Below are positions 1 to 64,000 of a DNA stretch of 64,000 bases, piece by piece; within the stretch, counting starts at the first letter, position 1, and every line of letters starts with the position of its first letter. The position numbers and the translations under genes were made by a program. The stretch is from positions 2,492,340 through 2,556,339 of the forward strand of contig CAVPRM010000002.1 in the NCBI GenBank assembly GCA_963707945.1, in the 5' to 3' direction. This stretch comes from an uncultured delta proteobacterium (GTDB taxonomy: Bacteria; Myxococcota_A; UBA9160; SZUA-336). The notes below the pieces were generated by a model. The model worked only from the letters and a program-made list of their open reading frames with translations. It was not told the origin of the DNA and did not search any database.

Positions 1-463
1 TGAGCGCGAGGAGCTTCCGCGCGAGGCGCATCGGGATCGTGAGCGAGAGCTCCTCTTCCACCCGCTGCGACAGCTCGCGCAAGCTGCGCGCCAGGATCGC
101 CGCGAGCTTGATCGCCACGCGCGGGTGCGAATCCAGGAACGGCAGGAGGTCGCGGCGCTGCAGGGTGAGCAGCTCCGACGGCTCGACCGATTCCACCGTG
201 GCCGAGCGCACCTGGGCGTCGAAGAGCGCGACCTCGCCCAGGACGTCGCCGGCCTCGAGGAAGCGGAATACGACCTCCTTGGCGTCGGCCGAGGTCGAGA
301 ACACGCGCAACCGGCCGCGCAACACCGCGTACAACGCCGAGCCGGGGTCGCCCTTGCGGAACAAGACCTCGTGCGCTCGCAGGCGTTTGGTGCTGGTGAC
401 TGCGTGCAGGGCGTCGACCTCGCGCTTCGAGAGACCCTCGAAGATGCCGATCGAGCTCAGCAT
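1..463 (-). CDS. Crp/Fnr-family transcriptional regulator (cNMP-binding domain); C-terminus lies beyond the left edge
   Basis: Reverse translation from ATG (463..461): MLSSIGIFEGLSKREVDALHAVTSTKRLRAHEVLFRKGDPGSALYAVLRGRLRVFSTSADAKEVVFRFLEAGDVLGEVALFDAQVRSATVESVEPSELLTLQRRDLLPFLDSHPRVAIKLAAILARSLRELSQRVEE... This is a typical cNMP-binding beta-roll. It is absent from the ORF track because it has no stop in the window. Confidence 0.85.
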   Translation of the reverse strand, partial: MLSSIGIFEGLSKREVDALHAVTSTKRLRAHEVLFRKGDPGSALYAVLRGRLRVFSTSADAKEVVFRFLEAGDVLGEVALFDAQVRSATVESVEPSELLTLQRRDLLPFLDSHPRVAIKLAAILARSLRELSQRVEEELSLTIPMRLARKLLAL

Positions 464-531
464 TGTGCGGCCGTCGAGCGAACGCGGGAGTGTCACGGGG
501 AGTGCGCTCATGCCGAGAAGATGCCCTGCTC

Positions 532-547
532 TGTGAATCATTTCACA
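532..547. promoter_or_regulatory. CRP/FNR-type palindromic operator TGTGA-N6-TCACA
   Basis: Sequence tgtgaatcatttcaca is a perfect match to both half-sites of TGTGAnnnnnnTCACA. It lies about 70-85 nt upstream of the divergently read Crp-family gene start at 463. Confidence 0.45.
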
Positions 548-789
548 GCGGCTGCCAGGGATGATTCGCACTTTCCTGGCATGCAGCGAGCAGCGGCCCC
601 ACAGGAGCTCCGAAGCGGCCAACGCGGAGGTTGTCGCCGCGCCGTGAGCCTGACGGGCGCCGGATCCCCCGACCGTCGCTGTCTCTCCCAAACCCGGTCG
701 AGATTCCCCTCCCGGCCGGTTCGCCCAGCTTCGTGGCTCCCTCCGCGCGGCTAGGCATCGGAGACAGCGACCTCGGGGGATCTACCTCG

Positions 790-828
790 CCCTCGATCCC
801 CTAGAATTCCCTCCCTGGGGGATCGAGG
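790..828. repeat. Perfect 12-bp inverted repeat (ccctcgatcccc / ggggatcgaggg) with 15-nt loop, abutting the start of the 831 gene
   Basis: Read directly: ccctcgatcccc-tagaattccctccct-ggggatcgaggg. The 3' arm overlaps the purine-rich putative RBS of the ORF starting at 831. Confidence 0.5.
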
Positions 829-830
829 GA

Positions 831-1475
831 GTGAGGAAGCGTCACCGGGCCGTCGCTGGCCTTTCGATTCTTGGCGGGTTGTTCGCCTGCGCGCCGACCG
901 CCAAGATCAGCGCGAGCCCGAACGCCGTCTGCGCCGGGCGCGCGGTCCGGCTGTCGTGGGAGGGAAGTGCCGCGGGCGAGCTCACCTCCGAGCCTGCGAG
1001 CACTGATAGCTCGGGGCTCGGCGACGTCCCGGCCAGCGGCAGCAAGACGGTGCATCCGCGCACGACGACGACCTACCGCTTCGAAGTCGGCTCCGTCCTC
1101 GCAAGACGCGCGGTCGCCACCGAGGTGCGCGTCCTCGAGGTCCCGAAGGAGCCGGTTCGCGTCGCGCCCAGCGCGAGCGAGGAGGACGGCGTCGCCTGTC
1201 TGGGCGATCGCATCCGCGCGACCGCGCACGTCGCCGCCGACGCGTGGGACAAGCGCCTGCGCGTCGACCTGGTCTCGTCGGGCGATGGGCGCACCTACAA
1301 GGTGGTGCACCAGGTCGCGCGCGCCGACGTGGGCCCGGAGGCCTCGGCCGAGTTCCGCGATCTTCCGCTCGCAGGCGCGTGGCAGCTCGAGACCGCGCTG
1401 CGCCCCGGCGAGGACTGCGGCGCCCTGGCGCCGGACTCGCTGGCGATCCGGGTCAGCCTGATCTGCGCCGAGTAG
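831..1475 (+). CDS. Hypothetical lipoprotein
   Basis: ORF track 831..1475. N-terminus MRKRHRAVAGLSILGGLFAC has a positive n-region, a hydrophobic core and a lipobox-like LFAC. GC3-rich codons. No recognisable domain. Confidence 0.6.
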   Translation: MRKRHRAVAGLSILGGLFACAPTAKISASPNAVCAGRAVRLSWEGSAAGELTSEPASTDSSGLGDVPASGSKTVHPRTTTTYRFEVGSVLARRAVATEVRVLEVPKEPVRVAPSASEEDGVACLGDRIRATAHVAADAWDKRLRVDLVSSGDGRTYKVVHQVARADVGPEASAEFRDLPLAGAWQLETALRPGEDCGALAPDSLAIRVSLICAE

Positions 1476-1551
1476 GCGGCGGCTGTATCCTCTCGGGCCG
1501 TGGACCCGCTGTCCGACGTCCTGCGCGGCCTGCAGCTCTCCGGGCGCGCTG

Positions 1552-2514
1552 ATGTTTCGCGCGGAGCTCAACGCGCCGTGGTGCTACGAGGTGCCGGACA
1601 CCGACGAGATGCTGCCGCTCGTCTGCCCCGACGCGGATCGGCTGGTGCGCTTCCACGTCGTGGTGGCGGGCCGCTGCTTCGTGAAGGTCGGCGACCAGAC
1701 CCTGTGGCTGCGCGCACGCGACGTCATCGTCTTGCCGCAGGACGACCCGCACATCCTGGGCAGCGCCGAGGACGTGCCGCCGGTGCCGGTCCTCTCCGTG
1801 CTGCCCAAGCCGGCCGAGCCCGACGGCGCGCTGCCGTGTCTGGCGAACCGCGGCGGCGAGCATGCGACCACGCTCCTGTGCGGCTTCCTCGCGTTCGACG
1901 AGCCGATCTTCGACCCGCTGATCTCGGCGCTGCCGCGCGTGCTCGTCGACAGCACCGACCCGACAGCGTCGCGCTCGTGGTTCGACGCGATGCTCGAGTA
2001 CGTGGTCCACCGCGACGGCGACGCGCCCCGCTCGGGCTGGCAGGCGATGCAGACACGGCTCGTCGAGCTCATGTTCATCGAAGTCGTGCGCCGTCACGTG
2101 GAGAATCTGCCCGAAGGCAACGCGAGCTGGCTCGACGCGCTGCGCGATCCGCAGGTCGGCCGCGCCGTCGCCGAGCTCCACGCCGATCCCGCACGCGAGT
2201 GGACGGTCGCCTCGCTCGCCAAGCGGGTCGGGCTGTCGCGTTCCGTCCTGGCCGAGCGCTTCCGCAACGCGACGGGGCTGGCGCCGATGCAGTATCTCGG
2301 CGCCTGGCGGCTCCAGCTCGCGGCCGGCTTCATGCGCCGCGGCGAGCTGTCGATCGCGGAAGCCGCGGCGCGGGTCGGCTACAAGTCCGAGCCCGCGTTC
2401 CACCGCGCCTTCAAGCGCGTGGTCGGCGAGCCGCCCGCCGCCTGGCGCGCCCGCACGGCCGCGATCGAAACCGACGCGCGGACAAGGAAGCCGGACGTCC
2501 GGGCATACCCCTAG
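1552..2514 (+). CDS. AraC-family transcriptional regulator (cupin-type sensor + HTH); conserved N-terminus sits in another frame (1500..1544)
   Basis: C-terminal AraC HTH: WTVASLAKRVGLSRSVLAERFRNATGLAPMQYLGAWRLQLAAGFM...IAEAAARVGYKSEPAFHRAFKRVVGEPP. The family-typical N-terminus MDPLSDVLRGLQLSG is encoded from GTG 1500 in the -1 frame. Removing one base near 1545 joins it to ALMFRAELNAPW. Confidence 0.8.
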   Translation: MFRAELNAPWCYEVPDTDEMLPLVCPDADRLVRFHVVVAGRCFVKVGDQTLWLRARDVIVLPQDDPHILGSAEDVPPVPVLSVLPKPAEPDGALPCLANRGGEHATTLLCGFLAFDEPIFDPLISALPRVLVDSTDPTASRSWFDAMLEYVVHRDGDAPRSGWQAMQTRLVELMFIEVVRRHVENLPEGNASWLDALRDPQVGRAVAELHADPAREWTVASLAKRVGLSRSVLAERFRNATGLAPMQYLGAWRLQLAAGFMRRGELSIAEAAARVGYKSEPAFHRAFKRVVGEPPAAWRARTAAIETDARTRKPDVRAYP

Positions 2515-2557
2515 ACGACCCGCCGCCGTACTCCTCCCCGCATAACGGGAGGAACTC

Positions 2558-3313
2558 ATGCTGATCTACGGTCTGGCCTGCTACGCGCTCTTCCTCGTTA
2601 CGTTCCTGTACGCGATCGGCTTCGTCGGGAATCTGTGGCCGATCCTGGGGCTCCACGGCGATGCGTTTCGCAGCCTCGACGCGGGCGGCCCGAGCGCGCC
2701 GCTGGGCATGGCGCTCGGAATCGACGCGGCGCTGCTCGGCCTGTTCGCGCTGCAGCACAGCGGCATGGCGCGCGCGGGCTTCAAGCGCTGGTGGACGCGC
2801 TTCGTGCCCGAGCCGATCGAGCGCAGCACGTACGTCCTGGCGAGCAGCCTCTGCCTGATCGCGCTGTTCTGGCAGTGGCGGCCGCTCGGCACGGCGGTGT
2901 TGTGGGACCTGTCGGCCGGCCCGCTCGGCGCGGCGCTGCTGGTGCTGTCGCTCGGCGGCTACCTGCTCGTGCTCCTGTCCACGTTCCAGATCAGTCACTT
3001 TGGCCTGTTCGGCCTGCGCCAGGTGTGGGACGCGTTCCGCGGCGGAGTCATGGCGGAGTCGCCGTTCAAGACGCCGCCGTTCTACCGCGCGGTGCGCCAC
3101 CCGCTGTACCTGGGCTTCCTGATCGGCTTCTGGGCGACGCCCGTCATGACGCTCGGCCACCTGGTCTTCGCGCTCGGCACGACCGGGTACATCCTGATGG
3201 CGATCCGGCTGGAGGAGCGCGACCTCGTCGCGCGCTTCGGCGACGCCTATGTGGAGTACCGCCGCGCGGTGGCGATGCTGCTGCCGTTCACTTCGCCGCT
3301 CCGGCGCGGTTAG
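2558..3313 (+). CDS. Membrane methyltransferase of the ICMT/PEMT superfamily (MddA-like)
   Basis: 251 aa and polytopic. C-terminal motif block FKTPPFYRAVRHPLYLGFLIGFWATP...RLEERDLVARFGDAYVEYRRAV is typical of isoprenylcysteine/phospholipid-type membrane methyltransferases. Confidence 0.65.
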   Translation: MLIYGLACYALFLVTFLYAIGFVGNLWPILGLHGDAFRSLDAGGPSAPLGMALGIDAALLGLFALQHSGMARAGFKRWWTRFVPEPIERSTYVLASSLCLIALFWQWRPLGTAVLWDLSAGPLGAALLVLSLGGYLLVLLSTFQISHFGLFGLRQVWDAFRGGVMAESPFKTPPFYRAVRHPLYLGFLIGFWATPVMTLGHLVFALGTTGYILMAIRLEERDLVARFGDAYVEYRRAVAMLLPFTSPLRRG

Positions 3314-3314
3314 C

Positions 3315-4682
3315 TCACGGGTTCGCGGCGCTGCAGACCTGCTCGATGTCGGGCAGGAGCGGGAAGAGCACGCGCCGGGTGACGCTCACGTCCAGGATCT
3401 CGCAGGGGCCGGCGGAGTCGATGACGCTGCACTTCGACACGCCGGCTGGCGAGAGTGCGTCGCCGACGGGGTCGGCGAGCGACGCGCGATAGGCGACGAC
3501 GTCCAGGAGGTCTACGATCCCGTCGTCGTCCACGTCGCCGCACTGACAGGCGTCGCCGATCCCGTCGGCGTCCATGTCGTCGATCCCGCCCGAGTCGGTC
3601 TGCGTCTGGTTGAAGGCGAACGGGCAGTTGTCGCGGAACGACTGGATCCCGTCGAGGTCGGAGTCGAGCGACGGGAAGCCGCCCGCCACGATCGGCCAGA
3701 ACCCGGGCGCGAGCGTGCGCAGCGTCGCCGTGCTGCCGGAGAAGCCGAGGGCCTCGCTCTGGAACGCCGACCCCGGCACGCTCGCCCAGCGCAGCAAGCT
3801 CGGCGAGACCGCGACCGGCACGGTCGTGCGGATCTGCCCGACCACGTCGAGCGGCGTGCCCGGCACCGCCGTGCCCACGCCGACGCGATTCAGTGTCGCG
3901 TCGATCGCGAACGTCGAGCCGTCGAACGTCTGCACGCCGCCGAAGTTCCGGATCCCCGCCGTGCCTGAGACCTTCAGGGGGTCGATCGCCGCACCGGCCG
4001 CGACGTCGACATTCGCGATCACGCCGTCGGCGATGTGAGCCGAGGTCACGCCGCCGGTCGCGATCGCGAGCGACACCGCCCCCACCGACCCGCCGCCGGT
4101 CAGCCCGGCGCCGGCTCCCACGTCGGTGATGTCGCCGGTCCCGAGGTCGTCGACCTCGCACGTCACCGTGAGCCCGTCGCTGGCGATCGCCCGGATCGAC
4201 TGCCCCGGCGGGCAGGTCGCCGTGACGGTGCGCTGGTACGACGCGGAGCTCAGACCGTCGAACCGAGTCGCATTGGCCGCCACGGAGCAGACGTCGGCCT
4301 GAAGCGCATACACCACCGACTGCAGCTTCTGGCGCGGCGTCAGGATCTCGGCCTCGATCTGCACCTGCAGCCAGCGGTCGGCGCCGGCGAACAGGCCGCT
4401 CCCGAACGCACCCGACGGGAAGCTCCCGTTGCCGAGAACGACGTCGTAGACGCCGTCGACCACGAGCTTGTCGAGGTGGATCTCCTGGTAGACCAGGTCC
4501 ACCGGCGAGGTCGAGGTCGGGTGGGTCCAGACGCTGAGCAGGATGTCGACCTGCCCGTTCACCGGGTTCCCCACCGAATCGACGAGGAACCCCTGGTAGT
4601 TGACGCCGAGCGGTGTCGCCGCCTCGGCCGAGAAGTCCACCGACAACGCGAGAACGACGGGGGCCAGCCACGACGGACGCAT
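3315..4682 (-). CDS. Secreted protein with thrombospondin-type-3-like Ca-binding Asp repeats and a dockerin-like CQCGD C-terminus
   Basis: Internal ATG (residue 54 of ORF 3315..4841) is preceded by GGAGGG. Signal peptide MRPSWLAPVVLALSVDFSAEA. C-terminal DSDLDGIQSFRDNCPFAFNQTQTDSGGIDDMDADGIGDACQCGDVDDDGIVDLLD. Confidence 0.65.
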   Translation of the reverse strand: MRPSWLAPVVLALSVDFSAEAATPLGVNYQGFLVDSVGNPVNGQVDILLSVWTHPTSTSPVDLVYQEIHLDKLVVDGVYDVVLGNGSFPSGAFGSGLFAGADRWLQVQIEAEILTPRQKLQSVVYALQADVCSVAANATRFDGLSSASYQRTVTATCPPGQSIRAIASDGLTVTCEVDDLGTGDITDVGAGAGLTGGGSVGAVSLAIATGGVTSAHIADGVIANVDVAAGAAIDPLKVSGTAGIRNFGGVQTFDGSTFAIDATLNRVGVGTAVPGTPLDVVGQIRTTVPVAVSPSLLRWASVPGSAFQSEALGFSGSTATLRTLAPGFWPIVAGGFPSLDSDLDGIQSFRDNCPFAFNQTQTDSGGIDDMDADGIGDACQCGDVDDDGIVDLLDVVAYRASLADPVGDALSPAGVSKCSVIDSAGPCEILDVSVTRRVLFPLLPDIEQVCSAANP

Positions 4683-4800
4683 CAGATCCCTCCGCTGGGT
4701 ACCGAAAAGTGTACGCCTCGCGGCGCGCTCCGTGCCGACAGATTTTGCATTCTCCGACCCGGGTGTATGCTGGGAAGCTGGCCATCGCAGGGAGCCCCCC

Positions 4801-6102
4801 ATGCGGATCGCCCCCCGGACCCGAGCGTTCCTCGACGCCAACCGCGTTGCGTACCGGCTCGTGCCCCACGAGCGTGCGGAGACGGCGCGCGGGGCCGCGG
4901 AAGCCGCGCACGTGCCGCTCGACCGCTTCGCGAAGGCGGTGCTCCTGAACGACGATCAGGGCTACCTGCTCGCGGTGCTGCCGGCGTCGCGCAGGCTCGC
5001 GCTCGAGCGCCTGCGCACCGAGCTGGGACGCAAGCTCGAGCTGGCGAGCGAGCGCGAGCTCGCCGCCATCTTCGGCGACTGCGACGTCGCCGCGATCCCG
5101 CCCTTCGGCGCCGCGTACGGAATCCCCACGGTCGTCGACGAGCCGCTGCTCCACCTGTCCGACGTATACTTCGAGTCGGGTCGCGCCGACTCGCTGGCTC
5201 GGCTCGCGGGCGCCGACTTCGCGGCGCTTTTCGCGGGCCGTCCGCATGGCGACTACGGCACGCCCGTCGTGCGCTGGAACACGGCGAGCGACTCGCTGCG
5301 CACGAACGAGCAACGCCAATCCCACTTCCGCGACGACCTCACCCACGTCTTCTCGCTGGCCGCGTTCGGCGCGGGTCTGCGCAGCCAGACCGAATACGAC
5401 CGCAACGGCCACACGGGGATGCTGCTCCAGAAGTCGCCGGAGCTGCGCGTGGTGCTCGAGGCCATGCGCCCGGGCACGGCGCTGGGCACGCACGTGGTGC
5501 ACGGCCCCGCGACCTTGCTCGTGCTGGAGGGCGCGCTCGACGTGGAGACCCCGAACGGGACCTTCCGCGTCGGCGAAGCCGAGATGGCGACTCTGCCGCG
5601 TGAAGAGCGCCGCGAGATCCGGTCGCCGGTCGAGAGCCTGTTCCTGCTCGCGCTTGGCCGGAACGGCGTGCGCGCCGCCGCCGAGCCCCCGTGCCGCCGC
5701 ATCCTGATCGTGGCGAACCAGACCGTCGCCGGCCGACACCTGTTCGAAGTGGTGCGCCGCCGCATCGCGGCGGGACCGTGCGAGTTCGCGGTGCTCGCGC
5801 CCGCCGTCGACGCCCGCGTGAGCTTCCGGACCCAGAGCGAGGCGCGCGAGGACCAGTACCGCCGCGTCGAGGCGGCGTGCGCGCGGCTGCGCGAGCTGGG
5901 CGCGCCGGTTCATGCGAGCCTGGGTGACCTCGACCCGCTGCGCGCGATCCAGGACCTGTTGCTGGTCGAGCCCGAGGGCTTCGACGAGATCATCCTCTCG
6001 ACCCTGCCCGCGCCGATCTCGGCGTGGCTGAAGCTCGACGTCGCGACGCGGATCGCGCGCCGGTTCGGGATCCCGGTCACGCACGTCGCGGCGGGCGAGT
6101 AG
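4801..6102 (+). CDS. Three-domain fusion: YbaK/aminoacyl-tRNA-deacylase-like + cupin + USP-like C-terminal domain
   Basis: ATG at 4801 follows GGGAG. N-terminus LDANRVAYRLVPH...AKAVLLNDDQGYLLAVLPASRRL...IPPFGAAYGIPTVVD is YbaK-like. The middle TALGTHVVHGPATLLVLEGALDVE is cupin. The C-terminus ILIVANQTVAG...FAVLAPAV...GDLDPLRAIQDLL..FDEIILSTLP is USP/HUP-like. Confidence 0.7.
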   Translation: MRIAPRTRAFLDANRVAYRLVPHERAETARGAAEAAHVPLDRFAKAVLLNDDQGYLLAVLPASRRLALERLRTELGRKLELASERELAAIFGDCDVAAIPPFGAAYGIPTVVDEPLLHLSDVYFESGRADSLARLAGADFAALFAGRPHGDYGTPVVRWNTASDSLRTNEQRQSHFRDDLTHVFSLAAFGAGLRSQTEYDRNGHTGMLLQKSPELRVVLEAMRPGTALGTHVVHGPATLLVLEGALDVETPNGTFRVGEAEMATLPREERREIRSPVESLFLLALGRNGVRAAAEPPCRRILIVANQTVAGRHLFEVVRRRIAAGPCEFAVLAPAVDARVSFRTQSEAREDQYRRVEAACARLRELGAPVHASLGDLDPLRAIQDLLLVEPEGFDEIILSTLPAPISAWLKLDVATRIARRFGIPVTHVAAGE

Positions 6103-6150
6103 CGCCTCGCAGCGCACTCCGTGGCGAGAGATTTCTGCCAGAATCGCCCG

Positions 6151-7095
6151 ATGCCCCCCGTGAAGTTCGGCGCGCACCTGGGCCAGCAGAACCTGAAGAT
6201 CGAGGAGATCCGCGCGCTCTGGCGCCGCTTCGACTCGGCCGGCCTCGACTGGATCTCGATCTGGGACCACTTCTACGAGGCCCCGCCCGCGGGCGGAACG
6301 CAGCCGCACTTCGAGGCCGTCGCGCTGCTCGGCGCGCTCGCGACCGAGACCAAGCGCGCGCAGCTCGGCTGTCTCGTGTTCTACCCGGGCTACCGCAACC
6401 CCGCCGCCCTCGCGAAGGCCGCGACCACGCTCGACCATCTCTCGGGCGGCCGCTTCAACCTGGGCCTGGGCGCGGGCTGGCACGAGTGGGAGGCGCGCGC
6501 CTACGGGTACGAGTTCCCGCCGATCGGCGTGCGCATGGAGATGCTGGACGAGGCGCTGCGGATCGCGCGCGGCCTGCTCACCCAGGAGCGCACGACGTTC
6601 GCGGGGAAGCACTTCAAGGTGGAGAGCGCGTCGTGCCTGCCCGCGCCGCTGCAGCGGCGGCTGCCGATCTGGGTCGGCGGGCTCGGCGAGAAGAAGACGC
6701 TGCGGCTGGCGGCGCGACACGCCGACGGCTGGAATGCGGCGTACGTCTCACCCGCGGAGTTCGCGCGCCTGGGCAAGGTGCTGGACGACTGGTGCGAGAA
6801 GGAGAACCGCGACCCCGCCGGGATCGCGCGCACGGTGAACCTGTCGTTCCACCTCGTGGTGGACGCGAAGGCGGCGGAGCGGGTCGAGGGCGAGCTGCGC
6901 AAGCAGTGGGGGCCGGCGGCGGAGCGGATGCTGTCGGGCGCGCTGATCGGAACGCCGGATCGCGCAGCCGAGACGCTGGCCGGATACATGCGCGCGGGGG
7001 CGCAGGGAATCAACGTGGCGCTGCGTGCACCGTGGGACCAAGAGGCGCTCGACGCCTATTTGAACGACGTGGTGCCGAAGCTGCGCGCGGTCTGA
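6151..7095 (+). CDS. LLM-class (luciferase-like) F420-dependent oxidoreductase
   Basis: MPPVKFGAHLGQQN...LDWISIWDHF...LGCLVFYPGYRNPAALAKAATTLDHLSGGRFNLGLGAGWHEWE...LPIWVGGLGEKKTLRLAARHADGWN. The ATG at 6151 is preferred over the GTG at 6121. Confidence 0.8.
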   Translation: MPPVKFGAHLGQQNLKIEEIRALWRRFDSAGLDWISIWDHFYEAPPAGGTQPHFEAVALLGALATETKRAQLGCLVFYPGYRNPAALAKAATTLDHLSGGRFNLGLGAGWHEWEARAYGYEFPPIGVRMEMLDEALRIARGLLTQERTTFAGKHFKVESASCLPAPLQRRLPIWVGGLGEKKTLRLAARHADGWNAAYVSPAEFARLGKVLDDWCEKENRDPAGIARTVNLSFHLVVDAKAAERVEGELRKQWGPAAERMLSGALIGTPDRAAETLAGYMRAGAQGINVALRAPWDQEALDAYLNDVVPKLRAV

Positions 7096-7634
7096 CGACG
7101 CGCAGCGAGAAGGACGAGCAGCGGCAGCGCCAGCAGCGCTACGCCCGGCTCGGGCAGCCTGTCGATGTCGAACTGCACCGGATCGCTCCCGTCGAGCGGC
7201 GTGAACGTGAGCACCGCCGACTCGAAGACCGCGAGCGGCGGCGGACTCGCGGTGAGCAGCGACGCTGGATACTCCTCGTCGCGGATGGCGCCGTCGAAGG
7301 CGGTTCCATCCCAGTCGAGGAGCTGCATCTCCACGACCAGCGTCGACCCGAAGGTTGCGCGCGCGAAGCCCTCGTCGAACAGGCCCTTCGCACTGTCGCG
7401 GTCATACGCGAACCCGGGGTTGAGGTCTCCGACCCGAGTCTCCCCGGTCACGCGGTTCGTGAACGACATGAAGCCGATCTCTTCGTCGTGGAGCTCCTCG
7501 ATCCGCACGTCGTAGTCTCCGGCCGACAGCTCCCAGACCACGTTGCCGTTGGGGAGCTCGTAGCCGGCCGCCGGTTGCGCGACCAGCGCGGCGAACGCGA
7601 GAGCCGGAGCGAGAGCGAAGAGCCTGGCGGTCAT
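7056..7634 (-). CDS. PEP-CTERM sorting-domain secreted protein
   Basis: ATG at 7634 follows AGGGAG. Signal peptide MTARLFALAPALAFAALVAQPAAG. C-terminus ...RLPEPGVALLALPLLVLLAARRQ has PEP, a TM helix and an Arg cluster. The 3' end overlaps the convergent LLM gene by 40 nt. Confidence 0.65.
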   Translation of the reverse strand: MTARLFALAPALAFAALVAQPAAGYELPNGNVVWELSAGDYDVRIEELHDEEIGFMSFTNRVTGETRVGDLNPGFAYDRDSAKGLFDEGFARATFGSTLVVEMQLLDWDGTAFDGAIRDEEYPASLLTASPPPLAVFESAVLTFTPLDGSDPVQFDIDRLPEPGVALLALPLLVLLAARRQTARSFGTTSFK

Positions 7635-7731
7635 TCGACTCCCTGCCGATATCGTACCTTGTGGGTGGCAGGAGTCGACGCGCGGTGGCGCGGGGCGCGA
7701 GAGAAAGGCGATCCCAGTGAGATCGCCGGGC

Positions 7732-9069
<1,338 letters not shown>

Positions 9070-9135
9070 CCATTCCCTCCGATGAAGGCAATTTCACCGG
9101 CAACACACTCCTGCGTCAAGTGCGAACTTCCGACG

Positions 9136-9543
9136 CTAGCGCGGCCTTGCCAGCTTCGAGTAGCCCTCGCGCGTCGCCAGGATGAGATGGCGCTCGGTCC
9201 CGTTCTCGCGCTCGACGTTGCCCAGCGCGTAATCGGCCGAGTTCATCATGTCGGTGAACGCGGCCGGGCGCGGATACCAGACGAGCGCGGCGTAGTCCCA
9301 GTCGCCCTCTGCGAGCGCGCCGAGCGCCACGGCACGCACGTCGCCCGCCCAGATGATGCTCGCTCCGCGCGCCTTCAACAGCTTCACCGTGTGCGCGCTG
9401 TAGCGGCGGTACGCATCCCAGCCGCTGCCGTTGCCGTCGAGCGAGCGCGCCCGGAACTTCATCAAGTTGAGCATGACGACGGGCGCGTCGGGGTCGAGGC
9501 CGGCGACGGCGTCGAGGTGAAGGAGCTCTCGCAGGGGGGTCAT
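9136..9543 (-). CDS. DUF1330 domain protein
   Basis: Internal ATG (residue 85 of ORF 9136..9795): MTPLRELLHLDAVAGLDPDAPVVMLNLMKFRA...WDYAALVWYPRPAAFTDMMNSADY. About 135 aa, the usual DUF1330 size. Confidence 0.7.
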   Translation of the reverse strand: MTPLRELLHLDAVAGLDPDAPVVMLNLMKFRARSLDGNGSGWDAYRRYSAHTVKLLKARGASIIWAGDVRAVALGALAEGDWDYAALVWYPRPAAFTDMMNSADYALGNVERENGTERHLILATREGYSKLARPR

Positions 9544-9727
9544 GGACCTGCAGGTTAGCGGGCTCGCGGCGGCGTAGCGCAGCGCACCGTCGCAACCGCT
9601 GCCGTTCCAAGCCGCGAGTAGGCAGGAGACCGGCAACTCGCGCCCTCGCATTTCCGCTCCGAGACCCGCCCGATGCCCACGGCGCGGAGATCTGCCGTTC
9701 GCTGGCGTCGCCTCGTCGGCACGAGGT

Positions 9728-10858
9728 TTGCTCGGCCTGCGGGCAGACGAACACGAGGGGTGTTCCTTGGCCGATCGCGAAAAAGACCCCGACACCGAAG
9801 CGGGTCAACGCGAGCGAGAGCGAGAGCTCCACCGCGCGCAGCTCGAAGCGGTTCGCGCCGCGTTCGCGGCGCAGGGCGAAGGGGCGACCCCTGGCGCCGG
9901 GGGGACCGACGACGCCATCAGGTTCGAGGTTCTCCTCGCGCGACTCAGAGCGGAACTGCGCAGGCTGGACCGCAGGCAGCGCAGCGCGGCCTGGGTCGCG
10001 GTCGTGCTGGTCGTGTCCATCCTGTTGGGCGCGGTGGCGCTCGTCGACCAGATGTTCTTCGGCCGCAGCTACATGCTCGACGAGATCTCGGCGCGCTCGG
10101 TCCGCGCGGATCGGATCGCCGTGACCCGGGACCTGCGAATCCTGGACGCACAGGGGAACGAGCTTGCGGTGCTCGGCCGCGAGCCCGGCGCCCCCGGCGC
10201 GAAGAGCACGGAGGGGCCTGTCGTCCTCGCGCTGAGCGCGCAGGGCGAGGCCTCCCGGCAGCTACTCCGCTTCGCGGCCTCGAAGACGGGCGCCGGACTC
10301 ACGCTCGAAGGGCCGACGGGGGGCTCGTCGGTCTCGCTGCTCAGCACGGGGTCGGGATCGACCGTCGAGATTCGCAACGGCGAACGAACGGAGAGACTCG
10401 CCGGTGCCGAGCCGGAGGAGCTCCCGCCGGTGGGGGCCGGTCCAAAGACACGCGGAGCGCTGCTGAGCGGCGCGGATGAAGTGCCCGTGTGGACTCCGCA
10501 GCGCGAGGGCCCGCCGAACGGCGACATCCCCGAGGTGCGCGAAGTCGGGCACGGCTTCCTCGTCACCGATCTCTCCGCCCATCCGGCGGCCGAGGGCGTC
10601 GAGGTTCGAGGGCGCATGGTGAACACGACCGCGGTCGTGCACAGCGGGCTCGCCTTCAAGATCAGCCTCGGCGACGCGTCGGCCACGCTGACCGTCCCCA
10701 AGATCTCGCCGGGCAACAGCACCGGGTTCCGGGTCACGCTTCCTGGCGCCGCACCCGACCGTCTCGGCGGCGCGAAGATCGAATACCTCGGGTCCACGGT
10801 CGCCTTCCAGGCGACGTCGACGGAGCCGAGCTACGGGAGACAAGTCGAGCCGAAGTAG
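9728..10858 (+). CDS. Hypothetical single-pass membrane protein (start uncertain; alternative TTG about 9767 after GAGGGG)
   Basis: ORF track. Charged coiled N-terminus, then one TM (AAWVAVVLVVSILLGAVALV), then a Gly/Ser/Thr-rich beta-like exodomain. No recognisable family. Confidence 0.45.
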   Translation: MLGLRADEHEGCSLADREKDPDTEAGQRERERELHRAQLEAVRAAFAAQGEGATPGAGGTDDAIRFEVLLARLRAELRRLDRRQRSAAWVAVVLVVSILLGAVALVDQMFFGRSYMLDEISARSVRADRIAVTRDLRILDAQGNELAVLGREPGAPGAKSTEGPVVLALSAQGEASRQLLRFAASKTGAGLTLEGPTGGSSVSLLSTGSGSTVEIRNGERTERLAGAEPEELPPVGAGPKTRGALLSGADEVPVWTPQREGPPNGDIPEVREVGHGFLVTDLSAHPAAEGVEVRGRMVNTTAVVHSGLAFKISLGDASATLTVPKISPGNSTGFRVTLPGAAPDRLGGAKIEYLGSTVAFQATSTEPSYGRQVEPK

Positions 10859-10866
10859 GCGGGTTC

Positions 10867-11691
10867 TCAGCCCTTCAGCCGCTTCGCGAAGAACCCCAGG
10901 ATCTCATCCACCGCCGCGCGCGTCGGCTCGCCCGCGCGGTCGACGAGGTGCAGCGTCACCACGCTGTGTGGGCGCATCGGCGTGCCCTTCATCGCGCACT
11001 CGTCGGGAAGCACTCGTCCGACGAAGCGGTCGCCGAGCGCGGCCTGGTAGGCGGCGAAGCGCTCGCCGCGGCAGAAGGGGTCGTCCTCGAAGCGGTAGGC
11101 GAGCACCGTCAGGTCCTCCCGCTCCATGCGCGCCTTCACTGCCGCAAGCTCGTCGGGAGCGATGTGCATGCCGGCCGCGTTGAACATCGGCAGGGACGGC
11201 TGCGACAGAACGGGCGCGAGCATCGCCGGCTCGAGCATCATCGAGAGCGCGAAGTTCCCGGTGAAGCACATTCCGATCGCGCCCACGCCCCTCCCGCCGC
11301 ACAGTGGGTGGGCGTGCGCCGCGAGCGCTCGCAGCCACTGCGTGACCGGACTCGACGCGTTCGCCGCGAACGCGCGGAACTCGCGCGAGATGCACATCGC
11401 GCGCGCCATGGTCAACAGCCCGCGCGGAATCGACGGCACCGCGCCGTCCACGCCGAACAGATGCGGCATCCACACCGTGAAGCCCGCGTCGCGCACGAAC
11501 CGCGCGAAGCGCGCGACGTGCGGCGAGATGCAGGGCATCTCGGTCATGACGATGACCGCGGGCCCCTGGCCCGCCACGTAGACGAGCTTCGTCTCGCCGA
11601 GCAGCGTCACGTTGCGGCGCTCGAAGTCCGAGAGAGGGTCGGTCCGGGTGAGGTCGGTGGCTGCGGCCGGGATCGGATTTCCTGTCGTCAT
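10867..11691 (-). CDS. Dienelactone hydrolase family protein
   Basis: ORF track, 274 aa. GVGAIGMCFTGNFAL has the DLH-type Cys nucleophile elbow. It starts 9 nt after the stop of the upstream molybdoenzyme gene. Confidence 0.75.
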   Translation of the reverse strand: MTTGNPIPAAATDLTRTDPLSDFERRNVTLLGETKLVYVAGQGPAVIVMTEMPCISPHVARFARFVRDAGFTVWMPHLFGVDGAVPSIPRGLLTMARAMCISREFRAFAANASSPVTQWLRALAAHAHPLCGGRGVGAIGMCFTGNFALSMMLEPAMLAPVLSQPSLPMFNAAGMHIAPDELAAVKARMEREDLTVLAYRFEDDPFCRGERFAAYQAALGDRFVGRVLPDECAMKGTPMRPHSVVTLHLVDRAGEPTRAAVDEILGFFAKRLKG

Positions 11692-11700
11692 GGCCGGGCA

Positions 11701-14071
11701 TCATACCCGGACGAACGGCGCGGGGATCAGGGCTGGGGGGGCGCCGGCTTCAAACCGGCCCGCGATCTCGGGCGGCTGGTGAGCCCTCACCGGTTCCGCC
11801 GCGGAGTCGAACCTCTCCACCTCGACCAGAGCATGCTGTCCGGCGCACCCCTGGCTCAACCTCGACGTCCCGACATCCCCGGTCAGCACGTTGGGATTCC
11901 CGTGCAGGCACATGGCGATCTCGGCGCGCGGGTCGTCCGGATCGAACCACGCGCCCGTCGACAGCTGCACGACACGCGGCCGCACGTCCGTCGTGATTAC
12001 CGCGCCCGCCAGACAGCTCCCGCGATCGTTGAACAGCCGCACCACGTCCCCGTCCTCGATCCCGCGCGCCGACGCGTCGGACGGGTGCATCCGCACGGGC
12101 TCGCGACCGTGCACCTTCGACGCCTGGCTGTACGCGCCGCCGTCGAGCTGCCCGTGCAGCCGCGTCGCCGGATTGTTCGCGACCAGCGCCAGCGGGAACT
12201 GGGCCGCGCGCTTCGAGCCCAGCGACTCCTCGCTCGCGAGCCACGCCGCATGGCCCGGACAATCGTCGTACCCGAAGCGCGCCACCGTCTCGGAGAACAG
12301 CTCGATCTTCCCGCTCGGGGTCTTGAGCCGCTCCGCGTCGGGATCCGCGCGGAACGACGCGAACAGCACGCGCTCGGCTTCGGAGTCCGGGACCTCGATC
12401 GAGCCCTGCTCCCAGAACTGCGTCGAAGGTCGGCGCGGCGACGCCGACGTCGGCGAGCGCGTCGCGCACCCTCTCGTACAGGTGCTCGAGCCAGCCGCGC
12501 TCGTCGCGTCCCTCCGTGAACGCCTCTCGCACCTCCGGCCCGAACCGCTCCGCGAGCCCCGCGAGGATGTCGTGATCGCTCCGCGCCTCGCCCACCGGCT
12601 CGACCGCGCGCTGCATCGCGATGATCCGCGCGTCCGCCCTTCCCGAGCCGATGTCGTTGCGCTCCAGCGACGTGGTCGCCGGGAACACGAGATCCGCGTG
12701 CCGGGCCATCGGCGTCCAGTACGGCTCGTGCACGATCACGGTGTCGGGCCGGCCGAGCGCCCGGCGCAGGCGGTTCAGATCCTGGTGATGGTGGAACGGG
12801 TTGCCGCCGGCCCAGTACACCAGGCGGATGTCGGGATAGCTGAGGCTCGCGCCGTTGTAGTCGAAGCGTTCGCCCGGCCGCAGCAAGAGGTCCGCGATGC
12901 GCGCACACGGGATGAAGTCGCGCACGGCGTTGCGGCCCTCGGGCACACCGCCGGGCAGCGGGAGGTTCGCGGTGGGGCTGCCGAGGTCCCCCATCGAGCC
13001 GTAGCCGTGGCCGAAGCCGCCGCCGGGCAGGCCGATCTGGCCGAGCAGAGCAGCGAGTGAGAGCGCGGCCCAGATCGGCTGCTCGCCGTGCTGCGCGCGC
13101 TGCAGCGAATACGACACCGTGACGAGCGTGCGCCTCCGCGCCATCTCGCGCGCGAGCTCGCGCAGGTCGCGCGCCGGGATGCCCGAGCGCTGCTCGGCCC
13201 ACTCCGGCGTCTTCGCCACGCCGTCGGCCTCGCCCATGACGTACGCGATGAACTGCTTCGCGCCCGTGCAGCAGCGCTCGAGGAACACCTCGTCGTGTAG
13301 GCCTTCGCTCACCAACGCGTGCGCCAGGCCCAGCATGACGGCGACGTCCGACAGCGGGATCACCGGGTACCAGCGCGCCCCTGCCTCTGGGACCACGTCG
13401 TCGCGCAGCGGCGAGAAGTGGGCGATGCGCATGCCGCGGCGGTGCGCGTCGGCCAGGTGCCCGCGCAGCCCGTGTCGCGCCATCCCGCCCGGCGCGACGA
13501 AGGTGTTCTTGTGCGGCAGCCCGCCGAACGCGACGAGCAGCTCCGTGTGCTTGGCGATCACGTTCCAGGTCGTCGCCTTGCGGAACACGGCGGCCGAGCT
13601 CCCGACCAGGTGCGGCAGGAGGACGAGCGACGCGCCGATGCTGTAGCTGCCGCGGTGCGACGTGAAGCCGCCGATCGTGTTCAGGAAGCGGTGGAGCTGG
13701 CTCTGGCTCTGGTGGAACATGCCCGCGCTCGCCCAGCCGTACGAGCCGCCGAAGATCGCCCGGTTCCCGTGCGCGCCGCGCACGCGCGCGAGCTCCGCCG
13801 CCGCGCGGTCGAGCGCCTCGTCCCACGAGAGCTCGACGAACGAGTCACTGCCGCGGTCGCGCGTCGGCCCCGGCCCGCGCTCGAGCCAGCCGCGCCGCGC
13901 CACCGGCCGCGCGATCCGCGTGGGATGGCGCAGGCTGCCCGGCAGGTTCGCGAGCAGCGGCGACGGATCCGGATCGTGGAGCGGACGCACGGCCTCGATC
14001 TCGCCATCGCGCACGCGCACCGTGAACCCACCCCAGTGGGAGCTGTGCGTGAGCTCGCGCGCGTCCGTCAT
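11701..14071 (-). CDS. Molybdopterin oxidoreductase, DMSO-reductase family (BisC/TorZ-like, no Tat signal); one extra base near 12420
   Basis: N-terminus MTDARELTHSSHWGGFTVRVRDGEIEAVRP (ATG 14071). The frame is continuous to ...AAPTFD, then FWEQGSIEVPDSEAERVLFASFRADPDAERLKTPSGKIELFSE... continues in the frame of ORF 11701..12369. The span is 3n+1 nt long. Confidence 0.85.
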
Positions 14072-14073
14072 TC

Positions 14074-14376
14074 TTATGGGCACTCCCGCAGGCGCCCGCA
14101 CTCCATCTGAGCCTGATCCAGGCAGATGTCGACCGTCTGGTTGCAGCCGTTCACACAGAGGTCGAGTGAGACCGGCGCGTCGGGATACCTGCCCCGGCAA
14201 TCGGTGATGCAGCGGGTGGCGTCGGTATCGCACCCGAACCTCTGCAGGCAGTGCTCGCAGCGAAAATGGTCGGTGGTCGTCTGCGCGGACGCGGGGTGCG
14301 CGCCGCTCATCCAGAGAAGAAGAGCGCCGGCGATCAGCAGGAAGGCCAGCGCTCCCAGGGCTTTCGGTCGTTGCAT
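14074..14376 (-). CDS. Small secreted cysteine-rich protein (10 Cys in about 70 mature residues)
   Basis: ATG at 14376 follows AAGGAGAG. MQRPKALGALAFLLIAGALLLWMSGAHPASA|QTTTDHFRCEHCLQRFGCDTDATRCITDCRGRYPDAPVSLDLCVNGCNQTVDICLDQAQMECGRLRECP. Its stop lies 2 nt before the molybdoenzyme ATG. Confidence 0.6.
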   Translation of the reverse strand: MQRPKALGALAFLLIAGALLLWMSGAHPASAQTTTDHFRCEHCLQRFGCDTDATRCITDCRGRYPDAPVSLDLCVNGCNQTVDICLDQAQMECGRLRECP

Positions 14377-14425
14377 GCAGACCTCTCCTTCTCGACCCGG
14401 CCGATGCGAATCTACCAGATCACGC

Positions 14426-15136
14426 TCAGAGCAGGCCCGTCGGGCGCAGGTGCTCCGCAACCCGGCGCAGCACGGCCGGCGCGAACAGCAGAGCGAGGTG
14501 ACCCAGGTCGGGAGCGTGCACTTCGCGCTCGTGGCTCGCAAAGATGCGCGGGATCACCAGGTTGTCGGAGCCGGCCACGATCGACAGGAAGTCGACCGAG
14601 GCGGCGGCATCGCGCGAGGCGGCGAGCCGCGCGAGCAGGGCCGAATCGGGCCGCAGCTCGCGCCCGACCCGCGACCAGAGCCAGTACGAGTTGTACGTGC
14701 CACCGTGTGGTGTACCCAGGGTGACGCAGCGGTCGACGCGGCGCGCGCCGCCGAGCTCCTGGAGGTAGAACCGCGCGACCAGCCCGCCCAGGCTGTGGCA
14801 GACGAGGTCGATCCGGCCGCCCCGCACGTGGCGGCGCAGGTAGTCACGCAGTCCGACCGCGGCGGGCTCGACCCCCGCGCTCGACGGGTAGTCGAACGAC
14901 AGGATCGGACCGAGCCCGCAGAAGCGCAGGTACTGCGCCAGCGGCAGAAGCGCCGAGTGGTTCGAGAGATAGCCGTGCAAGAGCACGACGGTTCGCTGCT
15001 CGCGGCGGCGCGGCGTGCGCGCATCCGAGCGCGTCAGGCCGAACGGGTAGAGCGCGCCGATCGCCAGCAGGCCGAGCGCCTCCTGCGCGACGAGCCGCCA
15101 GGTCGGCGCGGCCGACTGGGGGTAGTCACGAATCAT
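14426..15136 (-). CDS. Alpha/beta hydrolase (lipase/esterase-like, PGAP1-type)
   Basis: VVLLHGYLSN...IDLVCHSLGGLVARFYL...VTLGTPHGG. The start is placed at the internal ATG (MIRDYPQ) and is uncertain. Confidence 0.7.
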   Translation of the reverse strand: MIRDYPQSAAPTWRLVAQEALGLLAIGALYPFGLTRSDARTPRRREQRTVVLLHGYLSNHSALLPLAQYLRFCGLGPILSFDYPSSAGVEPAAVGLRDYLRRHVRGGRIDLVCHSLGGLVARFYLQELGGARRVDRCVTLGTPHGGTYNSYWLWSRVGRELRPDSALLARLAASRDAAASVDFLSIVAGSDNLVIPRIFASHEREVHAPDLGHLALLFAPAVLRRVAEHLRPTGLL

Positions 15137-15256
15137 TGCCCCCGCAATCTTAGCTCTCCACCAGGAGCGGGGGCCGCGCGACCGGAGTATTTTCGCTCCA
15201 ACGCTACGAGAGAGGCGGGATCCCATGCACGTCGGCCTTCAACGCGTTCTGCGGGC

Positions 15257-15967
15257 GTGCGCTGGCGCGCGCGCAACTTGACCAGGGACGCACCGAGATC
15301 GCCCTCCGACGATGGCCTCGCTCGCAGACTGCGTGGGTTCGGTCCCCTCGGAGTCCTCCCGGCTCTCGTCATTCTTCTCGTGGGCAACTTTCCGGTCGCG
15401 CCGATGAGCGCGATCCTGGTGCTGCTCTGGCGCCGCCAGTCGCGCACGCCCTGGCGCGAAATCGGCTACGTGCGGCCCGAGAGCTGGGCGGCCACCGCAG
15501 CCATCGGCATTGCATTCGGCATCGCGCTCAAGCTCGCGCTCAAGACGATCGCGATGCCGCTGCTCGGCGCTCCCGCGGTGAACGACGCGTATCAGTATCT
15601 CGTTGGGAACCGGGCGGCGCTCCCGGGTGCGATCTACCTGATGATCGTCGGCGGGGGCTTCGGCGAAGAGACCGTCTATCGCGGCTTCCTGTTCGAGCGA
15701 CTGGGCAAGCTGTTCGGTTCCCACGCGGGCGCCAGAGTCGCGACGGTGTTGGTTTCGTCGGCGCTGTTCTCTCTCGCTCATCTCCCCATTCAGGGGCTCG
15801 CCGGCAGCGAACAGGCCCTGCTCACCGGCCTCGCGTTCGGCACGATCATGGCGACCCGCGGCCAGATCTGGATGCCCATGTTCGCCCACGCCGCGTACGA
15901 TCTGACCGCGCTAGCGATCATCTACTTCGGTCTAGAGGAACCGATCGCCCATCTCGTGTTCGCCTAG
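15257..15967 (+). CDS. CPBP-family intramembrane glutamic endopeptidase (CAAX protease/Abi)
   Basis: Motifs GEETVYRGFLF (EExxxR), LFSLAH (FxxxH) and HAAYD lie in the tail of ORF 14126..15967. There is no in-frame ATG near the N-terminus. GTG 15257 or TTG 15278 are candidate starts. Confidence 0.7.
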   Translation: MRWRARNLTRDAPRSPSDDGLARRLRGFGPLGVLPALVILLVGNFPVAPMSAILVLLWRRQSRTPWREIGYVRPESWAATAAIGIAFGIALKLALKTIAMPLLGAPAVNDAYQYLVGNRAALPGAIYLMIVGGGFGEETVYRGFLFERLGKLFGSHAGARVATVLVSSALFSLAHLPIQGLAGSEQALLTGLAFGTIMATRGQIWMPMFAHAAYDLTALAIIYFGLEEPIAHLVFA

Positions 15968-15991
15968 GCGCGGGCCGTGTAGGATTCCACC

Positions 15992-17161
15992 ATGGCGAGC
16001 GATCGTCCGGAGCTGGACCTCGACCTCTTCTCCGAGGACGCGATCCGCAACCCCCACCCGTTGTACCGCGCGATCCGGGACTGCGCTCCCGCCGTCTGGC
16101 TGCCGGCGCACGGCGTGTGGGCGATCGGCCGTTACGAGGACGTGCGCGCGGCGTTGCGCGCGGACTCGATCCTCGTCTCGGGCCGCGGGACGGCGCTCAA
16201 CGATCTCGTGAACAGCCAGTCGGCGGTGACGACACTGACGAGCGACGGCGAGCTTCACCGCCAGCGCCGCTCCGTGCTGATGAGGCCGATGATGCCCGGC
16301 GCCCTCGCCGAGGTTCGCGAGGGGATCGAGCAGCTCGCGAGCGAAGTCGTCTCCGAGCTGGTCGCGCGCGACTCCTTCGACGGGATCGCCGACTTCGCCC
16401 GCCGTCTGCCCGTGGCCGTGGTCTCGCGTCTGGTGGGGCTGCCCGAGGCCGGGCGCGAGCGCATGCTCGAGTGGGCGAAGGCGACCTTCGACGCGCTCGG
16501 CCCCATGAACGAGCGGGCTCGCGGTGCACTGGGCGCGTTCCTCGAGATGGCGAAGTACGCGGCCGAGGTCCGGCGCGACGCGCTCGCTCCGCGCGGTTGG
16601 GCGCTGCGCCTGTTCGAAGCTGCGGAGCAAGGGCAGCTCGCGCCCGAGGACGTCCGCGGTCTGTTCATCGACTACATCGCGCCGAGCCTCGACACGACGA
16701 TCCTCGCGACCGGACACCTCCTGCATCTCCTCGGGCGCCACGCGGAGCAGTACGCGCACTTGCGAGCGCATCCCGACCGAGTCGCCGGCGCCGTGCACGA
16801 AGCACTCCGCTTCGAATCCCCGGTGCGCGCCTTCACGCGCCTGGCCGTCCGCGACTACGACGCCGGCGCTGTGTCGATCCCGAAGGGCGACCGCGCCTTG
16901 ATCCTCTACGGCTCGGCGAATCGCGACGAGCGGCACTACCCGGATCCGGACCGCTTCGACGTCACCCGCGACGCACGCGATCACGTCGCCCTCGGATACG
17001 GCGTTCACCGCTGTGCCGGCGGCTACCTGGCGCAGCTCGAGATGGAATCCCTGCTCCGCGCGATGGTGGAGCGGGTGCAGTCCATCGAGGTCGGCGAGCC
17101 CGTCGTCCTGATGAACAACCTGCTGCGCGGCTACTCGAGCTTCAGCGCCGCCTTTCGCTGA
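15992..17161 (+). CDS. Cytochrome P450
   Basis: 389 aa. EXXR (HEALRFESPVR) and haem-binding loop ALGYGVHRCAGGYLA. Confidence 0.9.
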   Translation: MASDRPELDLDLFSEDAIRNPHPLYRAIRDCAPAVWLPAHGVWAIGRYEDVRAALRADSILVSGRGTALNDLVNSQSAVTTLTSDGELHRQRRSVLMRPMMPGALAEVREGIEQLASEVVSELVARDSFDGIADFARRLPVAVVSRLVGLPEAGRERMLEWAKATFDALGPMNERARGALGAFLEMAKYAAEVRRDALAPRGWALRLFEAAEQGQLAPEDVRGLFIDYIAPSLDTTILATGHLLHLLGRHAEQYAHLRAHPDRVAGAVHEALRFESPVRAFTRLAVRDYDAGAVSIPKGDRALILYGSANRDERHYPDPDRFDVTRDARDHVALGYGVHRCAGGYLAQLEMESLLRAMVERVQSIEVGEPVVLMNNLLRGYSSFSAAFR

Positions 17162-17165
17162 GCCC

Positions 17166-18256
17166 CTACCTGCCCGTGTGCTCTCCACGAACGCTTCGGA
17201 GGTGTCCTTGGCCGAGTCCCAGAACGAGGCCCCGCGGATCCCCGTCGCTGTTCGGCGCGCCATGTCCACCTGACGCAGGCGACGTCGAGCGTCGTTCGGG
17301 CCGGGCTTCCAGCTGCGCAGCTCGAAGCCGCTCTCGCAGCCCGGCCAGTTCGCCTCCGACGGACGATTGCGGTCGCCGGCCCGAGCGGACGGCTCGAGCA
17401 CGTCCGCGTCCTGGGTCCGCCCCGGCGAAGCCAGCTCGAGATCTCGCGCACCGAGCCATCGCCCGCGCGGTCGAGTCTGCGCCTCGGCTTGCGGATCCGG
17501 CGGACCGTCGCGCGGCACGCCGCGGGGCGACGACGCCGGTGGTACCCGTCCGGCAGCGCGACTCAGAGGCTCCGCGCTCGCGAGGCGCAGGTCCTCGACC
17601 TCGATCGCCGGACATCCACGCGGAGCCCCGACGATGGCGAGCGCGCCGCGATCACGCGCACGGCACGGCGACGTCTGGAGGCTCGCATTCGGGACAGCGA
17701 CGGCCGGGATCTCTCGGCTGGTAGCCTGGACGCGGCGCTCTTGTCCTTCGCCGGCAGGTTCACCCACAGCTGCACCATTTCGAACGGTCCGCCGCGGCGC
17801 GCGAACTCGCGACCGTGGAACTCCTCGTGGACCAGACCCGAGTGCGCGCCGTCATGCCGAGCTGCACGTCGCCCGGGCCAATCCCGCCGCCGCCCGCGGT
17901 TCCCGGCGCGACCACGCCACGTGGACGTCGTCACTCGTGCCGAGGAGCCGGATCGCCGCGTTGATGTGTGCGAACGACATGCCCTCGATGGTCGTGACCT
18001 GCAGGCCCAGGATCGGCGCGATGTGCTCGCCGCAGAGTGGGACCCCCGCGCGTCGGACGCGGATGGCGATCTCGGCGACGCGCCGCTCGCGCGCGAGCAT
18101 CTGTACGAAGCCAGCCTCGCCGAGCCGGTCGGCCTCGGCCGCGACCGCGACCATGTCGAGCTCCTCATACGCCCGAGCAGTGCCGACCGATAGAACCGTC
18201 GCCGCAAGCGCGATCCAAGCGGAGATCGCTCGCTCCGGGACGCTTCGGCGAATCAT
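17166..18256 (-). pseudogene. Pirin-family gene, N-terminal 134 codons intact (17852..18256), remainder broken by several frameshifts
   Basis: The ATG at 18256 overlaps the amidohydrolase stop (ATGA). Downstream, pirin signatures are scattered over three frames: GGGGIGPGDVQ.GMTA / HSGLVHEEFHGREFARRGGPFEMVQLWVNLPAKDKSA / PGYQP / REIPAVAVP / AVRVIAA / PAIEVEDLRL. The 3' boundary is uncertain. Confidence 0.5.
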
Positions 18257-19383
18257 GCGCGCGCTGGCGCGAGCCACGCCGCTGCGTTTCCGGCGTAGAA
18301 ACCCGCGATGACCTCGGGCGAGTGCCCGTTCAGCGACCGGTCGAAGCGCGCGACCGGATCGCGCCCGCCCTCCGCGTGCGGGTAGTCCGACGAGAACATG
18401 TACAGGCACGGGTTCGACTCGCGGCAGAGCAGACCCACGTCCTCGAACGGGTACGGCGTGAAGCGGAGCTGCGCGGCGGCCTGCTCGCTGGGCGTACGCT
18501 CGAAGCCGCGCAGCGCGGGCTCGGACTTGCTCCAGATCGCGACCGCGTGGTCGAGTCGGCGGAGCATGTCGGGCACCCAGCCGGCGCCGACTTCGATCGC
18601 GCCGCCGCGCAGCGTTCGGTGGCGCTCGAGCACGCCGTCGAGCACCAGCATCGAGAGGAAGCGCTCGATCGGCTGGTAGATCACGAGGAGGTCCTTGGAG
18701 CCGATCACCTCGGGCCGGTTGCCCACTTCGACGGGCTCGCTCACGCCGTCGTCGAGCCACGCGTCGCCGACCGAGAACGCGCCGCTGCCGACGTGCAGCA
18801 CGAACGGCACGCCGCGCCCGGCGAGCCGCGCCCAGAACGCGTCGTGCGCGGGATGTCCGGGCGAACGGCCGGCCGGCGCGCGCGCGGGGATCCAGACCTG
18901 GCCGAGGCCGAGCTCGAGCGCGGCGTCGAGCTCCGCGAGCGAGCGCTCGCCGCCGTCGAGGTCGCAGAGCGCCACGCCACAGAGCCGCGGGTCCTGCCCG
19001 CAGAACGCGGCCATCGCGCGGTTGTGCGCTCGGTAGGCCGCGTAGCGGAGCTCGGCGTCGGCGACGTCGAAGAGCTTCGCGCAGAACGACGAGTAGACGA
19101 CCTGGCGCTCGAAGCCGAGCAGGTCGAGCGCCGTCGCGCGCTCGGCCGGGTCGGCCGCGCCGAGCGCGTCGTTCCACTTCGGTCCCTTGCGCAGGAGCTC
19201 GCCGCCCAGCTCGACCAGCGCTTCGACGGAGCGCGCCTTGCGCTCCGCCCACGGGCCGAGGTCCGGGACGACCTTCGGCAGCCGCGCCGCGATCTCGCGC
19301 GGCGCGTGGTCGCTCAGGAACGTCGGCCACTCCATCAGGTGGCTGTCGGCATCGAGCATCCGGCGGTCGCCCGCGTATGTCAT
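18253..19383 (-). CDS. Amidohydrolase-2 family protein (ACMSD/decarboxylase-like metal hydrolase)
   Basis: 376 aa. MLDADSHLMEW..., ...VPFVLHVGSG..., ...MFSSDYPHAEG. Typical Amidohydro_2 ends. Confidence 0.8.
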   Translation of the reverse strand: MTYAGDRRMLDADSHLMEWPTFLSDHAPREIAARLPKVVPDLGPWAERKARSVEALVELGGELLRKGPKWNDALGAADPAERATALDLLGFERQVVYSSFCAKLFDVADAELRYAAYRAHNRAMAAFCGQDPRLCGVALCDLDGGERSLAELDAALELGLGQVWIPARAPAGRSPGHPAHDAFWARLAGRGVPFVLHVGSGAFSVGDAWLDDGVSEPVEVGNRPEVIGSKDLLVIYQPIERFLSMLVLDGVLERHRTLRGGAIEVGAGWVPDMLRRLDHAVAIWSKSEPALRGFERTPSEQAAAQLRFTPYPFEDVGLLCRESNPCLYMFSSDYPHAEGGRDPVARFDRSLNGHSPEVIAGFYAGNAAAWLAPARA

Positions 19384-19417
19384 CGCGACACCAGTCTAGC
19401 GCGTCTCAACTCGCTTC

Positions 19418-20023
19418 TTGGTCCGGTCGATGCAGCGACCGATGGCTCAGATCCCCTCGATCAAGGCCACCGGCTTCCAGTCCGCGTCGGACGACCTGGC
19501 GCGGCTGATCCAAGCAGGACGCATCTCGCGCCTTCAGGTCGAAGCTCGCCTGGAGGCGGACGACCTGCGCTATCTCGACAAGCAGCTCGCCGCGACGACC
19601 TGGGTGCCGATCGTCACCTACGCGCGGATCATCGAGATCCTCGTCGAGCTCGAGGCGAACGGCCGTCCGGAGCTCTACCTGCACGGGCGCGGCGTGCGCT
19701 CGGGGGAGCGACTGCACAAGGCCGGACTCTACCGCCAGTTCCAGGCCTCGACCGAGACGTGGGGAGACCGGGTCGGCAAGATCGTCACGACCATGGCCGC
19801 GGTGCTCTACAACTTCACCCGCTGGACCTTCGAGGCCGGCGCCGAGCACGGCCTGTTCCGCATCACGATCGACGACGCCGCGGAGTTCCCCGAGGTCTCG
19901 CGCTTCGCGACGCAGGGCTTCATCGAGTACACCTCGCGCGTCATCTCCGGCGGGAAGGAGCGCTTGCGCAGCGAGCGCCCGTCGCCCGACCGGATCGTCT
20001 ATCACGCGGAGCGCACGCGGTAG
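19418..20023 (+). CDS. Hypothetical protein (possibly DUF2378/TIGR02265-like)
   Basis: ORF track, 201 aa, good GC3 coding pattern. IPSIKATGFQS...TTWVPIVTYARIIEIL resembles the Myxococcus paralogous family only loosely. Confidence 0.5.
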   Translation: MVRSMQRPMAQIPSIKATGFQSASDDLARLIQAGRISRLQVEARLEADDLRYLDKQLAATTWVPIVTYARIIEILVELEANGRPELYLHGRGVRSGERLHKAGLYRQFQASTETWGDRVGKIVTTMAAVLYNFTRWTFEAGAEHGLFRITIDDAAEFPEVSRFATQGFIEYTSRVISGGKERLRSERPSPDRIVYHAERTR

Positions 20024-20086
20024 CCCTCCGGGGGAGCGTTCGCACTGGCTGTGGACCCCTCTTGCCACTGAGTAAGCGGCGCCGCC

Positions 20087-20686
20087 TCAGTGGTCTGGCT
20101 TCTTCATCGCCGCCACCAGCTCCTTCGAGCCCGATCCCCAGCGAGAGATGGCCTTGATCGCCTGAGTGAACGGAACGTCCAGCGGATGGACGCGCTCGCG
20201 GGCCAGCACGTAGACGGCTCCCGCGAAGGGCGTCGGGACCGAGGGGACGAAGATGGTGAAGCGGCCGTCGTCGACCTCCTCGATGATGAAGGCCGGAACG
20301 AGCGCATCCTCGATCTCTGCCAGCGCCGGCTTCCAGACGTTTTCCCGGCCTTCCCCTGCGACCTGCTGGGTCAGACTCCGCAGCAGCGTGTATCCCGGTA
20401 TTCGCTCGAACACGGCTCCCTCGGCACGCTCGCGGAGCGCCGTGCCCACGCGCGTGCGGACCGCGATCCCGATCAGGAAGCACACCGTCAGCACCAGCAG
20501 CAGAGACAGGAAATTCTCGGCGGGCAGCCACTCCGGAAGCAGCATCGTGAACGGCGCAACCAGTTTGGCTGCGGACTGCGCGCCCTTGAGCAGGAGCAAC
20601 ACCGCCAGATAGATCGGCAACACCACGAGCACGCCGCCGATCAGCGCGTTGACCAGGAACTGGCGCACGACCTTCATGATGCTCAT
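20087..20686 (-). CDS. DUF502 domain membrane protein
   Basis: Internal ATG (residue 58 of ORF 20087..20857): MSIMKVVRQFLVNALIGGVLVVLPIYLAVLLL...IPGYTLL...FIIEEVDDGRFTIFVPSVPTPFAGAVYVL. Confidence 0.7.
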   Translation of the reverse strand: MSIMKVVRQFLVNALIGGVLVVLPIYLAVLLLLKGAQSAAKLVAPFTMLLPEWLPAENFLSLLLVLTVCFLIGIAVRTRVGTALRERAEGAVFERIPGYTLLRSLTQQVAGEGRENVWKPALAEIEDALVPAFIIEEVDDGRFTIFVPSVPTPFAGAVYVLARERVHPLDVPFTQAIKAISRWGSGSKELVAAMKKPDH

Positions 20687-20732
20687 CTTGGGCAAGCCGC
20701 CGCTCGGAACGCAATTGGAATAGCATCCGGGG

Positions 20733-21312
20733 ATGACGACACCGCTGCTCGTGCTGGCCGAGTTCGGCTGCTCGGAAACGGGAGACGCGGAGCTCCGCGG
20801 CCACCTGGAGCGAACGCTCGCGGAGACACGCGCGGTCGAGGGCTGCCTCGAAGCCACCGTCTGGGAGCGGCCCGCCGAGCGCCGCTACCTGTTCACGACC
20901 TACTGGACCGACGGCGAGGCCGTCGCGCGCTGGGTCGCGAACGAGTTCCACCGCACGACCTTGATGCCCGGCTTCCGGCGCTGGTGCATCGAGGGCGGCT
21001 TCAGCGAGTTCACGCTCGCCGCCGATCACGATCGCGCGCGCAAGTGCGCGAGCTGCGGGCGCTGGACGCAGGGCCGCCCCGGCTGGTCGGAGCACGCGCC
21101 GACCGCGTGCCGGCAGTGCGGCAAGGCGTTCACCCGCGACGCAGAGAGCGCGGGACCCTCCGGCGCGCGAGCTCGCCGAAGCCGTGCGCAAGGCCTGCGT
21201 CGACGCCGCGCTCGCTGGCTACGAGGACGCGGAGATCAGCGGCGTCTGTCACGAAGGCGCGTGGGAAGCGGCGGTCTCTGCGATCCGAGCAGTCGCGGTC
21301 AGCGGCCGCTAA
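20733..21312 (+). CDS. ABM-like domain + Cys4 zinc-ribbon protein; C-terminal helical segment is in the +1 frame (extra base near 21165)
   Basis: MTTPLLVLAEF...YLFTTYWTDGEAVARWVANEFH (ABM-like), then CASCGRW...CRQCG. After ...SAGPSGA the well-coded continuation ELAEAVRKACVDAALAGYEDAEISGVCHEGAWEAAVSAIRAVAVSGR* lies in another frame ending at 21312. The span is 3n+1 nt long. Confidence 0.5.
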
Positions 21313-21522
21313 ATGGCCGCGACCATGATCCCACCACCGCTCGAAGCGGCGCAAGACACTTTCTCACCGAACGACTGCGCTGGCAGACCTGAGACTGGGG
21401 TCAGGCGGCAAGGCTCGACCTGACCGCGCGAGAACCGCTGGCGCTGGAAGCGCCTCGGCCACGCTGAAACTTCGCCGCAACGTCGCCGGGCTCCTCGGGA
21501 GATCCGTGCCATCGTTCCGGCG

Positions 21523-21870
21523 TTGGCCAAGATCGAAGTCTTCCGGCACGTCGAGAACGGGCTGCGCTACGCGCCCGATGCAGTGATCTTTCGCGAGGGC
21601 GAGCCCGGTGACCTGATGTACGCGGTGGTCGAGGGCGAGGTCGAGATCCGCGTCGGCGACCGGGTCATCGAACGCACCGGCGAGGGCGGCGTGATCGGCG
21701 AGCTGGCGCTCATCGACCACCGCCCGCGCAGCGCCAGCGCCGTCGCGCGAACGCCGTGCCTGCTCGTCCCGATCGACGAGAAGCAGTTCCAGTTCATGGT
21801 CCAGCAGACGCCCTTCTTCGCCCTGCAGGTGATGCGCGTCCTGACCGAGCGGCTGCGCCGGCAGACCTGA
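21523..21870 (+). CDS. Stand-alone cyclic-nucleotide-binding domain protein (115 aa, TTG start)
   Basis: FREGEPGDLMYAVVEGEVEI...GEGGVIGELALIDHRPRSASAVA. A cNMP-binding beta-roll with no output domain. Confidence 0.7.
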   Translation: MAKIEVFRHVENGLRYAPDAVIFREGEPGDLMYAVVEGEVEIRVGDRVIERTGEGGVIGELALIDHRPRSASAVARTPCLLVPIDEKQFQFMVQQTPFFALQVMRVLTERLRRQT

Positions 21871-21897
21871 CACCGGGCTTTCGCCCATACTGCGGGC

Positions 21898-23559
21898 ATG
21901 TTCCGCAGGGTCGCGCTGTCAGTCGTCGCCGTTCTGGTGCTGGCCGGCGCGCTCGCCTGGCGCTTCCAGAACGAGATCATGCTCGCCGTGGTCGGCTTCG
22001 CGGCCGACCGCGCGCTGCCGGTGGGTCCGAACGTCCCCATCGTCTGGGAGACGGGCGCGGATCCCGCGGGCCGCGCGCCGAGCGAACGCCCGCCCAACAT
22101 CGTGATCATCCTGGCCGACGACCTGGGCTGGAACGATCTGACGTTCGGCGGGGGCGGTGTGGCGGGCGGGCGCGCGCCGACGCCGCACATCGACTCGATC
22201 GCCCGCGACGGCGTGCGCTTCCTGGGGGGCTACTCCGCGAACGGCACCTGCGCGCCGTCGCGCGCCTCGGTCATGTCGGGGCGCTACGCGACCCGCTTCG
22301 GCTTCGAGTTCACGCCGACCCCGGCCAGCATGACCACGATGCTGCCGTACATCGCGCGCGGCATGCCCGGCCGGACGCGCTTCCCGGTCCGGACCGACGG
22401 CGGCAGCCCGCTGCCGTTCAACGAGATGGGCATGCCCGCGTCCGAGATTACGATCGCCGAGCTCGTGAAGCCGGCCGGGTACCACACCGTGCACATCGGC
22501 AAGTGGCACCTCGGCGGGGTGAACGGCATGTCGGCCCACGCGCAGGGCTTCGACGAGAGCCTCTTGATGGCGAGCGGGCTGTACCTGCCGGTGGACGACC
22601 CGAACGTCGTGAACTCGCGACAGGACTTCGATCCGATCGACCGCTTCCTGTGGGCCGCGATCAAGTACGCCGCGTCGTTCAACGACGGCAAGGCGTTCGA
22701 GCCGCGCGGCTACCTCACCGACTACTACACCGACGAGGCGGTGAAGGTGATCGAGGCCAACAAGGACCGCCCGTTCCTGCTCTACCTCGCGTACTGGGCG
22801 CCGCACATCCCGCTGCAGGCGACGAAGGCCGACTACGAAGCACTGTCGCAGATCGAGGATCCGCGCATGCGCGTCTACGCGGCGATGATCCGCGCGCTCG
22901 ACCGCGGCGTGGGCCGCGTGCTCGACGCCCTGCGCGCGAACGGGCTCGAAGACAACACGCTCGTCTTCTTCACCTCCGACAACGGCGCGCCCAACTACAT
23001 CGGCCTGCCGGCGGTGAACCAGCCGTTCCGAGGCTGGAAGATCACCTTCTTCGAGGGCGGCATTCACGTGCCCTACTTCCTGCGCTGGCCGAAGCAGGTC
23101 GCGGCCGGCCAGGCCTACACCGCTCCGGTGCACGGCTTCGACATCTTCGCGACCGCCGCCGCGGCGGCCGGCGTGCCGCTGCCCGCGGACCGCCCGATCG
23201 ACGGGGTGGATCTCGTGCCCTACGTGCGCGGCGAGCGCGAGGGACCGCCCCACCGCCAGCTCTTCTGGCGCTCGGGCCACTACCGGGTGGTGCTGGCCGA
23301 CGGCTGGAAGCTTCAGGTGAGCGAGCGCGCGTCGAACGATGCGTGGCTCTTCGATCTCAACACCGATCCGACCGAGCAGCACGACCTCGCCGCGAGCGAG
23401 CCCGGGAAGGTCGCCGAGCTGCGCGCACTGCTCGCCGCGCACGACGCCGAGCAGGCGCCGCCCGCCTGGCCGTCGCTGGCGGAGATGCCGGTGAACATCG
23501 ACAAGACGCTGCTCGAGCCCGACGCGCCGGACGACCAGTACATCTACTGGCCGAACTGA
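21898..23559 (+). CDS. Sulfatase (arylsulfatase-type, formylglycine-dependent), N-terminal membrane anchor/signal
   Basis: 553 aa. IVIILADDLGWND and the Cys-type sulfatase signature CAPSRASVMSGR. Confidence 0.9.
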   Translation: MFRRVALSVVAVLVLAGALAWRFQNEIMLAVVGFAADRALPVGPNVPIVWETGADPAGRAPSERPPNIVIILADDLGWNDLTFGGGGVAGGRAPTPHIDSIARDGVRFLGGYSANGTCAPSRASVMSGRYATRFGFEFTPTPASMTTMLPYIARGMPGRTRFPVRTDGGSPLPFNEMGMPASEITIAELVKPAGYHTVHIGKWHLGGVNGMSAHAQGFDESLLMASGLYLPVDDPNVVNSRQDFDPIDRFLWAAIKYAASFNDGKAFEPRGYLTDYYTDEAVKVIEANKDRPFLLYLAYWAPHIPLQATKADYEALSQIEDPRMRVYAAMIRALDRGVGRVLDALRANGLEDNTLVFFTSDNGAPNYIGLPAVNQPFRGWKITFFEGGIHVPYFLRWPKQVAAGQAYTAPVHGFDIFATAAAAAGVPLPADRPIDGVDLVPYVRGEREGPPHRQLFWRSGHYRVVLADGWKLQVSERASNDAWLFDLNTDPTEQHDLAASEPGKVAELRALLAAHDAEQAPPAWPSLAEMPVNIDKTLLEPDAPDDQYIYWPN

Positions 23560-24591
23560 CGAACGAACGAAACGATCTCGGCGGCGAGCTCGGGCCCGAC
23601 GTCCTCCTGGCTGAAGTGGCTCGCCGCGAAGACCTTGTGCTCGATTCCCGGCAGCTGCGCGCCCGGAATCTGGCTCTGGAACGCGCGGCCCAGCTCCCAG
23701 TGCGTGAAGGGACAGCGGTCGCCCCACAGCGTAAGGACGGGCTTCTGCCAGCGCCGGTACACGTCCCACGCGGCTTCGCACTTGTCGCGCTCCGGGTCGT
23801 CGGTGGTGATCGGAACGAGCAGCGGGAAGCGGCGCGCGCCCGCGACGTACTCCTGCGTCGGGAACGGCGCGTCGTAGGCGGCGAGCACCTCCTTCGAGAG
23901 CGGCTTCAGGCACCAGCCCGGCACGATCTTCGAGGGAACGAGCTCGCGGACCTCCTGGCTGTACACGCGCCAGACGAGGAAGTAGAGCGGCGCGCCCGCG
24001 CGAACCAGCGCGTGCACCTTGTCCGGGTCGATGCGGTCGTCGGCGCCGATCGTGTCGCGCCAGTCGAGGCCGAGCATCGCCTTCAGCGTCTCGGGCGCGA
24101 GGCGCTCCTGCGGCCGCAGGTTGGGAATGCCGGGCGCCGCGCTTGCTGGGCAGCGCCGTGTTCGAGAACACCACGCGCGCGAAGCGGCTCTCGTTCTCCG
24201 CGGCGACGCGCGAGCCGAGCAGCCCGCCCCAGTCCTGACCGAACAAGGTGACGTCGCGCAGGTCGAGCGCTTCGACCAGCCGCGTCACCCAGGCGACGTG
24301 CTGCGAGTACGAGTAGGCGGCCGGGTCCGTCGGCTTGTCCGAACGGCCGAAGCCGATCAGGTCCGGCACGACCACACGGAAGCCGGCCGCCTCGAGCGGG
24401 CCGATCATCTTCCGGTACAGGTAGCCCCACATCGGCTCGCCGTGGAGCAGGAGCAGCGTCTCGCGCGCGCTGCGTGGTCCGGTGTCGACGTAGGCCATGC
24501 GCAGCCCGGGCTCGAGCTCGACGTAGCGCGGCGGCCAGGGGTAGTCGGCGATGCCCGCGAAGGAGGACTCTGGAGTTCGCAGCACGTCCAC
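23544..24591 (-). CDS. Haloalkane-dehalogenase-like alpha/beta hydrolase; one extra base at about 24132
   Basis: N-terminal part (head of ORF 21919..24591): LLLLHGEPMWGYLYRKMI...LFGQDWGGLLG...FSNTALPSKRGA. The C-terminal part is ORF 23544..24077 plus its upstream in-frame GIPNLRPQERLAPETLKA. The span is 3n+1 nt long. Confidence 0.8.
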
Positions 24592-24634
24592 GGATCACCC
24601 CCGCGCCGGCCAGTGTGTCACATTCCCGATCGCG

Positions 24635-25213
24635 ATGGCTCCGGACGACGCCTCACTTCGCTGGGTCGATGAGCTCCGTGCGCTGCGCACCGATCACCTC
24701 GCGCGCCTGCACGCGTTCAGCCGCCAGGTCGCGTTCGGTGTGCTCGCCGTCGCCCTGACGATCTTCGTCGGCGTGCTGCTAGCGCTCGATCCGCTGTGGG
24801 ACCTCTCGTTCGACGACTCCGCGCTGGGATGGCCGCTGGCGCTCGCGAGCGCCGCCGCGTTCTTCTTGGCGTGCGCGCTGGTCGGCCTGGCGGTGCACCA
24901 GCAGCGACGGAAACGCGGCGCGGCGATCGCGGCGCTCGACCGCGCGATCCCGCTGCTCCTCGCCGGCGCCGATCCGCAGCCCGTGCTGGACGAGCTGTCG
25001 GCGCAGATGGAGCGCATCGCACCGCCGCGCGCTGAAGTCGGACCGGCTCCCTACCTGCCTTCGCTGCTCGAAGCGCGCGGGCTCGGCACGGCGCTCGCAC
25101 TCGTGCTGCTCGCCTCGCTCCTGCTAGCGCTGGCCCTCGTGCTCTGCGCTCCGCCGCAATCCGAAGAGGAGCTCGACGAAGGAACGCCGACCGCGGCGTT
25201 CACGGTCCGCTGA
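24635..25213 (+). CDS. Hypothetical membrane protein (3 predicted TM helices)
   Basis: Internal ATG of ORF 24551..25213 (MAPDDASLRWVDEL...). Hydrophobic segments FGVLAVALTIFVGVLLAL, PLALASAAAFFLACALVGLAV and ALALVLLASLLLALALVL. Confidence 0.45.
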   Translation: MAPDDASLRWVDELRALRTDHLARLHAFSRQVAFGVLAVALTIFVGVLLALDPLWDLSFDDSALGWPLALASAAAFFLACALVGLAVHQQRRKRGAAIAALDRAIPLLLAGADPQPVLDELSAQMERIAPPRAEVGPAPYLPSLLEARGLGTALALVLLASLLLALALVLCAPPQSEEELDEGTPTAAFTVR

Positions 25214-26528
25214 AGACCTTGCCCTCGGGCGGCTTGGTCGACAGGTAGGCCGTCTTCGGGTCGTACTTGCTCGCGCCCTCTTCGACCCAGCGCGCGAGCT
25301 CCGCGCGGCCGACGACGAACCAGTGCACCTCGTCCGGGCCGTCGGCGAGGCGCAGCGTGCGCTGGCTCGCGTACATGTCGGCGAGCGGCGTCCACTGCGA
25401 CACGCCCGTCGCGCCGTGGATCTGGATCGCTTCGTCGATGATCTTGCACACGCGCTCGGGCACCATGGCCTTCACCGCGGAGACCCACACGCGCGCCTGG
25501 GCGTTGCCCAGCACGTCCATGGCCTTCGCGGCCTTCAGCACCATCATGCGCATGGCCTCGATCTCGATCCGCGCCTTGGCGATCACCTCGGTGTTCTTGC
25601 CCAGGTAGGCGAGCCGGCGGCCGAACGCCTCGCGGGTGAGACCGCGCTTGGCCATCAGCTCGATCGCCCGCTCCGCCGCGCCGATCGAGCGCATGCAGTG
25701 GTGGATCCGGCCGGGGCCGAGCCGCACCTGCGAGATCTCGAAGCCGCGGCCCTCGCCGAGCAGGAGGTTCGCCTTCGGCACGCGGCAATTGGTGAAGCGG
25801 ATGTGCATGTGGCCGTGCGGCGCGTCGTCCTTCCCGAACACGTGCATGGGGCCGAGGATCTCGAAGCCCGGCGTGTCGGTCGGCACCAGGATCTGCGACT
25901 GGCGCAGGTGCGGCGCCGCATCGGGGTTCGTCTGCACCATCACGATCATGATCTTGCAGCGCGGGTCGCCGACGCCCGAGATGTAGTACTTCTCGCCGTT
26001 GATCACCCACTGGTCGCCTTCGAGCACCGCGCGGCACGAGATGTTCTTCGCGTCCGACGACGCGAGATCGGGCTCGGTCATCGCGTAGGCGGAGCGGATC
26101 TCGCCGCTCAGCAGCGGCTCGAGCCAGCGCTTCTTCTGCTCGGGGGTTCCGACCCGCTCGATCACTTCCATGTTGCCCGTGTCGGGCGCGGAGCAGTTGA
26201 GGGACTCCGAGGCCAGCGGGCTCTTCCCCAGTTCGGCCGCGATGTAGGCGTAGTCGAGGTTCTTGAGCCCCTCGCCGGTGTTGGCGTCGGGGAGGAAGAA
26301 GTTCCAGAGCCCTTCGGCCTTCGCCTTCCGCTTCACGGAGTCGAGCAGCTCGAGCTGACCCGGCGCCCACGACCAGCGGTCGGCGCGGTTGGCGCCCAGC
26401 CGGAAGAACTCGACGGTGATGGGGTCCACCTCGTTCTTGATGAAGGCCTTCACCTTCTCGAGCAGCGGCCTGACGCTCTCGGACATCCGGAGGTCGAACA
26501 TTTCGGGGGTCGTCTCTAGACCGGCCAT
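25200..26528 (-). CDS. Acyl-CoA dehydrogenase (ACAD10/11 / FadE2-like)
   Basis: 442 aa. SAYAMTEPDLASSDAKN, WVINGEKYYISG and IQIHGATGVSQWTPLADMYA are typical. Confidence 0.9.
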   Translation of the reverse strand: MAGLETTPEMFDLRMSESVRPLLEKVKAFIKNEVDPITVEFFRLGANRADRWSWAPGQLELLDSVKRKAKAEGLWNFFLPDANTGEGLKNLDYAYIAAELGKSPLASESLNCSAPDTGNMEVIERVGTPEQKKRWLEPLLSGEIRSAYAMTEPDLASSDAKNISCRAVLEGDQWVINGEKYYISGVGDPRCKIMIVMVQTNPDAAPHLRQSQILVPTDTPGFEILGPMHVFGKDDAPHGHMHIRFTNCRVPKANLLLGEGRGFEISQVRLGPGRIHHCMRSIGAAERAIELMAKRGLTREAFGRRLAYLGKNTEVIAKARIEIEAMRMMVLKAAKAMDVLGNAQARVWVSAVKAMVPERVCKIIDEAIQIHGATGVSQWTPLADMYASQRTLRLADGPDEVHWFVVGRAELARWVEEGASKYDPKTAYLSTKPPEGKVFSGP

Positions 26529-26579
26529 GGCTTCTCCTCGTTCTTCTGACGGAACGATACACCGATGGGCGGTCCGGGT

Positions 26580-27137
26580 TCAGCGCGGGTCCAGCCGGAA
26601 GAACCAGATGGCCTCGGTGTCGGGTGGGGCGTCGGTCAGGGTCGTGTGCATGTACTTCGCGGCCTTCTCCTGCATGATCGCGCGCAGCTTGGCCAGGAGC
26701 TCCGGATCGGTGACGCGAACGAGCTTCCCCTCGTAGCGCTTGCCGTCGATCCGGACGACCGCCCGGCCGTCGCGCACGGCGTCCTCGTGCCAGTGCTTGA
26801 CGGCCCAGAGGATGGAGGCAATTCCGCGCATGGCGGCGCTCGGGAGTCGGCGCCAGACGAAGCCGAGATCGCACGGGATGTAGAACTGGCCGTCGTACAC
26901 GAGGGAGCCGGTCGTCCTCGACTGCCCGGTTGCGGCGAGCTCGAGCTCGACGACCTTCCCCTCCGCAAACGACCAATCGCTGACGGGCGCGGTCACGAGC
27001 TCGCCCGCGCGCAGCGGACCGCCCGACAAGGGACCCATCGGCCCGTCGGCGAAGTAGCGCGCAACGACCGCGGTTCCGAACAAGAGAGCGACCAGTACGC
27101 CGATGGCGATCGCGGAGTAGCGCAACAATCGCTTCAT
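26580..27137 (-). CDS. Hypothetical membrane-anchored protein
   Basis: Internal ATG (residue 140 of ORF 26580..27554): MKRLLRYSAIAIGVLVALLFGTAVV..., then a soluble domain of about 150 aa. The start overlaps the stop of the upstream cyclase stub (ATGA). Confidence 0.5.
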   Translation of the reverse strand: MKRLLRYSAIAIGVLVALLFGTAVVARYFADGPMGPLSGGPLRAGELVTAPVSDWSFAEGKVVELELAATGQSRTTGSLVYDGQFYIPCDLGFVWRRLPSAAMRGIASILWAVKHWHEDAVRDGRAVVRIDGKRYEGKLVRVTDPELLAKLRAIMQEKAAKYMHTTLTDAPPDTEAIWFFRLDPR

Positions 27138-27262
27138 GCACGGTGCCGATCGCGCGCGTGCGCCGCAGCAGCCTCGTCGCGTTCGGTGAGTGCCGAGTAA
27201 CCCACCACGTCCGTAAACATGATCGCGAGGAGGCGGCGCTCCTCGGGAAGGGTTTCGGGCAT
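27134..27262 (-). pseudogene. 42-codon stub matching only the N-terminus of a class III adenylate/guanylate cyclase catalytic domain
   Basis: MPETLPEERRLLAIMFTDVVGYSALTERDEAAAAHARDRHRA*. IMFTDVVGYSALT is the first metal-Asp strand motif of class III cyclases. The rest of the domain is missing. Confidence 0.45.
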
Positions 27263-27376
27263 GCGCGCCAATTGTGATCCCGGGGCCAGTGGCTGGCAAC
27301 GGCCGCATCGCGCGAAGCCGAAACGGTCCCCGATCCTCGCCGAGCGCCTGCGCGTCCCGTGATTTAAGCTTGTCGG

Positions 27377-28432
27377 ATGAGCGAGCTCGCCACCGGCCGC
27401 TACTCCACCGCCCGCGTCCTCGACGCCTGGTACGCCGCCTGCCGCGGCGACGACCTCCGCGACGGGCCGATCGCGCGGACGATCTTCGACGCGCCCGTGG
27501 TGCTGTTCCGCGACGGCGCGGGGCGGGTGGGCGCGCTGCTCGACCGCTGCGCACACCGGAACGCCCCGCTCTCCCTCGGCCGGGTCGACGAGGCGGGCCA
27601 CCTCGCCTGCCCCTACCACGGCTGGCGCTTCGACGGCACCGGCGCGTGCCGGGAGGTGCCGGGGCTGCTCGAGCGCGACACCGCTGCGGGTCGCAGCGTG
27701 CCCGCCTTCGCGGCCCGCGAATCGGACGGCTTCGTCTGGATCTGGGCGCGTGCGGACGCGGAGCCGGTCGGCGCGCCGATGCGGATTCCGCGGATCGACG
27801 ACCCGGAGTATTTCGTGGTGATTCGCGAGTACGACGTGGAGTGCACCATGCACGCAGCGCTCGAGAACGCGCTCGACGTGCCGCACACCGCGTTCGTGCA
27901 CCGCGGCGACTTCCGCGGGAAGGTCTCGCGCGAGATCGAAGCGGTTCGCCGGCGCATCCCAGGCGGGATCGAGGTCGAGTACAAGGGCGAGCCGCCGCTC
28001 TCGGGCCCGACCCACGAGCCCGACGGCCAGCCGATCCTGTCCGAGCACTGGGACCGCTTCTTCCTGCCGTCGCTAGCGCAGGTCGAGTACAAGACGTCGA
28101 GCGGGCGGCACCTGATCAACACGCTGCCGCACACGCCGATCGGCGACGTCCGAACCCGCTTCTGGCTGGTCTCGTGCTGGAAGGTGCCGGTCGAGCGGCG
28201 CGGCGAGATGGGGCCGATCATCGAGAAGACGCTCGACACCATCCTGGGTCAGGACGTCGAGATCCTGCGCGCGCAGACGCGCCGGATCCGCGAGCTGGGC
28301 GGCGAGTCGTTCCGCTCGACCGCGCTCGACCTGATGGGCCCCGAGATGCTGCGCATGCTGCGCGCCGCCGAGAAGGGCGAGCCCGCCGACACCGCGCCGA
28401 TCGAGCGCACCGTCATGCTGCGCGTGTTCTGA
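27377..28432 (+). CDS. Rieske [2Fe-2S] non-haem iron oxygenase (PaO/KshA-like)
   Basis: CAHRNAPL...CPYHGWRF Rieske motif, followed by ENALDVPHTAFVH mononuclear-iron region. Confidence 0.85.
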   Translation: MSELATGRYSTARVLDAWYAACRGDDLRDGPIARTIFDAPVVLFRDGAGRVGALLDRCAHRNAPLSLGRVDEAGHLACPYHGWRFDGTGACREVPGLLERDTAAGRSVPAFAARESDGFVWIWARADAEPVGAPMRIPRIDDPEYFVVIREYDVECTMHAALENALDVPHTAFVHRGDFRGKVSREIEAVRRRIPGGIEVEYKGEPPLSGPTHEPDGQPILSEHWDRFFLPSLAQVEYKTSSGRHLINTLPHTPIGDVRTRFWLVSCWKVPVERRGEMGPIIEKTLDTILGQDVEILRAQTRRIRELGGESFRSTALDLMGPEMLRMLRAAEKGEPADTAPIERTVMLRVF

Positions 28433-28440
28433 GGCGCGGG

Positions 28441-29232
28441 ATGGCGGGCGACCTGGAACGGTGCGAGCTCGGGAGCGGGGTGTCGGTCGCGTACCGCGAC
28501 GAGGGCTCGGGCGAGCCGATCGTGCTGATCCACGGCATCACCGAGGACCACCACGCCTGGGACGTGTTCGTGCCGGAGCTGACCCGCAGCGCGCGCGTGG
28601 TCCGGATGGACTTGCCCGGCCACGGCGAGTCGTCGCCGCTGCCCGCGTACTCCGCGCAGACGCTGCTGGAGCCGGTCGCACAGCTCGTGCAGGCGCTCGC
28701 GCTCGAGCGCCCGCACATCGTCGGACACTCGCTGGGCGGCCTCACGGCGACCTTGCTCGGCGGGCTCGTGCCCGCGCGATCGATCGTGAACGTCGACCAG
28801 TCGCTGCGGCTCGGCCCGTTCATCGAGCGCGTGCGCGCAATCGCGGCGCGGCTCGAAGGGCCCGAATTCACGGCCACACTCAATGCCGAGATGGAGGAGC
28901 TGGGCGGCCCGCGGCTGCCCAAGGGCGTCCGCGACGGTTTGCGTTCCTATCGCGTCGAGGAGCGCCGGCCGGTCGTGCTCGGGCTCTGGCTGCCGCTCGT
29001 CGACGCGACCGAGGAGGCGGTCACCGCCCAGCTCGCGCCGCTCCTCTCTCAGGTCCGCGCGCCCTATCTGTCCTTGCACGGCGACGACCCGGGCGCGGAC
29101 TACGAGAGCTGGCTGCGCAAGCTCATCCCGAGCGCGCAGGTCGAAGTGTGGCCCGGCCTCGGTCACTGGCTGCACCGGGTCGAGCCCGAGCGCTTTCTCT
29201 CTCGGCTGCGTGCCTTCCACGCCGCTACCTAG
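28441..29232 (+). CDS. Alpha/beta hydrolase
   Basis: Tail of ORF 27274..29232 from ATG 28441. IVLIHGITEDHHAW, VGHSLGG and GLGHWLH. Confidence 0.8.
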   Translation: MAGDLERCELGSGVSVAYRDEGSGEPIVLIHGITEDHHAWDVFVPELTRSARVVRMDLPGHGESSPLPAYSAQTLLEPVAQLVQALALERPHIVGHSLGGLTATLLGGLVPARSIVNVDQSLRLGPFIERVRAIAARLEGPEFTATLNAEMEELGGPRLPKGVRDGLRSYRVEERRPVVLGLWLPLVDATEEAVTAQLAPLLSQVRAPYLSLHGDDPGADYESWLRKLIPSAQVEVWPGLGHWLHRVEPERFLSRLRAFHAAT

Positions 29233-30058
29233 CGCGGAGCCACTCCAGCAGCAGCTGGTTCACCCGCTCGGGCTGGTCGAGCATGAGCCAGTGGCTCGCG
29301 CCGTCGACCCGCTCGTACCGCCACTCGCCGCCGATGAACTTCTTCGACGCGGTCATCTGCGGCTCCGTGAGGTAGGCGTCGCCCGTGCTCCACACGCCGA
29401 GGGTCGGCGCCTTCACCGGTGGGAACTCCATGCCTGCGAGCCCCGGCCGCGCGGGGTTCACGTTCGCGCGGTACCAGTTCAGCGCCGCGGTGAGCGCGCC
29501 GGGGCGCGAGAGATCGGGGATCCAGGTCGCGAGCTCGGGGTGGTTGCGCGTCCAGTCGCGGAACAGCTTCCAGTCGTTCTCGCGCAGCGCGTCCTCGGCG
29601 ATGCCCTCGTACTGGAAATAGAGCATGTACCAGCTCTTCTCGCGCTGCTCGAGGCCGGCGTCGAAGAACGAGCCGAAGTGGCCGACCGAGAGCGCGACGA
29701 AGCGGTCGACCCGGTCGGGCATGAACATGGCCAGCCCCCAGCCGAGCGCCGCCCCCCAGTCGTGGCAGACGACGTGGCAACGGGGGATGGCGAGCGCGTC
29801 CAGCAGGCCGACGGCGTCACCGAGGAGTGTCGGAATGACGTACGCGTCGACCGCGGCCGGCTTGTCGGACGCGCCGAAGCCGCGCAGGTCGGGTGCGATC
29901 ACGCGGTAGCCGGCGGCGACCAGCGCCGGCACCTGGTGGCGCCACAGGCTCGACGAGTCGGGGAAGCCGTGCAGCAGCAGGACGGGCGCGCCCTTCCCCT
30001 GCTCGTGCACGTGCAGGCGGATTCCGTTCACCTCGAGGAGACGTCCCGGCAAGCTCAT
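29225..30058 (-). CDS. Alpha/beta hydrolase, epoxide-hydrolase/dehalogenase-like
   Basis: Internal ATG (MSLPGRLLEVNG). VLLLHGFPDSSSLWRHQ, VVCHDWGAALGW and ASHWLMLDQPE. Confidence 0.85.
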   Translation of the reverse strand: MSLPGRLLEVNGIRLHVHEQGKGAPVLLLHGFPDSSSLWRHQVPALVAAGYRVIAPDLRGFGASDKPAAVDAYVIPTLLGDAVGLLDALAIPRCHVVCHDWGAALGWGLAMFMPDRVDRFVALSVGHFGSFFDAGLEQREKSWYMLYFQYEGIAEDALRENDWKLFRDWTRNHPELATWIPDLSRPGALTAALNWYRANVNPARPGLAGMEFPPVKAPTLGVWSTGDAYLTEPQMTASKKFIGGEWRYERVDGASHWLMLDQPERVNQLLLEWLRAR

Positions 30059-30113
30059 GCACCGGTTGTCGCACGGCAGAACCTGCGAGCACAACTCGGC
30101 TAGGATTGGGTCC

Positions 30114-31556
30114 ATGCGATTCGCCATCATCGGTGCGGGCATGTCCGGGATCCTTGCGGCCATCAAGCTCCGCGGGGCCGGCTACGACGACTTCACGATC
30201 TACGAGAAGGCGGAGCGGCTCGGCGGGACTTGGCGCGAGAACACCTACCCGGGGATCGCGTGCGACGTGCCGTCACACCTGTACAGCTACTCCTTCGCGC
30301 CAAACCCCGAGTGGAGCCACCACTTCTCGCCCGGGCAGGAGATCTACGGCTACTTCGAGGGGGTCGCGCGCAGGCACGGCGTCGATGCGCGGATCCGCTA
30401 CGGCGCCGAGGTCGTGCGCTGCGAGTGGCGCGGCGGGCGCTGGCAGCTCGAGACCGCGAACGGTCGGCGCGACACCGTGGACGTGGTGATCGCGGCGACC
30501 GGCGTGCTGCACCACCCGAACGTTCCGGACTTCCCGGGCGCGGAGACGTTCGCGGGCAAGCTCTTCCACAGCGCGCGCTGGGACCACTCGGCCCGGGTCG
30601 ATGGCGCGCGCGTGGGGGTGATCGGCACGGGCTCGACGGCGACGCAGATCACGTCGGCGGTCGTTCCGCGCGCGGCAAAATACGCGCTGTTCCAGCGAAC
30701 GGCGCAGTGGATCATGCCGCAGGCGAACCCGGCCTACACCGAGGAGGAACGCGACGGCTTCCGCCGCGACCCGGCCGGGATCGCCACCATGCGCAGCGTC
30801 ATGTCGCAGGTCTTCTCCGACGGCTTCTCGAACGCGGTGGTCGACGCGAGCTCGCCGCAGATGAAGATGATCGAGGAGCAGTGCCGGCTGAACCTCGAGA
30901 CCAGCGTGCGCGATCCGGCGCTGCGCGAGAGGCTCCGGCCGAGCTACCGCGCGGCGTGCAAGCGGCTGGTCATCTCGCCCGACTTCTACGAAGCCATCCA
31001 GCGCCCGAACGCGGAGCTCGTCACCTCGCCGATCGAGCGGATCGAGCCGAAAGGCGTGCGCACCGCCGACGGCCGGCTGCACGAGCTCGACGTGCTGGTG
31101 CTCGCCACCGGCTTCCGCGCCGACCGCTTCATCCGGCCGACCCGGGTCGTCGGCCAGGACGGCGCGAGCCTCGACGACGTCTGGGCCGAGCGGCCGATCG
31201 CGTACTTGTCGATCTCCATCCCCGGCTTCCCGAACCTGTTCATGCTGAACGGCCCCAACGGGCCGGTGGGGAACTTCTCGCTGATCGAAGTGGCCGAGCT
31301 GCAGATCGCCTACATTCTCCAGCTCGTGGAGCTGATCCACGCCGGCCGCTGCCGCGCGGTGGCGCCCAGCGCGGGCGCGACCGCCGCGTTCGACGCCGCG
31401 CGCACCGACGCCGCGAAGAGCAGCATCTGGAGCACCGGCTGCAAGAGCTGGTACCTCGACCACCGCGGCATCCCCGCGAGCTGGCCGTGGACCTTCGACC
31501 GCTTCCGCGAGGAGATGTCGCGGCCGAAGCTCGAGTGCTACGTCACCACGGGCTGA
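30114..31556 (+). CDS. Baeyer-Villiger / flavin-containing monooxygenase
   Basis: ATG 30114 after AGGA. FAIIGAGMSGI (FAD), BVMO fingerprint FAGKLFHSARWD (FxGxxxHxxxWD) and VGVIGTGSTA (NADPH). Confidence 0.85.
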   Translation: MRFAIIGAGMSGILAAIKLRGAGYDDFTIYEKAERLGGTWRENTYPGIACDVPSHLYSYSFAPNPEWSHHFSPGQEIYGYFEGVARRHGVDARIRYGAEVVRCEWRGGRWQLETANGRRDTVDVVIAATGVLHHPNVPDFPGAETFAGKLFHSARWDHSARVDGARVGVIGTGSTATQITSAVVPRAAKYALFQRTAQWIMPQANPAYTEEERDGFRRDPAGIATMRSVMSQVFSDGFSNAVVDASSPQMKMIEEQCRLNLETSVRDPALRERLRPSYRAACKRLVISPDFYEAIQRPNAELVTSPIERIEPKGVRTADGRLHELDVLVLATGFRADRFIRPTRVVGQDGASLDDVWAERPIAYLSISIPGFPNLFMLNGPNGPVGNFSLIEVAELQIAYILQLVELIHAGRCRAVAPSAGATAAFDAARTDAAKSSIWSTGCKSWYLDHRGIPASWPWTFDRFREEMSRPKLECYVTTG

Positions 31557-32324
31557 GCGTGAAATCCGCCGAGTGCTTCACCTGCTCGCCCGGCGCGGCA
31601 TTGGTGAATTGGACGAGCTCGTCCGACCATTGGCCGAGGACCTCGTGGGTGTTGCCGTACCAGGTCATGGAGCGAGCGTCGATGACGCGCATCGGGCCGC
31701 TCTCGCGATCCGCCGCTCGGAAGAGCACGGTACCGCTGTCCCCGCCGCGCATCCGGACCTCCATCGAGACGTAGCCCGTGTCGGCGAACGCGGCAGCGGT
31801 GCCGAGCGGTACGCCGACGACGACCGGCGCGGCCCAGGCTGCCGTGCCCAGCACGCCGAGCCAGGCCTTGCTGGGCACGAGCTCGACCAGCGCCGCCTCG
31901 ACCAGCAGCGTCTGCGCGTCGATCTGCTTCACGTCGTCGACGATCTGGAAGTGGTGTTTGGGATCGTCGCGGAACGCCTTCACCAGGTCGTCGTGGAACT
32001 CCACCGCGAGGTCTGCGATGTCCTTCTTGACGTCGTACTGGCGCAGGTTCACTCCTGCCAGAGCGTCATCGCCAGCACGTGATGCGTGTCGACCGCGGCG
32101 ACGTACACCTTGGTGTAGCGGTTGAAGTCCGCGTCGGAGGCGATCCACATCCGGTTGAACGGCGCCCGCTCGAGCTCGGGCTTCATCTGGTTCGCGTCGT
32201 TCAGGAAGCCGGCGTCGGGCGCAGGCGGCGCCTCGATGACCTCGGCCTCCATCTTCTCGGTGCTCGCGCAACCGGCGGCGGCGAGCGCTGCGCCCAGGAG
32301 CAAGGCGACGATGAGTTTCGGCAT
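31543..32324 (-). CDS. DUF3313-like lipoprotein, paralogue A; one base missing near 32052
   Basis: ORF 32049..32324 (MPKLIVALLLGAALAAAGCAST...DAGFLNDA...VDTHHVLAMTLWQE*) continues as VNLRQYDVKKDIADLAVEFHDD...HSADFTLSPW in ORF 31543..32271. The span is 3n+2 nt long. It aligns along its whole length with paralogues B and C. Confidence 0.7.
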
Positions 32325-32340
32325 CGCCGCATCCTACACG

Positions 32341-33114
32341 TCACCACGGCATGAGGGTGAAGTAGGCGGAGTGCCGCACCTGCTCGGGGCGCTCGGCGTT
32401 GGCCAGCGCGACGAACCCGTTCGCCCAGCCGCGGAAGTCCTCGAGCGCGTTTCCGTACCAGGTGAGTGAGCGCAGGTCGATCACGCGCATCTTGCCCGTC
32501 TCGCGGTCCGCGAAGGTCGCGATCACCTCGCCCGTCTTGCCGTCGCGCACACGCGCCTCCATGGCGACGGCGCCGTGGGCGATGAACGCGGTCGCAGTTG
32601 CGACGGGGACGCCGATCTCGAGCGGCGCGCCCCAGGCCGCGAGCCCGAGGACGCCGAGCAGCGCCTTGTTCGGCACGAGCTCGACGAGCGCGACCTCTAG
32701 CTGCGCCGTGTCGGCGTCGACCTCCGCGGGGTCCAGGACGATCTGGAAGTGGTGACGCGCGTCGTCGCGGAACGCCTCGATCAGGTCGTCGCGCAGCTCG
32801 TTGGCGACGACCACGAGGTCGTACTCCACCTTGCTCTTCCGGATGTTCAGCTTGTCCCACCAGCTCATCTCGAGCACGTGGTGGACGTCGACGACCGCTA
32901 CGTAGAGCTTCGGGTACTGCGACCAGTCGCGCTCGGGCGAGAGCCACATCCGCTCGAACGGCATGCCGTCGCTCTGCGGCTCGAGCTTCTCGGGCTGCGC
33001 GACGAAGCCCGCGTTCGGCGCGGGATCCGCGGCCAGTGCCTTCTCTTCCGCGCCGCGCAGGCTCGCGCAGCCGGTCAGCGCGATTGCGAGCGCGAGCGCG
33101 TACAGAGCCCTCAC
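32341..33114 (-). CDS. DUF3313-like lipoprotein, paralogue B
   Basis: Probable GTG start giving MRALYALALAIALTGCAS (lipobox). NAGFVAQPEKL...VDVHHVLEMSWWDKLNIRKS...HSAYFTLMPW. Confidence 0.7.
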   Translation of the reverse strand: MRALYALALAIALTGCASLRGAEEKALAADPAPNAGFVAQPEKLEPQSDGMPFERMWLSPERDWSQYPKLYVAVVDVHHVLEMSWWDKLNIRKSKVEYDLVVVANELRDDLIEAFRDDARHHFQIVLDPAEVDADTAQLEVALVELVPNKALLGVLGLAAWGAPLEIGVPVATATAFIAHGAVAMEARVRDGKTGEVIATFADRETGKMRVIDLRSLTWYGNALEDFRGWANGFVALANAERPEQVRHSAYFTLMPW

Positions 33115-33215
33115 GCACCGGGCTGGAGCAAGCGCCGTGCCGAGTCGCTCGCTCCCTGTGGGGCTCGATTCTCCCGCGGCGCGGAGGTTTGAAGAACGGC
33201 CAAGGATTCTGGGGC

Positions 33216-34337
33216 ATGATGGCGCCCAGCGTGAGCGAGTCCGCCCTCTCGGCGCTGCTGCGTCCTTCGATTCAGTGGCTCTTCCTGTTCGCGCCGGCTG
33301 CGTTCGCGCTCGAGGAGGCGGGAGCGCCGGCGCCGCTCGTGTTCTTCGCCGCGGCGCTCGCAATCGTCCCGGCCGCGCACCTGATCGTCGAGGCGACCGA
33401 GCAGATCGCCGCGCGCACGGGCGACGCCATCGGCGGTCTCCTCAACGCCACCTTCGGAAATGCGCCGGAGCTGATCATCGCCGTCGTCGCGCTGCGCTCG
33501 GGGCTGCTCGACATGGTCCGCGCGTCGATCATCGGCGCGGTGCTCGCGAACCTCCTGCTTTCACTGGGCCTGTCGCTGTTTCTCGGCGGGCTCCGGCAGC
33601 ACGACCAGGTGTACAACCCCCGGGCCGCGCGCGTGTACAGCTCGATGATGCTGCTCGCCGTGATCAGCCTGATCGTGCCGAGCGCGTTCGGGCGGTTCTT
33701 TGCGGCGGAGGAGTTCCTGCCCCACGTGCGCGCCCTCAACACGTCGCTGGCGCTCTTGCTGCTGGCTGCGTACGCGCTGTATCTCTTGTTCTCGCTCCGG
33801 ACCCACCCCGACTCGTTCGCGAGCGAGGGCTCGGACGAGGCAAGTCACGAGGAAGGCACGGCGTGGAGCGCGCCGCGTGCGGTCGCGACGCTTCTGGGCG
33901 GATCGCTCATTGCCGCCTGGATGAGCGAGATGCTCGTGGGCGCGGCCGAGGCTACGGGCGAAGCGCTCGGCATGTCGCAGGCATTCATCGGCCTGGTGAT
34001 CGTGGCGATCGTGGGCGGCGCCGCCGAGATGCTGTCGGCGGTCAGCTCGGCGCGCCGGAACAAGCTCGACCTCACCCTCGGGATCGCCTTCGGGAGCTGC
34101 ATCCAGATCGCCCTCTTCGTCGCGCCCGTGCTGGTGCTCGCCAGCTACGCGGTCGCGCCGCAGCCGCTGGCTCTGGAGTTCGGCCGCGCCGAGCTCGGCT
34201 CGCTCTTCCTTGCGGTGCTGATCGGCGCGGTGACTTCCAGCGACGGACGCGGGAACTGGTTCAAGGGCGCCCAGCTCGTCCTCGTGTATGTGATCATCGC
34301 GATGATGTTCTACTTCGCGCCGGTCGGGACGAGCTGA
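33216..34337 (+). CDS. Ca2+/H+ antiporter (CaCA/CAX family)
   Basis: ATG 33216 after AAGGA. Alpha-repeat motifs LLNATFGNAPELIIAV and IVGGAAEMLSAV. About 11 TM helices. Confidence 0.9.
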   Translation: MMAPSVSESALSALLRPSIQWLFLFAPAAFALEEAGAPAPLVFFAAALAIVPAAHLIVEATEQIAARTGDAIGGLLNATFGNAPELIIAVVALRSGLLDMVRASIIGAVLANLLLSLGLSLFLGGLRQHDQVYNPRAARVYSSMMLLAVISLIVPSAFGRFFAAEEFLPHVRALNTSLALLLLAAYALYLLFSLRTHPDSFASEGSDEASHEEGTAWSAPRAVATLLGGSLIAAWMSEMLVGAAEATGEALGMSQAFIGLVIVAIVGGAAEMLSAVSSARRNKLDLTLGIAFGSCIQIALFVAPVLVLASYAVAPQPLALEFGRAELGSLFLAVLIGAVTSSDGRGNWFKGAQLVLVYVIIAMMFYFAPVGTS

Positions 34338-34340
34338 GCC

Positions 34341-35993
34341 GTGAGCCAGCCCGCGCCCGCACTTCGCCTCGACGTCGTCGCGGGCCTCACCGCAGCCAGC
34401 GTCGTCCTGCCCAAGGCGATGGCCTACGCGACGGTGGCCGGCCTGCCGGTCGCGGTCGGGCTCTACACCGCCTTCCTGCCGATGACGATCTACGCGCTGC
34501 TCGGCTCCTCGCGGGTGCTGAGCGTTAGCTCCACGACGACGCTGGCGATCCTCACCGGCACCGAGCTTTCACTGGCCGTGCCCGACGGCGATCCTGGCCG
34601 TCTGCTCACCGCCACCGCGACGCTCACGGCCCTCGTCGGCGCGATGCTGCTCCTGGCCGCGGTTCTCCGGCTCGGCTTCGTCGCCGACTTCATCTCGGCT
34701 CCGGTGCTCACGGGCTTCAAGGCGGGGATCGGGCTCGTGATCGTGCTCGATCAGGTCCCGAAGCTGCTCGGGGTCCACATCGAGAAGCACGGGTTCTTCC
34801 AGGACGCCCTGTCGCTCGCGCGGCACGTCCCGGACACCAGTGTTCTCACTCTGGTCGTGGGCGCCGCGACCTTTGCGGTGCTGATCGGCCTCGACCGGCT
34901 GCGGCCCCATTCACCGGCACCGCTGGTCGCCGTGGGAGGGAGCATCGCAGCCTCGTGGTACCTCGGCCTCTCCGTCCTCGGTGTCTCGACGGTGGGGAAC
35001 GTGCCTCGAGGACTTCCCTCTCTCACTCTCCCCGATCCGGCGATGCTGCGGCAGCTGATCCCCGGTGCGCTCGGCATCGCGCTGATGAGTTTCACCGAGA
35101 CGATCGCCGCAGGACGTGCCTTCATCGCTCGCGGCGACCCGCCGATCGACGCCCGCCGGGAGCTCGTCGCCACCGGCGCCGCCAACCTCGGCGGCGCGCT
35201 GTTCGGCGCGATGCCCGCGGGCGGCGGCACTTCGCAGACCGCGGTGGTACGGTCGGTCGGCGGCCGCACGCAGAAGGCGTCGCTCACCACGGCCGGCGCG
35301 GCCGCGCTCGTCATGCTGCTCTTCGCGCAGCTCCTGGGCCTGCTGCCGAACACGACTCTGGCCGCGGTCGTGATCGTCTACTCGGTCGGCCTGATCCAGC
35401 CGGCGGAGTTCGCGGCGATCCGCCGGGTGCGGTGGATGGAGTACCGCTGGGCGCTGGTGGCTTGCCTGGGCGTACTGGTGTTCGGCACGCTGAACGGCAT
35501 CGTCGTAGCGATCGTCGCGTCGCTGCTCGGTCTCTCCAGTCAGATGGTGCGTCCTGCCGTGTACGCGATCGGCCGCAAGCGCGGAGCCGACGTGCTGCGT
35601 CCGCTCTCGCCGGAGCACCCCGACGACGAGACCTTCGAAGGACTCCTGATCGCGCGGCCCGAAGGACGGCTGTTCTTCGCGAACGCGCAGAGCGTGGCCG
35701 ACCAGCTCAACGCGTTGATCGCGCAGTACGAGCCGCGCGTGGTGGCGCTCGACATGAGCCGCGTCTACGACGTCGAGTACTCGGCCCTGCAGCTGCTGAT
35801 CGAGGGCGAGCAGCGGTCCAGCGGACGCGGCTTCGAGTTCTGGCTGGTCGGCCTGAACCCCGACGCGCTCGAGGTGGTGCGCCGCTCGGGCCTGGCCGAT
35901 CGCCTCGGCCGGGAGCGCATGCTGTTCAACGCGCGCGCGGCGATCGAGCAGTTCCAGGCGCGGGGACCGACGACGGCTGCTACCACGGACTGA
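34341..35993 (+). CDS. SulP-family anion transporter with C-terminal STAS domain
   Basis: 550 aa, starts 4 nt after the CaCA stop. VVAGLTAASVVLPKAMAYATVAGLPVAVGLYTAF. STAS tail RVVALDMSRVYDVEYSALQLL. Confidence 0.9.
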   Translation: MSQPAPALRLDVVAGLTAASVVLPKAMAYATVAGLPVAVGLYTAFLPMTIYALLGSSRVLSVSSTTTLAILTGTELSLAVPDGDPGRLLTATATLTALVGAMLLLAAVLRLGFVADFISAPVLTGFKAGIGLVIVLDQVPKLLGVHIEKHGFFQDALSLARHVPDTSVLTLVVGAATFAVLIGLDRLRPHSPAPLVAVGGSIAASWYLGLSVLGVSTVGNVPRGLPSLTLPDPAMLRQLIPGALGIALMSFTETIAAGRAFIARGDPPIDARRELVATGAANLGGALFGAMPAGGGTSQTAVVRSVGGRTQKASLTTAGAAALVMLLFAQLLGLLPNTTLAAVVIVYSVGLIQPAEFAAIRRVRWMEYRWALVACLGVLVFGTLNGIVVAIVASLLGLSSQMVRPAVYAIGRKRGADVLRPLSPEHPDDETFEGLLIARPEGRLFFANAQSVADQLNALIAQYEPRVVALDMSRVYDVEYSALQLLIEGEQRSSGRGFEFWLVGLNPDALEVVRRSGLADRLGRERMLFNARAAIEQFQARGPTTAATTD

Positions 35994-36765
35994 GGGTGAA
36001 GTACGCCGAGTGCTTCACCTGGACGTCGCGCGGCGTGTTGGCCAGCTCCACCAGCTGACTGGACCACTGGTCGATGATCTCGCGGGCGCTCCCGTACCAG
36101 GTCATGCTGCGGAAGTCGACGACCCGCATCGGGCCGATCTCGCGGTCCGCGCACATCGCCACGACGTCGCCCGTGCCGCCGTCGCGCGCGCGGCCTTCGA
36201 ACGAGATCGAGCCCTGGTCCGTGAACGCGGCGACCGTGCCCAGGGGAATTCCGATCGTCAGCGGCGCGGCCCACGCCGCGGTACCTAGAACACCGAGCGC
36301 GGCCTTGTTGGGAACGAGCTCGACCAGCGCGAGCTGGATCACGATCGTCTTGTCGTCGATCCGCTTGGGGTCTTGGAGGATCTCGAAGTGGTGCGCGGGG
36401 TCGTCCTGGAACGCCTTCTCGACGTCCTGGTGGAATTCGAGCGCGATGTCGGCGATGTCCTGCTTCACGTCGATCGAGCGGATGTTGATCTGCTCCCAGA
36501 TGCTCATGCCGAGCACGTGGTGGGTGTCGACGGCCGCGACGTACATCTTGTCGTAGTGGCTCCAGCTGAAGTCGGGCGCCCACCAGATGCGGTCGAAGGG
36601 CGCGCGCTCGGGGTGCGGCGCCATCTTGTCGGCGTTCTCGAGGAACCCCGAGTCGGGCGCGGGAGAAGCGGCGAGGACCTGCTCCTCCAACTTCGCGGTG
36701 CTCGCACACGCGGCGAGCATCAGCGCCGCGCAGACCCAGGCCCGGTTGGTCGTGCGGTTCTCCAT
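35980..36765 (-). CDS. DUF3313-like lipoprotein, paralogue C
   Basis: MENRTTNRAWVCAALMLAACAST (lipobox). DSGFLENADKM...VDTHHVLGMSIWEQINIRS...HSAYFTLSPW. Confidence 0.75.
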   Translation of the reverse strand: MENRTTNRAWVCAALMLAACASTAKLEEQVLAASPAPDSGFLENADKMAPHPERAPFDRIWWAPDFSWSHYDKMYVAAVDTHHVLGMSIWEQINIRSIDVKQDIADIALEFHQDVEKAFQDDPAHHFEILQDPKRIDDKTIVIQLALVELVPNKAALGVLGTAAWAAPLTIGIPLGTVAAFTDQGSISFEGRARDGGTGDVVAMCADREIGPMRVVDFRSMTWYGSAREIIDQWSSQLVELANTPRDVQVKHSAYFTLSPW

Positions 36766-36811
36766 CGCTCGAGCCTACACCGGCGCGGCGGGTTTGGAGT
36801 AGGATGGAGCG

Positions 36812-37522
36812 ATGGCCGACGCGCATCGAGTCGTCTCGAGAGCGGAGTGGCTGGCCGCGCGCCGCGAGCTGATGACGCGCGAAAAGGACCTGACCCGCGC
36901 GCGCGACGCCGTTTCCGCCGAGCGCCGCGCGCTGCCCTGGCTGCGGGTCGAGAAGACGTACGTCTTTGAGGGTCCGGACGGCAAGGAGTCGCTCGCCGAT
37001 CTCTTCGCCGGCCGCAGCCAGCTCCTCGTCTACCACTTCATGTACCCGGTCGACTGGACCGACGCGTGCAAGAGCTGTTCGTTCTGGGCGGACGGCTACG
37101 ACGGCACCGTGCCCCATCTCGCCGCGCGCGACGTGACGCTGGTCGCCGTGTCGATCTCGCCGTACGCCAGGCTCGAGGCGTTCCGCCGGCGCATGGGCTG
37201 GCGCTTCAAGTGGGTCTCGTCCGCGGGGAGCGACTTCAACCGCGACTTCGGCGTGTCGTTCACGCCAGACGAGATCGCGGCCAAGGCGAAGCTCTACAAC
37301 TTCGGAACGCAGGCCTTCCAGGTGTCGGAGGCCCCAGGCGTGAGCGTGTTCGCCAGGGACGAGAAGGGCGACGTCTTCCTCACGTACGCCTGCTTCGCGC
37401 GCGGGCTCGATCCGTTCAATCCTGCCTATCAGTTGCTCGACCTCGTGCCCAAGGGCAGGGACGAGGCGGGCCTGTCCTATCCCATGGAGTGGCTCCGGCA
37501 CCGCGACGCCTACGAGAAATAG
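36812..37522 (+). CDS. DUF899 domain (thioredoxin-like) protein
   Basis: 236 aa. SRAEWLAARRELMTREKDLTRARDAVSAERRALPW, CKSCSFWAD and GVSVFARDEKGDVFLTY. Confidence 0.85.
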   Translation: MADAHRVVSRAEWLAARRELMTREKDLTRARDAVSAERRALPWLRVEKTYVFEGPDGKESLADLFAGRSQLLVYHFMYPVDWTDACKSCSFWADGYDGTVPHLAARDVTLVAVSISPYARLEAFRRRMGWRFKWVSSAGSDFNRDFGVSFTPDEIAAKAKLYNFGTQAFQVSEAPGVSVFARDEKGDVFLTYACFARGLDPFNPAYQLLDLVPKGRDEAGLSYPMEWLRHRDAYEK

Positions 37523-37730
37523 AGAGCTATTGCGAAAGCCCTGTGCTAGACAGGGTCCCGACGACGCGCTCTCCGGCAAGTCAACCGGTAGCGCTGCGCG
37601 GCTCGGGCTGATGCCCACCGCGCCGAACACAGATCCGGGCGATGGGCCCGTTCGCGGAGTCGCCCCGAGGATCACACTGAGCGGTGGTCCCCCGTCTATT
37701 CGCGGAACGACCGCATTCTGGAGCTTCATT

Positions 37731-38981
37731 TTGACTTCTTTCTCTGACCTAGGACTGCTTCCCGCCCTCGAGCGTGCCGTGCACGACGCGGGCTACACCG
37801 AGCCGACGCCGATCCAGGCGCAGGCCATTCCGGCGCTGCTGGAAGGCCACGACCTGCTGGGCTGCGCGCGCACGGGGACCGGCAAGACGGCGGCGTTCGC
37901 GCTGCCGATCCTGCAGCACCTGGCCGGCGCGGGCCGGCCGGCGCGAGCCAACACCGTCCGGTGTCTGGTGCTCGTGCCCACCCGCGAGCTCGCGGCGCAG
38001 GTCGCCGAGAGCTTCCGGACCTACGGAGCCGGCCTGTCGCTGTCGATCGCGTTGGTCCACGGCGGCGTCGGCGAGAACCCGCAGATCAAGGCGCTCGCGC
38101 GCGGAGTCGACGTGCTGGTCGCCTGCCCGGGGCGCCTCGTCGACCTGATGGGCCGGCGGCTCGCCAAGCTCGACGCGGTCGAGGTGCTGGTGCTCGACGA
38201 GGCCGACCACATGCTGGACCTCGGCTTCATCCCCGACGTGCGGCGGATCGTCGCGCAGCTGCCGAAGAAGCGGCAGACGCTGCTCTTCTCGGCCACGATG
38301 CCAGCGCCGATCCAGGAGCTGGCCAACGGCCTGCTCGTGAATCCGAGCAAGGTGTTCGTGACCCCGCCTGCGACCACGGTCGAGGAGGTCGAGCAGCGGC
38401 TCCACTACGTGGAGAACGCCCGCAAGGGCGAGCTGCTCGCGGAGTTGCTCCGCGGGGACGACGTCGACCGCGCGCTCGTGTTCACCCGCACCAAGCGCGG
38501 CGCGAACCGGGTCGCCGAGAAGCTGACCAAGGACGGCATCGCCGCCGAGGCCATCCACGGCAACAAGTCGCAGAACGCGCGGACGCGGACGCTCGAGGCC
38601 TTCAAGCGCGGGCGCACGCGGGTCCTGGTCGCGACCGACCTGGCCGCGCGCGGGATCGACGTGGACGGCATCACGCACGTCATCAACTACGAGCTGCCCG
38701 AGGTGCCCGAGACCTACGTGCACCGGATCGGTCGAACCGCGCGAGCGGGTGCGAGCGGGATCGCGATCTCGCTCTGTGCGAGCGACGAGCGCGACCAGCT
38801 GCGCGGGATCGAGCGATTGATCCGGCGCAGCGTGCCGGTGGCGGGCGGCAAAGCGCCCGAGCACGGCTCGCGGTCGGAGCGCCCGGCGCCCCGCCAGCAC
38901 GCGCAGGGTTACGGCTCCCGCCCACAGGGCGGCAGCCGCGGCCGGCGTAGCGGCGGCGGCCGGCGCTCCTACGGGCGCTAG
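37731..38981 (+). CDS. rhlE: DEAD-box ATP-dependent RNA helicase (RhlE-like) with RG-rich tail
   Basis: TTG 37731 after GGAG gives MTSFSDLGLLPAL... Motifs ARTGTGKTAAF, DEAD, SAT and HRIGRTARAG. About 200 nt of lower-GC leader lies upstream. Confidence 0.88.
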   Translation: MTSFSDLGLLPALERAVHDAGYTEPTPIQAQAIPALLEGHDLLGCARTGTGKTAAFALPILQHLAGAGRPARANTVRCLVLVPTRELAAQVAESFRTYGAGLSLSIALVHGGVGENPQIKALARGVDVLVACPGRLVDLMGRRLAKLDAVEVLVLDEADHMLDLGFIPDVRRIVAQLPKKRQTLLFSATMPAPIQELANGLLVNPSKVFVTPPATTVEEVEQRLHYVENARKGELLAELLRGDDVDRALVFTRTKRGANRVAEKLTKDGIAAEAIHGNKSQNARTRTLEAFKRGRTRVLVATDLAARGIDVDGITHVINYELPEVPETYVHRIGRTARAGASGIAISLCASDERDQLRGIERLIRRSVPVAGGKAPEHGSRSERPAPRQHAQGYGSRPQGGSRGRRSGGGRRSYGR

Positions 38982-40523
38982 CTAGAGGACCTCAACGCTC
39001 GGCGTCGCTGTTCACTCCGGATCCGTAGGGTTCGCGAACAGCACGCCGAGCTTGATGCTCCCATGCGCGACCTGTGGGTAGCCCGGCGCCGTCGGATCGC
39101 CCGGATCCAGGTTTGACGCGGTGTCGTCGGGCGGGAACAGCACGAGCGAGCCGAGGAACTCGAGCACCAGGGCGCGCGGCACGTCGCCGAGTGCCGCGAA
39201 GCGGTCGCGCGAGCCCTTGGCCTCGCCGCCGTGGCGCAGGATCACCTCCCGCAGGTTGACGCTGCGCCCGTCGTGGCCGTACGGCGCCGTCGTTGCGACG
39301 CCCCACAGCGGCGTCGTCATGAACTGCGTCTGCGTCGTGCCGTCGTAGTTGCGCTCGTAGAAGCCGGGGCCCACGTCGTGGCGCTTCAGGTCCGAGAAGA
39401 AGTTGTGCACGACGAAGGACGCCTTGTTCGGCGTCTTCAGCGTCGGATAGCCCGAGCCGTCGTTCGACTCCGTGAGCTGCAGCGCCGCCGTCGCGAACAG
39501 CCCGTTGAATCCGCCGCGCTGCGTGTCGTAGACCGTCTCCACGTCGGCGTCGCGCCGATCGTGATCGATCGCGAGGTCGGGGACGTGACAGCCCGTGCAG
39601 CCGACCAGGCGGAAGACGGCTTGCCCGGTACGCGTGGACAGGTCCGTCCGATAGGTCGCCGGCTTGAAGTAGTTCAACAGGTAGAACTCGAGGTAGTCGA
39701 CCAGCGCCGTCGGGATCTCGTTCACCACGCCGTCGCCGTCGTGGTCGTCCGTCCCGTTCAGCGCCACCGGAGCCTCGATCCTGTCGAGCGCCCCGTCGAG
39801 GACCATGCCGCCGGGCGTGACCACGCGCGCCCCTTGCGAGGCCGCGAGGGTGAGCGGGTCGACGGCTTCGAGGCCCATCTCGTTGTGGAGCGCGCCGACC
39901 ACGAACTCGCGGATCGAGATCGTCCCGCCGTGCGCGAAGAACGGCCGCACCCGCAGGTCGGGATCGACGCCCTCGACACCGCTGGTGTCGAGGGTGCCGT
40001 TCACGTTGGCTTGGATCGTCCCGTACGAGATCCCCTTGCTGGTGAGGCGCGCGCTGACGCTCGTGCCGGTGCGCTGCGCATCGGCCAGGGCCCGGGCCCG
40101 GATCGCGCGCAGGTCGGCGGTGATCTCGTCAGCCAGCTGCTCCTTCAAGCCCAGGCCGAACAGGTGCGGCGCGTCGCGGCTGTCAGGCCGGGTGGCCACG
40201 TCGCCGCCGAAGCCCGCGGCGCCGCGCGGCCGTCCGTGGCAGCCGGCGCAGCTGTCGGATATTCCGGCGCCCAAGCCGCCGACCTTGTCCAGATCGCCGA
40301 CGCCGTCCTGTGTACGCGGGCCGACGCCCTGGGCGACCTGGAACTTGCGCTGGAAGAGCTGCCGCCCGCGGCGGATCGCGCGCGCCGGGTCGCGGCTGAT
40401 GAGAAACGCCGACGAGCCCGGCGTCATGACGTCGCCCACGCCGGAGCCGATCTCCTGAGTGAGTGACTTGGCGATACCGGCGTTCGCGGTGTTCGGCGCT
40501 TGCGTCCGATCCGTCAGCTGCGC
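38884..40523. repeat. Segmental duplication, copy 1 (helicase 3' end + spacer + DUF1111 gene body)
   Basis: Collinear with 44379..46015. The helicase 3' ends (cggcgccccgccagca...tacgggcg[c/g]tag) and the whole mature DUF1111 coding region match, roughly 85% at protein level by eye. Confidence 0.8.
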
Positions 40524-40595
40524 AGCTGCGGGAGCTGCGCACAGGGCGATCAGCAAGAAGGCAAATCCTGGAAGAGGCCGCTGCACAAACGCCAT
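39012..40595 (-). CDS. Di-haem oxidoreductase, DUF1111 family (paralogue 1)
   Basis: 527 aa. Signal peptide MAFVQRPLPGFAFLLIALCAAPAAA. Two CxxCH motifs (CAGCHG, CTGCHV). Confidence 0.85.
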   Translation of the reverse strand: MAFVQRPLPGFAFLLIALCAAPAAAQLTDRTQAPNTANAGIAKSLTQEIGSGVGDVMTPGSSAFLISRDPARAIRRGRQLFQRKFQVAQGVGPRTQDGVGDLDKVGGLGAGISDSCAGCHGRPRGAAGFGGDVATRPDSRDAPHLFGLGLKEQLADEITADLRAIRARALADAQRTGTSVSARLTSKGISYGTIQANVNGTLDTSGVEGVDPDLRVRPFFAHGGTISIREFVVGALHNEMGLEAVDPLTLAASQGARVVTPGGMVLDGALDRIEAPVALNGTDDHDGDGVVNEIPTALVDYLEFYLLNYFKPATYRTDLSTRTGQAVFRLVGCTGCHVPDLAIDHDRRDADVETVYDTQRGGFNGLFATAALQLTESNDGSGYPTLKTPNKASFVVHNFFSDLKRHDVGPGFYERNYDGTTQTQFMTTPLWGVATTAPYGHDGRSVNLREVILRHGGEAKGSRDRFAALGDVPRALVLEFLGSLVLFPPDDTASNLDPGDPTAPGYPQVAHGSIKLGVLFANPTDPE

Positions 40596-40678
40596 CCCGG
40601 TTCCTCCCGCGCGCTCGGCGCTGAGCGCACTGTGTGCGGGTGGGGCGCAGGAGTCCTTACCGAAGGCTTAGCTCTGGC

Positions 40679-43600
40679 TTAGTTCTCGGACGCGAGCGAG
40701 CGGCGACCCTCCGCGCTGCCGCCGCGCCGCTGGGTCCAGAGCGCCGACTCGACGGCACGCGCATCCGCCGCTACCGCGGTCCAGCCGGCGACGCGGGCGG
40801 CCTCGGAAGCCGCGGTCGCGAGCGTCGCTGCAAGCGGCCGATCGCCGGGCCGTGCGCGGCCGAGTAGCGCGTTGGCGCAGGCAATCCGCGTCCGGGCTTC
40901 CCAGAGGCGCGCGCCCGCGCGCGCTTCGGCAGCCAGCGCCTGCTCGAAGTGCACGACCGCGGGGTCCCAGCGCGAGCGCGCGATGTCGAGCAGTCCGAGG
41001 TGATGGTGAACGGGGCCGTAGTAGACCAAGCCGCCTCCGCCGACCACGCTCAGGTGGGCGCATGGCGCGAGGAGCGTCGCCAGCAGCTCCGACCCGCGCA
41101 AATCGCCGGTAGCGAGCGCGACCTCGCAGGCCAGCGCGAGCGTCATCACCCAGCCGCGGTCGCGGGAACCGTCCGCGAAACCCGCGCGCGACAGCAGACC
41201 GAGCTCCTCGCGCGCCTCCGCACTCCGGCCTGCAGCGACGAGGAGTCGCGCCAGACCCGCGTGCCACGCCAGCATTCGCGGAAAGCGGCGCGCCTGCTCT
41301 CGCGCGCTCGGCTCGATCTCGGCGGCCCTTCCCTGCTCGAGGCGCAGGTACGCGAGCTGGAGCGGGAGCTGGATCGAGACATAGTTCTCGTCGAGTCGCT
41401 CGCCGAGCTGGATCGCCACGTGCACGTCCCGCTCGGCGGCGTCGAGATCGCCGTCGACGAGCGCCCGCATCGCGCGAAGCACGGTGTGCTGCCAGCGCGC
41501 ATTTGGCGTGCGGAGGATGCTCGCTGTGTGCTCGCAGGCGCGGAGCTCGCGATCAGTAGCTGCGATGTCGCCCAGCTCGAGATGGCTCGCGACGCCGCTG
41601 CGCTGCGCCAGCAGGACGAGCTCGAAGTCGCCGGCGGCGCGAGCGGCGCGCACGATCTCGCGGTTGAGAGCGATCGCGACCGCGGGATCCTCGGGTGTCC
41701 AGCGCACGTACAAGGCGTCCTCGATGGTCCGCGCGAGCACGGAGGGGTTGCCGAGCCGCCTCGCGTCCTCGACGGCCGCCTCGACGAGCGCGACCCCGCG
41801 GGCCGGGTCGATGTCGCGCAGCTCGGCGCCCAGGCGTGACTGCAGCCGGATGCGCAGCGCGCGCTCCGCGGTTGGGACGGCTCGCTCCGCCTCTTCCAGC
41901 ACCTCGACCCACCTCGGATCGCCGTAGCTCGCCACTTGCGGTTCTTGTGCGAGCCCGAGCGCAGCTCGCGCCAGAAGGTCTCCGCGGCCGAGAGACCGCG
42001 CGTGCTCCGCAGCGAGGTGGTAGCTGGCGCGTCCGCGGTCGAGCCCGAGGGTCCGCACCTGCGCGTCTCCCAGTGACAGCAAGAGCTCGGTTACGAGCGC
42101 CGGATCGGCGCCTGGCGCGAGCTCGAGCGTCGCCAGGGCGCGACCGTACCACTCGGCAGCGCGCTCGAAGTCGTACAGGCGGGCAGCGTCGTCGCCGGCT
42201 GCTCGTGCGAGAGCGGCCGCATGTCCGGGCACGACGAGCGGCGCCGCTTCGCACGCATGGTGGGCGCGCTCGGCGATCGCATCGGCGGAGGAGTCCTCCG
42301 CTGGCAGCGCCGCCGCGATGCGCGCGTGCAGTGCGCGGCGGCCCGCGCCGGCCGGCACCAGCTCGTCGTAGAGCGTGTTGCGTACGAGCGCATGCGCGAA
42401 GCGAAGTCGCAGCGCTGAGGACCCGGCCGCGCTGAGCAGCGCGGCGTCTTCCAGCTCGCGCAGCCTCGCGTCGAGGTCGGGGGAGTCGGGCTGGCACCGA
42501 ACCAGGAGGTCACGCTCGATCTCGACGCCGATTGCCGCCGCGCAGCGGAGCGCATCGGCGGCGCCCGCAGAGAGTCGCCGGAGCTTCGGACTGAGGAGAT
42601 GCACGATCCCGCGCGGTAGCAGCGCTTCCCACTCCTTCGCTTCGCGCGTCTCTCCGAGCAGGCCGCGAGCTTCGAGTGAGCGCAAGCTCTCGCCGAGCAG
42701 CAACGGGTTGCCGCTGGTCAGCCGCTCGAGCGCGTGAATCAGGGCAGGGTCCGGCTCGGCGCCGTGCTGCGCGCGCACGAATTCGTGGATCTCTTCGCCG
42801 CACAGGCCGGCCAGCGGCCAGCGCTCGAGCACGCGCAGCCGCAGCAGCCGCTCCAGCGCGCGCGCAGCCTGCGGCGCGCGCGTTGCCTCGTCTTCGCGGC
42901 ACGTCGCCACGATTGCGATGGGCACCGTGCCGAGCGTCTCTCCGACGAACTCGAGCAGCGCGAGTGATTCGGCACCGGCAACGTGCAGATCGTCCAGGAA
43001 CAGCGCCAGCGGGCGCGACGCGGCGCAACAGACGAGCAACGCCTGCACGGCCTCGAAGAGCTCCGCCCGAGCCGACAGCTCTCGACCTGACGTCGAGCGC
43101 GGAGAAACCCCGACCCCGCCGAGCTCGGGCATGAGCGGCGAGAGCGCGGTTCGTTGGGCGAGAGAGAGGCGTGTGACCCCGTCCGGCACGACCTGCGCCA
43201 GGCCGCGCAGGGTACGCGTCCAGCTCCAGTACGCCGGAGCGTCGGCTTCGGCTCCCCAGGCCGTTGCAACTGCCGCCCCCGCGCGCCGCGCGCGCTCGGC
43301 GAGAACTTCGGCCGTGCGTGTCTTGCCGATGCCGGCCTCTCCGGCAAGGAACAGAATTCGGCCACGGCCAGAGAGCGCCGCGGCGAGCGTCTCCGAAACG
43401 CGGGCGAGCAGATCAGCACGCCCGACGTAGCGCTCGGTCGAAGGGTCTCCGGCGACCGCAGCGTCGCGCACGCGCACAGGCTGTGCAAAGCGGTACCCGC
43501 GACGCGCAACCGTGGCAATCACGGCGGATCGGCCGCCATGATCTCCGACCGCCCGCCGTGCCAGGCTGACCGCGCGGGCAATCGAGCCGTCGGTCACCAC

Positions 43601-43774
43601 CGAGTCGGGCCAGACGCTCTCCAAGATCTCGCGCTTGGAAACCACTCGATCGCGGTGGCGGACGAGATGGAACAGGAGCTCGAGTACCTTCGGCTGGAGC
43701 AGGACCGCTGTGCCGCCCTGGCGCAGCTCGAACAGTTCCTCGTCGAGCTCGAGCTCGCCGAAGCAGAAGATCAT
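40679..43774 (-). CDS. STAND-type regulator: OmpR/PhoB-type winged-helix DNA-binding domain + AAA(+)/NACHT-like ATPase + TPR-like repeats
   Basis: Start at MIFCFGELELDEELFELRQGG (residue 11 of the ORF). Contains YRF winged helix, Walker A GEAGIGKT and a long helical-repeat C-terminus. Confidence 0.85.
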   Translation of the reverse strand: MIFCFGELELDEELFELRQGGTAVLLQPKVLELLFHLVRHRDRVVSKREILESVWPDSVVTDGSIARAVSLARRAVGDHGGRSAVIATVARRGYRFAQPVRVRDAAVAGDPSTERYVGRADLLARVSETLAAALSGRGRILFLAGEAGIGKTRTAEVLAERARRAGAAVATAWGAEADAPAYWSWTRTLRGLAQVVPDGVTRLSLAQRTALSPLMPELGGVGVSPRSTSGRELSARAELFEAVQALLVCCAASRPLALFLDDLHVAGAESLALLEFVGETLGTVPIAIVATCREDEATRAPQAARALERLLRLRVLERWPLAGLCGEEIHEFVRAQHGAEPDPALIHALERLTSGNPLLLGESLRSLEARGLLGETREAKEWEALLPRGIVHLLSPKLRRLSAGAADALRCAAAIGVEIERDLLVRCQPDSPDLDARLRELEDAALLSAAGSSALRLRFAHALVRNTLYDELVPAGAGRRALHARIAAALPAEDSSADAIAERAHHACEAAPLVVPGHAAALARAAGDDAARLYDFERAAEWYGRALATLELAPGADPALVTELLLSLGDAQVRTLGLDRGRASYHLAAEHARSLGRGDLLARAALGLAQEPQVASYGDPRWVEVLEEAERAVPTAERALRIRLQSRLGAELRDIDPARGVALVEAAVEDARRLGNPSVLARTIEDALYVRWTPEDPAVAIALNREIVRAARAAGDFELVLLAQRSGVASHLELGDIAATDRELRACEHTASILRTPNARWQHTVLRAMRALVDGDLDAAERDVHVAIQLGERLDENYVSIQLPLQLAYLRLEQGRAAEIEPSAREQARRFPRMLAWHAGLARLLVAAGRSAEAREELGLLSRAGFADGSRDRGWVMTLALACEVALATGDLRGSELLATLLAPCAHLSVVGGGGLVYYGPVHHHLGLLDIARSRWDPAVVHFEQALAAEARAGARLWEARTRIACANALLGRARPGDRPLAATLATAASEAARVAGWTAVAADARAVESALWTQRRGGSAEGRRSLASEN

Positions 43775-43880
43775 CCAGCCGCCGCTCCTGTCGTAGGCTC
43801 TCATGGGCCCTACGGGCCGTCAACGAGGGTGGGCACTTCTCAGTGCGCGAACGCCACTGCAGGTCGAGATCGGAAGGCTC

Positions 43881-44378
43881 GGCCTCGGGCGAGCGCGACT
43901 TCCTTCGCCCAGCGGTAGTCGGGCTTGCCGGACGAGGAACCTTGTAGCCGGCGATCTTGCTGCGGCAGTGTGCCTGCACGGAGTCGAGCGTGGGAGCGCG
44001 GTCCGCGCGCGGCTCGACGACGGCGACCACGCGCGAGCCCCAGCGCTCGTCGGGCACGCCGACCACGATCGCGTCGAAGCAGTCGGGGTGCGACTTGATC
44101 GCGGCTTCGACCTCTTCGGGAAAGATCTTCTCGCCGCCCGAGTTGATCGACACCGAGCCGCGCCGAAGCAAGGGGATCGTGCCGTCCGCCCCGAGCGTCG
44201 CGAAGTCGCCGGGGATCGACCAGCGCTTGCCGCGCTTGTCGACGACGAACACCTCCGCCGACTTCGCCGGGTCCTTGTAGTAGCCGACCGGCACGTTGCC
44301 GCCGCGCGCGAGCTTGCCGATCGCGCCGCTCCCGGGGACGACCGGCTCGAGGTTCTCGTCGAGCACCGTCGAGTCGAC
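43881..44378 (-). pseudogene. Relic 3' fragment of an acyl-CoA synthetase gene (copy of 46264..about 46800), no start, no stop, internal deletion
   Basis: Single frame VDSTVLDENLEPVVPGSGAIGKLARGGNVPVGYYKDPAKSAEVFVVDKRGKRWSIPGDFATLGADGTIPLLRRGSVSINSGGEKIFPEEVEAAIKSHPDCFDAIVVGVPDERWGSRVVAVVEPRADRAPTLDSVQAHCRSKIAGYKVPR. About 37 nt is then missing relative to the full copy. Confidence 0.75.
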
Positions 44379-44476
44379 CGGCGCCCCGCCAGCAAGCGCA
44401 GGGCTACGGTTCCCGCCCGCAGGGCGGCGGCCGCGGCCGGCGTAGCGGCGGCGGCCGGCGCTCCTACGGGCGGTAG
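44379..44476 (+). pseudogene. 98-nt relic of the DEAD-box helicase 3' end (copy of 38884..38981), fused to the synthetase fragment
   Basis: cggcgccccgccagcaagcgcagggctacggttcccgcccgcagggcggcggccgcggccggcgtagcggcggcggccggcgctcctacgggcggtag matches the helicase tail including its stop. Confidence 0.75.
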
Positions 44477-46015
44477 CTCCGGACCTCGAGCTCGGCGGCT
44501 GGTTCACTCTGGATCGGTTGGATCCACGAACAAGACGCCGAGCTTGATGCTCCCGTGCCCGTTCTGCGGGTAGCCCGGCGCCGCAGCGTCGCCCGGGTCG
44601 AGGTTCGACGCGGTGTCGTCCGGCGGGAACAACACGAGCGAGTTCAGGAACTCGAGCACGTAGCCGCGGTCGCGGTCGCCGAGCGCCGCGAACGCGTCGC
44701 GCGCGCGCTTCGCCTCGCCGCCGTGGCGCAGGATCACTTCGCGCAGGTTTATGCTGCGTCCGTCGTGACCGTACGGCGCCGTCGAGCCCACGCCCCACAG
44801 CGGCGTGGTCACGAACTGCGTCTGGGTCGTGCCGTCGTAGTTGCGCTCGTGGAAGTTCGGCCCCAGGTCGTGGCGCTTCAGGTCCGAGAAGAAGTTGCGC
44901 ACCACGAATGGACCCTTCTTCGGGTTCTTCAGCGTCGGGAAGCCCGAGCCGTCATCCGACTCCTTGAACTGCAGCGCGGCCGTCGCGAACAGTCCGTTGA
45001 AGCGGCCGCGCTGTGCGTCGTAGACGGTCTCCACGTCCGCGTCGCGCCGATCGCGCGCGATGGTGAGCTCCGGCACGTGACAGCCGGTGCAGCCGAGCGA
45101 GCGGAACTTGTCGGCGCCCGTGCGCGTGGTCTTGCTGCTCCTGTAGGTCGCGGGCTTGAAGTAGTTCAGGAGATAGAACTCGAAGTAGTCGACCAGCGCC
45201 GTCGGGATCTCGTTCACCTTGCCGTCGCGGTCATGGTCGTCCGTCTCGTTCTGCACGGTCGGTGCCTCGACCTTGTCGAGCGCGCCGTCGAGCACCATCC
45301 CGCCTGGCGTCACCACCCGAGCGCCCTTCGACGCGGCGAGGGTGAGAGGATCCACCGCCTCGAGACCCATCTCGTTCACGAGCGCTCCGACCACGAACTC
45401 GCGGATCGAGATCGTGCCACCGTGCGCGAAAAACGGGCGCACCCGGAGGTCCGGGTCCACGCCTTGCACGCTGCTGGTGTCGACCGTGCCGTTCGCGCTG
45501 GCACGGATCGAGCCGTAGGAGATCCCCTTGCTGGTGAGCCGAACTTCGACGCTGCGCCCCGAACGTCGGGCGTCGGCCAGCACCTTCGCGCGGATCGCGC
45601 GCAGGTCTGCCGTGATCTCGTCGGCGAGCTGCTCCTTCAGCCCCAGGCCGAACAGGTGCGGGGCGTCGCGGCTGTCGGGCCGCGTGACCACGTCGCCGCC
45701 GAACCCCGCGGAGCCGCGCGGGCGCCCGTGGCAGCCCGAGCAGCTGTCGGATATTCCGGCGCCCAAGCCGCCGACCTTGTCCAGATCGCCGACGCCGTCC
45801 TGTGTACGCGGACCGAGACCCTGGGTGATCCTGAACTTGCGCTGGAACAGCTGCCGTCCTCGCCGGATCGCCCGCGCGGGGTCACGTTGGATCAGGAACG
45901 TAGACGAGCCCGGCGTCATCGCGTCCCCCACGCCCGGCCCGATCTCCTGCGCGAGCGACTTGGCGATCCCTGCGCCCAGAGTGTTGGGCGCCTCCGTTCG
46001 ATCCGTCAGTTGTGC
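44379..46015. repeat. Segmental duplication, copy 2
   Basis: See copy 1. The spacer between the helicase stop and the DUF1111 stop is 27 nt here and 30 nt in copy 1. Confidence 0.8.
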
Positions 46016-46099
46016 CTCAGCGATACACGCTAGTCCCATCGAGAGCGTCGCGAGCGCTGCTGCCACGCAGCGCACGGACGCAGGTGTTGTGAACTGCAA
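44504..46099 (-). CDS. Di-haem oxidoreductase, DUF1111 family (paralogue 2)
   Basis: Intact ORF with CSGCHG and CTGCHV. The signal peptide differs from paralogue 1 (..VRCVAAALATLSMGLACIAEA). Start is TTG 46099 (GGAGGAGGG upstream) or GTG 46075. Confidence 0.85.
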   Translation of the reverse strand: MQFTTPASVRCVAAALATLSMGLACIAEAQLTDRTEAPNTLGAGIAKSLAQEIGPGVGDAMTPGSSTFLIQRDPARAIRRGRQLFQRKFRITQGLGPRTQDGVGDLDKVGGLGAGISDSCSGCHGRPRGSAGFGGDVVTRPDSRDAPHLFGLGLKEQLADEITADLRAIRAKVLADARRSGRSVEVRLTSKGISYGSIRASANGTVDTSSVQGVDPDLRVRPFFAHGGTISIREFVVGALVNEMGLEAVDPLTLAASKGARVVTPGGMVLDGALDKVEAPTVQNETDDHDRDGKVNEIPTALVDYFEFYLLNYFKPATYRSSKTTRTGADKFRSLGCTGCHVPELTIARDRRDADVETVYDAQRGRFNGLFATAALQFKESDDGSGFPTLKNPKKGPFVVRNFFSDLKRHDLGPNFHERNYDGTTQTQFVTTPLWGVGSTAPYGHDGRSINLREVILRHGGEAKRARDAFAALGDRDRGYVLEFLNSLVLFPPDDTASNLDPGDAAAPGYPQNGHGSIKLGVLFVDPTDPE

Positions 46100-46263
46100 C
46101 GCTGGCCCTCCTCCGGAAACCCATGAGTCGAGCCTGCGCGCGGCTTGAACACCGTGCAAGGTACGGAGATCACACTTCGCAAACGCGCGCAGATCTCACA
46201 GCGCGGCGAAGACGCTGTTCAGAATCAGCCGCCCGCCGTCGGGAGTTGCGCTCTCGCTGCCCC

Positions 46264-47885
46264 TCAGGCCCGGGCGAGCGCGACTTCCTTCGCCCACCGG
46301 TAGTCGGGCTTGCCCGACGGCGAGCGCTCGACCTTCGCGACGAGGTGCAGCTCGCGCGGGACCTTGTAGCCCGCGATCTTGCTGCGGCAGTGCGCCTGGA
46401 CCGCGTCGAGGGTGGGCGTACGGTCGGCACGCGGCTCGACGACCGCGACGACGCGCGAGCCCCAGCGCTCGTCGGGCACGCCGACCACGACCGCGTCGAA
46501 GCAGTCGGGGTGCGACTTGATCGCCGCCTCGACCTCTTCGGGGAAGATCTTCTCGCCGCCCGAGTTGATCGACACCGAGCCGCGGCCCGAGCAAGCGTGA
46601 TCGTGCCGTCGGCCTCGAGCGTCGCGAAGTCGCCGGGGATCGACCAGCGCTTGCCGCGCTTGTCGATGACGAACATCTCGGCCGACTTCTCCGGGTCCTT
46701 GTAGTAGCCGACCGGCATGTTGCCGCCGCGCGCGAGCTTGCCGATCACGCCGCTCCCGGGCACGACCGGCTCGAGGTTCTCGTCGAGCACCGTCGAGTCG
46801 ACCCCCGCGCGCACCGTCGGGCCGCCGCCCTTCATGGCGGTCCTGCCCTTCTGCACGAACGCGACCCCGTTCGCGCCGCCCTCCGACGAGCCGACCGCGT
46901 CGGTCATGATCAGGTTCGGGAACAGGCGGAAGAAGTCGTCCTTCACGGTCGGCGAGAACACGGCCGCGGTGCTCGCAACGCGACGAGCGACGACAGGTCG
47001 TACTCGGCGCCGGGCTCCTGCAGCGCCTCGACGAGCGGCCGACCCATCGCGTCGCCGGTGATCATCATCGCGTTCACCCGCTCGCGCTCGACCAGCCGCC
47101 AGACGTTCTTCGGGTCGAACTTCGCGACCAGCACGGTCTTGCGGCCGACGAAGCTCCCGCCCATGACCGCCCCACTGCGTGGCGCCGTGCATGAGCGGCG
47201 CGATCGGGAGCATGGTCTGCGGCGCCGGCGCGGCCGCGCTCGACCATGTCCTCGGGGCGTCTGCGCGCGGTTGCCCGTGAGCGACGTCGATGCCGCCGCC
47301 CAGGGTCATCAGCACGTCCTCGTGCCGCCAGACCACGCCCTTCGGCATGCCGGTGGTGCCGCCCGTGTAGAGGATGTAGCGGTCGTCGGCCGAGCGCTTG
47401 CTCGAAGTCGCGCACCGGCGAGCCGGAGCGCCAGCGCCTGCTCGTAGTCGAACGAGTCGAGACCGGCGGTGTCGGCGTCGCTCGCGTCCTCGATCACCAG
47501 CGAGAAGCGCAGCCCGGGCAAGGCGTCGCGCACGCCGCGCGACGCGCGGCGCGAACTCGCGCTGGTAGATCAGAGCCCGACGAGGTCCGCGTTGCCGAAC
47601 AGGTAGCGCAGCTCGTCCTCGACGTAGCGGTAGTTGATGTTGATCCAGACGGCGCGGATCTTGAAGATCGCCCAGAGCGCCTCGACCCACTCGACGGAGT
47701 TGTAGGCGTAGATGCCGACGTGCTCGCCGGGACGCACGCCCTGCGCCAGCGAGGAAGTGCGCGAGCCGGTTCGCCCGCGCGTCCATCTGCGCGTACGTGC
47801 GCCGCGCGCCCTCGGCGACCAGGCACTCGCGCTCCGGGAACTGGTCGGCCGCGTGCTCGAAGAGATCCGCGAGATTGAACTCCAT
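46264..47885 (-). pseudogene. Acyl-CoA synthetase (FadD/AMP-binding) riddled with frameshifts
   Basis: Family-typical segments alternate between all three frames: MEFNLADLFEHAADQFPERECLVAEG.. / VRPGEHVGIYAYNSVEWVEALWAIFKIRAVWININYRYVEDELRYLF / IYQREFAPRVA / VRDALPGLRFSLVIED.. / RSADDRYILYTGGTTGMPKGVVWRHEDV / AVMGGSFVGRKTVLVAKFDPKNVWRLVERERVNAMMITGDAMGRPL / ASTAAVFSPTVKDDFF...GTITL / SVSINSGGEKIFPEEVE...SGKPDYRWAKEVALARA*. Confidence 0.8.
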
Positions 47886-48033
47886 CGGCGCAGTCTAACC
47901 GTTGCAGCGCTGCCGCGTCTTCGCTGCGTTGACGCGGCTCGGTGTCGGAGCGAGGCTTTGGGTCGCGCGAGGCATGATGCCCGCGCGTGAGACCCGCGGG
48001 GCGCGAATCGCCCCCGCGAGAGGAGATGAAGAG

Positions 48034-48525
48034 ATGAGACGCCATCACTGGCACTCCCGGCACCGCACTGGCTGCTGGGATTTCGGCCGCTCGTTCGCGT
48101 TCGAGGGCGCAGCGACCGATGACGGACCCCGCGGAGCCGAGTTCTACTTCTCGGCCGGCCGCGGCGACGACGAGCTCGGCTCGGCCGGCCTCGGCGTGCG
48201 CCGCCCGCTCCGCTTCCTGGCCTGGAAGCTCGACCTGACCCCCGAGCAGCTCGCCGCCACGGCGCGCATCCTCGAGCGGCTGAAGATCGAGCGCGCGCAG
48301 GCCGAGGTGGAGCACCGCCGCAGCGCGGCCGCGCTGGCCGACGCGCTCGAGGGCGACGCCTTCGACGGCGCAGCCGCCTCGGTCGCCGCGGACCACCGCG
48401 CCGACTCGGCGCGCTCGGTGCAGAAGGCGGTCGCCACCGCGCTCGCCGACCTGCACGCGGCCCTCCAGGCCGACCAGCGCCGCCGCCTGGCGATGCTGAT
48501 CCGCACCCGCCAGATCACGTTCTGA
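48034..48525 (+). CDS. LTXXQ-motif (CpxP/Spy-like) protein with His-rich N-terminus
   Basis: ATG 48034 after GAGAGGAG. MRRHHWHSRHR..., LDLTPEQLAATARILERLK. Helical, with no obvious signal peptide. Confidence 0.55.
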   Translation: MRRHHWHSRHRTGCWDFGRSFAFEGAATDDGPRGAEFYFSAGRGDDELGSAGLGVRRPLRFLAWKLDLTPEQLAATARILERLKIERAQAEVEHRRSAAALADALEGDAFDGAAASVAADHRADSARSVQKAVATALADLHAALQADQRRRLAMLIRTRQITF

Positions 48526-48562
48526 GTGGGACCCGGGGCGCGGGCGGCCGCGCCCCACCCAC
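48526..48562 (+). terminator. GC-rich hairpin immediately after the stop at 48525
   Basis: gtggg-accc-GGGGCGCG-ggcggc-CGCGCCCC-a-cccac. An 8-bp perfect stem extended by 5 bp, with no U-tract. Confidence 0.4.
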
Positions 48563-48665
48563 TCTCCGCTCGCTTCGCTCGCTGCGCGCTCGGCGCAGCC
48601 GAGCTTGCGAATCGCAACGCAATCTCCGCGACACCCGGTCGGCGCATCGCTGATAAGATCGGCGC

Positions 48666-49004
48666 ATGTACAAGCTGATCTTCGGCGCGAAGCGCCGGCC
48701 GGGAATGTCGCGCGAAGAGTTCGGAACGTATTGGACGACGATCCACGCGGACAAGGCGAAGAAGGTCCCCGGCATCGCGCGCTACGTGATCAACCTCGCG
48801 CCCGACATCTCCGACAGCGGCGACGAGCAGGCCTACGACGGCTTCGCCGAAGTCTGGTTCGAGAGCGAGGCCGCGATGCGCGAGTCCGCGCGTTCGCCCG
48901 AGGTCGCGCTGGTGCTCGAGGACGAGAAGAACCTCTTTGATTTGCCGACCCGGTTCTCGGTGATCGTCACGGAGCACGTCATGATCGACGGTGGGGTGGA
49001 CTAG
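48666..49004 (+). CDS. EthD-family protein
   Basis: 112 aa. MYKLIFGAKRRPGMSREEFGTYWTTIHADKAKKVPGIARYVINL...YDGFAEVWFES. Confidence 0.8.
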   Translation: MYKLIFGAKRRPGMSREEFGTYWTTIHADKAKKVPGIARYVINLAPDISDSGDEQAYDGFAEVWFESEAAMRESARSPEVALVLEDEKNLFDLPTRFSVIVTEHVMIDGGVD

Positions 49005-51538
49005 CCCGCCTCGGGCCAGAGGCGGCGCATCAGCTTCTCCTTCACGACCTCCACGACGACCAGGTAGACGGCGACCGTTGCGGCGAGGAAGCCCAAATAG
49101 CGCAACGGGAGCGGAGCGAGCCCGAGCACTCCGGCGGCGGAGGGCACATAGGGCAGCGCCGCCCCGATTGCGACGACGAGCAGCGTCGTCGCCACGAGAG
49201 GCACGCTCGGCCGACTGGTCCAGGGACGCCTGGCGGTCCGGATCACGAACAGCACGAGCGTCTGCGTGGCGAGCGACTCCAGGAACCAGCCGGTGTGGAA
49301 GAGGGTCTCGCCGAAGTGGAAAACCCGGATCAGCACGTAGAAGGTCAGGAAGTCGAAGAGCGAGCTCACCGGCCCCAGCGTGATCATGAAGCTGCGGATC
49401 AGCCCGATGTTCCAGCGCTGCGGCCGCTGCACGTACCAAGGGTCGACGTTGTCCGTGGGGATCGTGATCTGCGCGAGGTCGTACAGAAAATTGTTGAGCA
49501 GGATCTGTGTCGGCAGCATCGGCAAGAAGGGGAGGAACAGCGCCGCGCCAGCCATGCTGAACATGTTCCCGAAGTTCGAGCTGGTTCCCATGAGCAGGTA
49601 CTTGAGCACGTTCGCGAAGGCCTTCCGCCCCGCGATGATCCCGGCGTGCAGCACGTCTAGCCGCCGCTCGAGCAGGATGATGTCCGACGCTTCGCGTGCC
49701 ACGTCGACTGCGCCGGCGACCGAAATGCCGACGTCGGCGCCGTGCAGCGACGGGGCGTCGTTGATGCCGTCGCCGAGAAAGCCCACGACGTGGCCGGTCG
49801 ATTTGAGCGCTCTCAGGATGCGGAGCTTCTGTGCCGGCGCGACCCGCGCGAAGACATCCGTCCCCTCGGCGACGCGAGCCAGCGCCCCCTCGTCCAGGCG
49901 CTCGATCTCGCTGCCGAGCACGACGCGGGCTGCGTCGATGCCCACCTTGCCGCAAACGTGTGCCGTCACCAGCTCGTTGTCCCCGCTGATGATCTTCACC
50001 GTCACGCCGTCCTCGCGGAGTCGCGCGATGGACTCCGCGACGCCTTCGACGGGGTGATCGGCGAAGGTCAGGAAGCCCGCCAGGGTCAGCTCGCACTCGT
50101 CGGATGCTTTGAAGCCGCCCGGGCGCGCGACCTGCCGGTACGCCACCGCAAGCACGCGGAAGCCCTGCGCGCTCGCGCCGCGGAACACCTCGAGACAGCG
50201 CGCGCGAGAGATCTCGTCGAACGCGCGCACCGCGCCGTCCGACTCGAAGCTCGTGCAGACCGACAGTAGGCCCTCCGGCGCGCCCTTGCAGACGAGCCGA
50301 TGGTCGCTGTCCTTCTCCACGACGATCGAGAGCCGCCGCCGCTCGAAATCGAAGGGAATCTCGTCGGTCTTGGAATAGCCCTCGATCCCCTCGACGGGTC
50401 GCTCCAGGATGGCGGCGTCGAGCGGGCTCTTGATCCCCGTCTCGAAGCGGCTGTTCAGAGCGGCGAGGAACAGCGCCCGATCCGAAGCGGTGCCGAAGGG
50501 ATCGAGCGATGCGTCCAGCGACATCGTCCCCGCGGTGAGCGTGCCCGTCTTGTCGCTGCACAGGATGTCGATGCTGCCCAGGTTCTGGATCGCGGAGAGG
50601 TGCTTCACGATCACCTTCTCGCGTGCCATCTGGATCGCGCCTCGTGCGAGCGTCACGGTGGTGATCATCGGCAGGAACTCCGGCGTGAGACCCACGGCGA
50701 GCGCAACCGAGAAGAGCAGAGACTCCAGCGGATTGCGACCGAAGCTGAGGTTCACCACGAGGATGAACAGCACGAGGAAGATGACCGCCTGCAGGATGAG
50801 CATCGCGAAGCGCCGCATGCCTCGCTCGAACTCCGTTTCGTCCGGCCGCGCCGAGAGTCGCTCGACGATCTCCCCGAACTCAGTGTCCCGCCCCGACGCG
50901 AAGATGACCGCGGTGGCCGTACCGCTGACGATCGAAGTTCCAAGGAAGACCAAGCCCGGCGAGTCGGGCCCGCTCGACGAGAGCGCGTCCTTCGCGGCGA
51001 GCTTCTCGGCCGGGAGCGACTCACCGGTGAGGGCGCCCTGGTGGACGTGAAGATCGACGGCGTCGATGAGGCGCGCGTCGGCGGGAACCAGGTCGCCGGC
51101 GGCGAGCCGCACGACGTCCCCGACCACGAGCTGAGCCCGCGGCAGCTCGAGCCATGCGCCGTCGCGCCGCACCGTGGCGGTCGGCGCGACCTGCTGCTGG
51201 AGCCGCTTCACCGCTTGGTCGGAACGGAAGGTCTGCCAGAAGTTGATCCCCGCGCTCAGGAAGACGATCGCGGCGATGATGGCTGCATTCGCGATCTCGC
51301 CCAGCGCGGCCGACGCGACGGCGGCGACGAGCAGGATGAGCACGAGCGGATTCGCCACCGAGCGCAGGAACGTCAGCGCGTTAGAGAGGACGTTGCCTCC
51401 CGCGAGCTGGTTCGCGCCGCGCTCTCGCAGACGCGCGGCAGCGGAGGCCGCAGAGAGGCCGAGCTCGGAGCTTCCGAGCCGAGCGAAGAGCTCCGCCAGG
51501 GTCTGACACTCGAGCGTCACAGGTCGCTCTTCTAACAC
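49001..51538 (-). CDS. mgtA: Magnesium-translocating P-type ATPase
   Basis: 845 aa. CSDKTGTLT, TGESLP and FLGDGINDAPSL. MgtA-type N-terminus and 10-TM layout. Confidence 0.9.
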   Translation of the reverse strand: MLEERPVTLECQTLAELFARLGSSELGLSAASAAARLRERGANQLAGGNVLSNALTFLRSVANPLVLILLVAAVASAALGEIANAAIIAAIVFLSAGINFWQTFRSDQAVKRLQQQVAPTATVRRDGAWLELPRAQLVVGDVVRLAAGDLVPADARLIDAVDLHVHQGALTGESLPAEKLAAKDALSSSGPDSPGLVFLGTSIVSGTATAVIFASGRDTEFGEIVERLSARPDETEFERGMRRFAMLILQAVIFLVLFILVVNLSFGRNPLESLLFSVALAVGLTPEFLPMITTVTLARGAIQMAREKVIVKHLSAIQNLGSIDILCSDKTGTLTAGTMSLDASLDPFGTASDRALFLAALNSRFETGIKSPLDAAILERPVEGIEGYSKTDEIPFDFERRRLSIVVEKDSDHRLVCKGAPEGLLSVCTSFESDGAVRAFDEISRARCLEVFRGASAQGFRVLAVAYRQVARPGGFKASDECELTLAGFLTFADHPVEGVAESIARLREDGVTVKIISGDNELVTAHVCGKVGIDAARVVLGSEIERLDEGALARVAEGTDVFARVAPAQKLRILRALKSTGHVVGFLGDGINDAPSLHGADVGISVAGAVDVAREASDIILLERRLDVLHAGIIAGRKAFANVLKYLLMGTSSNFGNMFSMAGAALFLPFLPMLPTQILLNNFLYDLAQITIPTDNVDPWYVQRPQRWNIGLIRSFMITLGPVSSLFDFLTFYVLIRVFHFGETLFHTGWFLESLATQTLVLFVIRTARRPWTSRPSVPLVATTLLVVAIGAALPYVPSAAGVLGLAPLPLRYLGFLAATVAVYLVVVEVVKEKLMRRLWPEAG

Positions 51539-51569
51539 GCTTCGCCGGGTTGGAGTACCTTCGGCTGCA

Positions 51570-53265
51570 ATGTCCTGGCAGGCCTCGATCGCCTACTTCT
51601 CGATGGAGATCGCCCTCGAGCCCGGGCTGCCGACCTACGCGGGCGGGCTCGGCGTGCTGGCGGGCGACATGCTGCATTCCGCCGCAGACGACGGCCTGCC
51701 GGTCGTCGGGGTCTCGCTCGTGCACCGGCAGGGCTACTTCCGCCAGCGAATCGGGCCGAGCGGCGAGCAGCTCGAAGAGGCGTGGGCATGGGATCCCGGG
51801 GTGCGACTCTCGGAGATGCGCCAGCGCACGCACGTCGAGATCGAGGACCGCAAGGTCGCGATCCGCGCCTGGCGCTACTCCGTCGAGGGGGTCGGCGGCT
51901 CGACCGTCCCGGTCTTCCTGCTCGACACGGATCTGCCCGAGAACACCGCGACAGATCGCGCCATCACAAACGCGCTCTACGGCGGCGACGAGCGCAACCG
52001 ACTGTACCAGGAGATCGTGCTCGGGATCGGCGGGGTGCGCATGCTGCGCGAGCTCGGCTTCGCCACCGTGCGCCGCTTCCACATGAACGAGGGTCACTCG
52101 AGCCTGCTCACGCTCGAACTCCTCCGCGAGCGGATGATCCTGCACGGGACGACGGTGGTCAGCGACGACGACGTGCGAGCGGTGCGCGAGATGTGCGTCT
52201 TCACGACGCACACCCCCGTCGAGGCCGCGGTCGATCGCTATCCGGTCGATCTCGTGCAGCGCGTGCTGTGCGCGCACCGTTGCCTTCCGATCGTGTCTAC
52301 GTTCGCGCTCGATGGCGTCCTCAACCTGACCCATCTCGCGCTCAGCTTGAGCCACTACGTCAACGGCGTCGGAAAGCGCCACGGCGAGGTCGCGCGCCAC
52401 ACCTACCCGCTGCAGCAGATCGACTCGATCACGAACGGCGTTCGGCCCGCCACCTGGGCCGCTCCGTCGTTCCAGGCGCTCTTCGATCGCTTCATCCCCG
52501 ACTGGCGCAACGACGCCGCGGGGCTGCGGCGTGCGCTCGCGATCCCGCGCGACGCCGTGCGCGAGGCACACGCGCTCGCGAAGCGCGCACTCGTCGCAGC
52601 GCATCGCGGCGGCGCTCCAGGTGACGCTCGACGAGAAGCTCCCGATCTTGGGCCTCGCGCGGCGCATGACTCCGTACAAGCGGGTCGACCTGATCTTCCG
52701 CGACCTCGCGCGGCTCGAGAAGATCGCGAGCGACTGCGGCGGGCTGCAGGTGGTGGTGGGCGGAAAGGCGCACCCGAGCGACGAAGGCGGGAAGGCGGTC
52801 GTGCGGCGCTTGACCGGAATCGCGCGCGCCTCCACCGGCGCGCTGCGCGTGGTCTTCGTGCCCGACTACGACTTGGAGTGGGCGCGCTATTTCGTGTCGG
52901 GCTCGGATCTCTGGGTCAACACACCGGAGCCGCCGCTCGAAGCCTCCGGGACGAGCGGAATGAAGGCCGCGGTCAACGGCGTTCCCTCGCTCAGCATCCT
53001 CGACGGCTGGTGGGTCGAGGGCTGGATCGAGGGCGTGACGGGCTGGTCGGTCGAGCGCCACCCCAACAACCGGCACGAAGCGACCTCCGCCGCTCTCGAC
53101 GCCGAGTCGCTGTACGAGAAGCTCGAGCTCGTGATCCTGCCGATCCTGACCGGCGACCAGGCGCACTTCGCCGAGGTCATGCGCAGCGCGATCGCGCTGA
53201 ACGCGTCGTACTTCAACACCGAGCGCATGCTGGACCAGTACGTCGTGCGCGCGTACTTCCGTTAG
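51570..53265 (+). CDS. glgP: Alpha-glucan phosphorylase (GlgP family); one extra base near 52595
   Basis: IAYFSMEIALEPGLPTYAGGLGVLAGD... runs to ...AHALAKRALV, then QRIAAALQVTLDEKLPILGLARRMTPYKR...EASGTSGMKAAVNGV... continues in the frame of ORF 52531..53265. The span is 3n+1 nt long. Confidence 0.85.
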
Positions 53266-53272
53266 GGCCGAC

Positions 53273-55615
53273 ATGGACAAGGCCGCGGAGCGCTACCGAC
53301 GCTGCGCCAACTACCTGGCCGCCGCGCAGCTCTACCTGCGTGCGAATCCGCTGCTCGAGGAGCCGCTGCGTCCCGAGCACCTGAAGCCGCGCCTGCTCGG
53401 GCACTGGGGAACGGCGCCCGGGATCAACCTGATCTACCAGCACCTGAATCGCCTGATCCTGCGCAGCGACGCGGAGCTCCTGCTCGTGACCGGGCCCGGC
53501 CACGGCGCCGCCGCGAATCTCGCGAACCTGTGGCTCGAGGGAACGCTCGCGGAGTTCTACCCGGAGCTGACGCGCGACCGCGCTGGGCTCACCCGGCTCT
53601 TCCAGCGCTTCTCCTGGCCGGGGGGATTCCCGAGCCACCTGAGCCCCGCGCTTCCCGGCGTTCTGTGCGAGGGAGGCGAGCTCGGCTACGCGCTCGCAAC
53701 CTCGTTCGGCGCGGTGCTCGACAATCCCGACCTGATCGCCGCGTGCATCGTCGGCGACGGCGAGGCCGAGACCGGGCCGACGGCCGGATCCTGGCACGCC
53801 GCGAAATTCCTGAGCCCCGCTCACGACGGCGCGGTGCTGCCGATCCTGCACCTGAACGGCTTCAAGATCGCGAACCCGACGGTGTTCGGCTGCATGGACG
53901 ACGGCGAGCTCGACGCGCTCTTCACCGGCTACGGGTATACGCCGCGCATCGTCTCGCTCTCTCAAGAGATCGACGCGGAGCTCACCACCGCGCTCGACGC
54001 ATCGCTCGCGGAGATCCGCGCCCTTCAGCGGAGCGCCCGCGAGGGCCAACCGCCCGAGCGCGCGCGCTGGCCGATGATCGTGCTGCGCACGCCGAAGGGC
54101 TGGACGGGGCCGCGCGAGATCGACGGCGTGCAGATCGAGGGGACCTTCCGCGCGCACCAGGTTCCCGCCAAGCTCGCGCGTACGAATCCGGCGCACCGCG
54201 CGGCGCTCGAGAGCTGGCTGCGCTCGTACCGGCCCGACGAGCTGTTCGATCGCGAAGGCCGGCCCGCGCCCGACATCGTCGAGCAGTGCCCGCGCGGCGC
54301 GCGCCGGATGGCGATGAATCCGCACGGCTTCGGCTGGCGCGTGCGCCGGCCGCTCGCGTTGCCGCCGCTGTCGGAGTTCGGCGTCGCCGTCGCCAGACGC
54401 GGCGACCCGATCGCCTCGGCCATGGAGGCGCTCGGCCGATACCTGCGCGAGGTGGTCGTGCTCGACCGCGAGCGCAAGACCTTCCGCATCGTCTGCCCGG
54501 ACGAGCTCGAGTCCAACCGGCTGGGCGCGGTGCTCGAGGTGACGAGCCGCCAGTTCGATTGGCCGCCGCTGCCGGGAAGCGAGGGCCTCGCGCGCGAGGG
54601 CCGCGTGCTCGAGGTGCTCTCGGAGCATCTCTGTCAGGGCTGGCTGCAGGGCTACCTGCTGACGGGCCGGCACGGGCTCTTCCCGTGCTACGAAGCGTTC
54701 CTGCCGATCGTCGACGGCATGATGAACCAGTACGCGAAGTTCCTGAAGTCGTCGCGCGAGGTGCCGTGGCGCGGCTCGATCTCGTCGCTGAACTACGTGC
54801 TCACCTCGGAGGCCTGGCGGCAGGAGCACAACGGCTACTCGCACCAGGGGCCCGGCTTCCTGAACAACTTGCTCACGAAGAAGGGACACACCTACCGGAT
54901 CTATCTGCCTCCGGACGCCAACTGTCTGCTCTGGACGATGGATCAGTGTCTGCGCACACCGGATCGCATTCATCTGGTGATCGCGGGCAAGCAGCCGATG
55001 CCGCAGTGGCTCGGTCGTGAAGAGGCCGCCGACCACTGCCGCGTGGGCGCGTCGATCTGGCGCTGGGCGAGCACGTTCGACGGCGAGGACCCGGAGCTCG
55101 TCCTCGCGGGCTGCGGCGACTCCCTCACGCTCGAGGTGATGGCCGCCGCGCAGATCCTGCGCGAGGAAGCGCCCGGCTGGCGCGTCCGCGTCGTCAACGT
55201 GACCGACCTGCTGGTGCTCGGCATTCCCGAGAAGTACCCCGGCGGGCTCACGAACGAGCGCTTCGAGCGGCTCTTCCCGCGCGGCGTCCCCGCGCTGGTG
55301 AACTTCCACGGCTACACCGCGGCGATCAAGCAGCTCTGCTGGGAGCGGCCCGAGCCGAGCCGCTTCGACGTGAACGGCTATCGCGAAGAGGGCACCACGA
55401 CCACGCCGTTCATGATGCAGATCCTGAACCGCACCAGCCGCTACCACCTCGTGATGCAGGCGGCGCAGAAGGTTGCCCGCGTGAACCCGAGCGCGGCCGC
55501 GCACGCGGAGGCGCTCGTGGTGCGCTACGAGCGGAAGATCGCCGAGCTCGCCGACTACGTCGTTCGCGAAGGGGAGGACCCGCCCGAGATCTCGGGATTC
55601 CGATGGACCCCGTGA
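53273..55615 (+). CDS. xfp: Phosphoketolase (xylulose-5-P/fructose-6-P)
   Basis: 780 aa. LLGHWGTAPG, VTGPGHGA, EGGELGYAL and IVGDGEAETGP. Confidence 0.92.
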   Translation: MDKAAERYRRCANYLAAAQLYLRANPLLEEPLRPEHLKPRLLGHWGTAPGINLIYQHLNRLILRSDAELLLVTGPGHGAAANLANLWLEGTLAEFYPELTRDRAGLTRLFQRFSWPGGFPSHLSPALPGVLCEGGELGYALATSFGAVLDNPDLIAACIVGDGEAETGPTAGSWHAAKFLSPAHDGAVLPILHLNGFKIANPTVFGCMDDGELDALFTGYGYTPRIVSLSQEIDAELTTALDASLAEIRALQRSAREGQPPERARWPMIVLRTPKGWTGPREIDGVQIEGTFRAHQVPAKLARTNPAHRAALESWLRSYRPDELFDREGRPAPDIVEQCPRGARRMAMNPHGFGWRVRRPLALPPLSEFGVAVARRGDPIASAMEALGRYLREVVVLDRERKTFRIVCPDELESNRLGAVLEVTSRQFDWPPLPGSEGLAREGRVLEVLSEHLCQGWLQGYLLTGRHGLFPCYEAFLPIVDGMMNQYAKFLKSSREVPWRGSISSLNYVLTSEAWRQEHNGYSHQGPGFLNNLLTKKGHTYRIYLPPDANCLLWTMDQCLRTPDRIHLVIAGKQPMPQWLGREEAADHCRVGASIWRWASTFDGEDPELVLAGCGDSLTLEVMAAAQILREEAPGWRVRVVNVTDLLVLGIPEKYPGGLTNERFERLFPRGVPALVNFHGYTAAIKQLCWERPEPSRFDVNGYREEGTTTTPFMMQILNRTSRYHLVMQAAQKVARVNPSAAAHAEALVVRYERKIAELADYVVREGEDPPEISGFRWTP

Positions 55616-56721
55616 TCGCCGTAGTGAACACCGGCAGCTCGAGCGTGAAGCTCGCCGCGTTCGAGCTCGCGGGCGGCGAGCTGCGCGTGCGCGCGCGTAT
55701 CGATCGCGAGCTCGCAGTGAGCGCCGGCAATCTCGAGGCGCACCTGCACGACGAGCTCGCCTCGTTCGCGCGCGCGCTCGGGGCCTCGCCGAGCGCGGTC
55801 GCGCACCGGGTCGTTCACGGCGGCCTCGAAGCGCACAGCCCGGTCGAGCTCACGCCCGACGTCGAGCGCCTGCTCGAGGCGCTCGTGCCGCTCGCGCCAC
55901 TGCACCAGCCAGCGGCGCTCGCGGGCATTCGCGCCGCGCGCCGGGTGTATCCGCGCGCGCGTCAGCTCGCGTTCTTCGACACCGCCTTCCACGCTGCGCG
56001 CTCGCCGGCCTCGCTCGCGTATCCGCTCCCCGCCGAGCTGGCAGGGCGCGAGCTGCACCGCTTCGGCTTTCACGGCCTCGCGCACGCGTCGCTCCTCGAG
56101 CAGACCGCGCGCGCCGTGGGCCGCGCGCCCGAGCAGAGCAGCGCCGTCACGCTGCAGCTCGGCCACGGTTGCTCGGCCTGCGCGATCCGCGACGGCCGCT
56201 CGCTCGAGACCTCGATGGGCTTCTCGCCGCTCGGCGGCCTGACGATGCCGGCACGCTCGGGGGATCTCGATCCAGGCGTGCTCCTCCACCTGCTGCGCGG
56301 CGGCCACGGCGCCGCGGAGCTCGAGGAGATCCTCTACGAGCGGTCGGGGCTGCTCGCGCTCACGGGGAGCGCGGACGTTCGCGTGATCGAGAAGCGCGCC
56401 GCCGGCGGCGAAGCGCGCGCCGAGCTCGGCCTCGCGGTCTTCGCTCGCGCGATCATCGCCACGGTCGGCGCCTACTTCACGCTGCTCGACGGCGACGGCG
56501 CGCTCGTCTTCGGGGGCGGGATCGGCACGGGCTCGGCCGAAGTCCGCGCGCGCGTGTGCGCGGGCCTGCGCGCCTGGAACGTGCACCTCGACCCGACCCG
56601 GAACGCGGCTGGCGCGAGCGGAACCATCCATCGCCCCGGCAGCCGGCCTGTGTTCTGCTTCACGACGGACGAGGAAGGCTGGATGGCCCGGGCTTGCGTG
56701 CCGGAGCTCACGACCGGATGA
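55603..56721 (+). CDS. ackA: Acetate kinase
   Basis: IAVVNTGSSSVKLAAFEL, HRVVHGG, AFFDTAFH and FGFHGLAH. Overlaps the xfp 3' end by 13 nt. Confidence 0.85.
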   Translation: MDPVIAVVNTGSSSVKLAAFELAGGELRVRARIDRELAVSAGNLEAHLHDELASFARALGASPSAVAHRVVHGGLEAHSPVELTPDVERLLEALVPLAPLHQPAALAGIRAARRVYPRARQLAFFDTAFHAARSPASLAYPLPAELAGRELHRFGFHGLAHASLLEQTARAVGRAPEQSSAVTLQLGHGCSACAIRDGRSLETSMGFSPLGGLTMPARSGDLDPGVLLHLLRGGHGAAELEEILYERSGLLALTGSADVRVIEKRAAGGEARAELGLAVFARAIIATVGAYFTLLDGDGALVFGGGIGTGSAEVRARVCAGLRAWNVHLDPTRNAAGASGTIHRPGSRPVFCFTTDEEGWMARACVPELTTG

Positions 56722-56959
56722 GCCCGACCATCAGCGACGCGGCAGCGCCCGGCGCGGCGCCGCCGGCGTGGATGGTCTGCTCGCGAAATCGCGGCGCGGG
56801 GCGAAGTGGTAGCAGGCCGAGGCGGCGAGGCCCGACGCGAGCACGGCGAAGGCGAGCTCCTGCGACATGCGAGAACGAATCGCCGCTCGAGGCCTCGCTC
56901 GCGAGTAGGCAAAAGGTCAATGGTCGACGGATTCTGGCCAGGCGCGGCACAATGGCTTC

Positions 56960-57929
56960 ATGCACCGCGTGGTGATCGTGGCGACCGACGGCGTGATCCC
57001 CTTCGACCTGGCGACGCCTTACGAGGTGTTCGCGAGCGTGCGGCTGCGCGATGGAAGCTGCGGCTATCGGGTGCGCGTGTGCGGCACCGCGAAGGAGGTC
57101 GACGCGGGCGGATTCCGCATGAAGCTCCGCTACGGGCTCGACGAGCTCGGGCGCGCGGACACGATCGTGTTGGCCGGGGTCGGGGATCTCGGCGCGCCGG
57201 TGCCGGAGACTGCTGCTCCGCGCCGTGCGCCGCGCTGCGGCGCGCGGGGTGCGGGTGGCTTCGACCTGCAGCGGCGCGTTCCTGTTCGCGGCGACCGGGC
57301 TCCTCGACGGACGGCGCGCGACGACCCACTGGCGGGCGGCACCCGAGCTCGCGCGGCGCTACCCGGAGGTTCACGTCGACCCCGACGTGCTCTACGTGGA
57401 CGAGGGTCAGTTCCTCACCTCGGCCGGTGCGGCGGCCGCGTTCGATCTCTGCCTGCACATGGTGCGGCGCGACTACGGATCCGAGGCCGCCGTCGCCGCG
57501 GCGCGCGCGTCGGTCATGCCGCTCGAGCGCGACGGCGGACAGTCCCAGTTCATCACGCACGCGCCGCCGACTCCCGACGGCGCCTCCCTCTCGCCGCTGC
57601 TCGCGTGGCTCGAGGGGAACCTGCACGCGCCGCTCACGCTGGACGCGATCGCGAAGCGCGCCGCCGCGAGCGTGCGCAGCTTGAACCGGCGCTTCCGCGA
57701 TCAGACCGGGACCACGCCGCTCCAGTGGCTGCTGCGCGCCCGCGTGCGGCGCGCGCAACTCCTGCTCGAGACCACTGCGCATTCGGTCGACCGGATTGCC
57801 GCGACCGCCGGCTTCGGCTCGGCCACGAGCCTCCGCGAGCACTTCCGCCGGGTCGTGGCCACCAGCCCGCAGGCGTATCGTCGCGCGTTCCGCAGCCGCT
57901 CCCGCCCGCGTGCGCCCCGTCACGGGTGA
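56960..57929 (+). CDS. GlxA-family regulator (DJ-1/PfpI domain + AraC HTH); one extra base at about 57209
   Basis: MHRVVIVATDGVIPFDLATPYEVF...IVLAGVGDLGAPVPE, then LLLRAVRRAAARGVRVASTCSGAFLFAATGLLDGRRATTHW...LDAIAKRAAASVRSLNRRFRDQTGTTPLQWLL... continues in the frame of ORF 57225..57929. The span is 3n+1 nt long. Confidence 0.8.
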
Positions 57930-58008
57930 AACCAAAACGGGGATGCAACGTACTGTCTGGTGGCCTCTGCGCAGTCGCGCACGACCACTTCGAGGCCAGG
58001 AGGACGGA

Positions 58009-58281
58009 ATGGCGCGTTCGATGCTCGGAATTCTGGCCGCGGGTGCGGTCGCGAGTCTGCTCGCCGGCGGGGCGTTCGCCGCGGACGACAAGATGGGCGG
58101 CGGCATGGGCGGCATGGACGCCAAGGCCTGCTACCGCTCGCACTGCGGCAAGAGCGTGAGCGGCTACGAAGGCAAGTGCGGCGGCACCATGATCGATCAG
58201 CTCAAGACCGAGAAGGCGTGCACGGACGCCGGCGGCGCCTGGGCCACGGCCGACGAAGCGAAGAAGTTCGAAAAGAAGTGA
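58009..58281 (+). CDS. Candidate RiPP precursor: Sec-exported, Met/Gly-rich, 4-Cys peptide with EGKCG motif (HvfA/bufferin-like)
   Basis: ATG 58009 lies 5-6 nt after AGGAGGA. MARSMLGILAAGAVASLLAGGAFA|ADDKMGGGMGGMDAKACYRSHCGKSVSGYEGKCGGTMIDQLKTEKACTDAGGAWATADEAKKFEKK. It sits 25 nt upstream of the MNIO gene. Confidence 0.65.
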   Translation: MARSMLGILAAGAVASLLAGGAFAADDKMGGGMGGMDAKACYRSHCGKSVSGYEGKCGGTMIDQLKTEKACTDAGGAWATADEAKKFEKK

Positions 58282-58306
58282 AGAGCTGAGTTCTCGGCCG
58301 CTCCGC

Positions 58307-59928
58307 ATGGCGAACCCACGCTTCGGCGTCGGCTTCCGCACGCCCCACCTCGGAGCGCTGCTCGTCGCCGAGCGGCCGCCGGAGTGGCTCGAGCTCGTGA
58401 CCGAGAACTTCCTCGGCAAGGGCGGCGCGCAGCGCACGCTGCTCGCGCGCGTTTGCGAGCGGGCGCCGGTGGCGCTGCACGGCGTCTCTCTGTCGATTGC
58501 GGGCACCGACCCACTCGACCTGGACTACCTGCGCGAGCTGCGCGCGCTCGCGGACGCGGTGCGGCCCGAGTTCGTGAGCGACCACCTGGCGTGGACGGGG
58601 CTCGGCGGCCGCGAGTCGCACGATCTCCTGCCGGTCGCACTGACCCGCGACGTGCTCGACCACGTCGCCGAGCGCGTCGCGCGCGTGCAAGATGCGCTCG
58701 GCCGCCGCATCCTGCTCGAGAACACGACGGTCTACGTGGCGTTCCGCGCCGACGAGATGAGCGAGGCCGAGCTCTTGCGCGCGCTCTGCGAGCGCACCGG
58801 TTGCGGCGTGCTGCTCGACGTGAACAATCTCTACGTGAACTCCGAGAACCTCGGCGTCGACCCGCGCGCGTACCTGGCGGCGCTCCCGCGAGCCGGGGTC
58901 GGCTACATGCACCTGGCCGGCCACGCGCGGCTCGCCGACGTGCGCATCGACACGCACGACGCCGACGTGCCCGACCCGGTGTGGGACCTGTACGCAGCCG
59001 CGGTGCGCCGCTTCCCCGACGCCGGCGCGATCGTCGAGCGCGACGACAAGCTGCCGCCGTTCGCGGATCTGTGTCGCGAGGCGGAGGCCGCGCAGCTGTG
59101 GCACGCGCACGAGCGCCTCCACGCCTGCGAGGAGCCCGTCCGCGGGCCGGCCGCGGCGGGCCTTCGCCCGCACGGCTCGAAATCGTGGCACGACCTGCAG
59201 TGCGCGCTCTGGAGCCGGGTCGTCGACGAACCGGCCGCCGCGGACGTCGAGCCGCTGTTCGCGGACGACCGCCCCGTGCGCGCCGCACGCGGGCTGCGGG
59301 TGTACGGCGACGCCTACGGTGAGAACCTGCGCCGCGCGCTCGCCACGAACTTCCCGGCGCTCGCACGCGTGTTGTCGGCGAGCGAGTTCGCCGACCTCGC
59401 CGCCGCCTACGTGCGCGCGCACCCGCCGCGCGGACGCGACTACGTCGGGCTGGGCGCCGAGCTGACGGGCTTCCTCCAGACGCATCCGCAGCCGAGCGCG
59501 CTGGCCGACCTGGCGGCGCTCGAACAGGCGCAGCTCGAGGTGCAGGACGCGCCGGACGAGACCGTGCTCGTGCACGCCAGAGGACGCTCGCGGCGATCCC
59601 GGCCGAGAAGTGGGCCGGCGCGCGCTTCGTCTTCGCGCGGGCGCTGCGGCTGGTTCGCACGGCCCACGACGTGCTCCCGGTCGTGCGAGGCGAGTCGGCG
59701 GCGCGGCCCCGGCGCGAGGAGGTCTGCTATCGGGTCGAGCGCCGCATCAGCGGCGTGCACGCGGAACGCCTGAACGCGCTGGACGCGGCGCTCCTGGGAG
59801 CGCTCGCGGCGGGCGAGAGCTTCGCCGACGCGTGCGCGTCGCGCGGCGAGCCCGAGTGCGCGCAAGCAGCCGCGGCTCTGCTCCTGCGCGCGAGCTCGCT
59901 CGGCCTTCTCGCTGCCCTGCAGCTCTAG
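58307..59928 (+). CDS. Fused MNIO (DUF692) - DUF2063 RiPP maturase; one base missing near 59580
   Basis: DUF692 hallmarks GVGFRTPH, WLELVTENF, LHGVSLSIAG, VSDHLAW, HDLLPVA, ILLENTTVY, GCGVLLDVNNLYVN, MHLAGH, IDTHD and VERDD. Then DUF2063-like RGLRVYGDAYGENLRRALATNFPAL...FADLAAAYVRAHPP. The tail RTLAAIPAEKWAGARFVFARALRLVRTAHDVLPVVRG...LGLLAALQL* is in the frame of ORF 59671..59928. The span is 3n+2 nt long. Confidence 0.85.
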
Positions 59929-59987
59929 AGCCGACAGATCAGCGCCGGAGGCGTGCCTGCGTCAACGCGACCAGGCGTTCGCTGCGC

Positions 59988-60854
59988 CTAGCGCCTCTGT
60001 GGCTCGCTCTCCAGCTCCCACACGTTGAACGCCGCGTCCAGCCGCGCTGCGCGGCGCTTCAGGATCGCGCGCTGCTCGGGGTGGGTCAGGATGTAGAGCT
60101 CGCGGCGCTCGATCGCGCGAACCACGCGGCGCGCGAGCTCCTCGGGCTGGATGGTGCCGCCGACCAGCGGCGGCGCGTCGCCGCCGGTCTGCGGGATGTC
60201 GGTGCCCGCCGGGTTGCGCAGCTCGGCCGGGCGCATGCGCAGCGAGTTCTCGTTGATGTTGGTCGCGACGACCATGGGGCATAGCACGGAGACGCCGATG
60301 CCCTGGTCGCGCAGCTCGACGAAGAGCGACTCGGTGAGACCGACGACGGCGAACTTCGACGCGCAGTACACGCCGAGCCAGCGCATGCCCACGAGCCCGG
60401 CCATCGACGCGGTGTTCACCACGTGGCCGCCCTGGCCCTGCTCCAGAAGGCGCGGCACGAAGGTCTGCACGCCGTTCACGACGCCCCAGAAGTTCACGTT
60501 CATCGTGAACTCCCAGTCCTTGCGCGTAGCCTTGGCGATCGGCCCGAAGGTGGCGATGCCGGCGTTGTTGCAGACGATGTGGACGGCGCCGAACCGGCGC
60601 ACCGTCGCCTCGGCCAGCGCCTCGACGCTCGCGGGCTTCGACACGTCGGTCGCGACGCCGTGCGCCTGCGCGCCCGACTTCTCGAGCTCGCGCACCGCCG
60701 CGGCAAGCGCGGGCTCGTCGAGATCGGCGAGGACGATCCTGGCGCCGCGCGCCGCGAACGCGCGGGCCATGGCCATGCCGATGCCGCCTGCGCCGCCGGT
60801 GATCACCGCCACACGATCCTTGAAGGGGTCCATGGCCGCGATCATACACGCCAA
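59988..60854 (-). CDS. SDR-family oxidoreductase
   Basis: VAVITGGAGGIGMA, NNAG and YCASKFAV. The start may be the internal ATG at 60833. Confidence 0.85.
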   Translation of the reverse strand: MACMIAAMDPFKDRVAVITGGAGGIGMAMARAFAARGARIVLADLDEPALAAAVRELEKSGAQAHGVATDVSKPASVEALAEATVRRFGAVHIVCNNAGIATFGPIAKATRKDWEFTMNVNFWGVVNGVQTFVPRLLEQGQGGHVVNTASMAGLVGMRWLGVYCASKFAVVGLTESLFVELRDQGIGVSVLCPMVVATNINENSLRMRPAELRNPAGTDIPQTGGDAPPLVGGTIQPEELARRVVRAIERRELYILTHPEQRAILKRRAARLDAAFNVWELESEPQRR

Positions 60855-60883
60855 TCAGAGGATCCGGCGGCGCAGACGACGGC

Positions 60884-60982
60884 TCAAAAGGCGTAGAGGA
60901 CCGTCTTCACCCACGCCAAGGAGAGCGCCCCGAGGCCACAGATCGTCAGCCCGACCATCGCCAGCTCTTCGAGTCGCGCCAT
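60884..60982 (-). CDS. Possible 32-aa single-TM micro-protein
   Basis: Not in the track (<60 aa). AAGGAG lies 7 nt upstream of the ATG. MARLEELAMVGLTICGLGALSLAWVKTVLYAF*. GC3-rich codons. Confidence 0.3.
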   Translation of the reverse strand: MARLEELAMVGLTICGLGALSLAWVKTVLYAF

Positions 60983-61062
60983 CAGAGACTCCTTGCGTCG
61001 CTCGAGTGCGACACCAGGAAGAGTCGGTCCGGCGAGCCCTCGCCCGCCATGAAGCGTTTCAT

Positions 61063-61587
61063 ATGAACCGCTTCACACGGCCGATATACTCGGCCCCGGT
61101 GATCCGCGAGCTGGGCGAGCAGGAGTGGGAGCTTTTGCGCGAGCTCCGCCTGCTCGCGCTGCGCGAATCGCCCGACGCCTTCAGCCCCCTCGCCGAGGAC
61201 GTGGCGCGCGAGCCGGACGACTACTGGCGGCGGGGCGCGCGCATGCTCGCGTCCGGGCACGCGCGCCTGTTCGTGGCCGAGCGGGACGGCGCGGCGGTCG
61301 GCCTCGTCTCTGCGACGGCGGCCGCTGGGACGGGCTACATCGGCGCGATGTGGATCGATCCCGCGGCGCGCGGCGGCGGGCTGGGCCGCGCGCTGCTCGG
61401 GTCGGCGTGCGCGTGGCTGCGCGCGCGCGGCTGCGCGCCGCTCGCGCTGACGGTCACCGAGACGAACGCGGCCGCGATCGCCCTGTACGAGAGCGCGGGC
61501 TTCCAGCTCACGGGCGAGTCCGAGCCGCTGCGCGAGGGCTCGCCGCTGCGCAACCTGAAGATGATCGCTAAAGGCGGAAGCGCGTGA
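61063..61587 (+). CDS. GNAT-family N-acetyltransferase
   Basis: Tail of ORF 60151..61587 from ATG 61063. YIGAMWIDPAARGGGLGRALLGSACAWLRARG...LTVTETNAAAIALYESAGF. Confidence 0.8.
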   Translation: MNRFTRPIYSAPVIRELGEQEWELLRELRLLALRESPDAFSPLAEDVAREPDDYWRRGARMLASGHARLFVAERDGAAVGLVSATAAAGTGYIGAMWIDPAARGGGLGRALLGSACAWLRARGCAPLALTVTETNAAAIALYESAGFQLTGESEPLREGSPLRNLKMIAKGGSA

Positions 61588-62716
61588 CCCGCATGTGCTG
61601 GATCGGCGTCGGCCCGGGGCTGTACTCGTGGTACGCGACGACGACCGCGCCGTCGGGAGCGAGCGCCACCGTCGGGTAGCCGATGTGCCAGTACTCGCGG
61701 AAGTCCGGCGGCGCCGCGCCGCCCTCGCGCACTGCGAACTCGTTGCGCGCGTCCCAGGTGCGGCCGTCCTGCGAGAGGCACGCGCGCACACCCCACGGCG
61801 CGCGCCGGTAGCCGTACACGGCGAGCACGCGGCCGTCGTCGAGCTGCAGCACGTCGGCGGGATAGCCCCAGAGGCCCGTGCGCACCGGTCGGCTCCAGCT
61901 CGCGCCGTCGTCCTCGGACTCGGTGAACCACAGGTTGTCGAAGCGGCCGGGGCGCGCCTGGGTGCGCATCAGGCAGACCAGCCGGCCGTCGCGCAGCCGT
62001 GTCAGGCCGGGCTCGACCCAGTCGAGGATGTTCGCCGGATCGTACGCGAGCGTCGCCCAGTACTCCCAGTTGCGGCCGCGGTCGTCCGAGCGGAGCACGA
62101 AGCAGCGCGGCGTCTCGCCCGCCTGCGACAGCCACTCGCGCGAGAGCGTGCCGTGCAGGGGCAAGAGGAGACCCCCGCCGGGAAGCTCGACGATGTGCCC
62201 CGCGCCGGAGCCGCCCACGATGTACGGGCCCAGACCCGAGTCGCAGATCGGGCTCGTGTTCACCGGCCGCGGCTCGCTCCACGTCCGCCCGCCGTCGCCG
62301 GAGCGGCACAGCGCGTAGCCGGTCTGCCGCTTGAAGCGCTCGGCGCGGCCGGGCGGCGGGCCGCCGATCACCTGGTCGGCGCCGCCGCGCAGGGCGGTCG
62401 CGTCCAGGAAGTGACACACGCGCGTGTGCATCAGGATCTCGCCGTCGGACAGCTCCGCGAACGCGCAGTCCCAGTTGCCCTGCGTCTCGGTGTACGGCCA
62501 CACCACCGTGCGCGTCGCGGGGTCCCAGCTGCGGCCGCCGTCACGCGAGCGGATCAGGCACGACTGGCCGCTGTCGCGGTGGCGCTTGGCTCGCTCCTCG
62601 TTGTAGCCGAGCAGGAGCTCGCCGCTCGCGAGCCGGATCAGGCTGCCCTGGTTGCAGGCGTGCTGCGGGTCGGCGTACGCGAGGATGTGCTCGACGTCCT
62701 TCGGCTGGACGGCCAC
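61568..62716 (-). CDS. BNR-repeat (sialidase-fold) protein
   Basis: Five Asp-box repeats: SRDGGRSW, SGDGGRTW, SDDRGRNW, SEDDGASW and SQDGRTW. Confidence 0.8.
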   Translation of the reverse strand: MAVQPKDVEHILAYADPQHACNQGSLIRLASGELLLGYNEERAKRHRDSGQSCLIRSRDGGRSWDPATRTVVWPYTETQGNWDCAFAELSDGEILMHTRVCHFLDATALRGGADQVIGGPPPGRAERFKRQTGYALCRSGDGGRTWSEPRPVNTSPICDSGLGPYIVGGSGAGHIVELPGGGLLLPLHGTLSREWLSQAGETPRCFVLRSDDRGRNWEYWATLAYDPANILDWVEPGLTRLRDGRLVCLMRTQARPGRFDNLWFTESEDDGASWSRPVRTGLWGYPADVLQLDDGRVLAVYGYRRAPWGVRACLSQDGRTWDARNEFAVREGGAAPPDFREYWHIGYPTVALAPDGAVVVAYHEYSPGPTPIQHMRVTRFRL

Positions 62717-62717
62717 G

Positions 62718-63407
62718 TCAGTGGTCCCGCCCGGAGAGGAGCGCCTCGAGGCGCGCCACGTCGAAGCCGGGCTTCTGGCTCGCCTCGATCAGCACGCGCT
62801 CGCGGCGCGCCACCGCTTCGGCCGCCGCGGCGAGCTCCGCCAGCGCGGATTCGGGCACCACCACTGCGCCGTGCCGGTCGGCGTGGATCCAGTCGCCGGG
62901 CTCGACCCGCATGCCGGCGACGGTGACCGGAATGCCCGCCTCGACCGGGTGCACGTAGGAGTGCGAGGGGCCGACTTTGCCGGCGAGCACCTGGAAGCCG
63001 GTGGCGAGCTGGTCGAGGTCGCGCACGCTGCCGTTCGTGATCACGCCGAGCGAGCCGAGCCCGCGGTGGACGTGACTGTGCACCTCGCCCCACCACGCGC
63101 CGGTGCCGGGGACGGGGTCGAGGTCCTCGATCACCGTGACGGTCGGGTGCGGCGGCGCGCCGACGTGGCGGTAATAGTCGCGCAGCACGCGCGCTTCTTC
63201 GTCGGGCGAGCGCCCGGAAGGCGCGGCGGCGCGGATCGTCGCCGTGCGCGCGCGCGCCAGGATCGGCGGCAGAGCCGGATGCGCGCAGAAAAGCGCGGCC
63301 GTGGTGAAGCCGTGGCCGCGCCGCTCCGGACACACCAGCTCGAGCGCGTTGCAGATCGTCGGCGTGTCGAAGCGGACGAGCGACCGACTCGGATCCGGAT
63401 CGGGCAT
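62718..63407 (-). CDS. RraA-family protein (HMG/CHA-aldolase-like)
   Basis: ATG 63407 after GGGGAGGAA. WWGEVHSHVHRGLGSLGVITNGSVRDLD...VAGMRVEPGDWIHADRHGAVVVP. Confidence 0.8.
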   Translation of the reverse strand: MPDPDPSRSLVRFDTPTICNALELVCPERRGHGFTTAALFCAHPALPPILARARTATIRAAAPSGRSPDEEARVLRDYYRHVGAPPHPTVTVIEDLDPVPGTGAWWGEVHSHVHRGLGSLGVITNGSVRDLDQLATGFQVLAGKVGPSHSYVHPVEAGIPVTVAGMRVEPGDWIHADRHGAVVVPESALAELAAAAEAVARRERVLIEASQKPGFDVARLEALLSGRDH

Positions 63408-63552
63408 CCGGCGTTCCTCCCCGCGCAGCGTACCACCCCGCTGGGTCAGGCTGACACGCGGCCCGCGAGACCGCGCGTCCCACTGCGACCGCCGCGCGCG
63501 CGCTCCGTGCCTCTGGGGTGCATCGGCGCAGGGCACGCCTCTTGCCACACGC

Positions 63553-63568
63553 CTGACGTAGACGTCAG
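63553..63568. promoter_or_regulatory. Perfect 7-bp inverted repeat CTGACGT-ag-ACGTCAG in a divergent promoter region
   Basis: Read directly. It lies between the RraA-like gene start (63407, minus) and the ferritin-like gene start (63591, plus), about 23 nt upstream of the latter's RBS region. Confidence 0.35.
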
Positions 63569-63590
63569 CGCGTCATGGAGGAGGTTCGCG

Positions 63591-64000
63591 ATGTCCGATT
63601 TCCTGTCCGCGTATTCGATCCAGGGCTGGCTCGAGTCGTGCCCGCAGGGCTACCTCGCGGGCACCGAGTACGGTCACGCACCGAACGAGCGCGAGCCCGT
63701 GGCGATCCTCGACAACCCGACCCTGCGCGAAGACGCCATCCGCGGCACAGTGCAGCTCGTGGTCGGCGAGCGCTGTGCGCTGGCGGCGTCGTCGGGCCTC
63801 TGCAATGCCGCGCCCGACCAGGCCAGCGCGCGCTTCCTCGCGACCCAGACGCTCGACGAGGCGCGCCACGTCGAGATCTTCACGCACCGGCTGTTCGACT
63901 TGGGCGTGAAGAAGTCCGAGCTCGAGGACGTGATCAAGGCCTACGCGTCGCCGCACCTGGTCGAGTTCGCGAACGTGCTGCTGGAGAAGGTCGACAAGAA
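63591..64000 (+). CDS. Ferritin-like di-iron protein (partial, runs off the right edge)
   Basis: ATG after GGAGGAGG. MSDFLSAYSIQGWLESCPQGYLAGTEYGH...ERCALAASSGLCNAAPDQASARFLATQTLDEARHVEIFTHRL. Contains an E..(D)EARH carboxylate/His motif. Confidence 0.6.
   Translation, partial: MSDFLSAYSIQGWLESCPQGYLAGTEYGHAPNEREPVAILDNPTLREDAIRGTVQLVVGERCALAASSGLCNAAPDQASARFLATQTLDEARHVEIFTHRLFDLGVKKSELEDVIKAYASPHLVEFANVLLEKVDK

Follow-up and report, generated by a model that had tools for sequence, protein, structure and literature searches.

The precursor gene and its upstream region

On the forward strand of the window (the whole 64,000-nt stretch of DNA that was analysed) lie a short gene for a Cys-rich peptide and, from the next ATG (58307) 25 nt downstream, a gene in which an MNIO domain and a DUF2063-type partner are joined. 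The features are as follows.

57927..57954, +: ECF-sigma-type promoter-like motif, TGAAAC (57927-57932), 16-nt spacer, CGTACT (57949-57954)
57998-58003, +: RBS AGGAGG, 5 nt before the precursor ATG, read from the sequence
58009..58080, +: predicted Sec signal peptide, aa 1-24, MARSMLGILAAGAVASLLAGGAFA, with predicted cleavage after AFA, from sequence inspection
58081..58281, +: precursor core, aa 25-90, plus stop codon
58307..59573, +: in-frame part of the fused maturase (MNIO/BufB domain, linker and DUF2063 N-domain)
58322-59095, +: MNIO/BufB domain, aa 6-263 (PF05114, E=2e-94)
59249-59476, +: DUF2063 N-domain of the partner, aa 315-390 (PF09836, E=2.3e-14)
59574..59584, +: frameshift patch, an extra A at 59574 and at 59584, from blastn indels against the 98%-identical locus L001
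59585..59928, +: C-terminal part of the partner half (RRE-like / NGO1945_C-type), aligning with the C-terminus of intact homologues; TAG at 59926-59928

The earlier note had described a 90-aa ORF (58009..58281, +) with a strong RBS and four Cys, and it is there as described (C41, C46, C57 and C71); GGAGG-type sites are also visible ahead of the precursor start in relatives. The N-terminus, said to carry a Sec signal peptide, does read as Sec-type on inspection (MARS, a hydrophobic core, and AFA ahead of the predicted cleavage point and a further A), and the n- and h-regions of this predicted signal are conserved across 54 aligned precursor homologues. The core opens with a Met-rich stretch, DDKMGGGMGGMD, and continues with the pattern C41-Y-R-x2-C46-G-K ... 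E-G-K-C57-G-G ... C71-x-D-A-G-G-A-W78. All four Cys are invariant, in the spacing C-x4-C-x10-C-x13-C, and the homologue alignment gives as invariant columns C41, Y42, R43, C46, S49, C57, G58, G59, C71 and W78. The AlphaFold2 model of the core has pLDDT 73-86.

To what family does this peptide belong? The precursor has zero matches in Pfam (to E<=1) and NCBIfam, a sequence-profile search of the PDB gives nothing at E<=10, and Foldseek with the AlphaFold2 model gives nothing below E=9. The family comprises 120 clusters at 90% identity, and it is isolated: a search of 1.84 billion representatives with its profile recovers no more than 24 proteins at E<=0.001. One further profile match, P0245 (912 aa), was rejected as a relative, the match being to low-complexity SCGGT repeats. 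The claim that the precursor fits neither the DUF2282 nor the multi-EGKCG pattern stands in that the Pfam search gives no BufA1/DUF2282 (PF10048) match, with no DUF2282-like sequences among the inspected profile matches, and in that the EGKCG motif is single; the claim needs amending in that this one motif, E54-G-K-C57-G, is canonical and conserved in the family. For the HvfA/oxazolin Buf_EGKCG type, the peptide thus offers one EGKCG (E54-G58) instead of repeats, and NCBIfam returns no match. The BufA2 model (NF050166, cutoff 60 bits) matches neither the window precursor nor its relative P0199; for two distant relatives the scores are 25 bits (P0257) and 16 bits (P0256), both under threshold, and hhalign of the precursor family against a 40-sequence BufA2 alignment covers 24 C-terminal columns at a weak probability of 7%. 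Judged by sequence, the precursor forms a tight family missing from Pfam and NCBIfam, with a faint apparent likeness to BufA2.

Upstream, the -35 block of the promoter-like motif overlaps the TGA stop of a GlxA-type gene. The pattern TGAAAC-N15-17-CGTA, which was chosen post hoc, has a single match in 64 kb versus 0.01 expected. A similar two-block motif occurs 68-91 nt ahead of the precursor start in 14/20 loci by regular expression and in 4 more by eye, versus an expectation of about 0.1 in shuffles, again with patterns defined after seeing the data. The earlier note had reported no adjacent sigma/anti-sigma gene; tblastn finds no SigF-type sigma or NrsF gene in the window, but the absence of such a gene does not imply the absence of sigma control, because an ECF-type motif lies upstream and similar two-block motifs recur in relatives. 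One relative (L015) has apparent ECF sigma and ZAS-type anti-sigma genes upstream of the precursor, as a weak tblastn match and inspection of the translated sequence suggest. Scans of the locus for sigma-70 promoters and intrinsic terminators found none, and an Rfam scan gave sub-threshold chance matches only. Several loci have a 5'-UTR hairpin beside the RBS; that of the window is no better than shuffles (z=-0.93).

The fused maturase and its reading frame

All nine MNIO motifs quoted in the earlier note are present in the translation. The PF05114 alignment places aa 6-263 on model positions 2-259 of 263, as expected of the MNIO superfamily, and the partner half, which had been called DUF2063-like, matches PF09836 at 53.9 bits versus a 27.2-bit cutoff, the DUF2063 domain of PME type 1. 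A lack of significant DUF692 and DUF2063 matches had been named beforehand as grounds for giving up the reading of precursor, MNIO and DUF2063-type partner; the HMM search gave clear matches to both, and that reading is correct. About 30-50 aa link the two halves. With the BufB equivalog model (NF050167, cutoff 310 bits), the window enzyme scores 320.9 bits and the intact homologue P0001 321.1, narrowly above threshold, and with the HvfB model (NF003818) the score is 239.3 bits versus a cutoff of 360. All of the 60 aligned fused homologues match both the MNIO and the DUF2063 domains, and residues invariant in these 60 and present in the window are H58, H93, E138, D171, N174, H202, D215, H217 and E244. 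We take these nine His, Asp, Glu and Asn residues to match the iron-ligand set of MbnB. The AlphaFold2 model of P0001 is a single compact two-domain body (pLDDT 93.3, pTM 0.90), and its best Foldseek matches, in a search of the whole fused model dominated by TIM-barrel matches, are the DUF692 protein 3BWW, TglH and MbnB (probability 1.00).

The partner half extends beyond the DUF2063 N-domain. BLASTP aligns aa 322-533 with positions 32-255 of full-length BufC2-type proteins (E=3e-17). The NCBIfam HvfC model spans aa 325-513 of P0001 at 50.5 bits, and HvfC-type scores (38-50 bits) fall far under the cutoff of 142. PF22106 (NGO1945_C) is matched by 11 of 60 homologues at E<0.1, and aa 438-537 of the P0001 model form a beta-sheet plus helices. 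On these comparisons, the maturase reads as a BufB-type MNIO to which an apparently complete BufC-type partner, with DUF2063 and an RRE-like domain, is fused.

The gene was previously described as one of 540 codons, but it is not a single ORF in the window, since 58307..59928 spans 1622 nt and is indivisible by 3. As sequenced, the ORF from 58307 keeps the frame to about codon 422 and then runs on to a stop at 59773, with the true C-terminus in another frame. Deleting both extra A's gives an open 539-aa protein that is 516/539 (96%) identical to the 538-aa P0001, and the repaired region reads VPPEALAAIPAEKW, matching the homologue. In other words, the statement that the B and C partners are one polypeptide is true of the family, in which intact fused homologues exist, but because the gene is frameshifted here, it is not literally one polypeptide in the window. 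Programmed frameshifting was rejected; the 98%-identical relative lacks the insertions, a single ORF encodes each of the other fused homologues examined, and slippery-site logic is not apparent. Either the assembly is wrong at this point or the gene is a pseudogene.

Gene pairing and readings of the locus

At least 120 fused homologues exist, and both domains are present in every one of the best 120 listed. Of 21 related loci, 19 have a single unbroken fused match right after a member of the precursor family, on the same strand and across gaps of about 25-110 nt, with flanks that are otherwise unrelated. The distant four-Cys precursors P0256 and P0257 likewise sit upstream of fused enzymes, and the same adjacency is seen in distant lineages of different G+C content. 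No other conserved neighbour gene is present in the 21 related loci, whose flanks change from clade to clade; the idea of a third conserved component was considered and rejected, as L002 and L022 have large unannotated ORFs downstream that are mutually unrelated. Searches by tblastn for DoxX, NrsF and SigF-type sigma genes found none in the 64-kb window, in agreement with the earlier note on DoxX; in the 21 loci their single match was the sigma gene in L015, with DoxX absent from all of them. The B-C fusion, the absent DoxX and the unclassified precursor, noted before as peculiarities, are real, and they are conserved features of the family rather than of this window. The adjacent GlxA/AraC-type gene, too, is confirmed by matches of the upstream neighbour to DJ-1_PfpI and HTH_18 (Pfam); it is probably unrelated to the pair because, besides the window, it adjoins the precursor only in the closest relative. 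Across the neighbourhoods there is no consistently linked copper gene. In one relative, a multicopper oxidase lies 3 kb away.

The locus brings together the components expected of a captophorin system (MNIO, PME1-type partner and Cys-rich precursor), and here the first two are fused. We think it fairly probable that these two genes form a minimal bufferin/captophorin-type RiPP operon, with a copper-binding role and a chemistry that we infer from characterised systems. By analogy, the most likely product would be a periplasmic 5-thiooxazole copper-binding peptide. Transcription would start at the ECF-sigma-type promoter (57927-57954), under a sigma factor encoded elsewhere. The Sec signal peptide of the 90-aa precursor probably doubles as a recognition element, and the second gene would supply a natural single-chain BufB-BufC, with an N-terminal MNIO, a linker and a complete DUF2063 plus RRE-like partner. 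By analogy with BufBC, HvfBC and FonBC, the partner half would dock the precursor in the cytoplasm, and the MNIO half would oxidise Cys to 5-thiooxazoles, a four-electron change of -4 Da each. The likeliest targets would be the two Cys-Gly sites, C57 (EGKCG) and C46 (C-G-K), and C41 and C71 may form a disulfide after export, like the outer Cys pair of bufferin 1. Following Sec export and removal of the signal peptide, the resulting peptide of ~66 aa could buffer periplasmic copper; the Met-rich N-terminal stretch of this subclade would fit Cu(I) handling.

Could the window instead hold a dead copy, in which the maturase insertions are real and the organism's product is, at the most, a small Cys-rich periplasmic peptide left unmodified? 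The frame is indeed broken at 59574/59584 as sequenced, and the adjacent GlxA-type gene is frameshifted too, by an extra T at 57211. However, without the two A's the local sequence encodes the homologue's VPPEALAAIP exactly, and the remaining ~115 codons past the patch run without a stop or further shift to an end that coincides with that of L001. Two independent 1-nt insertions only 10 nt apart also resemble a local consensus error, and the sister assembly L001 has about 17 single-base indels in genes that are intact in the window, which points to error-prone assemblies. The two insertions are therefore more likely assembly errors than true inactivation, and we hold a dead copy to be unlikely, though still a serious contender.

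A genuine MNIO RiPP pair might also carry out another modification or serve another role; is another Cys or backbone oxidation involved, or maybe another metal, redox or signalling function? The precursor belongs to an isolated family and is picked up by none of the bufferin or oxazolin models, all 21 loci lack the DoxX gene that often accompanies bufferins, and the neighbours give no consistent copper signal. MNIO chemistry is also diverse, with several unrelated reactions (PMC12452194), so 5-thiooxazole formation is not guaranteed. On the other hand, the enzyme scores above the BufB equivalog cutoff, the conserved EGKCG and C-G sites match known target contexts for 5-thiooxazoles, and, according to PMC13097082, the characterised MNIO systems with a DUF2063-type (PME1) partner and a Cys-rich precursor all make 5-thiooxazoles. 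We rate a different chemistry or role as quite improbable. That the small ORF is an unrelated secreted Cys-rich protein, with the fused enzyme acting on something else, would fit the lack of a family annotation, but it is hard to reconcile with same-strand adjacency in 19/21 loci whose flanks are otherwise unrelated, with the same pairing in distant lineages, and with four Cys and an EGKCG that are invariant or nearly so; we consider it very improbable indeed. A bufferin/captophorin-type operon remains the reading that we prefer.

Significance and relation to known MNIO systems

MNIO enzymes depend on a partner protein, and mechanistic study has been held back by how weakly B and C associate; a 2026 preprint fused HvfB and HvfC artificially for an active stoichiometric enzyme (bioRxiv 10.64898/2026.07.17.739211). 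Nature has made an MNIO-partner fusion repeatedly and stably, in the same order as the engineered one. If our reading is right, the family offers a ready-made, naturally stable single-polypeptide system for structural and spectroscopic work on MNIO enzymes, and its compact cluster and short folded four-Cys substrate make a simple system for asking how Cys are chosen and copper-binding thiooxazoles built. Should the fusion reflect a real mechanistic difference, such as an obligate 1:1 complex, a different selection of Cys, or a different product chemistry or metal, then these enzymes would constitute a new subclass. The locus would extend the bufferin/captophorin class into uncultured soil Myxococcota; the hosts observed are uncultured soil bacteria. 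Because current Pfam and NCBIfam models miss the precursor family, such loci are under-called in genome mining. We suggest, tentatively, that fused maturases with their own four-Cys precursors are a distinct and widespread bufferin-like lineage, found for the most part among uncultured Myxococcota-type bacteria, with two or more further lineages also represented; the published surveys examined make no mention of it.

Among known systems, the fused enzyme and its precursor appear most similar to those of BufA2 (BUF_6/12Cys), a family not considered in the earlier note. The bufferin 2 system of Caulobacter vibrioides (BufA2-BufB2-BufC2; Leprevost et al. 2024, PMC11626156; NF050166/NF050167) likewise has the gene for a Cys-rich precursor with a Sec signal immediately before the MNIO gene, and the partner half here aligns over the entire BufC2. 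Identity of the MNIO half is 44-50% with BufB2-type enzymes versus 41% with BufB1-type, and this half shares the ERDD motif of BufB2 types; 3BWW has ERDF at this position, which Gadgil et al. 2026 (PMC13097082) tie to substrate class. At its ends the precursor resembles BufA2, with A-C-Y close to the first Cys and C-x2-3-(A)GG where the last Cys stands. In contrast to bufferin 2, which usually occurs with DoxX, B and C are fused here and the window has neither DoxX nor an adjacent sigma/NrsF pair; unlike BufA2, the precursor has four Cys rather than six, lacks repeated C-K-G units and obtains no BufA2-model score.

With the oxazolin/fontiphorin systems HvfABC and FonABC, grouped as 'captophorins' by Gadgil et al. 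2026 (PMC13097082), the locus shares its three components (MNIO, PME1-type partner, Cys-rich precursor). The precursor even has the exact EGKCG 5-mer, the unit that those systems turn into 5-thiooxazole; FonBC forms 5-thiooxazoles preferentially at Cys-Gly dyads and EGKCG. Their precursors have many repeats, whereas here there is a single motif, and the HvfB-model score is well under its cutoff (239 versus 360 bits). Moreover, Asp stands here where Lys-Cys-class enzymes have Phe (ERDD versus the ERDF of 3BWW), so the EGKCG motif may not be the target, given that EGKCG-processing enzymes have Phe. Sec-signal precursors, as here, correlate with PME1 partners and bufferin-type products (PMC12452194).

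The engineered HvfB-HvfC fusion, which is active and outperforms the co-expressed pair, has the same order, with the MNIO N-terminal and the partner C-terminal; it is man-made and linkerless, whereas the fusion described here is natural, has a linker of ~30-50 residues and is represented by at least 120 database proteins listed. The preprint gives MovX and ChrH as the only natural exceptions to the two-protein rule (bioRxiv 10.64898/2026.07.17.739211). Compared by description, the 'CxxxxC' precursor family (Antoine et al. 2025, PMC12452194) is similar in its signal peptide, C-x4-C and MNIO adjacency, and different in that its clusters encode DUF2063 and DoxX as separate genes, with Lactamase_B_2 in 54% of them, none of which is found here. 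Its listed members are also largely RefSeq WP_ accessions, whereas none of ten NCBI-sourced members of the present family that were looked up has a protein accession. Lastly, methanobactin biosynthesis by MbnABC has the same MNIO fold and metal-site residues, a leader-presenting partner and, presumably, a similar conversion of Cys to a copper-binding heterocycle. The MbnB model, however, gives 69 bits versus a cutoff of 325, MbnC is a different type of partner, and methanobactin precursors carry a leader peptide in place of a Sec signal and yield a secreted chalkophore for copper uptake.

The fused maturase and its reading frame

Features of the locus (window coordinates unless stated)
56960-57929, + strand: GlxA/AraC-type regulator gene (DJ-1_PfpI and HTH_18)
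57927-57954: candidate ECF-type promoter motif, TGAAAC-N16-CGTACT (pattern match)
58009..58281, + strand: precursor ORF, 90 aa (MARSMLGILAAGAVASLLAGGAFAADDKMGGGMGGMDAKACYRSHCGKSVSGYEGKCGGTMIDQLKTEKACTDAGGAWATADEAKKFEKK), four Cys
Fused enzyme, aa 6-263: PF05114 (MNIO), Pfam E=2e-94
Fused enzyme, aa 315-390: PF09836/DUF2063, Pfam E=2.3e-14
L022-L024 (6001-8114) and L025 (1899-3263): distant loci with a precursor and a fused enzyme

The fused enzyme starts at an ATG at 58307, 25 nt 3' of the precursor ORF, and every MNIO/DUF692 motif that the earlier note had quoted for its N-terminal half was found in the translation from there; profile-HMM matches to both DUF692 and DUF2063 are significant, in keeping with the DUF2063-like character ascribed to the C-terminal half. 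Both domains occur in all of the best 120 homologues listed (437-622 aa), and each of the 60 aligned homologues, scanned one by one, matches PF05114 and PF09836. The BufB equivalog model NF050167 (NCBIfam) reaches 320.9 bits (cutoff 310), and the NCBIfam HvfB, MbnB, ApyH and ChrH models each fall under their own cutoffs. The MNIO half is 44-50% identical to BufB2-type enzymes versus 41% to one BufB1-type enzyme, and its ERDD motif is that of the BufB2 types; the corresponding residues are ERDF in the DUF692 protein 3BWW and ERDG in the BufB1 type. This position tracks substrate class, Phe with Lys-Cys (EGKCG) and Asp with Cys-Lys (BufA2) (Gadgil et al. 2026, PMC13097082).

What exactly does the C-terminal half represent? 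The NCBIfam HvfC model covers aa 325-513 of P0001, the intact enzyme of the closest relative, and in BLASTP enzyme aa 322-533 pair with a separately encoded BufC2-type partner over its residues 32-255 (E=3e-17). Judged by these spans, it appears to be an entire partner protein, with DUF2063 and a probable RRE-like domain, and no fragment. AlphaFold2 models P0001 as a single compact body (pLDDT 93.3, pTM 0.90), with lower confidence confined to the linker (about aa 270-295); the modelled N-domain of the fused enzyme superposes on 3BWW, TglH and MbnB, and nine His/Asp/Glu/Asn positions are invariant in the alignment.

The earlier note had described a single 540-codon gene, a description that fails for the window as sequenced. 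Within the 1622-nt span 58307..59928, the ORF follows the conserved frame for about 422 codons, then runs out of it and meets a stop at 59773, and the true C-terminus lies in another frame, ending at TAG 59926-59928. The closest relative is intact (538 aa), in a 98%-identical locus (L001) with the same gene order on a 2.9-Mb metagenome contig, and base-by-base comparison with it reveals that the window has one surplus A at each of two positions, 59574 and 59584. Without them the frame stays open for 539 aa, the product sharing 516/539 residues with P0001, and the repaired stretch reads VPPEALAAIPAEKW, matching the homologue. In other words, the claim that the B and C partners are one polypeptide stands for the homologues and for the repaired gene, and the window's own copy is frameshifted as it was sequenced.

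On the sequence comparison, an assembly or consensus error is more likely than a real pseudogene, because L001 has about 17 single-base indels within genes whose window copies are unbroken, and because the GlxA-type gene is similarly broken, being split by one surplus T at 57211 whose removal yields a 322-aa protein, as in L001. Upstream, the genes for phosphoketolase (XFP, 780 aa) and for acetate kinase (372 aa) form a pair (window 53273-56721, + strand; L001 2941-6401), both intact in the window; in L001 many 1-nt indels cause XFP to be called as five pieces, which marks both assemblies as indel-prone. The window also carries 32 nt that L001 lacks (56728-56759), just 3' of acetate kinase and 5' of the GlxA-type gene, with more small indels close by (56785-56797).

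The precursor family

The precursor ORF and its four Cys are confirmed, as is its strong ribosome-binding site (AGGAGG, then a 5-nt gap to the ATG); by inspection only, the N-terminus is Sec-signal-like, its positively charged n-region leading into a hydrophobic core, with predicted cleavage between AFA and A. A word-indexed search yields 120 clusters (55-124 aa, mostly 83-91 aa), none of the 120 with a Pfam domain, and the profile finds only 24 matches at E<=0.001 among 1.84 billion representative proteins. The 54-member alignment has the Cys spacing C-x4-C-x10-C-x13-C, the consensus KACYRTxCGKSVKGHEGKCGGTKVD....EKxCxDAGGAWTT, and invariant C41, Y42, R43, C46, S49, C57, G58, G59, C71, A74, W78 and T80.

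Curated DUF2282, BufA2 and HvfA-type models (Pfam, NCBIfam) do not match the precursor, which bears out its placement outside the DUF2282 pattern. Its separation from the multi-EGKCG HvfA pattern holds in part: the HvfA-type models fail, and exactly one EGKCG unit is present in the family (E54-G58 in the window). No PDB relative was found by sequence or by fold, and the AlphaFold2 model, of moderate confidence (pLDDT 65 overall, 73-86 in the core), predicts a small alpha/beta domain. Both ends visibly resemble those of BufA2 references from Novosphingobium, Asticcacaulis and Pseudomonas plasmids, which have ...ACYG..C... and ...C.KAGG...; the similarity is statistically weak (hhalign, 24 columns, probability 7%), and two distant hits of the profile search stay under the BufA2 model's cutoff of 60 bits, P0256 with 16 and P0257 with 25. 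By these profile comparisons the family is tight, with no detectable membership of DUF2282, and we read it as a putative remote, shortened offshoot of bufferin precursors outside BufA1, BufA2 and HvfA.

The predicted mature peptide opens with a Met-rich stretch, DDKMGGGMGGMD (58081-58120, aa 25-37), restricted to the window's closest relatives; other family members have EEAAGS-type spacers. We take it to be reminiscent of Met-rich Cu(I) motifs in periplasmic copper proteins.

Neighbourhood and regulation

We compared 21 loci, 5 reached via the enzyme and 16 via the precursor in species-representative genomes (2 of the 16 share contigs with 2 of the 5). All come from metagenome-assembled genomes, labelled mostly Myxococcota or delta-proteobacterium, with a few Spirochaetales and one Binatia. 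In 19/21 a single uninterrupted fused match sits directly 3' of the precursor; of the other two, L016 ends after the enzyme's first ~60 residues and L020 has an interrupted copy. Since no third conserved gene appears among the 21 loci, the unit consists of these two genes. DoxX, NrsF and SigF-type sigma genes were not detected in the window or the 21 loci, save one sigma match in L015, which agrees with the earlier note on the missing DoxX-type gene and on the lack of an adjacent sigma/anti-sigma pair. The GlxA/AraC-type neighbour it reported is present, and adjoins the precursor solely in the window and L001.

A Proteobacteria-labelled MAG (P0256) and an AT-rich contig (P0257) also carry distant four-Cys precursors 5' of fused MNIO-DUF2063 genes, so the natural fusion extends beyond the Myxococcota-type clade. 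MAG SOY_38_metabat_69 has two precursor loci on separate contigs, L013 (JANNKU010000141) and L016 (JANNKU010000034). The sole copper-related neighbour among the examined loci is a multicopper oxidase gene (L002, 12864-14315, - strand) ~3 kb 3' of the fused maturase, with a LysR-type regulator in between.

The locus is likely controlled by an ECF sigma whose gene lies elsewhere. The pattern TGAAAC-N15-17-CGTA has one match in the 64 kb (57927-57954) against 0.01 expected, and resembles ECF-sigma promoters such as that of Bacillus subtilis sigma-W (TGAAAC-N16-CGTA). Relatives whose upstream genes are unrelated carry a comparable two-block motif, in two flavours (TGAAAC...CGTAC and GTxACC...CATCC), 68-91 nt 5' of the start codon; a regular expression finds it in 14/20 loci, and inspection by eye adds 4 more. 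The patterns were picked post hoc from the data, so the motif is a lead and does not amount to proof. At L015 4376-5890, 5' of the precursor, a putative ECF sigma ORF (weak tblastn match, E=2e-4) is followed, as read from translations, by genes for a putative ZAS-type anti-sigma (HxxxCxxC) and a putative GlcG/HbpS-like protein. Caulobacter bufferin operons are part of the SigF regulon (PMC11626156).

Several loci have a short hairpin immediately 5' of the precursor ribosome-binding site (window 57961-57998, L006 5968-5985, L009 5970-5987), with stems GGCCUC...GAGGCC in the window and CCUCCA...UGGAGG in others; against shuffles the window's is no better (z=-0.93), and those of L006, L007 and L009 are somewhat better (z about -2 to -2.5).

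Relation to known captophorin systems

Products of an MNIO plus a PME1 partner have been united as 5-thiooxazole "captophorins" (Gadgil et al. 2026, PMC13097082), and neither the text nor the supplement of that paper describes a natural fusion. The accessible parts of Antoine et al. 2025 (PMC12452194) define PME-type 1 partners, catalogue Buf1, Buf2, EGKCG and CxxxxC precursors plus 776 unclassified small signal-peptide ORFs, and contain no mention of MNIO-DUF2063 fusions; their CxxxxC family has mostly RefSeq WP_ accessions and clusters in which DUF2063 and DoxX are separate genes, often joined by Lactamase_B_2. None of the ten NCBI-sourced members of our family that were looked up has a recorded NCBI protein accession, which may explain omission from NCBI-protein-based surveys. 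A July 2026 preprint (bioRxiv 10.64898/2026.07.17.739211) reports that an artificial HvfB-HvfC fusion is active and outperforms the co-expressed pair, and names MovX and ChrH as the only natural exceptions to the two-protein rule.

By analogy with these systems, Cys would be converted to 5-thiooxazole, most likely at C46 and C57, C41 and C71 would form a disulfide, and the product would bind copper. The window's maturase frameshift is probably due to sequence error, and the locus is a genuine, conserved variation on the bufferin/captophorin theme, its particulars being a natural maturase-partner fusion, a two-gene cluster and a four-Cys precursor family overlooked by current models.

What the first reader, a model, noticed from the sequence alone, without database searches (positions are those of the whole stretch)
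58009..58281. Precursor combines a methionine/glycine-rich MGGGMGGM stretch with one exact EGKCG motif and three other Cys
Seen: the mature region is ADDKMGGGMGGMDAKACYRSHCGKSVSGYEGKCGGTMIDQLKTEKACTDAGGAWATADEAKKFEKK. Cys-to-Cys gaps are 4, 10 and 13 residues. Established: Met-rich motifs are Cu(I) ligands in periplasmic copper proteins such as CopC, PcoE and CusF. EGKCG surrounds the modified Cys in HvfA-type precursors. Inference: this is a hybrid design with thioether Met ligands plus MNIO-modified Cys. It may be a distinct precursor class or a minimal single-site version.
Basis: partly seen in the sequence, partly recalled or inferred. Interest (0 to 1): 0.6.

Follow-up and report, generated by a model that had tools for sequence, protein, structure and literature searches.

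The report
Unrecognised four-cysteine bufferin-like copper peptide precursor
This small exported four-cysteine peptide belongs to a previously unlabelled family found only in one class of Myxococcota and always sits just upstream of a fused iron-enzyme/partner gene of the bufferin type, so it is most likely a copper-binding modified peptide, while its methionine-rich stretch is a variable add-on rather than a family feature.

Summary
ORF 58009-58281 encodes a 90-aa peptide with a Sec signal peptide (…AFA|ADDK), the stretch MGGGMGGM, one EGKCG motif and four Cys with gaps of 4, 10 and 13 residues.

It belongs to a compact family: about 120 clusters at 90% identity, found in soil and sediment MAGs of one class of Myxococcota. 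The family matches no Pfam or NCBIfam model. All four Cys are invariant, and EGKCG is nearly so.

In 30 of 30 loci a gene begins 32-138 nt downstream that encodes an MNIO enzyme fused to its DUF2063 partner. The MNIO half scores above NCBI's BufB cut-off and below the HvfB cut-off.

AlphaFold places Cys I in the first strand, Cys IV in a short helix and Cys II/III in loops. That is the Buf1 layout. By sequence, however, the family is neither DUF2282 nor an HvfA-type repeat protein.

The Met/Gly stretch is not conserved. 53 of 116 members have no Met in the mature part. Met-rich variants arose at least five times, and here the stretch sits on a 9-bp tandem repeat.

In this window the maturase gene carries a frameshift at 59561-59586, probably an assembly error.

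Verdict: a new variant of the known bufferin/captophorin kind. The proposed "Met + Cys hybrid design" is at most a trait of some lineages.

The parts
57998..58004 (+). Shine-Dalgarno AGGAGGA, 4 nt before the ATG
   Evidence: read from the sequence
58009..58080 (+). Sec-type signal peptide, residues 1-24, ending in AFA before the predicted cleavage site; no lipobox Cys
   Evidence: the n/h/c pattern is conserved in the family alignment; SignalP was not run
58081..58281 (+). Mature peptide, residues 25-90, plus stop codon. The conserved core is K-A-C-Y-R-x-x-C-G-K-S-V-x-G-H/Y-E-G-K-C-G-G-T…C-x-x-A-G-G-A-W-T/A-T
58093..58116 (+). MGGGMGGM stretch in the variable linker. It is encoded partly by a 9-bp tandem repeat, GGCGGCATG x2.1, at 58099-58117
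   Evidence: close relatives read MGGGM, MGGGGM or MGGGMGGGM
58129..58146 (+). Cys I (C41, in KACY) and Cys II (C46, in HCGK); together the invariant C-x4-C
   Evidence: C41 lies in the first beta strand of the model
58168..58182 (+). EGKCG motif holding Cys III (C57)
   Evidence: of 116 sequences, E in 95, G in 113, K in 112, C in 116, G in 113
58219..58221 (+). Cys IV (C71), inside predicted helix 68-74
58307..59586 (+). First frame of the fused maturase gene. The MNIO domain is residues 6-263 and the DUF2063/HvfC_N domain is residues 315-390
   Evidence: NF050167 320.9 bits, PF05114 316 bits, PF09836 53.9 bits; one search gives the alignment to intact 546-573 aa homologues
59561..59586 (+). 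Zone in which the maturase reading frame shifts. The window is 2 nt longer (equivalently 1 nt short) compared with relatives
59587..59928 (+). C-terminal (RRE-like) part of the partner domain, read in the other frame, ending at the stop 59926-59928
   Evidence: 46-49% identity to residues about 434-531 of intact homologues

Best explanation
The ORF encodes the precursor of a bufferin-like (captophorin-class) ribosomal peptide metallophore.

Proposed steps:
1. In the cytoplasm, the downstream enzyme binds the precursor. This enzyme is a single polypeptide that joins a BufB-type multinuclear non-haem iron oxidase to its DUF2063/RRE partner.
2. The enzyme oxidatively converts cysteines into 5-thiooxazole heterocycles. 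The most likely targets are the two central ones: C46 in HCGK and C57 in EGKCG.
3. The Sec system exports the peptide and the signal peptide is cut after AFA.
4. C41 and C71 form a disulfide that pins a small alpha/beta fold.
5. The two heterocycle thiolates chelate copper in the periplasm and buffer excess metal.

The Met/Gly-rich tail of this lineage is a fast-evolving, slippage-prone extension. It may add weak Cu(I) capture but is not part of the conserved machinery.

Shown here: family membership, invariant residues, strict gene linkage, the BufB-type enzyme, the natural fusion and the predicted fold layout. Inferred: which Cys are modified, the chemistry and the metal.
For: - The precursor has a Sec signal peptide and four invariant Cys.
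- The MNIO-DUF2063 fusion starts 32-138 nt downstream in 30 of 30 loci. The reverse association held in 3 of 3 sampled fused maturases.
- The fused enzymes score 317-321 bits on NF050167 'MNIO family bufferin maturase' (cut-off 310), but only 207-241 on the HvfB model (cut-off 360).
- The motifs HGVSLSIAG, SDHL, LLEN, LLDVNN, HLAGHA, IDTH and ERD, conserved across the aligned homologues, are all present in the window's enzyme. That they include the iron ligands rests on my knowledge of MNIO enzymes and was not tested here.
- The AF2 model of the core has pLDDT 73-87. C41 is in strand 40-42, C46 and C57 are in loops, and C71 is in helix 68-74.
- The genome's own DUF2282 BufA1 gives the same layout: C37 in the strand, C48 and C55 in loops, C76 in the helix.
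- The published Buf1 has a disulfide between the first strand and the short helix, and thiooxazoles on the central Cys (PMC11626156).
- Cys II and Cys III are each followed by Gly. FonBC prefers a small residue after the modified Cys (PMC13097082).
- All characterised MNIO-PME1 systems install 5-thiooxazoles and bind Cu (PMC13097082).
- An engineered HvfB-HvfC fusion in the same domain order is active (10.64898/2026.07.17.739211).
Against: - There is no experimental datum for any member of this family.
- The precursor matches no bufferin model. hhalign against DUF2282 aligns only the signal peptide and the 'KCY' (probability 52%), so the Buf1 analogy rests on predicted topology.
- I could not read the model's coordinates, so the C41-C71 distance was not measured.
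- There is no DoxX gene, no ECF sigma/anti-sigma pair and no conserved copper gene next to the cassette. Flanks vary, so the copper link is by analogy only. One relative has a multicopper oxidase next door.
- In this window the maturase is frameshifted, so the system may be inactive in this organism if the shift is real.
Confidence: 0.7

Rival explanations
1. It is a minimal, single-site version of an HvfA/oxazolin-type precursor. Only the Cys of the EGKCG motif (C57) is modified, and the other three Cys are structural.
For: EGKCG is the motif modified in HvfA, FonA and the gonococcal peptide (PMC13097082). It is nearly invariant in this family.
Against: - The enzyme is BufB-type, not HvfB-type, by NCBIfam cut-offs.
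- HvfA-type proteins carry repeated EGKCG motifs in 17-residue repeats (PMC12452194). Here there is only one.
- FonBC did not modify a substrate with a single repeat in vitro.
- C46 is also invariant, followed by Gly, and lies in a loop.
- With three unmodified Cys, one would be left unpaired.
Confidence: 0.15
2. One reading: in this lineage the Met-rich tail and other added Met residues are true Cu(I) thioether ligands that work together with the modified Cys.
For: - Met enrichment recurs independently. 16 of 116 members have 3 or more Met, which needs at least 5 changes on the tree.
- Added Met residues cluster in the linker and beside Cys: GGTM after Cys III, K-M-C-M-D around Cys IV, CYRM after Cys I.
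- P0037 has 7 Met.
- Some classical DUF2282 bufferins also carry AMDGMDAK… linkers.
- That Met-rich motifs bind Cu(I) in CopC, PcoE and CusF is established knowledge.
Against: - The trait is not conserved. 53 of 116 members have no Met, and the family mean of 1.7% is about the background level.
- The stretch sits on a 9-bp tandem repeat whose copy number varies among near-identical relatives, as expected for neutral slippage.
- The linker has pLDDT below 50.
Confidence: 0.25
3. The cassette is a decaying pseudogene locus in this organism. The frameshift in the partner half of the maturase is real, so the precursor is made but not modified, or not expressed at all.
For: - The reading frame changes between 59561 and 59586, and the 58307 frame runs into Arg/Ser-rich junk.
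- Related contigs from other soil runs are 2 nt shorter there and read through.
Against: - The precursor and the whole MNIO half are intact and well conserved.
- Other genes in the window are also split. glgP is split, and the FtrA-like regulator is probably split too (its N-terminal piece gave no Pfam hit).
- The 3-contig, 4.93-Mb assembly scores only 74.8% complete, against 94-97% for same-genus genomes of equal size. This points to indel errors in a long-read assembly.
- The sample of origin was not among the available runs, so the question was not settled.
Confidence: 0.2
4. It is not a RiPP at all. It is a small disulfide-rich periplasmic protein that merely lies next to an MNIO gene.
For: The core is predicted to fold as a small protein, and four Cys could form two disulfides.
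Against: Gene adjacency is strict in both directions across roughly 47-93% sequence identity while the flanks vary. The partner domain is the peptide-recognition type found only with MNIO substrates (PMC12452194).
Confidence: 0.05

Closest known systems
Bufferin 1 (BufA1, DUF2282/PF10048) with BufB1/BufC1, from Caulobacter vibrioides (PMC11626156)
   Same: - It has a Sec signal peptide in place of a leader.
- The mature size is about 60-65 aa.
- It has four conserved Cys, with Cys I in the first strand ('KCY'), Cys IV in a short helix and Cys II/III in loops.
- The MNIO is BufB-type and scores above the NF050167 cut-off.
- The partner is DUF2063 plus an RRE-like part.
- Some BufA1 proteins have a similar M-D-G-M-D-A-K linker.
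   Different: - There is no PF10048 hit, even at E up to 10. hhalign finds no homology in the core.
- The Cys spacing is 4/10/13, against 10/6/20 in the genome's own BufA1 (sequence).
- There is an extra C-terminal strand and helix.
- The enzyme and partner are fused into one protein.
- No DoxX gene or sigma/anti-sigma genes are present.
- The same genome also carries a separate classical Buf1 cluster.
HvfA/oxazolin, fontiphorin and gonophorin (the Buf_EGKCG or 'Lys-Cys' captophorins; PMC11252979, PMC13097082, PMC12452194)
   Same: The pentapeptide EGKCG surrounds a Cys. The system depends on an MNIO plus a DUF2063 partner. The precursor is exported and Cys-based.
   Different: - There is one motif instead of tandem 17-residue repeats.
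- The predicted fold is globular, not a beta-helix or disordered repeats.
- The enzyme scores below the HvfB cut-off (239 against 360).
- Three further invariant Cys lie in non-EGKCG contexts.
The 'CxxxxC' signal-peptide precursor family of Antoine et al. 2025 (PMC12452194)
   Same: It has a signal peptide and a conserved C-x4-C (here C41-YRSH-C46). It is associated with an MNIO and a DUF2063 partner.
   Different: - That family is described with separate MNIO, DUF2063 and DoxX genes, and a Lactamase_B_2 gene in 54% of clusters. Its listed accessions include RefSeq WP_ entries.
- Here the enzyme is fused and there is no DoxX.
- Members here come only from uncultured Myxococcota MAGs, and none of the 120 clusters listed carried a RefSeq (WP_) name.
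- The authors' HMM and alignment are not held, so identity could not be tested.
Met-rich periplasmic Cu(I) binders (CopC, PcoE, CusF; from my own knowledge)
   Same: There is a short M-x-x-x-M-x-x-M type stretch in an exported protein.
   Different: The stretch is not conserved in the family, is disordered in the model, and is carried by a tandem DNA repeat. No homology was found.

Membership tests
Bufferin / captophorin class (MNIO-PME1-dependent exported Cys peptides) | The precursor has an N-terminal Sec signal peptide rather than a leader | tested here: met
   The sequence has a charged n-region, a hydrophobic core and AFA|A. The pattern is conserved in 116 sequences. SignalP was not run.
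Bufferin / captophorin class (MNIO-PME1-dependent exported Cys peptides) | An adjacent MNIO (PF05114) of the bufferin-maturase type | tested here: met
   NF050167 scores 320.9 bits against a cut-off of 310, and PF05114 scores 316 bits. This holds in 30 of 30 loci.
Bufferin / captophorin class (MNIO-PME1-dependent exported Cys peptides) | A PME-type 1 partner (DUF2063 plus an RRE-like domain) | tested here: met
   PF09836 scores 53.9 bits and the domain is fused to the MNIO. The full-length fusion is 546-573 aa in relatives. In the window the C-terminal part lies in another frame.
Bufferin / captophorin class (MNIO-PME1-dependent exported Cys peptides) | Cys converted to 5-thiooxazole; copper binding | not testable with these tools
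   This needs mass spectrometry, UV, NMR and metal-binding assays.
BufA1 (DUF2282, PF10048) | A match to the PF10048 profile | tested here: not met
   None of 32 family members hit it at E up to 10. The genome's own BufA1 scores 78.5 bits. hhalign aligns only the signal peptide and KCY, with probability 52%.
BufA1 (DUF2282, PF10048) | Four Cys, with the outer pair placed in the first strand and a short helix and the inner pair in loops | tested here: met
   Secondary-structure layouts of the two AF2 models agree. Distances were not measured.
HvfA / Buf_EGKCG / oxazolin | Repeated EGKCG motifs (two per 17-residue repeat), or a short EGKCG domain fused to EF-hands | tested here: not met
   There is one EGKCG per protein in all members and no repeats. 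The definition is from PMC12452194.
HvfA / Buf_EGKCG / oxazolin | An HvfB-type MNIO | tested here: not met
   NF003818 scores 239.3 bits against a cut-off of 360. Relatives score 207-241.
BufA2 (Buf_6/12Cys, NF050166) | A profile match and six or twelve conserved Cys | tested here: not met
   There is no NCBIfam hit at E up to 1, and there are only four Cys.
'CxxxxC' precursor family (PMC12452194) | A signal peptide plus a conserved CxxxxC | tested here: met
   C41-x4-C46 is invariant.
'CxxxxC' precursor family (PMC12452194) | A match to the authors' HMM; cluster content of separate MNIO, DUF2063, DoxX and often Lactamase_B_2 | tested here: inconclusive
   The HMM and alignment are not held. 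The cluster content differs: fused enzyme, no DoxX. The two NCBI accessions of this family are absent from the supplements, but those files were truncated when stored.
Met-rich Cu(I) motif proteins | A conserved Met motif | tested here: not met
   53 of 116 members have no Met in the mature part, and the linker columns are variable.

The most novel reading that the evidence does not exclude
This is a fourth, self-contained bufferin lineage: a two-gene cassette in which a natural single-chain BufB-BufC maturase serves a dedicated precursor. The precursor combines the Buf1 four-Cys fold with an HvfA-type EGKCG site. Its N-terminal tail repeatedly gains Met residues by repeat slippage, tuning Cu(I) capture. 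That would make it a natural experiment in how thioether and thiooxazole ligands are combined.
Probability: 0.25. Interest if true: 0.55.

Novelty: new variant of a known kind. Interest (0 to 1): 0.42.

Why it matters
Bufferins and captophorins are a recently defined and very large class of copper-binding modified peptides. Their precursor families are still being catalogued.

This family is invisible to current Pfam and NCBIfam models, so its genes are annotated as 'hypothetical protein' or not called at all.

It offers three practical things:
- A minimal two-gene system whose enzyme and partner are naturally fused. Researchers had to engineer this arrangement in HvfBC to obtain high activity.
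- A small, foldable substrate that places one EGKCG site and one different site (HCGK) on the same scaffold. This is useful for probing MNIO site selectivity.
- Natural variants with and without Met-rich tails, for testing whether thioethers assist thiooxazole-based copper binding.

It does not change the general picture of this RiPP class.

Tried and rejected
- Pfam and NCBIfam scans of the precursor, and of 32 family members at E up to 10, gave nothing relevant.
- A full phmmer scan of 1.84 billion representatives found only the family itself. Its two long hits, P0126 and P0135, are unrelated repeat proteins.
- hhalign against a 37-sequence DUF2282 alignment showed no homology in the core.
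- A Foldseek search of the model against the PDB gave no hit below E = 1.9.
- A promoter and terminator scan of 57700-60100 found nothing.
- I tried to judge assembly error by tblastn of ORFs from a same-genus contig against the window. Spurious ORFs in GC-rich DNA made it too noisy.
- No sequencing run held more than 9% of the locus's words, so the frameshift could be compared only with relatives' contigs.
- A weak hit in another family of the phylum (L037, E = 4.5e-4) is out-of-frame junk.
- The FtrA/AraC-type regulator upstream is not conserved next to the cassette in relatives. The convergent SDR is conserved only among close relatives, on the opposite strand, which indicates synteny rather than function.

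Full report
**Observation**

ORF 58009-58281 on the + strand starts four bases after an AGGAGGA box (57998-58004).
- Residues 1-24 form a typical Sec signal peptide ending in AFA.
- The mature part begins ADDKMGGGMGGMDAKACYRSHCGKSVSGYEGKCGG…
- The Cys are at positions 41, 46, 57 and 71, so the gaps of 4, 10 and 13 residues are correct.
- There is one exact EGKCG, at residues 54-58.

**A real, compact family**

A word-indexed search of 5.8 billion proteins returned 120 clusters, mostly of 80-98 aa, at 47-93% identity. None had a Pfam domain. The few names given were 'hypothetical protein' or 'low-complexity protein'. A full phmmer pass over 1.84 billion 50%-identity representatives found only about 20 representatives, all of this family except two spurious long repeat proteins.

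In an alignment of 116 sequences the four Cys are invariant. So are Y42, G47, K48, S49, G59, G75, G76, W78, T80 and A84. The EGKCG positions are E 95, G 113, K 112, C 116 and G 113 out of 116.

Records that carry names are Myxococcota or 'delta-proteobacterial' MAGs from soil and sediment. Among 401 genomes sampled across the phylum, 10 carry the gene. All 10 belong to the same class as the window's genome, and four of the six sampled genomes of its genus have it.

**Gene context**

A 488-codon ORF starts 25 nt downstream of the precursor.
- Residues 6-263 match PF05114 (316 bits) and NCBI's 'MNIO family bufferin maturase' model NF050167. The score is 320.9 bits against a cut-off of 310.
- The HvfB model scores 239.3 bits, below its cut-off of 360.
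- Residues 315-390 match DUF2063/HvfC_N.

The enzyme and its partner are therefore one polypeptide.

The same arrangement is found in every related locus. In 30 of 30 loci (about 22 distinct), the MNIO start lies 32-138 nt after the precursor on the same strand. Called genes there are 546-573 aa and carry both domains.

A search with an intact fusion protein found at least 351 clusters of 528-645 aa with both Pfam domains (the 120 listed are at 52% identity or more). Many lie on contigs whose lengths match those recorded for the precursors. Three further fusion genes on contigs not yet examined all have the family precursor just upstream.

Flanking genes vary, and there is no DoxX gene and no sigma/anti-sigma pair. 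The conserved unit is the two-gene cassette.

**Relation to known precursor families**

- The family gives no hit to DUF2282, BufA2 or any other Pfam or NCBIfam model, even at E = 10.
- Profile-profile comparison with a 37-sequence DUF2282 alignment aligns only the signal peptide and the first 'KCY' (probability 52%).
- HvfA-type proteins are defined by repeated EGKCG motifs (PMC12452194; PMC13097082). This family has a single motif and a BufB-type, not HvfB-type, enzyme.
- The 'CxxxxC' family of Antoine et al. shares the signal peptide and a C-x4-C. It is described with separate MNIO, DUF2063 and DoxX genes, often a Lactamase_B_2 gene, and RefSeq members.
- I could not obtain that family's HMM or alignment, so identity with it remains open but looks unlikely.

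**Fold**

AlphaFold2 with the family alignment gives a confident core (pLDDT 73-87 for residues 40-90).
- Strand 40-42 holds C41.
- Loops hold C46 and C57.
- Helix 68-74 holds C71.
- A further strand and helix follow.

The classical BufA1 encoded elsewhere in the same genome gives the same layout. Its strand 34-38 holds Cys I, its loops hold Cys II and III, and its helix 75-78 holds Cys IV.

This matches the published Buf1, which has a disulfide between the first strand and the short helix and thiooxazoles on the two central Cys (PMC11626156).

Cys II and Cys III are each followed by Gly here. That fits the preference for a small residue seen with FonBC. No solved structure resembles the model.

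**The Met/Gly stretch**

It lies in the linker between the signal peptide and the conserved core, which is the most variable part of the alignment.
- 53 of 116 members have no Met in the mature peptide. The mean Met content is 1.7%, and only 16 members have three or more.
- On a maximum-likelihood tree the Met-rich state needs 8 changes, at least 5 of them forced by well-supported branches. It has therefore arisen repeatedly.
- Added Met residues also appear beside Cys (GGTM, KMCMD, CYRM).
- In the window the stretch is encoded partly by a 9-bp tandem repeat, GGCGGCATG x2.1.
- Near-identical relatives read MGGGM, MGGGGM or MGGGMGGGM, as expected from slippage.
- Some ordinary DUF2282 bufferins carry a similar AMDGMDAKGAKEKCYG linker.

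A role for these Met residues in Cu(I) capture is possible. It is not a defining feature of the family.

**State of the locus in this genome**

Compared with intact homologues, the maturase frame changes between 59561 and 59586. The conserved C-terminal 113 residues are read in the frame that ends at 59928. Contigs of related strains from two other soil runs are 2 nt shorter in this zone and read through.

Other genes nearby are also split. The two halves of glgP both hit PF00343 in different frames. The FtrA-like regulator upstream probably lacks its first 100 profile positions in the called frame, although the N-terminal piece alone gave no Pfam hit.

The 3-contig, 4.93-Mb assembly scores 74.8% complete, against 94-97% for same-genus genomes of similar size. 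I therefore think the shift is most likely an assembly indel. I could not prove this, because the source reads were not among the available runs.

**Mechanism proposed**

1. The fused BufB-BufC enzyme recognises the precursor in the cytoplasm.
2. Its di- or tri-iron site and O2 convert C46 and C57 to 5-thiooxazoles.
3. Sec exports the peptide.
4. C41 and C71 form a disulfide.
5. The folded peptide chelates copper in the periplasm.

The gene linkage, enzyme type, natural fusion, invariant residues and predicted topology are shown here. The sites, chemistry and metal are inferred from Buf1, HvfA and FonA. An engineered HvfB-HvfC fusion in the same domain order is fully active and more active than the co-expressed pair. 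The natural fusion is therefore mechanistically plausible.

**Novelty**

The kind of system is known. Surveys already note hundreds of unclassified Cys-containing, signal-peptide ORFs next to MNIO genes.

What is new is a coherent, unlabelled precursor family with its own fused maturase clade. It combines a Buf1-like layout with an HvfA-like motif and is restricted to one class of Myxococcota.

I rate it a new variant of a known kind, of moderate interest.

Earlier first-stage notes on this genome had flagged the fused architecture and the frameshift. I checked both independently.

Noticed in passing
window 59561-59586: The fused MNIO-DUF2063 gene changes reading frame here. Relatives' contigs are 2 nt shorter and read through. 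This is probably an assembly indel, but that is not proven.
   Followed up: yes
window 51570-53265: The alpha-glucan phosphorylase gene is split into two ORFs in different frames. Both hit PF00343, at profile positions 22-89 and 453-583.
   Followed up: partly
window 56960-57929: The FtrA/GlxA-type AraC regulator appears split. ORF 57225-57929 matches FtrA profile positions 100-325 only. A DJ-1-like N-terminus is read in another frame from 56960, although that piece alone gave no Pfam hit. The regulator is not conserved next to the cassette in relatives.
   Followed up: partly
own genome G000, contig C1, 416670-417642 (-), loci L018/L021: The same genome also carries a classical Buf1 cluster. 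It has a DUF2282 precursor (78.5 bits), a separate BufB (344.8 bits on NF050167) and a separate DUF2063 gene. The organism therefore has two bufferin-type systems.
   Followed up: partly
L016 8007-9263, L017 8007-9263, L044 4710-5930: In some lineages an MFS_1/MFS_3 transporter gene overlaps the stop of the fused maturase by 4 nt. This suggests a three-gene operon variant.
   Followed up: no
L046 2500-7056: In one relative the cassette has a multicopper oxidase gene directly downstream (convergent), followed by a Lactamase_B gene. The precursor there is frameshifted inside its signal peptide; the contig name suggests a long-read assembly.
   Followed up: no
L008 / L033 (genome G313) and L038: One genome has two copies of the cassette. 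In the copy near a contig end, similarity to the MNIO stops after about 59 residues. This may be a truncation or a misassembly.
   Followed up: no
window 59988-60854 (-): A convergent SDR-family oxidoreductase gene downstream is conserved at 77-87% identity in close relatives (L001, L002, L004, L013), but not in more distant ones.
   Followed up: partly
window 58099-58117: A 9-bp tandem repeat, GGCGGCATG x2.1, encodes part of the Met/Gly stretch. Its copy number varies among near-identical relatives.
   Followed up: yes
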